64,000 nt of DNA. Origin: Callorhinchus milii. Taxonomy: Eukaryota. Numbering within the stretch: position 1 is the first letter of the stretch; the number at the start of each line of letters is the position of its first letter. The translations under genes and the position numbers were made by a program. The notes beneath the pieces were generated by a model, which ran no database searches, had not been told where the DNA came from, and saw only the letters and a program-made list of their open reading frames with translations. The stretch spans positions 10,046,001-10,110,000 of the forward strand of contig NW_024704743.1 in NCBI RefSeq assembly GCF_018977255.1. Direction: 5' to 3'. Of this stretch, positions 1-64,000 are shown piece by piece.

Positions 1-139
1 TTTGGATATATCATTATCTGTACACGAGACACCATAAACATGTCATTCCCTTGACAAACTCCACTGTTTGTACATGCTACTTACATACTTTGCTGTTATC
101 AACGGACAGTACTTTTGCAGGAGGATGCCTCAAAGCACT

Positions 140-495
140 TAAGAACATAAGAACATAAGAAATGCTAGACAAAGAAAGACCAAGGTCCACTTAGTTCGCC
201 TTCCTCCTTCCTGGGGTTTACATGCACATATGTCCTGATCTATTTATGCACTATATCCCATGATGTTAGTTCCTAAAAAANCACTATTGAATCTGAGTTT
301 GTTCCATCTGAAACCTGTTCCACAGGTTTACTATTCACTTACCGAAATAGTGTTTCTGTAGATTCGTTCTGAATTTATCCCCCTTCAATCACAGAATTCA
401 TTGTAAAGTGTAGCGATTGTATTCTTTAGATGAATGAGGCAACCCATTTACTGATCAAATATCCTTCTTAGATAGATGCATTCCTTTAAACTGAC
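140..495 (-). mobile_element. CR1-type 3' end remnant
   Basis: (aagaacat)n tail, then ctgttccacagg..actattc..gtgtttct. Confidence 0.6.
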
Positions 496-1004
496 AGGAA
501 AACAAAGAAGCAGGCAGGACGAATTAGACAGCATGTGATGTAATTATTTTTGTGATAAGCTGACAGCTGGTATTTTAAATAATAATAAAATAATAATAAT
601 CCTTGCATTTGATATGCTGTTTTTCTTACTGAGAGGATGTCTCAAAGTGCCTCAAAGGATTTGCTGTAAAGTGTAGGTATAGATGTAGGTGTATATGGAC
701 ACACCAGCCAATTTGCCAACAGCAATGCCCCACAAACAGCCATGAAGTGAATGATCAATATTTTTGGAGGAGTGTTGGCCAGGATACCAGGAGAATCTTC
801 TCTTGAACACCTGAAGGAGACAGGTTCTTGGTTTAACATCTCATCCAACACCTCTGTGGCAATACAACGCTCCCCCACCCCTTCCCAACATTGTATTGGA
901 GTGTCAACCTAGATAATGAGTTCAGAATCTTCTGAATCAGAGATGAGAGTGCTAATGGCTGAGCCAGGCTGCTGACATCTAATGAGAGAGTAAATGATTA
1001 ACTT

Positions 1005-1379
1005 AATAATAATAAGAATCCTTGGATTTGATATAGTGTCTTATCATGTATTCAATACGTCTCAAAGTGCTTCACAGAATATACTGTAAAGTGAATTGAC
1101 TGTATATTTTTGTGAGCATAACACAGCAGCCTATTGCGCACAGCAGTGTCCCACAAACAGTCAATGGATTGAAGTGACCAATTTATTATTTTTCTAAGGA
1201 ATTATTACTGCTGGAAAAGCGATCCGCCAATTGACTAACAACTGGGTTCCTACTTATTGCTAGGTAAATAGAGGCTTGTGGAGTAAGGAAACTTGCCCAA
1301 CGTTTTGCCCTGCCGGGAATCAAACCCAGGTCTCTCGCTTGCAAGGCGAGTGCTCTAACCACTGAGCTACAGAACTCCA
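1005..1379 (-). mobile_element. Full-length tRNA-derived SINE, long form
   Basis: Same head and tail, plus the internal block ctctatttacctagcaataagtaggaaccc..gttagtcaattggcggatcg. Confidence 0.9.
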
Positions 1380-2917
1380 CTAATGAGTGAAAACCACAGA
1401 AAATACATCTGTACCACAGATGTATGCTACAACACTGCACTGCGCTCTGCAACAGACCATCCACAGTGCAAAATTGCTCTTTCCCGATCTTTAAAGTACT
1501 GCCAATGAGCAATTCTACCTTAAAAGTACAGTGAGAATGGGGATAATAATATAGGCATAGAAGTTTCCAGATGATACAAAATTGTGTAGGGTGACAACTG
1601 TGTTGCCGAGGCAATTATGTTAAGAAGGATCAACTGAGTGTACTAAATGCAAATGAACTCTAATATAGATAAATGTCAGCGGCTGGAGATGTCATTTCCT
1701 ACATATACATTGAGGAAAAACCACTATAAAAGGTGGAATCTAAATAGGACTGGGAGGAGGTGATGGAAAACACTCATTGACAATGTCTGACAGTGTGATT
1801 CAGTGATCTGTGGTACTCAGAAAATGTTATAGTTAAACTACTGAGTGGAGACTGGATGACAGCGTTATTCCTGATAATGAATTGTTGAGTTGTCACCCAG
1901 TACAGTAAATATGGGGGTGAAGCGGGAGTGCTCTAGAATCATTCCCACTCCCACTGATTTCTGTTCAATTCCCCACAGGCCATATTTGAAGTGATCGCCT
2001 GTCACTGACCTCCACAGTGTCATTCTCAGTGTCATTCCCCACACTCCACCCCTATAGAGCTTCTTTTCAAATATTTGCCCTATTATCTTTTAAAAAGATA
2101 CTGTTTCAATCGATATTTTTATTAAGGCACACCATCATATCCTATTCAGAATGCTCTGTATATAAAAAAATGTTCCTTTCTTTTTATTTGATGATGAATT
2201 CATGCTGTTTCTTCTTAGATCAGACTCAGATGATTTTGTCACTCTTCAGGTAACCAGATCGTAAAATTAGAATAAATTGGCGATTATTGCTGTTTTGGTT
2301 ATTGAATTATGTGTTGACTTGACCTGAGTTGACTCTACTCTCACCTTTGTGTCACAGAAGATTGAGGGTTCAAGGCCCACGTCAGAACTGGAAATCAGAG
2401 TCTAGGTGCAGTACTCCAGTGCAGTACTGGAGGAGTGGCTGCACTGCCAGAGATGCTGTCTTTCAATAAGACACGTGCTAACATCTCATCCAAATGTTGG
2501 CACCTCCAACAACACAAACCACCCCCCCTTGAACTGCATTGGAGTATCAGACTTGACTACTTGAGGTCAAAGTCCCACAAGCATCCCCTTGTTCTTCAGG
2601 TGAACTTGAAGGTCTTCAATCGCATAAACTTCAGTTCAGAATTGAGAGCATTACCATTACCAACTGAGCCGAGCTGAGGGCAACCCTGGGGGAAATTGGC
2701 CAACCTGCAACTTCCCCTCCATCCCTGCTGGGCCGTCCAGACACCGGATTACAGCAGAGAAGGAAAAGTCATTGCACACACAACCCCTATGTGTTGAACC
2801 ACTGTGTGGTTACATTTCTAAGCATTTTGACAGACACGTTTTGTAGACCAGTTGCATGGAAAAAGAATCTAATACCTGGGCCGCCTAGCACCATCTAAGT
2901 TTTTCATTAGTCAAATA

Positions 2918-3031
2918 GTTAAATACTGTACAGTTTGATCGAAAGGTTAAATACTGTACAATCTGTTCGAAAGATAAAACACTGTACAATCTGTTCAAAA
3001 GATTAAATACTGTACAATCTGTTTAGAAGAT
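2918..3031. repeat. 28-bp minisatellite x4
   Basis: Unit approximately gttaaatactgtacaatctgttcgaaag, starting at 2918, 2946, 2974 and 3002. Confidence 0.92.
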
Positions 3032-3789
3032 GGCTGAGAAAATAAATTAGAAGCATCTCAAGGACGTTTTGGTTAAAATAAATTTAAGTCCTAAGGGTTG
3101 TAAAGATCTCACAAAATTTATTTTTGATGGTCTACTCGTGCCTGAAATGGTTGCTCTCAGATTTACAGCTCATGTGATTTATTTTTACATTGATTGGGCA
3201 AGAAGTGGGGACTGCTTGAGTTCCTTCTGAATGGTGAAATGGGACAAACTGGGTTTCCCCAGTTTAAGTGCAACTTGAGGGCCCTGTATAAATGCAAGTG
3301 GTTGTTGTTTTAGATAAATTATGACGAAGTCTCAACCTGGCTCAATTGGCAGAACTTTCACTCAGTGTGAGAGTGCTCCAACTCAAAAGAGTTGGAGTGG
3401 TTGGGCTGATAGCCCCATCACTGAAGGAGTGGGTAATAATAATAATAATTATAAAGGGTAGGGCAGTGGACATGAAGCAGGTTGGTGATCCTTACATTTG
3501 GGGCAAAAATGCAGTATGTGACATGCTATTTAGCATCAGTTATCAACATTTTGCCCTGCTTTATCCGCAAAGTTGTACCCATTCACTGGATGAGCTGTTC
3601 CAACTTTCCAAACTATCTAGCTGAGTGAAATCATATATGTGATAATCTTCATCAAACTACTCCTGCCTGAACCTCTTTCCATATTGCAGCAGCTGTGAGA
3701 GATTTCTTCTGGGCTGAGGATGGATTCTCAGTTGACATGTTGCAGGTTCCTCTCTCTAAACACTTCAGCTCCTGTCAGAAATCGGTATT

Positions 3790-4170
3790 ATTTTTCGCTC
3801 AGCCAGGTGTCTGACACATGCCGAAAACCCATCACCATATTTAAAAGTATCCAAACCAAGCTGAGAGTTCCACAAATGTATGCCACCTACACATGGAAAT
3901 TTCCCTGTGTCTGGATTGGAAAGCGCACCTAGTTTTACCAAATTCTGGAGAGTATTAGACACAGGTTGCACAAAGGATGGGGGAGCCCAGACTGTGCCTT
4001 GAGGTACTACTGGAGTTTAACCAGGTTAAATCACATAGCTTGCCACTGAATACAGTCTGGCAGATTTCTTCCTGCTTTTCCAGCTAGGACCACCCTTCAT
4101 GTTAGGGCTTTTCCTTGCAGGGGCAACCTGAGCCAAATGGAAGAATCCCTGCCCCCAGTTCAGTAATCTG
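3790..4170 (+). repeat. Unclassified old interspersed repeat, copy 1 of 4
   Basis: Shares acatggaaatttccctg, gtatccaaacc..gagagttc, ggagtttaacc and ccagctagga blocks with 23547-24030(-), 40435-40590(-) and 57590-57812(-). Confidence 0.75.
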
Positions 4171-5299
4171 GCACAACAAATTCTGCGATGAGGCAGGCTG
4201 TCATCATCAGTGCCTTCAAAACTGTATGAAAGGAATAAGTAAATGCTCTGAGTGTTTGAGAAAGCCAGGGAGTTTTAAAAAGAACACATAATAGATTTTG
4301 GTTTCTCATCATTTTAACATAAAGCATATGGATACTGTAAAGAAGACAAAACTGAAGATTGCATGGCCTGGCTGGCTGCCCCTATCGTTGCAAGACCCCA
4401 GGGTTAACTGAGAAAAAAATAGTAGTTTAAATTGCCAGATGTGGTCCTTTGAGGACATTTTTGCTTGCTTATTTCAGTAGCGAAATGCTCAGGTGATTTC
4501 ACGTCATATTCTGTGTGCCAACTAATCCTAGCAGATTAAAAAACTAACATATGGAACATTGCAAAAACAAAGAAAGTGATTTACTATTCTCAAGTTTACA
4601 GAAAGCTGGGAAAGTGGACAGTTTGAACCAGCATGACTTTATTAGTACTGTTTCAGAGCAAATTATATTTTACCATGTGATATGAATAATAAGCAATAAT
4701 AATACGCTAACAGTTGATGTAGGGCCTTTCACACCAGGAAGATGTCTTAAATCACTTAACAGAATATGCTGCAAGGTTTAGTGACTGTGTATTTTGTAGG
4801 CAAACATGGCAGCTAATTTGTGCACAGCAAAGTCCCACAAACAGCCATCAAGTGAATGACTAATTTTATCTGGGAGATTGTTGGGCAGGAGACTGGGAGA
4901 AACTTCCTCCTGTTTTTTGGAGGAGCACTGTAATGTTAGAGATGCTGTCCTTCAAATGAAATGATAAACTGAGGCAGTATTTTGAAAGAGAAGTGAGTTT
5001 TTCCCTAGTGTCCTGGCCAACAATCCCCTAAAATAAAATTGGCAATTTCAATACATAACTGTTTGTGGGACATTGTTGTGTGTAAATTAGTTGCCATGTT
5101 TCACTTACATAAATATAGGCACAACACTGCACGATAAATCAAATGAAATGCTTTGACATATCCTCCTGATATTAAAAGGTTGTTTATCAAATGGAAGGAT
5201 TATTATGTCTGAAATGCTGTACACTGTCCAGCGCCTTGAGACATCCTCTCGACGTGAAAGGTGCTATACAAATGTAATCTTGTTGTTGTTGTATTATAA

Positions 5300-5625
5300 G
5301 AAAGCCCAAGGTTTTTTTCCTAGTTTGTACTGGGTTATTTTATCTCAATCAGAGCAATGATAGTGCCTCTACCATTGGCCTCATTGTCCCTCAGTTATGG
5401 AGAGAGGAAAACACAGCCCAGGGATTCTTCAGAACCTATTTCCTGAAGGAAAGTGCATGTTCATCAAGTGAGCCATGGAATGAGGGCAGTTATGATGATG
5501 TCTTCATCTGACAAGCAGTCGGCTCACGAATAAAGAATTGGTCACTTGGGTGTATTGCTGGAGGTTTGCCTGTAGACACTAAATAATAATCTAGTGTGAG
5601 TCACCTCTGTCAAGAGAGACTATTG
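5300..5625 (+). mobile_element. LF-SINE-like relic
   Basis: ctaccattggcctcattgtccctcagttatggagagaggaaaacacagcccaggg..ggaaagtgcatg..ggctcacgaataaagaattggtcacttggg resembles the recalled LF-SINE consensus. Confidence 0.6.
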
Positions 5626-6049
5626 GGGGAAAATATAAATTCAGTACTGAACAATTGATATGGCTGTTTGTTGCACAAATTGGCTGTCGTGTTCACCCAC
5701 AAAATGTAGAAATCTACAATGCAGAAGGAGGCCATTCGGCCAATCAAGCTTGAATTGCCTCACAGAGCAAGAATATCCGCATATCTCTCAAATTTCTCTC
5801 TTTCATATGCCTATTTGTTTCCCTCTTGAAGCCTACAATGGAATCCACCTATACCACCCTACTTGGCGAGGCATTCCACACTCTAATTACTCTCTGAGTG
5901 AAGCATTTCGCCCAAGTTTCCCTTTAACTCTTCTTATGGTAATCGTATATCTATGTCCCACACAGTATTTCCTTGAAGTGTTTTGAGACAGTCTCCCAAC
6001 ATGAAATGCAAGGATTATTATTATTATTATATTCTGTATCTTATAGATG

Positions 6050-6355
6050 TGTGGAGTCCTGTAGCTCCGTGGTTAGAGCACTCGCCTCGCAAACGAGAAA
6101 TCTGGGTTCAATACCCAGCAGGGTTAAATCTTGGGCAAGTTTCGTTATTCCACATGCCTGATAATAATCCCTCAAAAAAAATAGCAATTTGGTCACTCAA
6201 TCCACGACTGTTTGTAGGACACCTCTGTGCGCGATTGGCTGCTGCGTTTCGCCCACAAATATAGTCAATTCACTTTACAGTATATTCTGTGAAGCACTTT
6301 GAGACGTCTAGAAGACATGAAAAGCGCTATATCAAATGCAACGATTATTATTATT
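6050..6355 (+). mobile_element. Full-length tRNA-derived SINE, short form (tRNA head, Deu-like core, L2-type tail, (ATT)n)
   Basis: A box tagctccgtgg, B box ggttcaatac, core ctgtttgtaggac..gtgcgcgattggctgctgcgtttc, tail agcactttgagacgtctagaagacatgaaaagcgct. Confidence 0.92.
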
Positions 6356-7921
6356 AATGATGGCTAATCTTATGCCATAAATCAAGAAATATTCAAAAGT
6401 ATTAAAAAATCCTGGAAACACACTGCAGGTCAAATATGGACTTACCAAGACTAATGCGAATGTTCGGAGGGTCGCTTTTTGACAGCCCTTTGGCTGCAGT
6501 TTGGCCATCCACTGAGTTGGATAGTAGACAACACTTCCCTTTGATAGTGGAATCCATTTCAAGATGGATGTAGCCTTAAAATCAGAACCAAGACAGTTGG
6601 AACTGAGGTCAAGAAGCTTGATTCACACAAAGTTGTAAAGATGTGGGGCTCTCTGCACCAGAAAGCTATAGAGGTGGAATCAAAGGAGTAAATAATAATA
6701 ATAATCCTTGCATTTGATATAGCACCTTATCACGTCATCGATAAATCTCCAAGCGCTTCAAAGGAGAGGTAATAATAGGTATGATGAAAGGGTGGGATTA
6801 AGATTAAAGATCTTAAAGTTTTTATAAAAAATATATTCTATTTAGTATCCCAATAATCTTTTAATGAAACAACATTTAATAGTTTTGCAGAGAGGTTAAA
6901 AAATCTAGCAAATGAAATGTTGACAATTTTCCTTTTAGTAATGGGTAGGGATATGCCTTTCCCTGGTGTTGCAGGAAGCAGCGAGCTGAGTTCCTGTGGA
7001 CCACAATAACTTGGGCATTGTAAAGTGCACACTCTGTTCAGTCTTAAAACTTGTCAACAATAGTGGGCTCTGTCTAATATTTATGCACTGGAATAATAAC
7101 AAATGCCGTGTTTTCCTCAGTAAAGTCAACCTTATATGTTAATTGAAGTAACTCAAATAGCCCAATTTTCATTTGACCTGCTTTAAAACTTTGTGTATCA
7201 CTTTTGTTAACTTTTAACATAAAAACAGCATGTAATAACATGGAAGCTGGCTTCTTAATTCAAACTGCTCAGCTGAGGCTATTTTAACAGTCAACTTGAA
7301 TATTCCTATTTGTCCAGAATGAGAAGTTTAACCTACAGATGCCAACTGAAAATTGCTCTATTTTACCAGACAGCAAATGTCAACTCAACAGAGAATCTGT
7401 GAGAGTCAATCGACGAGTCAGCCTTTCATTTGGTTACCCCAAACACTTATGATTCCAAACAACAAAGAAAACAAAACCAGTTGAAGCAACCCAGCTGAGA
7501 TCCTGAAATAAGCAACTCCTGATCTGAAATGCCTCATAAACGGAGGCTAGAAAATTGATTACATTATTGTTTTAAATGTTGTCAACAACATCTTATTTCT
7601 GCCAATTTCACAATTTGTTTTGTTTTTCCCTGTGTGTATGAGGGGCTGAAAACCTCTCACCACCCACATGGATACGCACACCAATTTGAAAATTGACATT
7701 TACTGTGTGTGTAAGTGGGTTCAAGATTTTGCACTTACAATCTAGGCTGACACTCCAGTGCAGTGCAGGGTAGGTGGGGGCGCGGGTATGGGGGGTGCTG
7801 CAATGTTGAAGGTACTATCCTTCGGTTGAGACATTAAACCAAGGTCCCGTCTACCTATTCAGGTGGATGTTAAAAAATCTATGCCACCATTCTAAAAGAG
7901 AAAGTATCTCTCCTAATGTCA

Positions 7922-8118
7922 ATGTGGAGTCCTGTAGCTCAGTGGTTAGAGCACTTGCTTTGCGAGTGAGAGACCCGAGTTCAATTCCAGGCAGGACGAA
8001 ACCTTGGGCAAGTTTCCTTACTCCATACGCGTAATAATAATCCCTCCAAAAAAAAACAATAATAAATTGGTCATTTTCAATCTACGACTGTTTGTGGGAC
8101 TCTGCTGTGTGCAATTGC
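7922..8118 (+). mobile_element. tRNA-derived SINE 5' part, abutting an older SINE (about 7710-7920)
   Basis: gtcctgtagctcagtggttagagc...caggac head and core start. Confidence 0.85.
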
Positions 8119-8929
8119 CCAAGTGCTAGGGTAATTATTATTGCTATATGTTGAAGAGTTTAACTTCCCCCTCCAAAAAAAAGTTTCAGAACAGTGTTGA
8201 CTGAGTAAGCTATTATTTGTACAGTGAGCTCAGTGTCTTAAAAATGATTCAGTGTAGGTCAAAACTGACAGGCTGGTGTTTTATGGGATTTAAACTTTAT
8301 CACATGTTTCCCTACCTCGTAAAGAAGCTCATGTAGTTAACCTTTATCATTTCCTCACCAAACCAGGAAACCTCCTTAAGTAGTGCTGGGTCAGTGCTGT
8401 CTGCTCCTGTCACTATTTACACAGAAGGAGCTGACCTCAGCCCTATAATTACCATACTTAGACGATGGGTTTCAGTAATTAACCTGTGGTCACAGAGACA
8501 AATTGAACACTGCCCCGCCTGACTCTAAATAAATAAATAAAATGACTGTGGATAGCATGGGGTTGGGCATTCGTTTCAGCCTCATTTGTTAATATAATTG
8601 GATTTTATCTTTCTGCACAGATCCATTCGGTCTTTGGGTGTATTCAGTTTTACAGTACAATACAATTTACATTTATGTAGCGCCTTTCACATTGGGAGGA
8701 TGTCTCAAAGCATTTTTTGTTAAGACATCGTATGGGAATAATGTAAATAAATAATCTTGAGTTTACATTGGACTTTCTCAACCGCAGTTGCATTTCGTTT
8801 ATGCTGTAAACAAGGGGAGGATTTGCAAGTTTGCAAGTTTGGGATCATGATTTACAAATTTAATCTCTGCATCAAAATGAGATTTTGGTGGGTATATTGA
8901 AGCCGCAATTATAATACCCCCACAACAAT

Positions 8930-9175
8930 GCCGGCACTCTCTGGAACCCCATGCCAGAAACCTTTTGTCTTGGCCCTTCCCTCGCCTCCTTCAATGTCTG
9001 TCTCAGGACCTTCCTCTTTGATCGCATCCTTGGTTATCTTTCTCCCTTTAACCCCAACCCCATTGGCCCCTATCCTTGCCGAATCCAACCCTCAGCTCAG
9101 TTGCAAACCTTCAACTGTCTTGGGCCATTCGCCTGATGTGAAAGGTGTTATATAAATGCAATTTGTTGTTGTTGT
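8930..9175 (+). mobile_element. L2 3' fragment
   Basis: ctctggaac...ttcctctttgatcg...gtgaaaggtgttatataaatgcaatttgttgttg. Confidence 0.8.
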
Positions 9176-10334
9176 AATTATGATTCTCTGCAAGAACTGT
9201 TAAATGTGGTGTGCAGGGCAAAAGCAGCTGGCATTTTGAGAGCTTCTCAGAGACAGACTGTGTCAACAAATTCTTTTGGGAATCAGACAGCTGTTTGGTG
9301 AAAATAATAACAATAATAATCCTTACATCTGATACAACGCCTTTCGTCAGGAGGACGTCTTAAAGCGCTTCACAGAATATACTGTAAAGTATAGTGACTG
9401 TGTATTTTGTAGGCAGATGCAGTAGCTAATTTGCACACAGCAAAATTCCACAAACAGCCATGAAGTTAATGACCACTTTTATTTGAGGATTGGTTGGCCA
9501 GGACAAATCTATTGACGGAAATAAGAGATAGCAAAGTGTAGGATTTTTCTTCACTTTAGGACCATCCAGAAGGAACACTTGGTATTCTCTGTTCTTGCAC
9601 ATTCCTATGTTAAAGAGGCTCTGTGGTTTGCTGAGGAAGGCGAGAGGATGAATGATGGAGCCAAGTCTTAAGGTGTCACAGTAGCAACAAATCTACATTG
9701 CACTACAATGCACACTCTGCCAGTGAAGAGGCTGATGTGCTGAAGAGTTTAAATGGAATGAACTTCACATCAGAGCTTTGTGCAAAGGTGCCACTAACTC
9801 ATTAAGAGCAATGGTACTGAAAAGACTGTGGTGGACTCCATTGCCACACAGGGGAGAATCCAGAGTGAATCTGAAATATTAATCACTCCAAATTCAGCTG
9901 ACTCGAATCTACAATATTTTACTTTCCAGCTAGGAAGGTGGAGAGAAAGATGGGGGGAGAGAGAGAGAGGGGATTTTTTTCCTCTCTAGCCATGGCACTG
10001 AAGCTAACTTTAGCACTCCATCACCACCTCTTCTGTGAAGTGTGCCAACTTGGCTCAGTTGGCACTACTCTTGCCTTTGTGTTAAGTTATAGGATCAAAT
10101 CCTCACGTCGGGACTTTGAATTCACACAGTCAAGGGTGACACTCCAATGCAATGCTGGGCATTTTCTGCATTGTTGGAGGTGCTGTCCTTCAGATGAAAC
10201 ATTAAACCAAGTTCCCATCTACCTGTTCAGATGGATGTAAAGGTCTCATGGCACTCTTCAAAAAGAGAAGAGAGTTTCTCCCTTCTGAGGATCAATCATG
10301 GTACTTTCTTGTTCTGTATAACTCAGTGTCCACA

Positions 10335-10560
10335 ATAAGACCATAAGACCATAAGACATAGGAGCAGGAGTAGGCCATTCGGCCCCTTGAGCCTGCCCGA
10401 CCATTTAATAAGATCATGGCTGATCTTCTAACCTAATTCCATTTACCCGCCCTATCCCCATATCTCTTAATCTGTCTATCCTTTAGAAATCTATTAACCT
10501 CAGTCTTGAATATGTTCAAGGACTGAGCATCCACAGTGCTTCTGGGGTAGAGAATTCCAC
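10335..10560 (-). mobile_element. CR1-type 3' end
   Basis: Octamer-type tail repeats (cataagac)x3 followed by ataggagcaggagtaggccattcggcccc and ggggtagagaattccac. Confidence 0.75.
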
Positions 10561-11437
10561 AAATAAGCAATAGTTTGCTTACAAATCAGAGTCACTATAC
10601 TTCATAATAAAAATCCTATGAAGTGATTTGAGATTTTTTGATGATGTGATAAGGTACAATATCAAATAAATAGACTATGGTTAGTTTTGTGAACTGTTCT
10701 GTCAGGAGAGCTACTAAACTAATATTAAACTAAGAGGTGGGTTTCTTGGAAGGAGAAACAACAGTGTTGAATGTGTGACTGGCAAAAAGCAATTTCAGTG
10801 AATTAAGTGAATGGGCTTTTACGCTGTCAAAATACATGGCACAGATGTCCTGTAATAATATGACATGAATTTATGATTTGAAATGTGCAGCTTGATCGCA
10901 AACAGCGCATGATTACAAAAAGAATTGTTATTGCTGGAGCCTAAAAAAGCCTAAAAATGCATGCTGATGTGGCCAGAAATGATTGCAAATGTTTGCATTC
11001 TTCAGGCAAAGAGGACAGCCTTTGAGCCTTTCAATTATGGCAAGTGATGTATTGCTGTTGTATTACATGTAATGATAAATACGCAATAATTATCAGGAGG
11101 TTTTTTTTATATGTGGTATCTCACACACCAAACTTAATAAGCCTATTGCCCCCATCCTCACTCGGTTTCCTATCTTCAAGTGGACTGAATTCCTCGTCCT
11201 CATTTTTGAATCCTGCCGCAGCATCTTCCCAGCTGACAACAACAAATTATATTTATATAACGCCTTTCAAGTTGGAAGACGCTGGACAGTTAAGGGTGTG
11301 TACCCGAGCTGGGGGTTTAGATTCAATAGGGGTGGGGGAGTGTGGGTGGGGCCCAGAGTGTAGCCGTAGGCCTCAAGGAGGACGGTATTGGGAGTGCTCT
11401 AACTGATACGCTACAGGACTCCAACATAAACAATTCC

Positions 11438-11508
11438 AGGGGGCACCTGAATTTTAACCTGGGACCTCTTGATCTGCAGTCAAAGGTTCTATATTGAGCA
11501 ACACCCCC
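11438..11508 (-). pseudogene. tRNA-Cys(GCA) pseudogene
   Basis: Anticodon arm TTTGACTGCAGATCAA is intact, but the D arm and B box are damaged (GTTAAAATT). Confidence 0.85.
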
Positions 11509-11901
11509 AGTTCAAGTGTTTCAGATCTTCAAATGTTATATTTGAAATATTGCATTAAATAAGAAGGAAACATTATAAATGGCTGCGCACTATTAGACAC
11601 ACTTTGTTTTGGAAACCTTTGTTTTAAAAAAGTCTCATAAGCCCTAAAAGCCGACGGTTCACCTCAAATACTAACTGAAACTCAGGATACTCTACTGGGG
11701 ATTTGAGGGCAGACAGATCAATTAAAGTTAGTTCTGCATAAAATGTGCTATATGACTAAAACTTGTTGTTGAGCGGTAATGTACTATCTGTCTATACTGT
11801 ACCACGAATGGAAGAGAGGCATCTTAGGAACATCTGTAAACAGGAACAGGAGGAATTCATTCAGTCCATCAAACCTGTTGTCCAATTTATTAGATTTTGG
11901 C

Positions 11902-12570
11902 AGATTTTTAATCTTAATCCCACCCTTTCATCATACCTATTATTACCTCTCCTTTGAAGCGCTTGGATATTTATCGATGACGTGATAAGGTGCTATATCA
12001 AATGCAAGGATTATTATTATTATTTACTCCTTTGATTCCACCTCTATAGCTTTCTGGGGCAGAGAGTCCCACATCTTTACAACTCTGTGTGAATAAATGC
12101 TTCTTGACCTCAGTTCTAACTGTCTTGGTTCTGATTTTAAGGCTACATCCACCTACATTGAAATGGATTCCGCTATCAAAGGGAAGTGTTGTCTACTATC
12201 TAACTCAGTGGATGGCCAAACTATAGCCAAAGGGCTGTCAAAAAGCGACCCTCCGAACATTCGCATTAGTCTAGATAAGTCCTGTAGTGTTTTTCCAGGA
12301 TTTTGTAATACTTTTGAATATTTCTTGATTTATGGCATAAGATTGGCCATCATTAATAATAATAATCCTTGCATTTTTCACTTCTTCTAGACGTCTCAAA
12401 GCACTTCACAGAATATACTGTAAACTGAATTGACTGTATATTTGTGGGCGAAACACGGCAACCAATTGCGCACAGCAGTGTCCCACAAATAGTCGTGGAT
12501 TGAAGTAACCAAATTATTTTTTTTTCTTGAGGGATTATTATCAGGCATGTGGAGTAAGGAAACTTGACCA
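11902..12570 (-). repeat. Inverted duplicate of 6132-6813
   Basis: Collinear reverse-complement match including non-repeat sequence (e.g. gtcaaaaagcgaccctccgaacattcgcattagtc). Confidence 0.95.
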
Positions 12571-13276
12571 TTAATCTCATCTGTCAATTCCTTTCATATT
12601 TTAAACATCTGAATCAAAAAGCCTCTTAATGTGCCCTATTCTAAGGAATATAACCCCAGTTTAAGCGCTCTGAGGCACTCCGAGGTGCTCCAAGGCGTGA
12701 AGGGCTCCATATAAATGTAAGTTGTTGTTGTAGTTTACTAGCCTCTCATCATAGATTGGCTCTTCAGCCCAGTTATTATTTCAGTGAACCATCATTGAAC
12801 ACGCTTCAAGATGAGTATATCCTTCCTACGATTGGGTGCCCAAAACTGAACATGGCACTCAGAAGTCTGACCAGCACTCTATATAACTAACAACAACAAA
12901 TTGCATTTATACAGCACCTTTGACATCGGGAGAATGTTCCAAGGTACTGGATAGTCGAGAGTTTGCACCCAAGCTGGGGGCTTGATTCAAGGGTTGCGCG
13001 GGGATAACAGGGTGTGGGTGGGAAGATGACCATAGGCATGGTCAAAGATGAAGGATTTGATACAGATCTTGAAGAAGGCAAGAGAAGGGGCAAGGCGGAG
13101 GGTTACAGTTCCAGAGGATTAGGGCAGAAAGGCTGAAGGTCCCACCGCCACGTGAAGCCTGTTGAGAGTAGGGAGCAAGTAGGGTGTAAATTTTAAGTAG
13201 TCACAGAGGTTGGGTGGGGCTAGACTTTGGATACTTTAAAAGTGAAGATGAGGATTTTGAACTCAATCCTATAAGG

Positions 13277-14326
13277 CAGCGTGGTCCGACAGATGTAGGG
13301 GGAGACTTCAGGAGAGGGGGAGAGGGGGGGTACAGAAGAGGAGAGAAAGAGGGGAGAGAGGTCGAAGAGGGGGAAAGAGAAGGGGAGATGTGGAGAGAAA
13401 GAGGGGGGAGTGGGACAGAGAGAGGGAGGGGTGAAGGACACTCTCTCCCCTCTCTCTCAGGCACTCTCTCTCTCTCCTTCTGTCACACACACTCTCTCAA
13501 TTACTCTCTCTCACTCTCCTTCTCACACCCTCTTACACTCACTCATGCCACTCACACTCCACCTCCACCCTCTCAATCGCTCTCTCCCCCCTCTCCTTCT
13601 CTCTTCCCCCACCTCCCCCCACTTCTCTCTCTCACACACTCCCTCTCAATCAACCTCTCTCAATCGCCCCCCTCTCTTTTTCTTTCTCTCCCCCTCTCCC
13701 TCACATTCACTCCCTCCCACCTCACGCTCTCTCTGTCTCTCACTCTCTCACACATTCTCTTAATCTCTCTCTGCTCTCCCTCTCTCAATTACTCTGTCAG
13801 TCTCTCTCACCCCCCCCCCCCCCCCCCCTTCTTACCTCTCTCACACATACACTCTTTCCTCTCTCTCCTCCTGTCTTTCCCCCCTCCCTCTCTCTCCCCT
13901 TTTTCTCTCTCTCTCCCCTTTCTTCCCCTCATCTCTCTCCCCCCTCCCTCTCCCCCACTCTCTCTCCCCCTCCCCCCTCTCTCTAATCATTCTCTCTCCC
14001 CCTCCCTCTCTCCCCCTCCTCTCTCTCTCCTCCCCTTTCGTTTTCCCAATCTCTCTCCCAAGTGCGGGTTATTATCTGCAGGGTCAGAAGCCATCGGTTG
14101 GTTGCTGAGGAAGTGGTTGGTAAGAGACGTGCTCACCTTCCTGACAGACTGCAGTAAAGGCTCTGCGCACTGCGTCCTCCCAACCGCCAGCTCCTGCTGC
14201 TGCCCTTCACCGGGGAGGGAGGGAGCAGGTTGGAATATTGGAAATGTTCTCGGGGCAGATGCGGCCCGCAGTCCTCTCTCAAATAGGGCATACGGCCTGC
14301 GGCAGCTAAACAGTTGGGCCACCCCG
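13277..14326. mobile_element. Non-autonomous hAT-like DNA transposon with low-complexity interior
   Basis: 8-bp TSD CTATAAGG (13269-13276) / CTATAAGT (14327-14334). Imperfect TIRs CAGCGTGGTCCGAC vs reverse-complement CGGGGTGGCCCAAC (10/14). Removing it rejoins the host L2. Confidence 0.75.
13300..14060. repeat. GA-rich then CT-rich low-complexity tract
   Basis: Polypurine at about 13300-13438 followed by about 620 bp of polypyrimidine. Confidence 0.95.
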
Positions 14327-14464
14327 CTATAAGTGATGGAGGGCCGGTGAAGCCAGGTGAGCATGGGAGTGATAGGTTCACGGAACCCAGTACGGGAGAG
14401 AAATACACTAAAACAATCACTAAAATGTTTATATTTTACAAATCGGTACTGAAGGAAATCCACC

Positions 14465-14742
14465 ATTCAGCAGGCTGCGGCCTGCTCCATGTGCCCCGCC
14501 TGGCCTGCCCCACCATCGGCGGTTGGGCCTTCAGCCTCTCTGCCCCCACCCTTTGGAACTCCATCCCATCGTCCCTTTGCCTCGCTCCCTCCGTTGCATC
14601 CTTCAAGGCACATCTCAAGATCCTCCTTTTCGACTGCACATTGGCCACCCTCCTACCCCTACCCTCCACACACCCAGTTCCCAAATACCTACACAGGTCC
14701 CAACCACCTGCTCAGGTCCAAATCCCTGACTGTCCAGTGTCT
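14465..14742 (+). mobile_element. L2 3' fragment
   Basis: GLLHVPRLACPTIGGWAFSLSAPTLWNSIP. Confidence 0.85.
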
Positions 14743-14745
14743 TAT

Positions 14746-15104
14746 ATAATATAATCCTTGCATTTGATGTAGTGCTTTTCACGTCTTCGAGATGTCTCAA
14801 AGCGCTTCACAGAATATATTGGAAAGTGAATTGACTGTATATTGTGGGTGAAACCATGGCAGCCACAGGAGTGTCCCACAAGCATTCATAGATTGAGTGA
14901 CCAAATTATTATTATATTTTATTAAGTTTTTAAAGGGAATATTAGCCCCAGAAAGCAATCAACCAATTGACTAACAACCGGGTTCCTACATACTGTTAGG
15001 TAAACAGAGGTGGTTGAAGTAAAGAAACTTGCCTGAAGTTTTGCTCTACCCTGGAATGAATTTGGGACCTCTCGCTTGCTCTAACCAATACACTACAGGA
15101 CTAC
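14746..15104 (-). mobile_element. tRNA-derived SINE, long form, directly downstream of tRNA-Cys
   Basis: Head, internal block, core and tail are recognisable on the minus strand. Confidence 0.88.
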
Positions 15105-15119
15105 AATATAAACAATTCC

Positions 15120-15190
15120 AGGGGCACCTGGATTTGAACTGGGGACCTCTTGATCTGCAGTCAAATGCTCTACCATTGAGCTATACCCCC
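15120..15190 (-). tRNA. tRNA-Cys(GCA), degenerate / likely pseudogene
   Basis: Reverse complement GGGGGTATAGCTCAATGGTAGAGCATTTGACTGCAGATCAAGAGGTCCCCAGTTCAAATCCAGGTGCCCCT. One C is missing in the 3' acceptor strand and the T stem has two mismatches. Confidence 0.9.
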
Positions 15191-15900
15191 AACACAAGTA
15201 TTTCAGATCTTCCAATTTTATATTCCAAATATTACATTAAATAAGAAGGAAACATTATAAATGGCTACGCATTATTAGGCAGGATTTGTTTTGGAACCAC
15301 TTGTTTTAAAAAAAAAGTCTCATGAGCCCTAAATGCAGCTCAAATAGTAACCGAAGCTTAGGCTACTCTAGTGGGGAGTTGAGGACAGACAGATCAATTA
15401 AAGCGTGAGGCTGACAGCGCTTCAATCAATATGCGAGGTTCAGTTCCCTACAGTACTCATGAAAGGCAGGAGCACTATTTGAGAATAACTTTTATGAATA
15501 ATTAATTATTTTGACTCAAACCACGTGATTCAGTTCAAGTGTGCTATGGCGGCTACAGATGCTCACTGTGTAGTATGTGAGGCAGCCTGTCCAGTGACAG
15601 CAGACACTAGTCTGGGGAGCTGTCATCAATCCTATCAGAACACTGCATGTCAAGTAAGGACTGAACCATGGTTTTCCAAAATACTGGTGCGTTGGTGCGT
15701 TGTAACGTCCCACTGAGGACGGTCACATGATTACATTTGAAGACTCTTTGACCATGGTCATTTCCCCTCTCTTTTAGGGCTTATGAGACTCTTTTTTTAA
15801 AACAAATTCTGCCTAATAATGCATCGCCATTTATAATGTTTCCTTCTTATTTAATGTAATATTTGGAATATAACATTGGAAGATCTGAAACACTTGTATT

Positions 15901-15972
15901 GGGGATATAACTCAATGGTAGAGCATTTGACTGCAGATCAAGAGGTCCCCAGTTCAAATCCGGGTGCCCCCT
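15901..15972 (+). tRNA. tRNA-Cys(GCA), degenerate / likely pseudogene
   Basis: GGGGATATAACTCAATGGTAGAGCATTTGACTGCAGATCAAGAGGTCCCCAGTTCAAATCCGGGTGCCCCCT matches the vertebrate tRNA-Cys pattern. It has A-C mismatches in the acceptor, D and T stems; the B box GTTCAAATC is intact. Confidence 0.9.
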
Positions 15973-15986
15973 GGAATTGATTATAT

Positions 15987-16351
15987 TGGAGTCCTACAGT
16001 ATATTGGTTAAAGGACTCACCTCGCAGGCGAGAGGACCCGGGTTTGATTCCTGGGCAAGTTTTTTTGCTCCACCCGCCTCTGTTTATGTAGTATGTAGGA
16101 ACCCGGTTGTTAGTTGATTGGCGGGTTACTTTCTGGGGGTAATAACCTCTTTAAAAAATTTAATAAAAAATAATAATAATTTAGTCACTCAATCTATGAC
16201 TGTTTGTGGGACACTGCTGTGTGCAATTGGCAGTCCCGGTTTTGTGCACAAAATATTCAGTCAATTCACTTTACCGTATATTCTGCGAAGTGTTTTGAAA
16301 CACCTCAGTGATATAAGACGCTATATTAAATGCAAGGATTATTATTATTAT
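15987..16351 (+). mobile_element. tRNA-derived SINE, long form, directly downstream of tRNA-Cys
   Basis: ggagtcctacagtatattggttaaagg...aaggattattattatta. Confidence 0.88.
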
Positions 16352-16864
16352 AGAATATGAATTTTTCTGAAAACAAATGCTTAACTAAGAACATAGGAGA
16401 TGTCCATTCAGCCCATCAAACTTGCTCCTCCATTAAACCCATGGTGTGTTAACCCATTTCTCTGTCTTTTCCCCATACCTCTTAATGTCCTCACTTACCA
16501 AGTATCCAGTTAGATTTACCTCTCTTTTGAATACTTCAATCACCTCTAACGGTGTAATGGCCACGAATCACGCTCACATTTTACATCAGAAACTCGGGCC
16601 AAAGCTCAGTGTGAGAGCCCATTACTTGTTAAGTTGGTTTCCAAAGCTGAGAAACATTTGGGTAATGGTGGTATGTGTTACATCCATAAAATTGACGCAC
16701 ATTGGGCAACATTTCCAAACCAGATACCGACTTCTGGCAACATTTTTGGGACTCAGGATATTAAAACCAAGAAATCCATTGATTTATTTAACAAAATGTT
16801 TTAGTATTTTTGGTTGGTGGTGAGATGGAAACTGATTTAGTTTATTTGTTTCTATCTGCCTACC

Positions 16865-17075
16865 TGTGTACTTGCATCATGTATGTATATGCATATGTAT
16901 ATTGGGGTATATGTGTACGTGTAAGCATATGTGTGTTTGTGCATATCTGTGTGTGTGTATCTGTGTGTGTGTATCTGAAGGTCTTGTGTGTAAATGTATG
17001 TATGTGTCTACCTGCCTGTATTTGTGCATATCTATATACTGTATGTGTACTTATAAGGTGTGTATTTGTATGGGG
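16865..17075. repeat. Degenerate (TG/TA)n microsatellite
   Basis: Alternating purine-pyrimidine tract. Confidence 0.9.
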
Positions 17076-17734
17076 GCAGGACAATGCTTCTGTGGTATGT
17101 ACTTACTTAGCTCCACTTCACCCATTAGAATAGATTTTTTTATAGACCTGAATTTTTTATCTTCTTGAATTAGACCTCACTCGCAACCTTCACACCGATT
17201 CAAACAGAAGCCTGGAATGTTCCTGAAACTCCTTTTTGGATTTATTCTAAAGTTAAAAATTGAGTTTTTAAGGGGTGGAGAAACTTCAGAGGAAAAATGA
17301 CAGTTCTGCAACCAGCCTTGCTGAAGGCACATTGTAAAGAACAGCACTGAACCTGAAAGGCTAACAAAGCCCGGTCCCATAGGTGAAAAAAATCCTCTTT
17401 CTTTCCCAGGCGTGTTGAGACAGCCCTAAGCAGATGCATGGTAGAGTGGCAGTGCAAATAACCTCTACCCTTTCACCACAAGCAAATGATAACAAGGTTC
17501 AGCTTTTACCAGAAGATCATCTGTCCCCATCAGATGATGGAGGACCCCAGAAACCACCCATCTGCCTGTCTTTTCATTTTAGCAAATGGTTCTTCTCAGA
17601 TAAGATCTCTGAAAGGATGTTGGTTCCCAATCTATTCTCATCTATTCTTCCAAAGTTGATGACCCCTTAAAACGTTGAATTAGTTAGTTTTTTCTCTCTC
17701 TAAGATTCACTAATATCATGCTGGCTGCAGTGCC

Positions 17735-18012
17735 TTTTCCCAGTCCCAGTGGTTCTTCCAAAACTAGGTAGTAAGTGTCTGCAGGGTATTTGACTATGGA
17801 GTCATCACAGCTGAACTCAATCTTGTTCTGACTAGAGGTCTATGCATATTCACTTTCCAAGAGAGGTCATTGGATAGTCATCAAGAATTCAATCCTGGCT
17901 TATTTTCCCCTCTACCTAGCCAGGGCCATTGGGACCAAATGGAGTGCCCATACGTCTACCATGGCTGAGGTCAGAAACCCATCAGCAATCGGATCAAGAA
18001 ACTGAGTCTTTC
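17735..18012 (-). mobile_element. LF-SINE-like relic
   Basis: Reverse complement shares the catttggtcccaatggccctggctagg..ggggaaaataagccagg..atccaatgacc..ggaaagtg blocks with 5300-5625. Confidence 0.6.
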
Positions 18013-18029
18013 ATAATGTCTTAGTTGTG

Positions 18030-18430
18030 TGTCAGCCTAGCTTTCCCAATCTCTCTCCCAGAAAGCTGTGGGTTCAAGCCCCACATTTGGACTTGAATAC
18101 ACAGAGTCTAGGCTGACACTTCAATGCATTGCTGGGGGTGTGCTGCATTGTTCAAAGTGCTGTCCTTTGGATGAAACGGGTCCCATATGCCTATTCAGAT
18201 GGATGTTAAAGATCCTATGGCGCTATTCAAAAAGAGAAGAAAGTTTCTCCCAGTGACCTAGCTGACAATTCCCCAAATAAAATTTGTAATTTGTTTCATG
18301 GCTTTTTGTGGGACATTGCTTTGACAATTGGGCTGCTGTGTTTGCCTACAAGTGCACCTCATAGTAATTCCTGTGAAATATCCTCCTGATATGAAAGGCG
18401 TTATACAAATTGCAATAGTTATTATTATTA
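18030..18430 (+). mobile_element. Older DeuSINE-like element (SacSINE1/AmnSINE-like). Further copies near 580-975(-), 2320-2480, 10040-10290, 32655-32880, 36020-36650(-), 57900-58310(-)
   Basis: gtgggttcaagcccc..tctaggctgacact..gtgctgcattg..tgctgtcctttggatgaaac..gtgggacattgct pattern recurs across the copies. Family name is from recalled consensus. Confidence 0.65.
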
Positions 18431-21400
18431 TTTATTGTATATTCTGTGACATTCTTTGAGACGTCTCAAAGACATCTCAAAATAATTATTATTACTATTA
18501 TTATTTGCACACCAGGCATTGTGGTTGCCATCTGAAACATTGAGAGGATTTCTTTAATGAAATCAGAGCAACTACTCAATCCTCATTGTCACTATAAAGT
18601 GGTTTGAGATGTTATCCTGTGTGAAAGGTGCTATATAAGTGCAAGTTGTGGTTTTGCAGGTTTCAGCCCAGCCTGGCATAGGTGGCATTCTCTCCTCCAG
18701 GTCAGATAGTGGTGGATTCAGGTTTTGAGATCACAGTCCAGATGACACTTCAGTCCCGAGTTGGGGAAACACTGCGTTGTTGGAAATGCTGTCTTGTGGA
18801 TGTAATGTTAAACTGAGATCCTGTTTGGATGGATATTAGTTCTAGCCAAGCTCCACTGGCTCCCCATCGCTGAATGGGTCGATTTCAAGATCCTCACATT
18901 CGTTTTTAAATTGCTTCATGCCCTGGCACCTCCCTACCTACCTACCAACCTGCTTATCCCTTATCCCTCACCTGCTGCTTCCGCTTGACAGGCTCCAGCC
19001 TTCTGCATGCCCCTCGTGCCCTCCGTTCCACCATTGGTGGCTGCACTTTCAGATACTACACCCCGAAACTCTGGAACACACTTCCTCTATCCCTTCGCCT
19101 TGATGGTTGTTTGTAGTACATTGTTGTGGCCAAATTGGCTGGGCATTCGCCAATAAATACATAATCACTATACCTCACAATAAAATATGTAAAATTATTT
19201 TGAGATATCTCGATGATGTAATAAGACTCTATATCAAATGAAAGGGTTATTATACAATATAACCCCGTGATAACCTTGTGCCCAGAAAGTGCTGACTGTG
19301 GCCAATTCCTAACTTTGTTATAACGCAGGATCTGAGTGTTTTGAGATGTCATCCTGACTTGAAATGTGCCATACCAAATGCAAGGAAAGCTTTGTGCAAT
19401 AGGGTTGCCCATATTATCAATAGATAATAACAATAATAATCCTTGCATTCGATATAGCGCTTTTCACGTCTTCTAGACATCTCAAAGCGCTTCACAGAAT
19501 AGATTGTAAAGTGAATTGACTGTTTATTTATGGGCGAAATATCCTGCCTCTAATAATTGATTGATTGATAATTGATGTAGTATTTAACATTCACTCCAGT
19601 ATGACTGTATTTATAATAAGCTTCAGTGTGTTTATTTCAGAACTGCTGAAAAATAACTTTTAAGAATAATTCAGCCCATTGGTAATAATGAATTTAAAGG
19701 CCTGTGAGGGGAATTGTTTTTCCACAATGGCAAATATTTTAACACTCGACTGCCTCATTGCCAAAACAATCATTGGCAGCAAAAAACCTGAACGTGTACA
19801 CAGCACCTAGCAAAACAACCCAAACTGTTGCCTAACGTGCAATAAAATATGTAGCAAGGAATGCAGCCTTTCTAACTGAAGAAATCATGCAGTGCTTACA
19901 CTTAGTATTGTCAAGCAGTAAGGTCTATTATTCAACTTTATAAATAATGATTTCTGGTTGAAATATTATCCCAGACTGCTGCATTCCTATACCAAATAGA
20001 CAAATGTTAACTTGGCCGCTTTGGCTTCCTGATTTGAACGTGGCAGAGACTTCAATTTTAAGATGAGAAGTGGTCAATAAAATCAATTATTAAAAGAACC
20101 AGTGTAAGTAATCACCACATGGGATCTAATTTGCGATATTTCCTAATGGGATTCCTTAACAAGGAATTCTATTAGAAATACCATAAATTCAACCTCTTTT
20201 GAGTTTGCAGGTCTGGAGATCGGATGACTGAATGACTTTTTGTTATTTCAGTTATGGCACATAGCTTTTGTCTGTCGAATGCAGCTGAGTAACAATTTAA
20301 CATTTAGAGGTCAGCGTTCATTAATTTCTAAAGACGTGGACTAAAGAATAACAAATTCTTAACTCATCCATTTACAACAGGCACAACAAATACAACAGGA
20401 CAAAAAAGTTAAAATGTTGTGGATAATATCCAAATTTCTTAATGGCAAGAAACAGAGCAAAAGAATAACTTTTAAAAAATTCACTCTTTATAATGCTTTT
20501 CTGTCTCTGCGCCTTGATCACTAAACAAAAATATAGTCACTACACGAAACAGTATATCCTGTCAAGCACTTTGAGACATCCTCCTAACATGATAAATGCT
20601 GCACAAAATGTAAAGATGATGATTATTATTAATAATAATAATCCTTGTCTTTGATATAGCACCTTATTATGCCTTTGAGATGTCTCAAAGCGCTTCTCAG
20701 TATATACTGTAAAGTGTATATTTGTATATTTTGTGGGCAAAACCAGGCAGCCAATTGCGCACAGCAGTATCCCACAAACAGTTGTGGGTTGAGTGACCTA
20801 ATTAATATTATTATTATTATCATCATCATCACTAGTGGTAGATCCCATAGTCTTCATTAGCTATCAATCTTGCTTGAATTCCAAAATCAATGGAACTTGT
20901 AGATAGTGAACTATTGACGTAGAACTTTGCCTACAAAGTGCACATTCACTCAACTTTCTAGTAGATCCTGTGAAGTGCTTTGAGACATCCTCCTGCCGTG
21001 AAAGGTGCTATACCAAATGTAATGATTTTTAAAGATTAGAATTATTATTAGAATTACAGACTATAACAGCACAGAAACAGACCATCCAGCCCCACTATCC
21101 AAACCAGAGTTTGTACTCCAGCATTCACCTTCTCCCTCAGGTTGTTTGCTTATTATTTATTAACAAAGCATCAAGTTGGATAGTTCAACAATCTTACATA
21201 AATCACACAACATTTGCTATGACATAAACTGTTTTTTTAAAAAATTCACAATGAGCTTTGTGTATTCAAATTAGAATGATGGATGCCCACTGAACTGCAG
21301 ATATTGGGACAATTTTTTTATCAGTTTTGTGATAATTGCCACTGGTGATAATCATCACTTCACATACCACACTTTCTCCAAATGCATTCACAATTATTGT

Positions 21401-22295
21401 GTTTTGATATCAAAGCAATCTCCCCAGCCCCCAATCTGATAATTAACATATTATCTCTCACATTTAAGCTACTGCGTAAAAGCATTTGAAATTTTTACAC
21501 ATTTTGTTTAATGGACAGCAAATAATTTTCAGCAATAGTTGTAAACAACACTAACAGTGCTGGTTGCATTGTGGCATAGCTATTATCCTTTTAGGTGCCA
21601 AAATTTAAATGTTTTTTTTCTTAATTCTGTAATTTGCTTCAGTCAATGTTACAGTGGTGGCACTGTAAACAAAGAACACTCTGAAGTGTCTCAGTGGCTA
21701 GACGTATTCATACTGACTTAGTCCAGATTAGTTTTTCTAACAGTTCTTGTATCTTGCGGTCCCTGTCATGAAGATCAGATCACACAGTCACTCTACAGTA
21801 CATCCTGTGAAGCGAATTGTGATGTCCGCCTGCCATGCAAAGCGCTGTATCAAATCTAAGGATTATTATTATAACTACACCACATTGTAATTATAACGCA
21901 GGTGATTTTCCACATCTCACCTGTTACTTGGATCAAGCTGGGGGGATGGGGGTGGGGGGTGGGGGGTGGATCTGAGTGTTTGGCCAGCTCCCCCCTCTCC
22001 CCTGCCCCTGGGTCTCCTCCCCTCAACTGAAGGGCTTGAAGATGTCCTCCTTGACTGAAAGGCGTTGGATATATGATGAATGCAAGTATTGGTGGAGGGA
22101 GGGAAACACGGTCTTCTTGGAGCTGAGCTGGCTCCAAAGTGACATGCTTGCAAAGGAATGTTGGAATTGAGTCAACCGTCTGTCTTGGTAATCGGTTCCT
22201 GAGCCAGGAGGGTCTGCAGTACTCTAGGACACTGCTGACGACAGCACACCTAGCTGGCTCATTGGCAGGACTTATAGCGGCAGCAATTCTTCCCA

Positions 22296-23546
22296 CTCAA
22301 CGTCTTCACTTTGTCTCGACGAATGGCTTCTCCTCCACCCCCGTACTGTCTCATGTGGTGTCCCTCAGGGCTCTGTCCTCGGTCCCCTCCTCTTCACCCT
22401 CTATATGCTCCCCCTCGGTGACATCATCCGCAGACATGGAGTTAACTTCCACATGTATGCGGATGACACCCAACTCTACCTTTCCTCCTCTACTCTCAAC
22501 TCCACGACCACCGATGTCCTGACAGCTGCCCGTCTGACATCGAGTCCTGGACGAGAGACAACTTTCTTCAGCTCAACGTGCGAAAAACCGAGGCCCTCCT
22601 GATTGGCTCATGTCAGCGCCTCTGCACCTCAGGCGCCGACACCATCAGCATCCAAGGCTGCACTCTCCACCTCTCAATGCCAGTCAGGAACCTCGGCATT
22701 TTGTTCGACCCTGAGCTGTCCTTTCTCCCTCACATCCGCACCACAACTGGCACCGCCTTCCATCACCTCCAGAACATCGCCAGACTACGGCATTACCTCA
22801 CCCCTCACGCTGCTGAAACCCTGGTCCACGCCTTTATCACCTCAAGGCTGGACTATGGGAACTCTCTCCTCGCCGGCCTTCCCGGCACCTCCCTCCACAA
22901 GCTGCAGGTCATTCAGAACTCTGCAGCTCGTGTACTGTCCCGCACCAGGCTTCGGGACCACATCACTCCCACCCTCGCTCGCCTCCACTGGCTCCCCATC
23001 CCCAAGAGGATTGATTTCAAGATCCTCATCCTCACCTACAAGGCCATTCACGGCCTTGCTCCCTCCTACCTCTCCAACCTACTATCCCCCTACCTACCTG
23101 CCCGTACCCTCCGTTCCTCTGGCTCCGGTCTGCTCCACGTCCCCCGCCCCAATCGCCCTACCATCGGTGGTCGGGCTTTCAGCCTCTCAGCCGCTAGGCT
23201 CTGGAACTCTATCCCCCAGTGCCTTCGCCTTGCTTCCTCCCTTTCTTCCTTCAAGGCCGGTCTCAATACCTTTCTCTTTGACCGAGCCTTCAGCTCCCCT
23301 CTCGACTCTCTTCCCCCTCCTCGCTCCCTCCCTTCCCTCCCCTCACCCTGACCATTTCCCCCCTCCTCGCTCCCTCCCTTCCCTCCCCTCACCCTGACCA
23401 TTTCCCCCCTCCTCGCTCCCTCCCTTCCCTCCCCTCACCCTGACCATTTCCCCCTGCTCGGGTCATGACCCAACTGTGCAGCGCCTTGGGACGTCCTCCT
23501 GACGTGAAAGGCGCTTTATAAATGGAATCTTGTTGTTGTTGTTGTT
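22296..23546 (+). mobile_element. Young 5'-truncated L2 LINE, same family as 43243-44904
   Basis: Near-identical to about 43695-44904. YADD present, with small frameshifting deletions. Three copies of the 46-bp 3' repeat and a (TTG)n tail. Confidence 0.97.
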
Positions 23547-24429
23547 CTGTTAATCTGCAGACCCAAATCCTAAAAGTAGGATGATCCTAGCTGGCCAAAC
23601 AGTGGGAAGCCTACCAGATAATTCTCACGATGGTAAGTATGAGGTTTTAGATGGTTAAACTCCAGGAGTACTCCAACACACACTCTGGGGTCCCCAAGCC
23701 TTGGCTTTTGCCAAACTGTGCCGAATACTCTCTGGAATTAGGTCAGAAGGGTGTGTGCCTCCAGGGAGAGAGTACAGATTCCATTCCAGACGCAGGGAAA
23801 TTTCCATGTATAGGTGGCGTACACAATCCTTACAATAGTACTTCCATTTTGTATGGCACCTTTAACATAGGGAGGATGTCTTAAAGCACTTCACATCCTA
23901 CACTGTGAGTTACAATGTATTTTGTAGGCGAATACAGTAGCTGATTTGGCCAGGACATAATGCGAGAACTCTCAGTCTTGTTTGGATACGCCTAAGCATG
24001 TGATGGGTTTTTGGTGTGTGTCAGACCACAAAAAAGACAGGCTGCTGAACCACGAACACAGCCTTGGATTACAACAGATCTGCATAGGTTGAATCATTGG
24101 AGCCATTTCAATCACTGGGAGACTCCACATACTTGCTACCTTTTTTTTTCAGGAGGATATCTTTGAATGTGGTGTTCATCATGTTGATCCAAAAAGCTAC
24201 AGAGCTGACTGGACTCACCAGGATTCAAATGTAAAACCATTTGGCGCCAAATGTGGTGTTCATCAAATTGATCTACCTCAATGTTACAATTCATTTTGAT
24301 GACAGTAAGAATTTATGAATGAATGAATTATTTATAATCCTTAGGGATGGGCGCAGACTGAAAATCAACAAATACTCCAGAGATTTCTGTGATGCTAAGA
24401 ACAGGATGGAGGGAATATTGCCTGAATAT

Positions 24430-24885
24430 AACAACAACAAAAACAACAACACGCATTGATATAGCGCTCAGCATATCAGAAAAACTCCTTCATAGGACAG
24501 GGGGGAGGTACGAGGGGAGAGGGAGGTGGCCATACCCTTGTTCAAAGCGGGAGGACTTGGGGTGGGGCTTAAAGACAGAAAGAGAGGGGGTGAAGAGGGT
24601 GTGGTAGAAGGAGGGAGTTAGGGATGTGGAAACTGAAGGCTTGGCACCAATGGTAGCGTGGAGAGAACAGGGACATGCAACAAGTCTGCGTTAGTTGAGC
24701 AGAGGGGGTGGGCAGAGAGATAGGAGGAGATCAAAGAGATAAGGGATTGCCAGGGAGAGGATTAATTTGTAGGTGATGACCTTGAAATCAATCAGCTGGG
24801 TGACAGGGAGCCAATGGAGACTGACGATGGCTTGGGTGATCGGTGTATGGATGCATGGTGGAATTTCGGAGGAGTTGCAGTTTGT
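24430..24885 (-). mobile_element. Old L2 3' fragment
   Basis: Minus frame HTPITQAIVSLHWLPVTQLIDFK, with a (CAA)n tail. Confidence 0.75.
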
Positions 24886-25228
24886 GAACAGAAGCTTCCT
24901 TCCCAGTTCAAGAAACATCCCCCTGGCTCCCACCCACCAGCACTTCGAAATGTCCTCCCGATGTGAAAGCCACTGTATAAACATACCTTGTATTCTATTG
25001 TAATTGTAGAGATGTGGGCAAGGATGAATATTTCAGGGGTTTTGGAGTTCGCAGAGTATGTAAACAATATTCTCCCCCCTCCCCCCCCATACACACTCTG
25101 CCTTAGGAATGAAGTCCAAGATAAGAAAGAACTTTGGTGACTTTGGAGAGAGTGGACTTGATGGCTGAATGACCTGTTCCCAATTCATGCTTTTTTACAT
25201 TCTTAAGTAAGTCCACACAATTTATATG

Positions 25229-25584
25229 TTTGTCCTGTAGCTCAGTTATTAGAGCACTCGCCTTGCAAGCGAGAGTTCTGGGTTCTATTGCCGGAAGGGC
25301 GAAATGTTGGGCAAGTTTCACACTCCACACACCTCTATTTACCTAGCAGTAAGTAGGAACCTGGTTGTTAGTTGATTGGCAGATCGCTTTTCTGAGGATA
25401 ATAATCCTTAAAAAAATAATAATTTGGCTCCTCAATCCACAACTGGACACTGCTGTGTGCAATTGGCTGCTGGATTTCGCTCACAAATATACAGTCAATT
25501 ACTTTACAGTATATTCTGTGAAGCGCTTTGAGATGTCTAGAAGGTGTGAAAAGTGCTATATCAAATCCAAAGATTATTATTATT
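25229..25584 (+). mobile_element. tRNA-derived SINE, long form
   Basis: gtcctgtagctcagttattagagcactcgccttgcaagcgag head through (ATT)n. Confidence 0.9.
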
Positions 25585-27504
25585 TATCCCATTCAAAACT
25601 TTGAAGTGCTGCATATGCCGCTTCAATGCCCTTTTTTCCAATGCCCTCTTTTCACCTTAGCAAACCTCTCTCTACTTGTAACTTTGAGCTCTTTATCCTA
25701 GACCTATGTTCATTTACAAGTATCATGTGTGTAATATGTTGCTTTAGTTGCATTTCCAGCCTCTACTGGAAGGTCTGGGAAAGTTCTCTGGTGATACTAC
25801 AATTCACAGTCAATCCTGGTAAAGCATTTTGAGACATTTCAATGACATGATAAGGCTCTATTTCAATAACAATCGTTAAATTAAAGTTAAATTAAATTTA
25901 ATTAGATTAATTAAATCCATACCCCCATCATACTAGTTCTAGCCAGGTATAATATATAACATACTTCCTCTATCCCTCCAACCTGCTCCCTCCTTCTGCG
26001 TGAGGAGCACTATATCAATCCAAGTTGTTGTTACATTAAAAAATCTTTATTGTTCACCTGAACAGGCAGATGGGACCTCGATTTAATGTATTCTCCGAAG
26101 GTCAGCACCTCCAACTACCCAGCGTTCCCCTGGCTCTGCACTGAATAAATAAATATATATATATGGAGAGAGAGAGAGAATATTGCTGTCACTGTAAATT
26201 GAGCTCAGTCTATGAGAAAGGGGTTAACAGCTCACACTCCTGTGGAACTGAATGAAATTAATTGGCATCCTGTTCTTCCCTGGCTGAACTTGTTCTGTAA
26301 CTGCAAATCCGCAGCAGCAGGCAAACCCTGCATTTTTGCAATCAATTATCTGCATTGTAAACACCCTCAGTGGCCCGTAGCCTGCTCTCAACAAACCTGT
26401 TCCCTCCAGGAGGGGCTTTGTGTTTGCAGAGCTCTGATGTTGACCAATCCTTCCCCTTCCCCCCAGCTTGGTGCAGATGCTGAATGCTCTCACATGTAGG
26501 TATGTCTGTTCCCATGGTGCCTCACAGGCCGAACAATAACTCTCAGCTACTGTCTTTCAACAATAAGCAGCAGCAGGCAGCTGAATAGGAAACTTTAGCT
26601 TCACAGATTGGAACAATTACAGAACTTGGCTGTGTAAAACATGACAGGATGGACTCAAATTAACCAGAAAAAATGCAGTCTCACCCCACAGATAGAAAGT
26701 GTAGTTTGTGGTTTGATCAGAAACTGAACTGGGACTTGTTCTGGATGATAACATCAAGAGTTAGTCTGCCTGGTCCAATGAAAACAGGTTAAATAAATTA
26801 CCTCATTTATCACATTTGCTGGATAATGCCATTTGCTTAATGCTTCATGAGGTCAAACGATGGCCAGCTAATGTGGGACAACAGCCAACGTCGCTGTAAG
26901 TTTATCCACTAAGTGTAAAATTAGGCTACATGTATAAAATTTCCAGATTAAAAGACAAAATTCTAGCTACGCTCATCATATTCTGTCTAGTCAACAGCTG
27001 CTGTGGAGAAGTATTGGTGAGCATTTCAATGGCTTATACAATGAACCATTGCTTTACAGGGAAGAATATTTTTCAGCTCTGTCTGATAATATTTTGGAAT
27101 CTATATTCCCTGGCAGGGCCAAACCGTAGGCAAGTTTCTTTTCTCTCTGTCTACCTAGCAGTGAGTAGGAACTTGTTTGTTAGTCAATTGGCAAATTGCT
27201 TTCCAGAGGTAATAATCCCTTACAAAAAAATTTGGTCCCTGAATCCATGACTGCTTGTGGGACACTGCTGTGTGCAATTGGATGCCACATTTTGCCCACA
27301 AAATATGCAGACAATTCAATTTACAATAAATTTTCTGAAGCACTTTGAAATGTCTCAATGACATAATAAGGTGTTATATCAAATGCGAGAATTATTATTA
27401 TGCAATGGATAGAACTCTATTTTCGAGATATGGATTGTCAATGCAGTAACAAACATCAGACATTTCTGAGGAACTTAAGTGGTGGGGTTCCTCAGGGAAT
27501 AGAG

Positions 27505-29215
27505 TGTTGCTGTACTCATCACGAACCAGCTCCTCCGCCCACCCTCTCATGCCTCGCCCATCCTCACCTCAAATACCAACTGCGAGACGATGCTGGACTT
27601 CCTCGAATCCAAAGTCGAGGGAAACTGCTCAGCTGCCTCTGTCACTGCATCTGCTACACCCTCCCCATCTCCCTCTCCCACCCCAGCCCCTATCTATACC
27701 TCCCTCCACTTCTTTGAACCTGTCTCCCCCTCCTCTCTCATCACCATCATACCACACATGAAACTGATCACCTGCTTCCTCGATCCCATCCCTACCCCTC
27801 TCCTTACCTCCCAGCTCTACCTCCTTGCCCCTCTACTCACTGACATAATAAATGCCTCCCTGTCCTCTGGTACTCTTCCCACTCCATTAAAAACCACCGT
27901 CATCACTCCTATCATTAAAAAACCCTCCCTGGACAATTCTCTACTCCCAAACTACCGCCCCATCTCCAACCTCCCTTTCCACTCCAAGGTCTTGGAACGA
28001 GTTGTTGAGAACAGCTTTGCTCCTTCCTCTCCCGCCACGCCCTTCTCGAATCCCTCCAATCGGGTTTCCGTGCCTCCCACAGCACAGAAACAGCCCTGAT
28101 CAAAGGGACAAATGACATTCTGTCCATCTGCAATCAGAGCTCCCTCTGCCTCCTTGTCCTCCTTGACCTCTCTGCTGCCTTTGACATTGTCGACCACTCT
28201 ATCCTCATCCATCGCCTCTCCTCTCACCTCATCCTTCGTGGCTCTGTCCTTGAATGGTTCAGATCGTATCTCTCACACCGCCTCCATTTAATCTCCACAA
28301 ACAGTTTCTCCTCTAGTCCCCGCACCGTCTTGTGTGGCGTTCCTCATGGCCTTGCTCCTCTTCAATATCTATATGCTCCCTCTTGATGACATCATCCACA
28401 GACATGGGGTCAACTTCCAAATGTATGCGGATGACACCCAACTCTACCCCTCTGCTTCCACCCTTAACTGCAGAACCCATGCTGTCCTGACAGAATGTCT
28501 GTCGGACATCAAGTCCTGGATGAGAGCTAACTTTCTTCAGTTGAACGTCAGCAAGACTGAGGCTCTCCTGATTGGCTCACGTCAACGCCTCCACACCTCA
28601 GGCGTCACCATCCATGGTTGCACACTCCACTCCACCTTGCTAAGCCAGTCCAGAACCTTGTTTGACCCTCAACTATCCTTTCTACCCCACATCTGCACGA
28701 TGACCTGCTCTCCCTTCCCCCACCTCCGCAACATCGCCCGGCTCTGCCACTGTCTCACACCTCAGGCCGCCGAAACCCTCATACGTGCTTTCATTACATC
28801 GAGGCTCGACTATGCAAACTAATTGCTTGTCGACCTCCTCAACTCCTCCCTCCACAGGCTGCAGATCATCCAGAACTCTGCAACTTGTGTCCTCTCCTGC
28901 ACTAGGCTCTGTGACCCTATCACCCCCATCCTCCCCCAACTCTACTGGCTTCCCATCTTACAAAGGATACAGTTCAAGATCCTGGTCCTCACCTTCACAG
29001 CCCTCCAAGGTCTTGCTCACCCTACCTTCGCAACCTCCTGACCCCCTACCATCCTGCTCGCTCCCTCCACTCAGCGGACTCCGGCCTGCTTCATGTCCCC
29101 CGCCTTGCTCACCCCAATAATGGCAGGCGGGCCTTCTGTCACTCTTCCCCCACCCTCTCGAACTCCATCCCACAGTCCCTCCGCCTCACCCCCTCCCTTG
29201 CCACCTTCAAGACCC
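27505..29215 (+). mobile_element. Older L2 LINE fragment (tether + RT), frameshifted
   Basis: [38 protein letters not shown] and LYWLP motifs spread over several frames. Confidence 0.93.
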
Positions 29216-32078
29216 ATCCGTTTCTTGGACTTGGAATGCTTATGAGGAAAGGCTACCAAACTGATAGCTAGAATTAGGCAGATGAGTTGCAAGAATAGGC
29301 TACAGAAGCTGAGAATTTTCGCTCAGGAGAAGAGAAGACTTAATAATAATAATCCTTCGATTTGGTATAGCGCCTTTAACAATAACTACAACAAATTACA
29401 ATTGTATAGCACCTTTAGCAACAACAACAAATTACAATTGTATAGCGCCTTTAGCAACAACAACAAATTACATTTGTATAGCGCCTTTCACATTGGGAAG
29501 ACGTTCCATGAGGCTGGGTAGTCTAGGATTTGGACCCGAGATGGGAGTTGGGATCAGGAGGGGTGGAGGACAGGGAGGGTAGGGGTAGATGGGGAGAGTC
29601 TTGAGATGGTTCTTGACGGAGGTAAGGGAGGGAGAAAGTGCAGTGACTGTTTTGTGGCCCATTTGCACACAGCAGTCGCATAAACAGAAGGGAATGATTT
29701 TATTTGGGGGATTGCTGATCAAGAATTCAAAATACTGAACAATACAGATAGGTGAACACAATAATTTTACATTCATTACACACTTTTCACATTAGGAAGA
29801 CGCATCAAAGAGCTTCACAGAGTTGACTGGGAGACTGAACTGAGCAAATGGGGGGAGGAAAGTGAAATCTAGTTTATGGGGTGGTTATTTTTGAGATGTT
29901 ATAATCTTTTAATTAACATCTGTGTGCTAATTACCTCATTCAAGGCCTGTCTCAAGAACTTCCTTTTCGACTGTGCCTTTCCTCCTCCACTCCCAATTGC
30001 CCTCCATCCCTAACTGATTCCAACGCGCAGCTGGGGCGCAAACCTCTCATTGTCCAGTACCTTGGGATGTCCTTCCATTGTGAAAGGTGTTCTGTAAATG
30101 CAATTTGTTGTTGTTGCCACATGGTATTTAATTTAGTGACCTTTCAATTTTTAATACATTGACTGGTTTATTGGGGGTGCACGTTCACCTCACTCACTCT
30201 CCCCCCCACCATTCCTGCAACACATCTGTCACTCATTGTGTGTGAGAAGCTGGCCATGCTGCATGTTGGATGTTTGGTTAGCAGAATGACTGGTTTGTTC
30301 TATTTTGTCCAACAAAGTCAGAGTAACAAACTGTACAACAAGAAGGCTTGGATCAGTGCCTCAAAGTGGAGGCAGGAAAACACACAGTTTAAATTTAATT
30401 ATTGTACACAGAGAAAAGCATCATCTTGCTTTACTTTGGCACTGAATGAACCACAATGGTGTTTTACAGTTCTATACTCTCCTCTGTTAAGATTAACTAT
30501 AGTTTGACCATTGAACATATGCAACAGAATACCGGTTATTTGCACTCTGGATACTTGCATGCCTAGTTATTTGCTTCAGGATTGAGATGTGGAAGTAAAG
30601 TTGGACTTCGGTGTTGGCGAAATCTTTAGTTGGGTGGATTGTAACAAGGTCCGAGATTTTATTTGAGCAATCCAAAGTGGGAGGGATGCTACCCTGTGTG
30701 AAGGGTGCTATATAAATCCAAGTTGTTGTTGTGGTGGTGCGATCTGATATAGGTAAGTACATAGTTAGAGAAAGAGACTCAGACAAACTCACAGAGCTAG
30801 AAAGAGAGAAATACACTGGATCTCCACACTGTTATCATATCCACAATGGAGTCTATCCAAGTTTGTGTGGATATTGGACTCTTTCCTATACTGTCATATT
30901 TTCCCATTCCATTTAGTCAGTCAAAAAACAAGGGCTAGCTTGCATCAGTAACAATTTCTGACTTTTACTCTATCTTCAGAACCATCCACTCCTTTGAATA
31001 ACATTTACAATTTAAATTATCTATTGACACTGTAAACTCACAGCAGGCAACGCAAAGCATTGGCAAGCACTGTTTTGAGTGTAAGAGTGGATGTAGAGAT
31101 CTTGCACACATGCTTCTGCGTATTTCTTCACTTAGTCATGACTTGTCAAGTAATGAACAGTGCTCCCGCAATTCACGAAGCTTACAGAAACAAGACATAG
31201 GTTCTGCTCTCAACTTTTAAAATAATTGCATTGTCCCATTTTTGATTTATTTTCCTCTTCACTCCTTCCACTCTCCCACATTCATGTTTGATTATTCAAC
31301 AGGATGAATCATTCCTCAGTTGAGGAGAGCTAATGAACCTCCCCTCAGGCCTCCTGAGCTGGCTGCTGGGAGTTAATCATAATATTAATAATCCTTGCCT
31401 TTGGTATTACGCTTTTCACATCAGGAACAAAAAAAATGTGATCACTCAATCCACGACTGTTTGTGCAATTGGCTGCTGCATTTTGCACACAAAATGTACA
31501 GTAAATTCAATTTACAGTATATATTGTGTGCAGTGCTTTGAGACGTCCCACATGTGATAAGATGTTATATCAAATGCAAGGATTATTATTATGTCTCAAA
31601 GCACTTAAAGTGTACTGAAAGTATGTTTTGTGGATGAACATAATTTGCGTGCAGCAATGTCCCAGAAACAGCCACAAAACAAATTGAGTCTCACTGATAC
31701 AATTCAATTCCACAATACAATTTGCACTTACACAGTGTTTGGGCACCCAAACCAGGAGCGAGGCGGAGGTAAGGGTGTAACGGAAAGATGAACAAAGTCA
31801 AGAAAGAGGTAAGTCTTGAGGCAGGCTTTGCAAGTGGGGTGGGAGTGGGCAAGCTGGAGGGAACTGATAGAGTTCCAGCTTTCAGCAATGTGCAGAATGG
31901 CTTAAAGCTAACCACTGATGGTGAGGTGCATTGTTGGGAGCTGGAGACATACAGTTGTAGGTGTGAACCTATACCCCATAAAAAAGGGCATCTTTTAATA
32001 TATAACAATTCCTTTACATTTTATTGCTATTTTATAACTCTATTGAGGATTAGTCATAATTAGTCATCATAGTCATAA

Positions 32079-32387
32079 TGTGGAGTCTTGTAGCTCAGTG
32101 GTTAGAGCACTCGCTTTGCAAGCGAAAGACCTGAGTTCAATTCCAGGCAGAGTCCGAAACCTTGGGCAAGTTTCCTTACTCCACACAGAGCCTAATAATA
32201 ATCCCTCCAAAACCAAAAACAATAATAAATTGGTCATTTTTAATCTACGACTGTTTGTGGGACATTGCTGTGTGCAATTGGCTGCCGCGTTTGCCCACAA
32301 ATATACAGTCAATTCACTTTACAGTGTGTTCTGTGAAGCGCTTTGGGACGTCCTCCCAACGTGAAAAACGCTATATCAAATGCAAGG

Positions 32388-32420
<33 letters not shown>

Positions 32421-32626
32421 ATCCCTCCCAAACCAAAAACAATAATAAATATTGGGCATTTTCAATCTACGACTGTTTGTGGGACATTGCTGTGCGCAAT
32501 TGGCTGCCGTGTTCGCCCACAAATATACAGTCAATTCACTTTACAGTGTGTTCTGTGAAGCACTTTGGGACGTCTTCCCAACGTGAAAAGCGCTACATCA
32601 AATGCAAGGATTATTATTATTATTAT
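32079..32626 (+). mobile_element. tRNA-derived SINE with tandemly duplicated body and tail
   Basis: One head followed by two near-identical ataatccctcc...aaggattatt units. Confidence 0.92.
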
Positions 32627-32882
32627 AATAAAGTAGTGGGAGTATTGTTTCATGCTATAAGGGTTGGTAGGGCTCTTGCCTCTGAGTCTGAAAGTTGTGG
32701 GTACAAGTCCACATTGGGACTTATCGCCCAGGCTGACACTTCAGTGCAGTGCTTGGGGATTGCTGCATTGTCAGAATAATATCCTTCAGTCTACCAGATA
32801 AAATTGGGCATTCGCTTCATGGCTGTTTTTGAGAAATTGCTATGTGCAAATTGGCTGCTGTGTTTGTCCACAAATATACATT

Positions 32883-33460
32883 CAACAACAGCAACAACTT
32901 GCATTTATATAGCACCTCTCATGCAGTGAAACGTCCCAGAGCACTTGACAGTGGCGAAGCATGGTCCACTAGAACGGTTTTCAGGCGAGACCTGAAAATG
33001 GGGAAGGAAGGGGCAAGGTGGAGGAATAGAGGAAGAGTGTTCCAGAGTTTCGGGGTGTAGTGGCTGAAAGCGCTGTCACCAATAGTAGAACAGAAGGCAT
33101 GGGGGTGTGAGTTGGGGGGTAAGTGGATCGGAAAGGTATGGAGGTGCCAGGGCATGAAGGGATTTGAAAACTAATGTGAGGATCTTGAAATCGACCCGTT
33201 TGGTGATGGGGAGCCAGTGGAGTTTGGCTAGAACAAGTGTGATGGGGATACAGGGTTGAGTAGGGCGGCGGAAGTTTGGATCAGCTGGATCCTGCGCATG
33301 ATGGAGTTTGGGAGTCCGATAAAGACGGAAGTCTAGTCGGGAGGTGACGAACGCATGTCAGAGTGTTTTGGCTGCATCTGGGATAAGGTACAGTCAGAGT
33401 CGGGCATTGTGGCGGAGGTGGAGGAAGGTGGTCCTGGTCAGGGACCAGATGTGGGGAAGG
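32883..33460 (-). mobile_element. Old L2 3' fragment
   Basis: (CAA)n tail, and the minus frame reads STIGDSAFSHYTPKLWNTLP. Confidence 0.85.
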
Positions 33461-34134
33461 AAAGACAGCTTCCTTACACTTTACAGTAAAAATCCTGTGA
33501 AATGCTTTGAGTTGTTTTGATGATGTGATAAGGTGCAGCATCAAAGGAAAGGATTATTATTGTAATAATTAGATTTGATATAAGGCCTTTCACGTTAGGA
33601 GGACATCTCAAAGAGTTTTGCAGGACATACTGTAGAGTGTATTTGTAGGCAAATATGGCAGGCAATTTGTACACAGCGATGCTCCACAAACAGCCATGAA
33701 GTGAATGAACAGATCCGGGTGTCTTACTATTATTTACGATATGCCCTTTATTTTCAAGAGAAGCTGCTTTTTAGACAGTCCTAATGTTTGTTTACCTGTA
33801 CTGACATCAGAATATAGGAATGTAGGAAAAGGAGTAGTCTTTTTTGGTCCAAAAAGGTTCCTCTGCCATTTTATGAGTGCATGGCAACTCCTTATCTCTC
33901 TAATCTCATCTCCTTCTTTCTCTTTGGAGTGCAAAAATGTGATGTGATAATTCTGAAAATCATCACATCTCCTACAGCACCATTTAATCTTCCATCTCTT
34001 AATATCCTTAACTTGCAAAGTATCTCTCTTTTAAATGCCTCAGTTTATTCTGGAATTAAGGCCCTCTACAATGCATTTCACATTCTCACAATGCTTTGTA
34101 TAAGAAATGCTTTCTGTCTCATCTTTAACTAGCT

Positions 34135-34530
34135 TAGAAACATAGAAATCTAAAATGCAGAAGGAAACCATTTGGCCCATCAAGTCTGAACTGGCTCACA
34201 GAGCAAGGAGATTACTTCAGTCCCATTGCCCTGCCGTATCTCCATATTTGGCCCAGGACACAAAGAAAAACTGAAACTGAAAAACTGAAAAAACCATATC
34301 CCTTCAAGATCCTCCCTTTCCTATGATTGTCTATTTCCCTCTTGAAAGTTACAATAGACTCTGTGTTCGCCACCCTAATGGACAGGCCATTCCGCACCCC
34401 AACAATTCTCTGGGTGAAAAATTTCCTCCCAAGTTCTCCTTTTGCTGTTCTTCAGGCTATCATAGCTATATCTCCTTTTCACCGATTTCCCTATCAAGGG
34501 AAATTACTTCTCCCTATTTACCCTGACAGG
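34135..34530 (-). mobile_element. CR1-type 3' end remnant (related copies near 5705-5965, 46620-46710, 51545-51615)
   Basis: tagaaacatagaaatcta..gcagaaggaaaccatttggcccatcaag tail shared among the copies. Confidence 0.65.
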
Positions 34531-36292
34531 CCGACCACAGCTTAACATCTCATACCAAGCACAGCATCACTGACATTGCAATGCATCTCCAACAGTGTAT
34601 TGAAGTATCAGGCTAACCAGTGAATTCAAAATCTTAATGTCAGGTTTGAACTCACAACCTTTTGACTGAGAGGCAGGAGTGCAACCAATTGAGCCAAGGC
34701 TGACACACAAATGATTACATTGATTTTGCTCGTGCTATGGATGTCAAATCTCTGCATGAGCAATTCCATCCGATTTCTTTGCATTGCAGAAATCTCCCAA
34801 CTGTCATAAAGTTCAATTGCTTCTGTGCCTACAATGCTTGGAAACACTGCACAGTGGTGCTTCTTAGGTTTCTCAGAAACCCTGTGGCTATTGCACATAT
34901 CTCAAACTCCCTCTTGGCTCTTTTCCAATTGTCTTTGAAGTTCCCACACAATTGCAAACTATGTGTTTTTTTGATATATAATAATGGCAATTCTTGCATT
35001 TGATGTAGCACCTTTCACGTCGAGAGGATGTCTCAAAGCATTTCACAGGATTCATTCTAATAGGTTATTGACTGTGTATTTTGTAAGTGAACATGGCAGC
35101 CAATTTACACATAGTATTGTATTGTTCTCCAACAGCTGTGAAGTGAATTATAATTTTATTTGGGGAATTGTTAGCCAGAACACCGGGAAAAATTTCCTTC
35201 ACGTTTCAAACAACCACATGAAATCTTTTATCAGGAGAGGTGGAGAAGGTAAGATGACCTGAGGTGCAGTCAAAGAGGTAGGTTTTAAGGTAGGACTTAA
35301 AGACAGATAGAAAGGAGCAAGATAAAAGTGTAACAGAAGGAGTTCTAGAACATTAGGGGCATGATCACAGCCTCTGTTTTGGGAAGGATATGAGATTATT
35401 TCAGTTTTTCTTTGTGTCCTGGGCCAAATAATGTACTTTTATAGCGCCTTAAAATCTTAAAGTACTGTATCATGTGTAGCGACTATTTTTATACACAAAC
35501 ATGATATTTGTACACAAGGTCCCACAAATACCAATGAGGTGATTGAACAATAAATGTAAAGAGTTATTGGCTGGGACACTGGGAGAAACTCACGTCCTTT
35601 TTGGAATAATGCCATGTGATCTTTATTGTCTGACTGAGAGAAAGCAGATGAAAGCTCAATTTATTATTTGATCTGAAGGACGGCACCTCACAAAATGCAA
35701 GGCTTCCCCAGTACCGCACTCAAATGTCAGTCTGGATTATTCAAGTTCCAACATCCGGCATCAGATTATAATCTTGTGACTCATTCATGAGGCTCAGTGA
35801 GCTAGGCTGATACATGTTACTCTTTGCTGTTAAGTGAGTGCTGTCAGAAATTACATGTTTGTGGACGTTGGGTGAGGCCATGTTTGAGTGAGATGTGACA
35901 TGCCCATGAATAACATCATAAAGCTCACTGTTCACATTTGTAAGTATTGAATGGACCCATTGGCCAGGATTTGGATGGGATGGCTGCCAGATACATGGAA
36001 GTCCAGAGGGAGTCACTGAATAATAATAATCCTTGCATCTTGACATTTGATATCATGTCTGATCATGTCATTAAGACATCTCAAAGCTTCACAGGATTGT
36101 AAAGTGTAGTCAATGTGTACTTTATAGGCAAACACAGCAACTAATTTTCTTGCAACAGTGTCCCACAAACAGCCATGAAGTGAATCACCAATTTGATTTT
36201 GGGGGATTATTAGCCAGAATATCGGGAAAACTCCCTTCTCTTTCTGAATAGTGCCTTGGATCTTTAACATTCACCTGAACAAGCAGATAGGA

Positions 36293-36525
36293 CAAAAAGC
36301 AAAATACTGCAGATGCTGGAAATCTGAAATAAAAACAGAAGCCGGTTTATAAAGTTTATAAAGTCCTTATAAAGATGATTATTAGGACTCTTACACTGCT
36401 CCCTTCCAATATCCCCCAGTTCTGATGAAAGGTCATTGATCTGAAACATTAATTCACTTTCCTCTCTCCATAGATGCTCCCTGACCTGCTGAGTGTTACC
36501 AGCAACTTCTTTTTCTATATTATAT
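36293..36525. mobile_element. 233-bp insertion with 12-bp TSD; Penelope-terminal-like, contains a hammerhead motif
   Basis: AAGCAGATAGGA at 36281-36292 and 36526-36537 flanks the insert, which interrupts an old SINE. Confidence 0.75.
36418..36454 (+). ncRNA. Minimal type I hammerhead ribozyme motif (decayed)
   Basis: AGTT-CTGATGA-A-AGGTC/ATT/GATCT-GAAA-CA-TT-AATT: both core boxes, helix II and helix I pairing are present; helix III is minimal. Confidence 0.55.
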
Positions 36526-36650
36526 AAGCAGATAGGATCTCAGTTTAATGTCTCATCCAAAGAACAGGACCTCTGACAATACAGCTCTGCGCCAGCACTG
36601 CATTGAAATGTCAGCCTAGACAGTAAACTCAAGTTCTAATGTGGGGATTG

Positions 36651-37042
36651 AACAACAACAACACATTTCAATAGTATTGCATTTCATATCGAGACAATGT
36701 CCTGGACAGTCAAGGATTTGGACCCGAACGGAGAGTTTGAATCAGGGGGGGTGGAGGACAGGGTCGGTAGGGGTAGGAGGTTGGCAGAATGTGCAGTCAA
36801 AGAGGAGCATGTTGAGACATGCCTTGAAGGAGGCAAGGGAGGGGGTGTGGTGAAGGGATCATGCGATGGAGTTCTAAAGGGGCAGAACGGCTGAAGACCT
36901 GAACACCGATGGTGGGGCGGGATGGGCAGGGTACGTGGAGCAGGCCGCAGCCTGCTGAGTCGAGGGAGTGGCCAGGTCAATATGGCGTTAGTAGGTCACA
37001 AGGCCATGGAGGGCTTTGAAGGCGAGGACGAGAATTTTGAAC
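36651..37042 (-). mobile_element. Old L2 3' fragment
   Basis: (CAA)n tail and similarity to the L2 3' region. Confidence 0.8.
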
Positions 37043-38371
37043 AGTGAAGTCACAGTGCAACTTGCTAACTTAGCAACAGTTCTGCCAGGCTGACCAACTT
37101 CAAAGCAGGAGTGAGGGAGATACAAGGAAGCAACTGACAGAAAAAAGAAGCATGAGCAAAATTATAATAACACGCTACTTCATGATCATTATGGGTAACA
37201 TTTAGTGTACAGTCATGTGCTGGGAATTAGTGGCAAGCAAGATGAAATTGTATTGCTCAGATTGTATCTCTCGCTGGCCTGTTGACAGTTTATATAAAGC
37301 TTAACTGAAAGCGAAAACAGAAAACCATGCTGTAAAAGTTTGCACTGCAAAGAAATAATTTCCCCTGTGGCCAACATTTAGGAATTTATTTACCTTTATT
37401 TCACTGCTAAGTAAATACAAAAAAACTCAAAGGTAAGGAAGAATGGCTGCATATGATATGTGTATTAACTTTTGCAAGTACTTTCCACAAAGCATGTGTG
37501 ACCTACAGACCCAAGCACAAGAGCTACAGGGCCCTGTAGTCTCAGCACAATGAGCCACTGGCTCTGAAATTAGCTGACAGGTTTAGGAAATTCTCACTTA
37601 TAATGAAGAGGGTTAATTATGAACTGAACCTCTACGAGCTTAAGCCCTGTGCATTGCAGAACTATGTAACTATCAGAAGAATCACAACTAGCTACTCTTC
37701 AGGAAATGAAACAGGACTTATTTACATTTAGAGTGATTCCTGCTTGAGAATGAGAGTTAGAGAACACTGTGCTGTTAATCACATCAAAGCATTTAAAAAT
37801 TAACTTTTAACAGCAGCTGAAGAGACTTTTAATGAACAGAGGCTGAATTCCTTCAATTTTCAGGTTTACATATAAGTTTTTTCAAAAAAAATCTCAGTTA
37901 AAAAAAATCATTCGTCAGATATCTGGCATTTTGTTTTCCATTAATGCTGCTGTGAGAGTCACAACGTTACAGTGGTCAGATGGAATATTCAACTACTTTA
38001 ACCTGGATTCTGCAGCATAATTTGGGACATTTCTTGAACCATGTTGAAATGGAATTAAATTTCACGTAGCTTTCCTTCTGGATATCTTCATTTGCTGAAC
38101 ACATTTCAGACAATGCATTATTTACATTGTACTGTTAGCAGTGCAGCTTCTGCTGGGAGTACAGTGGAATTTGTCAGCCAAGACTTCATTAGTTTTGCTA
38201 AAAGTCAAGCTGTTCATTTAGATTGAATCTGAACTGACAGTTCAATTGGATTAAAGATTTTTGTGTAAATGGCTTCAGGTAATTTAGAGTAAATTTGCAT
38301 TAGGTTCAATTGAAAACTAGAGGAGTTAATACTTATAACATTAAAATATATCACTTTCTCCACATCCTCAT

Positions 38372-38738
38372 GGCTATAATTCCTGCCATGCACTCACCTC
38401 TCAAGCGAGAGGACACAGGTTTGATTCCCTGGCAGGTTGAAACCTTAGGAAAGTTTCCGTTTTCCACATGCCTCTTCTTAGCTAGCAGTAAGTAGGAACC
38501 CTGTTGCTAGTTGATTGGTAGATTGCTTTCCAGGAGTAATAATCCCTCAAATAAATAATAATAATTTAGTCATGCAATCCACGACTGTTCGTGGGATACT
38601 GCTGTGGACAATTGACTACCAAGTTTCACCCACAAAATACACAGTCAATTAACTTCACAGTATATTCTGTGAAGAGCTTTGAGACGTCTCAACAATGTGA
38701 TGAGGTGCTGTATCAAATGCAAGGATTATTATTATTAT
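38372..38738 (+). mobile_element. tRNA-derived SINE, long form (head eroded)
   Basis: cactcacctctcaagcgagaggac head, internal block and tail. Confidence 0.85.
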
Positions 38739-38739
38739 A

Positions 38740-39625
38740 AGTCGGAGATGGTCTCAGTTGAGGTGTTTGCAGCCAGAGCAGCATTGGAGATGCTAAGATT
38801 AGCCTCAATGTCACCAGATGAGGGAGGTGATAAGCAGCCAGGGTTTCCTGGTTCGAATCTCCTGCTAGCAACACTCTGTCAATGCTTATCTGGTCAATGC
38901 TTATCATTGATAATGGCCATTTGGATATGGGATAGTGGAGAGCAAGTGGCTTCTGTTAAACCATATCTCAATAAAAGGGCACTCTGGTCATGCTCATCTC
39001 TTTTCAAGTTCAGCAAGATCCTAATGCAGGTCAACCTTGCAGCATATAAGACCTGTGTGCAAACAATTCTCCTTTATGGATCTAAGTTCCTGGGAATACA
39101 GCAGAGTGGCTTCCATTTGCAAAGTACTAGGATCAAGCAGTGAGGTGGATTTCTGGCAAACACGGGAAGCTGCTGCCAGGATGGAGAGCTACAGCCTACA
39201 TTGACCTGTTGCCAAGCACCCTGGAGATGGAGGCAGCTTCACTGAAGCCCCATCTATTTGCCAAGGCCCCTCGCATTATACCTGGATTAAGCAGCTGGTG
39301 CTGAGTAAGCCTGGCATTGGCTTGGATCTCAAGAACATCAAGGTGACTGGCACGTGGCAAGCTATCAACAACAACAACTTGCATTTATATAGAACCCTTC
39401 ATGCGTGGTAGCGTCCCAGAGCACTTGAGGAGTGCTATCCTTTGAAGGTCCTCCAACCGCTCTGAGGGAAGATGTCCGCCACGTAGCTAATGAGGAAACT
39501 CTGAAGTTTGGGGCAGTAGCCGCTGGAAGGCATCGGGAAAACTCATTTGTATATCCGGCACCCAGAATCCACCTTGATTGGCAGAGAGGTAAACTCTTCA
39601 CGCTGCATTGCATCTTAGAGCATTG
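38740..39625 (+). mobile_element. Highly decayed RTE-clade LINE remnant
   Basis: AYKTCVQTILLYGS resembles the RTE ORF motif VYxACVLSxLLYGSE, followed by a GFHL-like segment. Interrupted by an L2 tail at about 39365-39430. Confidence 0.5.
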
Positions 39626-42600
39626 AACAGTGACAGAGTTTGACAGTGAGCCAGGGAGAAAGAGGATGACTGTAAGCAAGGTCGAGGAGAAAAGTCACAC
39701 AAGAAAAATTCAGAAGAGAAAATTGGCAAGAGAACAATGTTTATCACTTTTAATGTTGGATTCATGCAGAATCAAATCTGGAATGTCTTTGAGCTAGCAA
39801 GCTGCATATCCCACCCTTGTTGTTCAGGTATTTCATTGTTTGTGGATATGTTACAAAGCAAAGTGGGGAACACTCATAAGTTTTTCTGAAGCTGCCATCT
39901 CTCTGTTAAAATGAAACTATTATTTAGCATTGTGCTGCTTTCTTCTGCAATACAAATAAACTTGGTTTGACTTAAAAAAAACAGCATCGCATGTGCTATG
40001 TAATTGTAATATAATTGTGCAATTATTGTGTTGATGATCCCAGTGACATTGGGGTGAAAAAAGCAAGTAGGGATGTGATAAATTGTTGTAGGCCAAAAAC
40101 TGTGATTCAAAACAATTATTGATATTTTGGATGTAAACTCCCTTCCCCTTCTCCCCTCCATTCAACTTCCATCATCCAACTTCCAACATCAACACGATGC
40201 TTAGGTGTGAACCAGTCAAATATTTATATGAATGGGGGGATTCTTGCTGCTGCCTATAAGCTTGGAGTTTGAGGTGCCATTGATACCACCCTATCTCTGA
40301 CTGAATGGATAAAATACTGACTTGAATGTTGAAGGCCTTTCAGGCCATTCAATCTCATCCTTCCACAATCCTATTGACAATGGGGTCCACCACTCTTGGC
40401 TCTCACCAATCTACACCTAATACGTTACAGCATTAGATGGTCAGGGTGTCCCCCCCGGGGAGAGCATGCACAATCCATTCCAGGGAAATTACCATGTGAA
40501 TACATATGTGGAACTCTCACTCTGGTTTGGATACTCTTAAGCATGGTGATTGGTTTTTGCATGTATCAGACATCTGGCTGACCAAAACAAAAAACACTGG
40601 AACAGAGTACCAGGAAGGGTGACTGAGATCAGGGCATCAGACTGGTTTAAAAATCAGCTTGGTGTTTCGATGAGTGGATGATTGGGAGGGCATTCAGAAA
40701 AGATGAGACCAAATGGGTTGAAGAGCTTTCTTCATCTGAACGCTCTTGTAACCTTTGATTAAAGTTCCTATCCGAATGTTGCAAGGTATATAAGAGAACC
40801 CTTGAGTGTGCCAGTGCCACGACTCTGCTTCTTTAGTGAAATTGCTGTGGATCATATAGCATTTCCCAGTACTGCACTGGATTGAGTTACACAAACTCAG
40901 TGATACAACAAGACCACCACAACAGCAGCAACAACTACAACTTCACAGTGGTTAGCTTATTGGATTGTTTAACAATGGCAGAATGTGACCCTGGACCAGG
41001 AAGAAAGAGAGGTGACTGTAGGCCCAATTGAAATGGAAGTTCTTCAGGTGTGATCTGAAGATGGGCAAGGAGATGGCAAGTTGAGAGATTGAGGCAGAGT
41101 GTTTTAAAGTCTCAGGGTGTAATGGCTAAAATGATGACCACCAATGGTAGAGTGGAGGGGGTGAGGAACATGCAGGAGCCAGCTGAGCAATGGAAGTGGG
41201 TAGTGGTGTGGTGTGTATGAGGTGGGAGATTTAGGGAGGTGTCAGGATATTAAGTAAATTGTACACCAGTGTAAGGATCTTGAAATTGATCTGGTCAGCA
41301 ATAAGAAGGCAGGTGATGGGGGTGTGGAGTTGAAATGGGTGAGGATATGGGCGGTGGAGTATTTTTAATTAATTAGGTAAACAATTTTACAGCTTACAGT
41401 TGAAAGAAAGCTGAAACCTTGCCTACGTGAATACTTCTATCAGTCTAGCAAACCAGGAAATAAAGGAGAAAAAATAATGCATTCATTTAGTGTAATAACC
41501 AGTCCATCAAATTATCAATGTTTTTATGACCTACTTCATGTCTAAAACTCAGATATTCAATGAAACTCTTGTCAGATTCTGAATGTAATCTGAGATCGAG
41601 ATACACTCAGAGCACAATCTTTTCACAAGGTCACTTTAATTGTGCCTCAGTTAGTCCTTCAACTGTTTAAAACAATATTTTAGCAATGGACCTGAGCAGC
41701 TCCCTTATGTTGTGGCGACCAGAGATGTACATGGTATTCCAGGTGTGACCGCACCAGAGCATTATAAACTCCTTATAGTTTGAAACATCTCAGAATGTTT
41801 CCATGTCAATTATGAATGAATTAGGAATGTTTCTCCAACAAAATCCACAGTCACTACACCAAATGCAAGGATTAATATTATTACTAATCACTGTGATCTG
41901 TAGTGACTGTTTTTGTTGGCAAATGTGCCAGCCATTCAAACCAGCAAGGTCTCACTGCAGCAATGAGGTGGCTGACCAATTAAACTGGAGGTTTGTTGGG
42001 TAGGCTATCGGGAGAAATACGCAGTTGCTTCACATGGCAGTATATCCTGTGAAACACTTTGGACATCCTCCCAATATACCAAATGCAAGGATTATGATTA
42101 TTTTTATTAAGATGATACAATGATTAGAGCCAATCTCTGACTCTGCATAACTTTATTATCACCTTCTGTGAGAACACAGTGTTCGTATCACAATCTTCAC
42201 TCATTCCAAAACAATCCTTGATACTTTGATCTTCTATCTTGTGTGTTCTCATTTTATTCTTCATAAGCTACAAGATTGAATGTTTCTCTGAGCATTTCTT
42301 TAGTGACTTTACTGTGAGTATAGTGTTAAAAAAACAACACAGACGTGATTGCTTTCTTTATGATCGACACAAACTGAAGTCCTGTCTATTGGTGGATTGC
42401 TTTCCATGGGTAATAATCCCTTAAAAAAAAAAAAATTTGGTCACTAAATCCATGACTGTTTGTTGGACACTGCCTTGTTGGAGTCCTGTAGCTCAGTGGT
42501 TAGAGCACTCGCTTTGCAAGCGAGAGACCTGAGTTCAATTCCAGGCAGGGCGAAATTTTGTGACATTTCATAATGGTTTCAATCTGTTCTGAAATGTTGC

Positions 42601-43242
42601 AAATTTTCCCCTATGGAAAAGTGACTAATAAACCGAACCGTACTAAAATGGGCCGCATTGAAAAATAAAAATGCGATAATTAAAACCATCTTACCTTCAG
42701 ATTTTCAACCAAGTAAAGTTCAACAAGATGGTAGTACTGGCAATTTTATTGCCTGAAATAGAAACAAATAATATTGTGTATCCCTCAGGTACTGTGAAAG
42801 TGAGTGAACTTGTGCCAAGTGTATTGCGTAGGAAATGAAAATTCTGTTCACTGAAGGTGATATTATAAAAGTATAGTTTCTACAGCTTTTTAGAGAGTTT
42901 ATTTTTAGAAGTTTTACAAGGTCTCACAAAACAGTTCGGTTATCAAGATACCCAAAAGGTTTATATCGCCTCAATTACATATTTATAAATTTAATTTGAT
43001 AATTGTTTTCCCCTTTGTCTCCTGCAGGAAACGTTCCTTCAACATGACTTCCCTCAGCAAGGTGGTCAGGTTAGTAGTCCTGATTGTGAGCTTCTCAACA
43101 CCAACCACCAATTCAGATCTCCCTTCCTCCTTCCAACCCCCTCTCCTTTCCCTCCTGGTTTGCCTGCAAAATACAAAGCTAATACACTTTACAGTATGTC
43201 CTGTGAATCACTGTGAGATGACCTCCTGACTTGAAAGTCACT

Positions 43243-44904
43243 TTCTTGCCCCACATATCACTGACATCATCAACCTGTCCCTCTCCTCTGGCTCTGTCCC
43301 CATTCCATTAAAAACTGCCATCATCACGCCCACCCTGAAAAAACCCTCCCTTGATGCGTCGCAGCTATCAAGTTACCGGCCCATCTCCAACCTCCCATTT
43401 CTCTCCAAGGTCTTGGAAAGAGTTGTCGCCTCCCAACTGCGCTCTTTCCTTTCCACCCATTCACTTTTCGAACCCCTTCAGTCAGGTTTCCGTGCTGCCC
43501 ATAGCACAGAAACTGCCCTGGTCAAGGTCACCAATGATATCCTGACCATCTGTGACCAGGGCTCCCTCTGTCTCCTCGTCCTCCTCGACCTATCGGCAGC
43601 ATTCGATACGGTCGACCACGCTATCCTACTCCACCGCTTGTCCTCCCACCTCAACCTTCAAGGCACTGTCCTTGAATGGTTTAGGTCGTACCTTTCTCAC
43701 CATCTTCACTTTGTCTCGATGAATGGCTTCTCCTCCACCCCCCGCACTGTCTCATGTGGTGTCCCTCAGGGCTCTGTCCTTGGTCCCCTCCTCTTCACCC
43801 TCTATATGCTCCCCCTTGGTGACATCATCCGCAGACATGGAGTTAACTTCCACATGTATGCGGATGACACCCAACTCTACCTTTCCTCCTCTACTCTCAA
43901 CTCCACGACCACCGATGTCCTGACAGCCTGCCTGTCCGACATCGAGTCCTGGACGAGAGACAACTTTCTTCAGCTCAACGTGCGAAAAACCGAGGCCCTC
44001 CTGATTGGCTCACGTCAGCGCCTCCGCACCTCAGGCGCTGACACCATCAGCATCCAAGGCTGCACTCTCCACCTCTCAAAGCCAGTCAGGAACCTCGGGG
44101 TTCTGTTCGACCCTGAGCTGTCCTTTCTCTCTCACATCCGCACCACAACTGGCACCGCCTTCCATCACCTCCGGAACATCGCCAGACTACGACACTACCT
44201 CACCCCTCACGCTGCTGAAACCCTGGTTCACGCCTTTGTCACCTCAAGGCTGGACTATGGGAACTCTCTCCTCGCCGGCCTTCCCGCCACCTCCCTCCAC
44301 AAGCTGCAGGTCATTCAGAACTCTGCAGCTCTTGTACTGTCCCGCACCAGGCTTCGGGACCACATCACTCCCACCCTCGCTCGCCTCCACTGGCTCCCCA
44401 TCCCCCAGAGGATTGATTTCAAGATCCTCATCCTCACCTACAAGGCCATTCACGGCCTTGCTCCCTCCTACCTCTCCAACCTACTATCCCCCTACCTACC
44501 TGCCCGTACCCTCCGTTCCTCTGGCTCCGGTCTGCTCCACATCCCCCGCCCCAACCGCCCTACCACTGGTGGCCTGGCCTTCAGCCTCTCAGCCCCCAGG
44601 CTCTGGAACTCCATCCCCCAGTGCCTTCGCCTTGCTTCTTCCCTTTCCTCCTTCAAGGCCGGTCTCAAAACCTTTCTCTTTGACCGTGCCTTCAGCTCCC
44701 CTCTCGACTCTCTTCCCCCTCCTCGCTCCCTCCCTTCCCTCCCCTCACCCTGACCATTTCCCCCCTCCTTGCTCCCTCCCTTCCCTTCCCTCACCCTGAC
44801 CATTTCCCCCCTGCTCGGGTCATGACCCAACTGTGCAGCGCCTTGGGACATCCTCCTGACGTGAAAGGCGCTTTATAAATGGAATCTTGTTGTTGTTGTT
44901 GTTG
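43243..44904 (+). mobile_element. Young 5'-truncated L2-clade LINE (RT domain, 3' UTR, stem-loop tail, (TTG)n end)
   Basis: RT motifs [53 protein letters not shown], plus the L2-typical C-terminus [15 protein letters not shown]. Ends in agcgccttgggacatcctcctgacgtgaaaggcgctttataaat followed by (ttg)n. Confidence 0.97.
43245..44753 (+). CDS. L2 ORF2 reverse transcriptase fragment; uninterrupted frame, lacks the endonuclease
   Basis: ORF track 43413..44753 (446 aa). Manual reading shows the frame stays open upstream to the truncation point at about 43245 ([16 protein letters not shown]...). Confidence 0.85.
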
Positions 44905-46750
44905 AAAGACTATACCAATTCAAGGTTTATAATTATTAATATAACAATAAGGCTGTTGTCTAACATATAGCTGATAATTCCAATCCCACACGCCTACACT
45001 TCATCATAAATTGGATATTGCATTTCAGATAATACGTTTGATATGTTGAAATGTGGTTTGGACATTTATATTTTGTAGGATCGTGTCAAAATGCAGTCCT
45101 AGAAAGGTTTATAAATATTTTATTGTTAACTGCATTTTGCATATTGCAACCTTATCCAAAACTCTGCCCCTCCACATCCTTATCCACACAGTTCACTCCA
45201 TTAGCTTCCTGTCTCAGGAGATGGATTTCAAGTTCCTCCCCTTCACCTATAAACCCTTCATGCCCTGGCACCTCTCTATGTCTCTGATCTCATTCTAACC
45301 TATTCAACATGAAAGTGCTATGCAAATATAATATATTATTGTTATTGGATAACACAGTAAAACTATTCAGCATAATTAGAGGCTGCAATGGTGGTAACTA
45401 ATGATTACAGCTACATCTGAGTTTGACCACTATGGTTACTCAGAATATAGGACAACCTTACAAATTGGTACTTGGGCAAGCAAACCAGAGGCTTTCTGTA
45501 GCTGAGTACACGTTGGCATCAATCTCCCATGTACTATTAATGAGTAAGTTATTTTTGGTCATTTCAGAAGTTGGTAGGAAATTTCAAGTAAGGTTTTACT
45601 ATCCCAACCCATGAGAAAGGTTCACTGCTACAAGTGTCATCACCACTGTTTGCAATATTTTCTACTCTGTAAATCCCAGTTGCATGGTTCCTCTTTGTAG
45701 CTCCAAATGACTAATTTTGGTCAGTAAATGGAAAAATACTTTAACACCATTGTGTGAATGAGCTGAAGGGTAGGGGCTGAGGGGTTGGGGTGGGGGAAGT
45801 AAAGACGACTAAAGGTGCAGTCAACAAGGAAGATCTTGAGGAGGACCTTGAAGAAGGCGAGGGAAGTGGCTAAAAAAAGAAACTCCAGGATGAAGCTACT
45901 TAGTACTTGGGCAAGCAAACCAGAGAGTGGGGGTAGATAGGCTAAAAACCTAAACACTGATGATGATAGTGAGATGTGTCAGGTAAGGGACATGAAGCAT
46001 ATTGCCCTATGAGTGGAGGCGGGGCAGGCGGTTTGTAAGGTTTGAGAAGGTCGCAGAGGCAGGGTGGGGCATTTAAAGGTGAAGGTAAAGTTTTAATCAG
46101 GAGGTTTGTTTGACCCGTGACCTCTGTGCAGTTCTACTTCCCCACTGGAGTTATCTACTCTAATTCCAAATCGCTGATCTCCCCCATATCCCTTTATAGA
46201 TTCACTCTTATGCATTTATTTAATTCCCTTGGAAATTATATTGATGTGGTTTCAAGAGAGACTTGTGATAATGCATTCCACATCCCAATAAACCTTTGTT
46301 TGTGTCAAAATGTAATTGAATCTCCTAATGATTAGACAAACTAGGGCTCCTCAGTCTTGAGAGTAGACGTCTCAGACTGTAAAATATTTTAAATGGGATT
46401 GAAATAAACCCAAACAGTAATTTAGGATGCATGAAAACAGTAGAATTCTTATAGGTTTAGAGTTGTCAAGGACAATTTCAAAATAGACACCAGGAAGTTT
46501 TTCTTTACCCAAAGGGTAATTAACAACTGGAACAAGTTTCTAGGACTGGTCATTGAGGCCATGGCAATAGAATCATTTAAAAAGCAGTTTGTGGCTGTTA
46601 TGGGAAGACTGTTGGAGTTAGAAACATGGAAATCTGCTACGTATAAGGAGACCTTTCAGCCCATTAAATCTACACAGACTCAAAGAGCAAGGAGATTAAA
46701 TCATCCCACTGCCTCGCTCCCTTTCTTGCCTCCTTCAAGGCACCTCTCAC

Positions 46751-49700
46751 CAACAACAACTTGAATTCATATAGCGCCCTCCACGCCGGACGATGTCTCA
46801 GAGCGCTTTACAGTAATGGATCCCAGGGCCGAGCCAGGGGGAGGGGGAGGAGGGTGACCAAAGGCGCAGTTGAAAAGAAAAGTCTTCAGCAGAGACCTGA
46901 AAATGGGAAGGGAGTGAGCGAGATGAAGGGAGTGAGGAAGGCAGTTCCAGAGCCTCGGGGCATAGTGGCTGAAAGCGCAGCCGCCAAAGGTGGAGGACTC
47001 AGGGGACGAGGAGGAGGCCAGACGCGAAGTAATGAAGGAAACGGGTACTATTTTGAGGAGAGAGGAAGTTAGAGAGGTAGGGGGCTTCAGAGGAGTGCAG
47101 GGACTTGAATACAAGGGTGAGGATCTTGAAATCGATCCTCTCTGGGATAGGCAGCCAGTGCAATCTGGCAAGGTCTGGGGTAATCGGGGAGCAGAGTTTC
47201 GTGCGGGTGAGAATGTGGGCGGCAGAATTTTGAATGATTTGGATTTTATGGATGGTAGTGGATGGGAGACCGGTGAGGAGGGCATTTGAATAATAATAAT
47301 AATAATAATAATAATCCTTGCATTTGATATAGCGCTTTTCACATCGGGAGGACATCCCAGAACACACTGTAAAGTGAATTGACTGTATATTTGTGGGCGA
47401 ACGCGGCAGCCAATTGCGCACAGCAATGTCCCACAAACAGTCGTAGATTGAAAATGACCAATTTATTATAAATTATAAATATAAATTTATAATAAATTTA
47501 TAATAAATTATAATTATAATATAATTATATTTATTATTATAGTTCAGCAGGGAGGTGATTAAGGCATGGATCAGGGTTTCTGCGGCTTTTGGGGAGAGGT
47601 ATTGGCGGAGACAGGTGATGCGTCGGAGGTGGAAGAAAGCGGTGCTGGTGAGGGACCGGATGTGGGGGAGGAAGGATAATTGGGGGTCGAACCTGACGCC
47701 TAGGTTGCTTATGGGTTCGGAGAGTTTTAGGGGGAGGTCAGGTAAGTGGAGAAGGTGAGAGCCGTGAGATTTTAGACGTTGACGAGAGCCAAAGAGTATG
47801 GCTTCTGTCTTGTCAACGTTCAGCTGAAGGAAGTTTGCACTCATCCAGCTCCTGAGATCTGACAGACAGGCTGACAGAACATCAGGGGACTGGGGGTCGC
47901 AAAGTGAGCTGGAAAAATAGAGTTGGGTGTCGTCTGCATACATGTGGAAATGTACCCCATGTCTGCGGATGACATCCCCAAGAGGGAGCATGTAGATCAG
48001 AAAGAGGAGGGGACCAAGGATGGATCCTTGTGGTACCCCGCAGGTGACTGAGTGAGAGTGGGAGGAGAAGCCATTTGTGCAGATGTACTGCTGGCCGTTT
48101 GTGAGGCAGGACTCGAACAAGGCGAGTGCGGTCCCACTGAGGTGGATGACGGAGCAAAGGCGGTGGAGAAGGATGGCGTGATCGACTGTGTCGAAAGCGA
48201 CGGAGAGGTCCAGGAAGACAAGGAGGCAGAGGGAGCCCTGGTCACAGATAGAGAGGATGTCGTTTGTGACTTTCACAAGTGCAGTCTCTGTACTGTGGGC
48301 AGGGCGGAAACCAGACTGGATGGGTTTGAAGAGTGAGTGGGAGGAGAGGTGTACACGGAGTTGGTTTGCAACAATGCGTTCTAGAACTTTTGAGAGGAAG
48401 GCAGGTTAGAAATAGGGCTGTAATGGCTGGGGTTTGAGGGATCTAGGGAGGGTTTTTTCAGGAGGGGTGTGATAACAGCAGTTTTGAGGGAGGCAGGGAC
48501 TGATCCAGAGGAGAGGGACTGGTTGATAATGTCAGCCAGTAGTGGGCAGAGGAGGGGGAGCTGTGTGACCAGTAAGTTGGTGGGGAGGGGTTCAAGGCAG
48601 CATATTCATGGAGGTGATGGTGGGTGAGAGGGAGGAGGGAGAGATGGGGAGGAAAGAGTGTAGAAAGGGGGTGGTGGTAGGAGCAGATGATGAGGAGGGT
48701 GAGGGGTCAGAGAGGGCGTGGTGGTGGGTGATAAGGGGCAGGTGGATGAGGCTGCCTGGCGGATGTTCAGTATTTTTGTTGAAAAGAAGTCCATGACCTC
48801 CTCGCACTTGGCATTTGATATGAAGATTGTGGAGGCCAGAGGGGGCGACGGAGGAGGTAGTGGGTGGTGGAAAAAAGGATTTGGGATTTGTGTTTAGCCT
48901 CCAAGATGATGTTGGAATAGAAGGCCGTTTTGCACGTGTCAAAGAATGGCAGTAGCTGTGGAAATGCTCGAGCCACAGTTGGCTGTGAAATGTCAGGCCA
49001 GTTTTCCGCCATCTGTGCTCCAGCAGTCGGGTTTGGGTTTTTTGGCGGCGGAGATGCTAGTTGTACCAGGGTGATTGTGTGGGTTTGGAGATTGTCCTGG
49101 ATTTTAGGGGAACAAGGGAGTTGAAAGTGGAGGAGCGGCGATCATGGAGCAGCTGGACAGCTGCTTCAGGATCTCCGTGTGTGGAAGGCAAGACGGATAG
49201 GATGTTTGAAGATGAGAGGGACTTTGTGAGGTTCTCAGGGGGTAGCCTTTTCCAAGGGCGGTAGAGGATGGTTGAGGGCTTGGTGGAGGAGAAAGGTATG
49301 TGAGAGGAGAAGGAGATGAAAAAGTAGTCCGAGATGGCTTTGTCCTCTATGCTGAGGTTGGAAATGTCAAGGCTATGGGTGATGGTGAGGTCAAGTGCAT
49401 GACCACGGTTGTGGGTAGGTGAGTTTATATGGAGGGTAAGGTTTAGGGAGGAGAGGAGGGCAGTGAAATTGTCAGAAGTGGTGCAGGGGGAGTTTAGGTG
49501 GAGGTTGAAATCGCCCATTATGAGTAGGCGCAGAGGGACAGGGAAGAGAGGAGAGTAGAGATGTCTGTGAGGAAGGATCTGGGGGGGCTTAGGGGGGTGG
49601 TAAACAAGGAGGATTTTCAAAGGGAGATGGGGGGGAAAAGGGTGAGGTGCTCGAAGGAGGGGAAGCAGCTAGAGGAGTAGGGGATGAAACCAAGGGAGGC

Positions 49701-50510
49701 TTTGGAAATGAAGGCCACCCCACTGCCTCATTGGTTTGGACGGGGGGTGTCGTGGAAAGTGTAGCCTGGAGGGGAGGCTTCCACTAGGGGGATGGGGTCA
49801 TTGGGGGAGAACCAGGTTTCGGTGAGCCCAAGAATATCAAGGTGCTCGTCCAGAATGAGGTTATGGATGATGAGGGCTTTGTTTGAGAGGGAATGAACAT
49901 TTTGGAGGGAAATGCAGGTGGGTTTGCTGGAGGGGGGGAGGGAGGAGAGAGTGGTGCGGAGAGGATTTTGCGTTGTATAGGAGAGTGGTGTGAGTGGAGA
50001 GTTGGGGAGGGTACGTATGAGGGAAGGGGGAGTTGGGTTTGCCTTAAGGAAGCGGTTTGTGTGGAGGGAGTTTGTGTAATGGGACACGTGGGGTTGCTGC
50101 TCTGGGACAGCCAGTGCCGGGAGCCACAATGGGCCTGGCGGAGGATGCCCAGGCTGGAGTAGAGGGAAGTGGTGATGGGGTCGAGGAGAGAGAGAAGGCG
50201 GGGAGGGCAGTGGGAAAGCAGGACAGAGTGGGAGCAGCGGATAGAGGTGGGTGGGAGGAGAGACATAGAGGGGGGTGGTCGGAGAGATATTTAGAGTGGA
50301 GGGGGAGGGGAGACTCGGGGCGGCAGCCAAAACGGCCAAGCAGAGACCAGGAGCGAGTGATCAGCAGGACGGGATCAGCCCTCTGGCTCAGCCTCCCAGG
50401 TCAGGGCCGGGATAGCAATGCCAAGGGCCAGGCCATTGTTGTGGTTGTTGTTGTTGCTGGGTTTTAAAAAAAAAGATTTTTTTTTAACTATGACATCACA
50501 CTGATGTCAC
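46751..50510 (-). mobile_element. Near full-length decayed L2 LINE (APE endonuclease + RT), interrupted by a SINE
   Basis: Minus-strand frames give the APE motifs SLQNVHSLSNK, LDILGLTETW, LIMGDFNLH, PTHNRGHALDL, ISDY and the RT motifs DLSVAFDTVDH, GVPQGSILGP, YADD, LHWLP. Multiple frameshifts. (CAA)n tail at 46751. Confidence 0.93.
47288..47469 (-). mobile_element. 5'-truncated SINE nested in the L2 RT region
   Basis: Splits the L2 motif LLNY|SNALL. Body matches the 32418-32626 subtype. Confidence 0.92.
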
Positions 50511-50614
50511 TTTGTGAATTGCGCTGTCTTGTCGCTTACCCCCCGCCCCGCGCTCTCCTACCTCCTCTCCTGACTGAGCGGCTCCTCACCTGGCTGTGCT
50601 TTTATACAGAGCCA

Positions 50615-50832
50615 GGCCTCGGCTCCACCCCGCCCTCTCCTACCTCCGCTTCCGACTAAGACCCTCCTCTTTGACCGTACCTTTGGCCATGCTCCTACCC
50701 TTCCTGCCCTCCACCCTTCCTTACCCCAATTCCCCCACCCCCTAGCTCGGGTCCAAATCCCTGACTGTCCAGCGCCTTGGGACATCCTCCAGAGTGAAAG
50801 GTGCTATACAATTGTAATTTTGTATTGTAATT
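50615..50832 (+). mobile_element. L2 3' fragment, head-to-head with the full-length element
   Basis: ctctttgaccg...agcgccttgggacatcctccagagtgaaaggtgctatac tail. Confidence 0.8.
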
Positions 50833-53304
50833 GCATATCCTAACAAATCTCTTGGGTGAACAAATATTTCCTAAGTTCTTCTTTCGCTAATCTTGTGACT
50901 ATCTTAAAACTATGTTTCCGAGCCACTGATTCATCTGTCAATTGAAACAATGTCTCCCTATTCATCCTATCAAAACCCCTTATAATTTTGAGCACCTTTA
51001 TCAGGCGCCCCTCAACCTTCTCTGCTCCTAAGAAAACAGACCCAGCTTTTCCAATCTCTTATCAGAACCATAGCCTTCATCCTCAGATTCATTCTCGTAA
51101 ACCTCCTCAGCACCCCCTCAAAGTCTTCACATCTTATTCTGGAGGACTTTTATTATTATGAGCAAAGTGTGGTTGGGGGAGCTGATGAAGATGGGAACGT
51201 GGGTGAGGGGGACGGAAAGGTAACTAAAGGCATGGTCAAAAAGAAAAACGTTAAAGCAGGCTTTAAAGGTGGGAGGGGAGGGGGTTGAAAGAGCAAGGTG
51301 GAGGGTCTCTGGGATAGAGTTGTAGAGAGCAGGAGCAGAATGGCTGAAGGCTTGCCCACTGATGGTAGGCCAGCTAAATAGGAAATATGAAGCAGACCAT
51401 GTTCTTTTGTAATTTTCAGCAATTCCATGAGATTCACACTTATCTGTTTTTGTCCGGTAAATACAGCCTATTTTTAAACCTTACAAAATCTTCAGATTTT
51501 TGTCAATCTACACTTCATACCCTTGCTTTGGCTCTAACATCTTTTAGAAACATAAAACCATAGAAATCTACAACCCAACGGAGGCCATTTGGCGCATCAA
51601 ATCTGCACCAGCTAATTTTCTATTTTGTATAATATTGTCTGCAATAATAATCCTTGCATCCTTGAAATGTATTGACTGTGTATTTGTATGCAAATGCAGC
51701 AACCAATTTGCACACAACAATGCCCCAGAAATAGCTGTGAAGTGGATGACCAACAATGCCCAAATCTATCATACGATCCACTCAAAACTGCACATTATTC
51801 TCAAGCTGCCTTCAAACCAATGTCTTCTACAGATTCTACACTGTGGAATTGTGAACCTAGTTTATTAAATCTTGGTTAGATTTAAGATTTGTTGTGGCAT
51901 ATAAAGCTGTACCAATGTTTATCCAGATTAAAGTAAATATGTCATCATGTCACCATGAATTTCCTCTTCCTACATTCATTATATCTGACATGTCTGTATT
52001 ATTGTAACAAATCTTTTATTTGCTGAAAGCAAATCGCTCGGGGTTTGTTACTGAAATCCTGCAGGCATCAACAGACCCCTTTTTAGAAATACAATTTAAT
52101 ACTGATTAATAATAATTAATAATTAATAATAAGACTTACTTGTGATTAAATGAACCAGCCCATCAACTTTAATTTGATGCATTGGTTCGTTATCATTGCA
52201 ATTCAAACGAAGAATGCATACTAGATAGCAGTGAAATGATATTCGGCAATGTAATGCTGGGTTTAGTATCTAATGTGAGATCAACATTACCCATCGTTGG
52301 CACTTTGGGAAAATAATCAAGGTGTCTTACCTTGTCCTGTCTCACTTTACCACTGTGTTCAGTGATACTTCTAGCAGTGGGTATTCATAGCACTAACACT
52401 GTTCTATAGTAATACTTGCATTCGATAGAGTGCTTTATCACGTCTTCAAAAATTCTGAAAGTGCTATATCTTCTATAGAGTGTAGTGACTGTGAATGTTT
52501 TTATTAGGTAAGACACGTTGATTATTTTTCCAAATTGCCAATGATGGGTGATGTTGATCTCACATTTGATACCAAACCCAGCAATATGGAATTGATAATG
52601 ACCACCAGTGATCATTAAAAATTCCACAAATGTTTTCTTTGAATAATTATTCATCAACATTTAAAATAAATCTCCAAACTTTTTTTCTGGGAGTTTTGAC
52701 TGCCTGGTGAATAGCTGTTTGATTGGGTTATTGTACTAGAAATTACATTCTGGAATTATGACCATGGCTTGCAAAGTAATTACAAAGGAAACATTTGGAC
52801 GTTTGTTGAAGAGGAAAAGGAAGGAGCCTTTGCAAGTCATGCTTGGCTAAGGTGTATGAAGGAACTCGAGGCTCCTATTGAACTACAAAACGAACAATAA
52901 TTGTTCGTGCAACAATACGATGCACGAAGATGGACATAAGTTTAGAGTTACACAAGTAATTTCAGGATAGATATCAGGATGTTTTAGTTTACCTAGAGGA
53001 TAATTCAAACCAATTGGTTCTGCTTGTTCTGATGATGTATCATCATCTCTGTCTATCTTTGCTGAAGCAACTTCAGCTTCACATTGATAGGAAACTTTCA
53101 GTGAATAATTAATCATTCTTTTTCTGGCCAGGGTAATATATGCTCAGCTTTAGTCCTTGAATCCAGCTCCAGTCCTTGAGTCTAACATGGCAATTTGGTC
53201 CATCCTTTCTGTGCTGGTTCTTTTAAAAAAACAATCTTTTCAGTTTCATTTACCTGCCCTTTCTCCATACCCCTGTAGTTTACTTTTTTTACATATTATT
53301 TAAA

Positions 53305-53610
53305 TCCTGTAGCTCAGGGTTAGAACACTCGCTTTGCAAGCAAGAGACCTGGGTTCAATTCCCGGCAGGGTGAAACCTTGGGCAAGTTTCCTTATTCCAC
53401 ATGCCTGATAATAATCCCTCAAAAAAAACAATAATAAATTGGTCATTTCAATCCACGACTGTTTGTGGGACACTGCTGTGCGCAATTGGTTGCGCATTTT
53501 GCCCACAAATATAGAGTCAATTTACTTTACAGTCTATTCTGTGAAGCACTTTGAGACGTCTAGAAGACCTGAAAAGCACTATATCAAATGCAAGGATTAT
53601 TATTATTATT
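53305..53610 (+). mobile_element. tRNA-derived SINE, short form
   Basis: Head, core and tail closely match 6050-6355. Confidence 0.92.
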
Positions 53611-53619
53611 TAATCCCTT

Positions 53620-54110
53620 TTGCAGGTTAATATGGATTATGCCTCAACCAGTGTTCTTGCCAGGGCATTCCATATCCAAACTACTTTGTGCATGAAGAAT
53701 ATTCTCCTAACCTTTCCATTTGCTGGTTTTCTCACTATTTTGAATCAATGCTCTCTAGTTACTGACTCACCGACCAGTGGAAATTATTTCTCCATATTCA
53801 CTCTTTTAAAGACCTTTATCAGGTCACCTGAGCACTTTCTTTGTTCCAACGGAAAAAGTCCCAGTTCCTCCAGTCTGTTTTCATAGGCCAAACCACTCAT
53901 TCCGGTATCATCCAAGTAAATCTCCTCTGCACCCCTCTATTACCTTGACATCCTTCATAAAGTGGAGTGACCAAAACTGGACACAATATTCTAACTGTGG
54001 TCCAACTTTCTTGACAACTTTGTTAATGTCCCTTCTGACCTTTAAGGATTTCTGTACGCTCACACTTAGGTCACTCTGCTCTTCCACTCCTTTTAATAAT
54101 TTACCACCTA
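53620..54110 (-). mobile_element. CR1-clade LINE 3' fragment
   Basis: Minus frame EEQSDLSVSVQKSLK..PQLEYCVQFWS is the CR1 ORF2 C-terminal signature (EYCVQFW). Confidence 0.85.
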
Positions 54111-54119
54111 ACATATTCT

Positions 54120-54345
54120 TGCTTGAGCTAAGTCCTTCAGTCCAACTTGAGTCCAGCTGTAGTCTTCGAGTTCAGCACCTTTCAGGCTCTGCTTTTTGAA
54201 TCTAGCTCCAATCCTCAAGTCTAGTTCTCGTTCAGAGTTCCAGTTCTTGAGTCCAGCCCCCAAATCCTCTGGTATGATCCCAGTTTGTTCAGTCCAGATC
54301 CAGTTCGTTTAGTCCAGCAACAGTCCTAAGATCCAGCTCCAGTGT
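54120..54345. repeat. Degenerate ~19-bp tandem array (gagtccagctccagtcctt-like)
   Basis: Recurring agtccag..cagt units; 2-3 related units also occur at about 53145-53185. Confidence 0.7.
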
Positions 54346-54992
54346 TTATGAAGCTCCTAAAAATATTAAGCAGTCATGCCTATTTCCTCTCTCATTTCCT
54401 TGAGAATTCTCGGGTGGATTCCATCTGGCCCAGGTGGCTTGCAGAGATTTAATCCTTGACTTTCAGTCTCCAGTCTGTTCTGAGCAGTAAGATACTTTGG
54501 GGTTGAGATGATGTCAACTAATCATTGAGGCTTCGTTCTTGCACATTTTGATGTTATCTAAGTCTCGATATATTGCAGCCTTGTAACACACTCCAGGCAG
54601 CATACCATTTTCATTCTAACAGACTTTATAACAATAATTCTTCATTTAACATTGAAACTTCTCAAAGCATTTCATAGTTACAGTGATTGAATATTTGTAA
54701 CTAAACACAATGGCCAATTTGTACACATTATCCCACTATCAGCCATGAGATTGCTTGCCAGGACAAACAGGAGAAACCCAATGGTAGGAATCTCACCTCT
54801 AGGTCAGAAGGTTGTGTTATTCAAGTACCACGTTGGAATATTTTAGTTATAACTTTGGGCGCACATATTACTGAATGAAGCAGTGCATTGATGGAGGCCC
54901 ATCCTTTGGATGAGACATTAGACTAAGGTCCTTCTGTATGTATGCCTGTTTAAGCTTTAAAGATTGCCTGTCATTGATTGAATTGAATTGAA

Positions 54993-55407
54993 TCCCCTAC
55001 CTACCTGCCCGTACCCTCCGTTCCTCCGGCTCCGGTCTGCTCCACGTCCCCCGCCCCAATCGCCCTACCATCGGTGGTCGGGCCTTCAGCCTCTCAGCCC
55101 CTAGGCTCTGGAACTCTATCCCCCGGTGCCTTCGCCTTGCTTCCTCCCTCTCCTCCTTCAAGGCCGGTCTCAAAACCTTTCTCTTTGACCGAGCCTTCAG
55201 CTCCCCTCTCGACTCTCTTCCCCTCCTCGCTCCCTCCCTTCCCTCCCCTCACCCTGACCATTTCCCCCTCCTCGCTCCCTCCCTTCCCTCCCCTCACCCT
55301 GACCATTTCCCCCCTGCTCGGGTCATGACCCAACTGTGCAGCGCCTTGGGACGTCCTCCTGACGTGAAAGGCGCTTTATAAATGGAATCTTGTTGTTGTT
55401 GTTGTTG
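54993..55407 (+). mobile_element. Short young L2 3' end
   Basis: Near-identical to 23085-23546, with two 3' repeat units and a (TTG)n tail. Confidence 0.95.
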
Positions 55408-56601
55408 AATTGAACACACAGCATATCTACCCCCACCCTCTGGAACAACAACAACAAACAACATTTATATAGCAATTTATATAACCATCCCTTTGACTCA
55501 TCCTTTCCCTTGCCTCCTTTAAGATTCTCGTCAAGACCTTTCTCTTTGATTGCGTTTTCAGCCATCTTTCCTTCCTCATCACCTTCCTGAACTTCTCCAC
55601 CACCCACAGCTTGGGTGCAAACCTTAGACTGTCAGTGTCTTGGGATGTCTCCCTGATGTAAAAGGTGCTATATAAATGTAAATATTTGTATTGTGTATTT
55701 TATTGTCTCATCCAAAGTATAGCACCTCCAACAATGAAGACTGACACTAACCTCTAACAGCTGTGTCAGCCTAGATTATGTGAATTCAAAGTCCCAAATG
55801 ACAACTCTTGTATAACATAATACATTATGGTTAATAGTTAATTATTCTATGCACAGGCCTCTTTGCAAAACTGCACTTGTTAGTATTTGCAACAAGCTTC
55901 TTCTCCATTGCCTTGTCCATGCAAAAGTGCAGAGACATTGGGATTCAAACTTGCTACTTCTGCATTTACCTCCTCCAATGGTAAATGAACAAAGAATTTG
56001 GGTCAGAGTGTAACGGAAGAGGGTGAGGCTGGAACGTATCCAAAAGAAGATGTTCTGCATTGTTTATATCTGAGTGAATCCAAATTAACAGCTCTCTGTA
56101 AATGCGTCTATTGTTTCAGGAGCCAAGATTTTGTGGCTTATTTTGAAGCAGGAGCAGAGTCAAGATTTCTATATGGTAGAGGGTAAAGACTCAGAGCAGA
56201 GAGGCTTGTAAGCCAATATCGCATAATACATCAGTGACGGCTAGGATACTGGGTGGGGGAACTTGATATTTGGCAAGATGTTTTAAGGGGGCCATGTTGA
56301 CTTCATCCTATCATATAATATCTGAACTGTATGACAGGACCAGGTACAGAATGGAGCACTGTTGGAGGGACGTGTTTCAGATGAGGACACAGGCTGCAAA
56401 GTTCTGGATGATCTGCAGCTTGTGTAGGGAGGAGTTAGGGAGTCTGGTAAGCAGGACATTGGAATAATTGAACCATGAACTAATGATGTTTGCAGGTAAC
56501 AATGTCAAATGTTGGGGATTATTTAATTTGCATAGCTTTTGGTTCTTGTTCATCTGAAAGACAGCACCTCTGATAATATCACTTTGGGAGTCAGTCCAGA
56601 C

Positions 56602-57059
56602 CAGTGTTTCTCAAATGCGGTCACCCATGTCATCTTCTGTGGCCACACCAGTCCCCCAGGCCCCCCACACTGTGTGCAGCTGCAATTGGCCAGCTCAACA
56701 GCAAGACAGTCACTCGTAACCACCAAACAGATTACAATTGTCTGTACCGGCAATTCCTTAATGATTATGTTTGATTGTTTATGTACATCACAAATGCTGC
56801 GCAAGGTTTGGTGAAATGAGTGGTGCTGAACTCAAAGACTACAGCTGGACTCAAGTTGGACTGAAGGACTGAGCTCAAGCAAGAATATGTTAGGTGGTAA
56901 ATGTACAGCAATCAATGAAAAGCATTTCAGATGTGCATATTTCCTTTATTTGTCATATCATTCATTAAGTATTTTTAGGAAGAACTAGCACTGCAGCCAC
57001 CAGTAAGTGTTGGTGGCTGCAAACTGAGGCCATCAAAAAAAATTGTTTGTGAACCACTA
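56602..57059. mobile_element. hAT/Charlie-like MITE remnant
   Basis: TIR-like ends CAGTGTTTCTCAAA and reverse-complement TAGTGGTTCACAAA. The left flank GTCCAGAC fits the hAT target preference; the right TSD is not preserved. Confidence 0.5.
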
Positions 57060-57068
57060 GCGGAGGTT

Positions 57069-57426
57069 ATAATAATCTTTGCATGATATAGAGCCTTATC
57101 ACATCGTTGAGATGTCTCAAAATGCTTCACAGAATATACTGTAGAGTGGACTTACTGTTTTTTGGAGCGAATTGCGGCAACCAATTAAACACAGCAGTGT
57201 CCCACAAACATTCGTAGATTGAGTGACCAAATTATTTATTTGTTATGGAAGGAATTATTACCCCTGGAACACAATCGACAAACGACCGGGTTCCTACTTA
57301 CTGCTAGGTAAACAGAGTTGTATGGAGTAAGGAAAGTTGCCTAATGTTTCGCCCTGCTGGGCATCAAACCTGGGTCCTCTCGCTTGTGAGGCAAGTGCTC
57401 TAACCAATACAGTACAGGACTCCACT
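57069..57426 (-). mobile_element. tRNA-derived SINE, long form
   Basis: Head (CAC in the anticodon-like loop), internal block and tail. Confidence 0.88.
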
Positions 57427-59639
57427 GAGTGAAGTACGAGAGAGAGATTAGAGCTTTACCTGAAACTCTATTTGTGAGTATCCTCAAATCGTTCTTTCCC
57501 TCACCTTGTTCGGCATGTGGAGTAAGGAGATTTGCCTAAGGTTTCACCCCGCCTGGGAATCGAACCCAGGTCCTCTCGCTTGAGTCCCAAACCGTTGTGG
57601 TGGTTTCAGTAATTTAGTTCTAAGACAAGTGAATCCGTAGTACTCCTGGCCCCTGCTGATGACAGACCAGCCAACCTGATTGACAGGACATGGAAGGGCA
57701 GACTAGTCACAGGAGTCAGAGATTCTTCCCATTCAGCTCCTGTTAAGCCTGGTAGCCAAAGTCCTAACAAGAAGGTAGTCCGAGCTGGACAAGCAGGGAG
57801 GAGCTTGCCAGAAAATGATAAATTTGTAACTAATCAGAACTCTGAACCCATAAGACTTGACATTATGCATTGATCACCCAGGGTATATTGACCATGACAC
57901 ATAATAATAATAATAATCCTTGGATTTGTATAGCACCCTTCACATTGGAAGGACATCTCAAAGCACTTCAGAGGACTTACTTTGAAATGGTGTGCTGTTT
58001 ATTTGTGTGAGAACTCGACAGGTAATTTGCGCAAAGCAATGTCCCACAAATAGCCATGAATATTATTTGGGGGAATTGTTGGCTATGACACCGGGAGAAA
58101 CTCTCTTTTCAAATGATGCTATGGGATCTTTAACATCTACCTGAACAGATGTGACTCGGTTTAATGTCTCCTTCGAAGGATGGCATTTCCAATAATGTAA
58201 CATACTCCTGCACTGCATTTGAGTGTCAGATTAGACTTTGTGAGTTCAAGTACCAATGTGGGGCTTGAACATCTAACCTTCTGATTCAGAGGTGAGATTG
58301 TTACCACTGGGCCAGTGGTAAGAGTTGAGCCAGAAGAGAAAGAATAGCTCACTTACTGCAAGCTATACACTATATTAAAAGAGATGACCAGCAATGGTCT
58401 CCTCAGCTCCACCATTCATAAGATATAACCCATTCAAACTCCATTGCTCACATCCTCACCTGTACCAAACTTCACACGCCCATCACCCCAGTCTTCACCA
58501 GTCTTCAATGGCTCCTTATCTCCCAGAGGATGGATTTCAAGATCCTCACCCTCACCTACAAAGCCATTAACATCCTGCCATCCCTTTATCTTTCACTCTC
58601 ACCACTTAGCTAACTCGGGTTTGCTGCAAGACTCCACCCTCTCCACACCACCATAGCCATCAATGGCTGAGCCTTCAGTTCCTATGGTGCTAGCCTCGAG
58701 AATGCTGCCCCTCTACCACTCTATTTCAACCCCTTTCTGTCTTTAAGCCTGCTCAAATCCTACCTATCTGAATAATAATAATAATCCTTGCATTTGATAA
58801 AGCGCCTTATCACATCTTCGAGATGTTTCAAAGCGCTTCAGAGAATATACTGTAAAGTGAATTGATGGTATATTTTGTGGGCGAAATGTGCCAGCCAATT
58901 ATGGACAGCAATGTCCCACAAACAGTCATGGATTAAAGACCAATTTACTATTTTTTTTGAAGGAATGATTAGCCCCAGAAACGCGATCCACCAAACAACT
59001 AACAACTGGGAATATGTCTATGTTTCGCCCATAATATGCCCAGTCACTCCACTTTACAATATTCTGTGAAGCGCTTTGTGATAAGGCTATACCAAATGTA
59101 AGGATTATTATAATTATTAAATCGTTGTTGTAGTGATTATCTCCTGGAGGGAAATCCTTATTGACAATGACTCCAAGGCATGCCCCATGTAACATTCAAA
59201 AGGATTCGGTGTTCAGTTTACAAACCTTCCCTGAACCCCGAGGTTGGGTTATTCCCAGGTATCTGTTCTCCCGTGTAATAAAGGTAGTTAAAACCCTAAC
59301 AAAGTGAGCTTGCCAAGAAATCTCATACTTAGGAAATAAAAATATCAATTCGCAAATCTTGCCCATTTAATCATTCATTTAACCGTTCAATCTGAATCCA
59401 AAAAAAATGCACTTGAAGTGCCACTTTAGGAAAAAAAAGCTTACAAACTTTTTACATTAAAAATTATTTGCAGACAAAACATGGAATGACGTAAACTGAT
59501 GAAAGACAATATTGTGTCACTTGTACATGACTTCACGGAGGCAAAATTGGCACAAAATGCCCGACAAGCCCTTAATTCTCCGATCTCCTTCTACCTTGCA
59601 CCTCGGCTGCCCTCTCCACATCTCCTGAAACTGGAATGT

Positions 59640-60014
59640 TCCCTACCTCCCCCTACTTACTTGCCCATACCCTCCGTTCCTCTGGCTTCGGTCTGCTCCA
59701 CATCCCCTGCCCCAACCGCTCTACCATCGGTGGCCTTCAGCCCCTCAGCCCCTAGGCTCGGGAACTCCATCCCCCAGTGCCTTCGCCTTGCCTCCTCCCT
59801 TTCCTCCTTCAAGGCCAGTTTCAAGACCTTTCTCTTTGATCGTGCCTTCAGCTCCCCTCTCGACTTTCTACCCCCTCCCCGCTCCCTCTCTTCCCTCCCC
59901 TCACCCTGACCATTTCCCCCCTGCTCAGGTCCTGACCCAACTGTCCAGCTCCTTGGGACGTCCTCCCGACGTGAAAGGCGCTCTATAAATGAAATCTTGT
60001 TGTTGTTGTTGTTG
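59640..60014 (+). mobile_element. Short L2 3' end
   Basis: Same 3' region with one repeat unit, stem-loop tail and (TTG)n. Confidence 0.92.
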
Positions 60015-60107
60015 TTTTTCACCCTGTAAAAGACCACATCCTTTTTAGCAAAAACTTAAGCTTTGCACAGATGTGATGTTTTGATTTCCCAATGCTTGTT
60101 CTTGGCG

Positions 60108-60376
60108 GTATCCCGTGAGGTAGCGTAATGGTTAGAGCACTCTCCTCACAAGGGAGAGGACCAGGGTTCGATTCCTGGGTAAGGCAAATCCTTGCATGAG
60201 TTTCCTTACCCCACACACCTCTGTTTACCTAGCAGTAAGTAGGAAGCCTGTTGTTAAATCGATTGGCGGATCACTTTTCTGGGTGTAATAATCCCTTCCA
60301 AAAAAAGTTAAATAATTTGGTCACTCAATCCATGATTGTTTGTGGGACACTGCTGTGTGCACTTGGCTACTGCATC
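60108..60376 (+). mobile_element. tRNA-derived SINE, long form, 5' part (a matching tail segment lies at about 60615-60740)
   Basis: ggtagcgtaatggttagagcac..ggttcgattcc head plus the internal block. Confidence 0.82.
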
Positions 60377-62949
60377 AGTAGTGGGAACCTTGGTTTGTTT
60401 TCTTTTCTTTATCCAGTGCCCTGGGGCCATTCTATGGTCTCAAATGCTGCCCAAGTTGAAATCAACTTAAGATCAAGATTTGATTCAACAACCTTACAAT
60501 ATGTAAAGCTCAACACCTACTTTACTGGAGGAGCATGGTAAAAAAAATACAAATGAGTCAATCAATTACTTAGAAATTATACTGTACACAGAGGGATTTC
60601 ATTGGACTTGGATCTTTTCGCTCACAAATATACAGTCAATTCACTTTACAGGATATTCTGTGAAGCACTTTGAGACGTCTAGAAGACGTGAAAAGCGCTA
60701 TATCAAACGCAAAGATTATTATTATTTATTATTATTATAATACTGTAATTGGATATTTGTGTCAAAATGCAACTGAATCAGGAATATACTCGCATTTATC
60801 TCGAATGGACTTTGTTATTTCTTTTGAATTATAATAATAATAATTATAATAATAATCATTTCATTTAATATTGCACCTTATTGTGCCTTTGAGATATATT
60901 TGTAACAGTTGGATACTTAAGTTGAAGGTCCATCTCAAGACCAACTTCTTTGATTATGCGTTTGGTCATCTTTCGATACCCCACCTCACTTGGCTTCCAT
61001 CCCCAGCTTGTGTGTCCAGACCTGTACTGTTAAATGCTTTCGGGTGTCCTCTCAATGTAAAAGGCGCTATATAAGTGTAAATTTGTGTCGCATTGTAATT
61101 TGTATTGTATTGTTCTCTTGGATCATTCTATGTATGCTTTTGGTGCAATAGGTTGAATTCTGTTAACAAACAATCGATAAGAATGGGATTTTATTAAAAG
61201 TCTGGAGTAAAATCAGCAGTTTAATAATGCATTTGAATTGATCATTGCTAAATGTCACAAATGATATCCCGATTGTTTTCTTGCCTGTTCAGTTGGAATT
61301 TAAAGATCTCATGGAATTATTGGAAAAGAGAATGGAGTTTCTCCAAGATAAAATTGGTATGCATTTCATGACTGTTTGTGAAACTTTGCTGTGTGCAAAT
61401 TGGCTGCTGCATTTGCCTACAAAATACAGTGTTCACTTTACAGTGAATTCTGTGAAGTGCTTTGAGACGTCCTCCTGATGTAAAAGGTGCCATATCAAAT
61501 GTTTAGCATCATTTTGTTTAATATCTGGGTAAGTGCACATGTATTGAACCAGAAGAATTAGTCTCCAAGCACAAGAATTCCAGTGAGCCTCCCTGATTTA
61601 GAAATTCTGAATCTTGCATACCATTTATTGGCAAACTAATTATAAGCAGCTCATGACTAAACCACATATAATGGATTCATTTAAATGGAACTAACTTTTC
61701 TTATCAGAAGCTGGCCTCTCCTAATTAAACGTTTAAATGCAAATGCGAGCTGTCTTGAGCTCAACCGAGATTGTTGGATGAAGATTGTGGGCGATTGTTT
61801 ATTATTAATGCAAAGCTCTGTCCAGCTCAACTGGGCCTCAGTACACTTTACACAGAGCGAGCTGAATGCCAAGAAAATAATTCCCACAGAGCTGGGCTGA
61901 TTGTTTTACCATTAAATTAATAATAGATTACACACACATAGCTTGTCTGGAGTTTGTGTTATCATTGTGAGGTTACATATGGCTTAAAATAAACCACACA
62001 CATCACTTTACATTTTCTTTTTAACTATTGGGGGAGAATCTATTACGACTGTATTTGCATCTCATATGAAATCTAATGCTCCCCCTTTTCTTTTTTTCCT
62101 TTAATTGTTTAGAAACATTACCTGGTTTGTGAAGGCAGGCCCAGTGAACATGAGACAAATGCTCCCATAAATTCATGTGGTACAATTGCCAAACTCAACA
62201 AATTACTCTCCGAAGAGAGACTTTATTCCCCAAGGAAACAAAGACCAACTGCGAATTCATTGAAATGTTGTCCATAAAACTGAATGTTAATTTTTGCCAA
62301 CTAAGTAAGTAAAAATAGATTGTTTTTCTCACTCACAAAGAGAGACACGTAGCAGACCTAGGAAACTTGGGCAAAATTAAACTGCACCCACACCCCATTT
62401 TTGTAGTTGGCATTTGTAGGATATTCTCTGATTACAGAGCAGAAGACAAAAGCAGAAAAGGTCTCCTTTAGCTACTGAGTTCATTCCAGGATTCTGATCT
62501 TCAGTCTCCTATTTCCTCCACCTCCCAGCCCAGAGACTACCAGTTCCAACTAAATATAGAATACTATTCCACTGTAACATGTAGTGAACTAAGCCAATAT
62601 CATTACAGGTTATTAGGCAATCAGACCGCCAAAGCCTTGAGTTCCATCTTTTCACTGCCGTTTCACTGTCTTGTCAAAAATTGAAACAAGACTCACTTTG
62701 ATCCACTTGTGTATATTATGTAGAATCACACAGGTTGTTTTAAGATGCAACTCGTTCAAATAGCAACAGTAAACAGCCCAAAGTTTACTCTCAAAGTTTA
62801 TGAATTGATTGATGTCATAGTGGACTGACAGCGCCTTCATTGATAAGCTAATACTCCTCGGAATTAGGTAAGCAAGATGCATCCCTCCAGGGGTTATGAA
62901 TTATATTCACAGGACATCCTCCTGATGTGAAAGGCGCAATATAAATGTA

Positions 62950-63350
62950 AATTTAACCAGTTTGTGGAGGAGTCTTTTATGAAATACTTTGTTGAAGGTC
63001 TTTTGGAAGTCTAAATATACTATATCATATAGCTCCCCACAGTCAATTTGGGCTGTCATATCCTCACAAAGATCTATGAAATTGGTCAGTTAACACCTTC
63101 TCTCTCTGAATCCATGTTGGCTGTGAATTATTAGATTATTTTAATCTTCTACTACCTTTCTGCTGATTGACTCCATAACTTTCCTACTATTGAGGTCAGG
63201 CTAATAGGTTTATAGTTGCTTGGTTTAGTTTTGTCACTCTTCTTGAATATGGGAACAACATCTGGTTGCTTCCAATCTGTTGGAACCTCGCCATTCCTGA
63301 TTGACTATCTTATAATGTCTGTCTGTGCTGTACAAATTTCCTGCCTAAAT
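62950..63350 (-). mobile_element. CR1 RT fragment
   Basis: Minus strand reads NYKPISLTSIVGK (CR1 NYRPVSLTS motif) and YIVYLDFQKTFNKV. Confidence 0.75.
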
Positions 63351-64000
63351 ACTCTGCTGTTCATCCATCCCAGGATATTTGTTGTCTCCTTCTGTCCTTG
63401 TTTGGTCACGTACAGTCTTCCCCATCATTTTCCTTTTTATCGATTAACTGTTACCTTGGTAACATTATACACGAGAACAAGGTCCGCTTCCATGTGTATA
63501 TGGATGACATCTAATTCTATCTTTCTGCCTCTGCCTTCGACTCCAGAAACACTGCTATACACTGCTTTAAAAACTCACTTAAACTCCTATCTCTTTGACC
63601 GCCATCTCCATTTCCTTCCCAATTTAGGCCCCCACTCAGTCTTGTAAGGTGTTTTGAGATATTCACGCCCCTTGAAAGGTGCTATATAAATGCAAATTGT
63701 TGTTATTATCAAGTTCTGGCAGGCAGGATACATAAACCTGGATAAATTTTGATCTCACATATCAAATGTTACATTCTGTTGACTAAGCCGCATCAAGCAT
63801 AAACCTTTCCAATAGAGGCTGCATGTCAGACAATATGATTTGGTGGCTGAGTGACAAGTCGCCCAAGAGCAAGCGATCTGCTAGATTTGGAGCCTTTTCT
63901 GAATTCTATGTAAATCTTAATTTGTTTATATATTGATATGTACTGTATGTATTTATGGCAAAGTAATGAAAAAAACATCCACTAAATCCCAAATAGCTTC

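Follow-up and report, generated by a model that had tools for sequence, protein, structure and literature searches.

The question raised by this locus of Callorhinchus milii is whether three tRNA-Cys copies, each with a SINE directly behind it on the same strand, represent the source gene of a composite retrotransposon, or merely the local duplication of a tRNA gene with a repeat as passenger. In the window, i.e. the whole stretch of 64,000 nucleotides (64 kb) analysed, the evidence favours the second answer: an old local duplication, at the DNA level, of a tRNA-Cys with its passenger SINE, followed by homogenisation of the arms and decay, is the likely history, with a probability of about 0.8.

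Organisation of the cassettes

The three tRNA-Cys(GCA) copies (C1, C2 and C3) were found where an earlier note on this DNA had placed them (Table 1; the boundary of C2 falls at 15119 or 15120), each followed by a shared linker of 14 nt and a SINE head on the same strand, as seen in a three-way alignment. ARAGORN identifies C2 and C3 as Cys(GCA) and misses C1, and the Rfam tRNA scores are 58.3 bits for C2 (15119-15190) and 55.2 bits for C3 (C1 in Table 1). With at most one mismatch, the linker occurs only in the three cassettes of the 64-kb window; the lone match with two mismatches, at 56056, has no SINE head after it. Since the flank, the tRNA and the linker have no further match anywhere in the 64 kb, the cassette unit is far beyond chance. 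Its three copies are all clustered, with a combined spread of less than 5 kb.

C2 and C3 lie head-to-head, BLASTN pairing 14746-15333 with 15773-16348 in inverted orientation (77.8% identity over 613 columns, E about 1e-143). The inverted repeat of about 590 bp described earlier stands as regards the alignment of its arms, but these are not uniform and form a mosaic of 5% and 16% divergence. Similarly, the upstream flank is common to all copies, although its length, given as at least 130 bp, is 128 nt in C3 and about 215 nt in C1 and C2; the C3 flank also lacks a 15-nt piece, the gap sitting between two short direct repeats. The spacer measures 439 nt, in agreement with the 440 bp reported, yet it is not wholly unique, its first 70 nt or so (15336-15403) matching C1 11660-11727 at 87%. 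The third copy, C1, has the tRNA, the linker and the head, but its SINE stops after about 32 nt and is followed by an L2 3' fragment; the rest of this SINE was sought in the 430 nt beyond the fragment and not found there.

A search of the flank, linker and spacer with Rfam (E<=1) gave no additional RNA family. With Pfam, no host exon rose above the cut-off among 143 ORF stretches (142 of the 279 low-repeat candidates and one LINE ORF, a set from which short exons would escape), the reverse transcriptase (RT) domain of the LINE being the sole find. This LINE (43230-44900), which we take to belong to the L2 clade, has an uninterrupted frame of 507 codons with a full RVT_1 domain (E 7e-37).

Other features of the window were recorded in passing. 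A second repeat family, seemingly akin to the Deu-domain SacSINE1 type, is found at 10116-10282 and 18093-18251. Two inverted pairs of 81 nt are also present: 54099-54179 with 56822-56902 (97.5% identical and of low copy number within the window), and 52252-52332 with 52506-52586 (90%, about 170 nt between them), which could be a small terminal-inverted-repeat element. Moreover, a purine-rich and then long pyrimidine-rich tract with weak self-complementarity (13300-14050), some 700 nt from C2, is a possible non-B DNA site close to the rearrangements.

Table 1. Coordinates of the cassette components and adjoining elements in the 64-kb window
Feature	Position	Strand	Basis
L2-type LINE 3' fragment with TTG-repeat tail, in place of the C1 SINE body	11233..11391	-	aligns with other L2 3' ends of the window
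Truncated SINE head of C1, some 32 nt	11392..11423	-	alignment
C1 linker; non-canonical Pol III terminator T2GT3 at 11428-11433	11424..11437	-	motif class, PMC3141230
C1 tRNA-Cys(GCA), best read as a pseudogene; D-loop GG lost, T-loop/B box broken	11438..11508	-	Rfam, 30.9 bits
C1 upstream flank, about 215 nt of it common with C2 and 128 nt with C3; a TATA-like element lies at -32	11509..11727	-	
L2 fragment, about 50 nt short of the normal 3' end, adjoining the C2 SINE tail	14467..14743	+	
C2 SINE; tRNA-Ala-like head, L2-like tail; deletion in the head, B box lost	14746..15105	-	
C2 linker; T2GT3 at 15110-15115	15106..15119	-	
C2 tRNA-Cys(GCA), damaged	15120..15190	-	ARAGORN, Rfam
C2 upstream flank; inner arm 15191-15333; 15336-15403 common to C1 only; TATA-like element at -32	15191..15403	-	
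Single-copy part of the spacer	15404..15772	.	one 20-nt hit as its only match in the window
C3 upstream flank, the inner arm; 93.8% identity to C2; TATA-like element at -32	15773..15900	+	
C3 tRNA-Cys(GCA), damaged	15901..15972	+	ARAGORN, Rfam
C3 linker; T2GT3 destroyed by one substitution	15973..15986	+	
C3 SINE, of the old type over its whole length; mutated B box, deletion of 19 nt, T7 inside it at 16060-16066	15987..16351	+	
T5 run 11 nt past the C3 SINE tail; candidate for the displaced original tRNA terminator	16362..16366	+	post hoc

Duplication history and decay

The flank shared over 128-215 nt lies outside what Pol III would transcribe, the junction between tRNA and SINE is shared as well, and no duplication of flanking bases was found around either whole cassette (C2, C3), the longest match being of 4-5 nt. 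The flank, the close spacing and this lack of a target duplication show a local duplication of the unit at the DNA level, as the earlier note had proposed.

The history that we favour would start with a genuine tRNA-Cys gene, with its native flank and a TATA-like element at -32, which gained an L2-dependent SINE of an old subfamily 14 nt behind it. The SINE would have landed just past the T2GT3 terminator, so that the tRNA gene could keep working. The unit of flank, tRNA and SINE was then copied locally twice as DNA to give C1, C2 and C3, one copying being in mirror image; the C2/C3 pair is best accounted for by template switching that duplicated the unit in inverted orientation, one junction of which would fall within a SINE and the other at 15772/15773. 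Subsequently the inner arms would have been homogenised, probably by gene conversion over the 439-nt spacer, with the SINE parts drifting, while all three tRNAs decayed. The SINE would thus be a passenger and would not have been produced from the tRNA promoter. C3 is slightly favoured as the parent copy, although this is not settled, a 7-nt candidate target duplication at C2 being one that would make C2 the parent instead. A target duplication for the SINE only was considered and set aside, as the matches, 6-7 nt long, run into the TTA tail and are indistinguishable from microhomology.

The homogenisation step was deduced from the distribution of differences between the arms. Over the flank and tRNA (to 15980) C2 and C3 mismatch at 11 of 206 positions, against 53 of 338 beyond (change-point permutation p about 0.009). 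CpG decay is ruled out as the source of this step, which remains at non-CpG sites: 9/207 for flank, tRNA and linker versus 41/307 for the SINE (p 0.0007). The non-CpG divergence between C1 and C2 (29/222) is the same as that between the C2 and C3 SINEs, so the three copies look similarly old, and the simplest history would be that the inner arms of C2 and C3 were homogenised afterwards.

The SINEs themselves belong to a family which is dense in the window, with tRNA-Ala-like heads, a body that may resemble the CORE domain, and copies 74-93% alike. Seven tRNA-Ala calls by ARAGORN (1305, 6055, 7928, 25230, 32082, 42483 and 53303) are heads of this family and not tRNA genes, and the SINE tails can be aligned to the RT-bearing LINE (43230-44900) at its 3' end. 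At 32215-32401 and 32435-32623 the 3' half of a SINE is duplicated in tandem, the two being sisters in the tail tree (94/81).

The similarity between C2 and C3 ends exactly at the SINE tail, the 3' flanks being unrelated. In the 5' part of the two SINEs (250 columns), 9 of 186 columns hold a shared state seen in at most one other copy; such private shared states number 0/141 in the 3' part (Fisher p 0.012). In their 5' part both SINEs thus descend from one insertion, to which a private A-rich insertion common to the two also points. Trees of the SINE halves place C2 and C3 as sisters in the 5' part (84/85) and not in the 3' part, neither with starred support. Furthermore, the C2 SINE is old-type in its 5' part, while its 3' third is nearer to younger copies (10% from the consensus, versus 15% for C3) and adjoins the L2 fragment that stops about 50 nt short. 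One C2/C3 junction may thus lie inside a SINE, as a SINE-SINE chimera, which would account for the similarity ending exactly at the tail; the indication is suggestive only, because a C2+C3 clade in the SINE 3' part is not rejected by the AU test (p 0.31).

With respect to the tRNAs, damage was confirmed in all three copies, each with pair-breaking lesions. Both the D-loop GG and the B box are gone from C1. In C2 the 3' strand of the acceptor is one base short, with a shifted acceptor end, and the T stem has two mismatches, the A and B boxes still matching. C3 has one mismatch in each of the acceptor, D and T stems and an altered A box, and a T-stem mismatch is common to C2 and C3. In tRNA-Cys the discriminator base is, as a rule, U73; no copy combines it with an intact cloverleaf and A and B boxes, and both boxes are kept in C2 only. 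All three are most readily taken for pseudogenes, although C2 or C3 may be transcribed at a low level.

A second inverted duplication, between 6132-6813 and 11902-12570, lies 175 nt from the C1 flank and contains no tRNA. Its copies are 90% identical overall, diverging at 18 of 447 positions outside the SINE and 21 of 213 inside it (p 0.004; non-CpG p 0.11), and they carry different SINE copies at one end, with 0/201 private states in common. Thus, SINE-bounded inverted copies form here without any tRNA. This duplication also contains a SINE tail nested in the apparent 3' fragment of another element, which looks to us like a CR1 3' end.

Pol III termination and the rival explanations

The earlier note saw no T4 Pol III terminator between tRNA and SINE. 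The linkers do lack T4, but T2GT3 stands at +5 in those of C1 and C2, and in C3 a T7 follows 88 nt downstream of the tRNA and about 290 nt ahead of the L2-like tail. In C2 the first T4 comes 695 nt after the tRNA, with none ahead of the SINE tail. In assays of human Pol III in vitro, T3VT2/T2VT3 were the most efficient of the non-canonical terminators tested, the form ending in T3 being the better one and all being weaker than T4/T5, as reported in PMC3141230; these human strengths are here applied to a Callorhinchus milii sequence. The path from the tRNA to a LINE-like tail is therefore closed in C1, which has no SINE body, and in C3 by the T7, and a full tRNA-SINE dimer is ruled out for these two of the three present-day copies. 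The C2 path is free of T4, yet it crosses three non-canonical motifs, the T2GT3 at +5 and those of the T3CT3 and TCT3 types at +93 and +114. As C2 lacks T4 over 695 nt and keeps A and B boxes, partial read-through across its entire SINE is physically possible, and some Pol III leak through C2 may occur. A T5 within 20 nt of the tail was found in 1 of 18 SINE tails of the window (that of C3; background 2.8% of 20-mers), the pattern behind this count having missed the C2 tail; it would be expected if the SINE had inserted ahead of an ordinary tRNA terminator.

The marks which the descendants of such a transcript would carry were also sought: after RNase Z release, copies should start with the linker, and copies from a source gene should bear its private marks. 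The linker precedes none of 10 other SINE heads in the window (best identity 8/14), and the substitutions private to the SINE of C2 and C3, three in number, appear in 0/10, 0/6 and 0/7 of the other window copies with letters at those sites. The private A-rich insertion is seen in 0/12 other window copies. The comparison set, of about a dozen copies, all in the window, is one from which a minor subfamily could escape. A derivation of the linker as an antisense remnant of an L2 tail was not supported, since 25% of AT-matched 14-mers score equally well.

These data bear on the proposal that a SINE source gene had the tRNA as its external Pol III promoter, read-through or RNase Z cleavage giving a dimeric or linker-headed SINE RNA able to retrotranspose. 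Neither for the read-through dimer with its L2 tail, nor for the RNase Z product, nor for the source gene did the window give positive evidence. The shared strand, the 14-nt gap with its T4-free linker, a C2 free of T4 up to the SINE tail and a SINE tail resembling the L2 3' end of the window all speak for it. However, an intact SINE carries its own promoter, which makes an external one superfluous, and both the terminators and the missing linker and private marks in the window sample weigh against it. Read-through at weak terminators, yielding 3' trailers (PMC3141230), and MIR SINEs under the control of A/B boxes from unrelated sequence upstream (PMC5381342) have been described in human, which lends the proposal some plausibility. 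Even so, we consider it very unlikely that an ancestral cassette leaked past T2GT3 and seeded elsewhere a small and undescribed subfamily, either tRNA-Cys/tRNA-Ala dimers or SINEs headed by the linker; on that same improbable reading, C2, with both promoter boxes and no T4 ahead of the tail, would be the best-preserved form of the leaking cassette.

That C2 and C3 were working tRNA genes until recently, selection and not conversion holding flank and tRNA alike as the SINEs drifted, is unlikely as well, although the low-divergence tract stops near the tRNA 3' end (the step lies at 15980, directly past it) and working-gene selection would give the same pattern. The TATA-like element present in all copies and the Rfam scores of C2 and C3, still at 55-58 bits, agree with it; against it, the tRNA is not better conserved than the flank (3/71 versus 8/128 differences, p 0.75), its differences break pairs in the stems, and C2 and C3 have a T-stem mismatch in common. 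Besides, strong purifying selection reportedly does not act on the flanks of tRNA genes, which mutate faster where the gene is active (PMC6130373). A further explanation, in which the cassettes arose by retroposition from a longer transcript of Pol II and are variously truncated at the 5' end and end at the SINE tail, would fit the differing 5' ends and the abrupt end of similarity at the tail before unrelated 3' flanks. It is highly improbable in view of three copies inside 5 kb, unlike dispersed retroposition, of cassettes without target duplication, of a C1 without SINE tail and of a SINE 3' third without shared private marks. Finally, as the arrangement is taken from the assembly alone, the repeat might be an artefact of it, an idea which is scarcely credible given that the copies are 5-16% apart with independent indels, unlike a false duplication, and that four sequencing runs (four samples, one study) contain 52-64% of the words sampled from 14700-16420. 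Among the runs listed as containing them there is no RNA run, which says nothing either way on expression; smaller shares (0.08-0.11) in runs under three other organism labels were left out of account.

Relation to known systems and significance

Local duplication and pseudogenisation of tRNA genes, as well as SINE- or Alu-mediated template-switch inverted duplications, are known processes. Like the latter, the C2/C3 pair has its inverted copy close by, with a suggested end inside a SINE, another end without long homology, and a probable homogenisation afterwards; it differs in being under 1 kb and inferred from a single sequence. The window SINEs recall, by description and not by consensus, the CmiSINEs of Callorhinchus milii (SINE2-1_CM / SINE2B-1_CM), whose partner LINE is L2-2_CM (PMC5499810), having a tRNA-Ala-like head with A and B boxes, a 3' tail akin to an RT-bearing L2-type element and a very high density, whereas the cassette copies have no B box and have private indels.

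As for transcription, the missing T4 close behind the tRNA is reminiscent of read-through trailers and of dicistronic tRNA-snoRNA or tRNA-miRNA units (PMC3141230), and the SINE in the would-be trailer of MIRs under upstream A/B boxes (PMC5381342). Unlike those systems, two of the linkers here hold a non-canonical terminator of the strong class, the tRNAs are damaged, and the locus is known from sequence alone. The arrangement also resembles families of dimeric (complex) SINEs, among them Alu, B1-dID, Twin and Urop (PMC3531059, PMC13023118), with two Pol III-derived modules in tandem on the same strand and a LINE-related tail. SINEBase asks for a size below 1 kb, at least 60% identity to a tRNA over at least 60 nt and a copy number of 100 or more in the genome (PMC3531059). 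The tRNA, linker and SINE together measure about 450 nt, with an Rfam tRNA match and two RNA-derived modules. Dimeric SINEs form at least 100 retrocopies, interspersed among flanks that are unrelated, each beginning at the 5' end of the RNA; here there are three clustered copies, all of which share the 128-215 nt of flank. Neither this locus nor a SINE dimer headed by tRNA-Cys was found in the literature searched, whose coverage excludes most subscription papers. The cassette is real and, in the literature covered, not described, but most likely ordinary: a local tRNA duplication carrying a passenger repeat.

If true, the source-gene reading would offer a snapshot of the birth of a dimeric SINE from a real tRNA gene and a passenger SINE, and dispersed dimers, if found, would raise the importance of the locus, as it is seldom possible to identify the locus that founded a dimeric SINE. 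The locus also brings two cautions: the absence of T4 is not the absence of a terminator, and the similarity between SINEs can lengthen the apparent extent of an inverted repeat. As it stands, it provides a small example, in a genome dense with SINEs, of the birth and death of tRNA genes and of an inverted duplication that is bounded by a SINE and was probably homogenised later.

Follow-up and report, generated by a model that had tools for sequence, protein, structure and literature searches.

The window analysed here is a 64-kb stretch of repeat-rich, vertebrate-like DNA, in which a 233-bp insert lies between two exact copies of the 12-bp direct repeat AAGCAGATAGGA and interrupts an older SINE-like repeat (Table 1). 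The host repeat is on the minus strand, with the remnant of a B-box-like head and an (ATT)n tail, and the label "old SINE" that a preliminary description of the locus gave to it is, judging by its letters, a fair one. The window contains tRNA-headed repeats, with 11 Rfam tRNA hits in all. Since tRNA-Ala-headed SINEs partnered with L2 have been described in holocephalans (PMC5499810), the source may be a cartilaginous fish. Heads resembling tRNA-Ala, which belong to a second, younger SINE family, are found at 1305-1376, 6055-6126, 42482-42553, about 57330-57420 and other positions, with 20 to 30 matches in the window. Two tRNA-like genes with a GCA anticodon, at 15119-15190 (minus strand) and 15901-15972 (plus strand), stand in opposite orientation about 710 bp apart and score 55-58 bits; they are either true tRNA-Cys genes or repeat heads. 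The window also bears a LINE copy with a 507-aa open frame (43230-44753, plus strand; RVT_1, E = 7e-37), another LINE copy with RT and upstream frames (47473-50360, minus strand) that causes a strong GC skew at 48001-50000, and, at 32077-32632, a tandemly duplicated SINE 3′ end of about 220 bp, with (ATT)n tails.

Table 1. Positions of the insert, its parts and the interrupted host repeat in the window
Feature	Positions	Strand	Description	Basis or remark
Host SINE-like repeat, 3′ part	36014-36292	-	Ends in (ATT)n tail near 36021-36031	
TSD, left copy	36281-36292	+	12 bp, possibly 13 bp	
Inverted arm	36293-36341	-	Last 49 nt of the family: tail of 36-44 nt plus 5-13 nt common to both arms	Opposite-strand joints, heterogeneous flanks
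Junction filler	36342-36394	.	Single-copy	Contig depth
Direct arm	36395-36518	+	5′-truncated end repeat with hammerhead; family homology stops between 36510 and 36518	Contig alignments
Hammerhead motif	36418-36454	+	Minimal type I; predicted cleavage after 36450; worn at 36437, 36440, 36448 and 36453	Consensus rows compared in Fig. S3 of the PMC4209133 supplement
Part of predicted 3′ stem-loop domain	36472-36510	+	36472-36479 paired with the tail (36311-36318) in family order	Fold prediction
AT-only bases between arm and TSD	36519-36525	.	7 bases, probably untemplated; up to 15 if the arm stops at 36510	Sequence
TSD, right copy	36526-36537	+	Exact repeat of the left copy	
Host SINE-like repeat, 5′ part	36526-36650	-	B-box-like remnant near 36645-36653	

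Target site and composition of the insert

We aligned contigs of 4 of the 24 listed sequencing runs to positions 36200-36620 at 80% likeness. Two of these runs, X1 and X21, are from organism A, X7 is from organism B and X16 is from organism D; X21 is taken as an RNA run only by guess and gives no verdict on the expression of this copy. Exact pairs of 12-mers spaced 100-500 bp apart are frequent in the window (80 collapsed pairs, mostly microsatellites and duplicated repeats), and thus calling the flanking repeat a target-site duplication (TSD) depends on empty sites. The insert is absent from all eight host-repeat paralogues in the window, five of which carry the equivalent of the 12-mer only once, the remaining three being gapped or diverged there. 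Moreover, at least 172 contigs in X1 exit at 36293 directly into right-flank sequence, and at least 183 come into 36528 out of left-flank sequence. The 12-bp repeat that the preliminary description had seen around 233 bp inside the SINE is a TSD, and its empty site is found in the paralogues. Because the paralogues carry a C just past the 12-mer, the C at 36293 is possibly derived from the host and the TSD possibly 13 bp long. In organism B, a contig of X7 corresponding to window positions 36229-36339 covers the SINE flank, the TSD and the left arm with 12 differences over 111 nt; this may be the orthologue of the present insertion, or one that hit the same position of the SINE independently.

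The 233 bp consist of three pieces, namely an inverted 49-nt end, a 53-nt single-copy filler and a hammerhead-bearing arm of 116-124 nt. Contig depth in the four runs lies between tens and hundreds of thousands at 36290-36349, and between thousands and hundreds of thousands at 36395-36514. Over 36350-36379 in the filler, depth is 15.8 in X1, where one contig is identical to the window, 0-1.8 in X16 and 0 in both X7 and X21. Since the middle 53 nt are single-copy, the 233 bp are not a repeated unit. The filler holds a 9-nt unit about three times (36345-36374; the 8-mer triple was matched in none of 2000 shuffles) and an imperfect 11-bp inverted repeat (36362-36372 and 36379-36389; equalled in 14 of 500 shuffles), and its hairpin energy is not significantly different from that of shuffles (z = -1.0). 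When a template for the filler was sought within 400 bp, just a 9-nt match at 36205 and the internal repeats were found.

The right arm agrees with the family to 36510, and the agreement probably extends to 36518, with matches at 6 of the 8 further positions. Positions 36511-36525 were also considered as a worn start of the tail (10 of 15 matches, equalled in 4058 of 100,000 shuffles) and rejected, since the five mismatches would be improbable at 10% divergence (P = 0.013); we accept homology to 36518 at most. The tail of 36-44 nt is found in the left arm only, and its length is set by the end point of the right arm. This copy differs from the family majority at about 8 of 116 positions.

The hammerhead motif and its relatives

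The letters of the hammerhead lie where the preliminary description had placed them: CTGATGA (36422-36428), an extra A at 36429 that gives the unpaired base between positions 9 and 10.1, helix II (36430-36434 and 36438-36442), GAAA (36443-36446), CA (36447-36448), TT (36449-36450) and helix I (36418-36421 and 36451-36454). The core CUGANGA ... GAAA ... UH is present together with helices I and II. Taken alone, the motif in this single copy is weak, because the Rfam check suggested in the preliminary description gives no hammerhead match, either at the gathering score in the window or at E ≤ 10 in 35800-37000, the fold of the hammerhead stretch is no different from shuffles (z near 0) and 34 of 100 shuffles also contain a loose hammerhead pattern. 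A full descriptor, which was written after the motif had been seen, matches one site in the window and none of 300 shuffles.

Among the relatives of this copy, C is found at 36440 in 84, 77, 91 and 83%, C at 36453 in 94, 89, 68 and 96%, and G at 36448 in 71, 49, 53 and 73% of the summed depth in X1, X7, X16 and X21, respectively; these figures come from the 40 variant rows listed, measure shares of depth rather than numbers of copies, and favour copies with a likeness of 80% or more. The majority C at 36440 and 36453 turns two G-U pairs into G-C pairs, and the majority G at 36448 brings back the palindrome of helix III, which bears out the CpG decay that had been supposed for this helix. The energy of helices I and II is -1.6 kcal/mol in this copy and -6.5 kcal/mol with the majority letters, and the self-duplex of helix III is at +2.8 kcal/mol in this copy versus -3.5 kcal/mol with the majority letters. 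With the majority letters, a fold other than the hammerhead still has the lowest energy (z = -1.0; 56 of 300 shuffles). The free core position 36426 varies (31, 17, 1 and 54% of depth in the same order of runs), and no majority change occurs at the invariant core positions among the 40 rows listed, so that the consensus keeps both the core and the helix pairing, as the preliminary description would have it. On these grounds a chance match, with which the empty Rfam search, the fold and the frequent loose pattern would agree, is extremely unlikely: the relatives restore exactly the pairs that are broken here (36440, 36448 and 36453), the variation in the rows listed falls at the free position, in the loops and in the helices and not in the invariant core, and the full descriptor is absent from the shuffles. 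As far as sequence comparison can tell, the hammerhead is real, its helices I and II and its helix III palindrome being restored in the relatives.

Minimal hammerheads (min-HHR) are known from the end repeats (pLTRs) of metazoan Penelope-like elements (PLEs), in which the motifs are mostly single and dispersed (Cervera and De la Pena 2014, PMC4209133). Compared with the portions of that source used here, the present motif shares with min-HHR the CUGANGA core, the extra base between 9 and 10.1, the 5-bp helix II, GAAA, the UH triplet, the short helix I and, in the family majority, the palindromic C-G at 15.2/16.2; it thus fits the min-HHR consensus, in agreement with the Penelope-type minimal hammerhead of the preliminary description. 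Unlike typical min-HHR, the pair 10.1-11.1 is A-U, not the usual G-C, in this copy and most of its relatives, and this copy is without the palindrome. In the same alignment G10.1-C11.1 is typical (above 80%) and not universal, and A-U is found in the D. willistoni row and the second coelacanth row; because such rows occur there too, we call the motif a variant of the min-HHR type. Within the present family, G at 36430 accounts for 18, 40, 12 and 15% and C at 36442 for 6, 15, 2 and 6% of depth in X1, X7, X16 and X21, the two positions not being phased. No cartilaginous fish is among the alignment rows compared.

The ribozyme of this copy is probably inactive, as had been proposed, because the helix III palindrome is broken and no partner hammerhead is found in the 64 kb. 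By analogy with known systems, the motif in the parent element would most likely be a weak ribozyme, assisted by dimer formation or by protein, that processes tandem transcripts.

The repeat family in contigs of four runs

The further copies anticipated in the preliminary description are very many in the contigs of the four runs. With SINE-flank matches included, positions 36200-36620 are matched by 12,988 of 7,939,851 contigs in X1, 14,297 of 7,114,053 in X7, 18,590 of 31,419,562 in X16 and 3,628 of 1,663,283 in X21. No further copy was found in the 64-kb window by blastn or nhmmer; the best other nhmmer match (57318-57377, E = 0.12) was discarded as lying inside a tRNA-headed SINE. Copies with flanks were also sought by pattern in two metagenome, two prokaryote-genome and three viral scans, in which vertebrate DNA is not expected, and there were no matches. 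Two matches of 47 nt in phage records (E = 5e-3) were taken as chance.

Among the loose ends listed, those after 36340-36341 are the reverse complement of 36476-36505 in at least 247 contigs of X1, 273 and 247 of X7, 1013 of X16 and 93 of X21. Among the joints listed, an opposite-strand joint 36341>36505 with five shared letters occurs in at least 6, 6, 1 and 1 contigs, and another, 36336>36510, also with five shared letters, in at least 3, 6, 0 and 6 contigs of X1, X7, X16 and X21, respectively. These joints and loose ends indicate that the hammerhead arm of the family continues into the sequence that is inverted here at the left end. The family order is therefore contiguous, with the hammerhead followed by the 3′ stem-loop region and then by the tail. 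The family terminus is sharp at 36292-36296, supported among the loose ends listed by, for example, at least 310 contigs in X1 and 2114 in X16, and beyond it are unrelated A/T-rich flanks with an agreement of 0.36-0.42.

Put in family order, the terminal 100 nt have a better fold than most shuffles (bettered by 13 of 300 for this copy and by 2 of 300 with the majority letters), and the modelled 3′ fold could be a protein-binding or priming structure. The segments 36472-36479 and 36311-36318 form an 8-nt near-direct repeat, which in family order forms the stem that closes a three-way 3′ structure in the predicted fold. At 36457-36476 and, on the minus strand, at 36320-36336, pyrimidine tracts run up to an AG in the manner of 3′ splice sites. 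An ATG at 36474 begins a frame of 27 codons, open to the tail end in family order, which might mark where the parent ORF begins or be due to chance in a T-rich strand. At positions 36456, 36457, 36471 and 36498 of the family, organism D departs from organisms A and B, which suggests lineage-specific subfamilies around an unchanged hammerhead core. The family may be short and non-autonomous, an RNA of some 160-170 nt whose own 5′ end lies near 36395, the contigs being traceable only where they match this copy.

The contrast between this family order and the arrangement at the locus could have arisen from an ordinary direct insertion that was rearranged later, or from an assembly error, and indeed none of the contigs listed spans the whole stretch. 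A 133-nt contig of X1, however, equals 36315-36447 without a difference and bridges the junction of filler and right arm; it has 27 nt to the left of the junction between left arm and filler, 4 short of our 31-nt bridging rule, and X1 may be the source of the assembly. A later rearrangement would have had to shift the tail to the edge of the TSD and to turn it round without damage to either TSD copy. We consider both events very unlikely.

The same holds for the possibility that the 233 bp are the monomer of a non-LTR retrozyme, or of a similar ribozyme RNA spreading via circular RNA. The size of the insert is in the range of 150-450 bp and its TSD exceeds 4 bp, as given for animal retrozymes; retrozymes derive from pLTRs and are reported from one chondrichthyan genome, which was also included in a PLE survey. 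As far as the portions of the two sources consulted go (Cervera and De la Pena 2020, PMC7229834; Li et al. 2026 bioRxiv 10.64898/2026.07.22.740005), the insert resembles non-LTR retrozymes in being non-coding, a few hundred bases long, related to pLTRs and flanked by a TSD, and in bearing a type I hammerhead on one arm. Unlike them, it is neither tandem nor a repeated unit, its hammerhead is minimal and not canonical, with a helix III of the PLE type, and its structure is inverted. Only the two ends are repeated, and they stand in opposite orientation; the middle occurs as a single copy in X1 and hardly at all in the three other runs; the 64 kb contain one motif, and no tandem of such size exists in 33000-40000. 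The preliminary description, in which the 233-bp unit was seen as a non-autonomous, Penelope-derived mobile RNA family, was thus correct about a real insert with a Penelope-type hammerhead and is not borne out for the unit; it had overlooked that the first 49 bp are the family end reversed and that the middle is single-copy.

Origin and meaning of the insert

The insert is very likely a heavily 5′-truncated insertion of an endonuclease-bearing PLE, of which the pLTR only is left. The pieces, their orientation, the TSD, the high copy number of the family and its contiguous order are established directly, and we assign the insert to PLEs because of the hammerhead type and the geometry of tail and inversion. 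Its hallmarks are an inverted 5′-truncated copy of the end, 3′ ends that point outward and a tail on one arm. In the published accounts, as far as compared here, PLE insertions show an inverted truncated pLTR, a one-sided tail of 31 bp or 30-40 bp and TSDs of 8-10 bp (Arkhipova et al. 2013, PMC3846280; Craig et al. 2021, PMC8557442); junction palindromes are frequent, and unrelated DNA between solo pLTRs is also known (PMC8557442, PMC3846280). The insert is like these endonuclease-positive PLE insertions in its head-to-head arms with outward 3′ ends, its one-arm tail, its TSD, its junction palindrome and the unrelated DNA between solo pLTR pieces. It is unlike them in being without coding sequence, in a TSD of 12 bp, slightly above the 8-10 bp of the rotifer examples, and in an inverted arm that reaches hardly beyond the tail, the arms sharing 5-13 nt with no long palindrome.

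Pieces of the repeat could also have been inserted by twin priming of an L2/CR1 LINE, or caught in the repair of a double-strand break, in either case without a Penelope enzyme. The window is rich in RT frames (RVT_1 in 3 of the 12 scanned), which we take to be of the L2/CR1 type; twin priming likewise yields a TSD and an inversion, and the filler resembles end-joining synthesis. Such an origin is nevertheless quite unlikely, given that the left arm starts exactly at the common terminus of the family, that there is no poly(A) or microsatellite tail, that the inner end lies 36-44 nt inside, in agreement with a PLE tail, and that the cargo is a hammerhead repeat of the PLE type. A search in the six frames of the window for PLE protein motifs gave none, and this is a weak test.

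If the insert is a truncated PLE, the RT/GIY-YIG protein would most likely have cut the two strands within the SINE, at nicks about 12 nt from each other. One 3′ end would have primed RT at the outer start site of the family, 125 nt past the start of helix II, and synthesis would have stopped after 49 nt. The other 3′ end would have primed at an inner site 36-44 nt upstream, 81-89 nt past the start of helix II, and about 120 nt would have been copied, passing the hammerhead cleavage site by 56 nt, in which case the template RNA would have been uncleaved there. Slippage or snap-back synthesis of 53 nt would then have linked the cDNA ends, and the TSD would have arisen when the gaps were filled. 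Afterwards the copy would have decayed at the roughly 8 of 116 positions that now differ, one of which disrupts the helix III palindrome that dimer cleavage requires; most likely the copy is inert.

Several of these putative steps have a counterpart in the purified Poseidon PAc protein of Anolis carolinensis, which is described as cutting and extending both strands and using uncleaved RNA, with RT beginning at a pair of neighbouring internal sites by which the tail is defined (Frangieh et al. 2024, PMC11167929). The two start sites proposed here likewise lie downstream of the hammerhead, at the above distances from the start of helix II compared with 111-118 nt for the main PAc site. In PAc the ORF begins at helix II, whereas here the frame opened by the ATG in the hammerhead closes after 19 codons, and the target has no obvious ATT at the nick, ATT being the motif preferred by the anole protein (PMC11167929). 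The insert is also known from its sequence alone, whereas PAc is known from purified protein.

The inverted arm stops 5-13 nt past the start point of the other arm. This overlap is expected if both strands were primed on one RNA and the outer cDNA reached the inner primer, and is not expected if two RNAs were copied independently. That the stub records such single-template twin priming by a Penelope enzyme is possible, though we regard it as doubtful.

Both the type of ribozyme and the pattern of insertion are already known. In the literature searched, to which Repbase, Dfam and closed papers did not belong, we found neither a PLE hammerhead of a cartilaginous fish given by sequence nor this family. 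The single locus is of little weight, being a decayed fragment that is largely ordinary, and the family merits a catalogue entry. Two-strand priming by PLEs is named as unresolved in the parts of PMC8557442 and PMC11167929 consulted, and many short inverted stubs could test how PLEs prime two strands. If abutting arms prove over-represented among thousands of such stubs, this genome would offer a direct test of how PLEs form the second strand and the inverted end.
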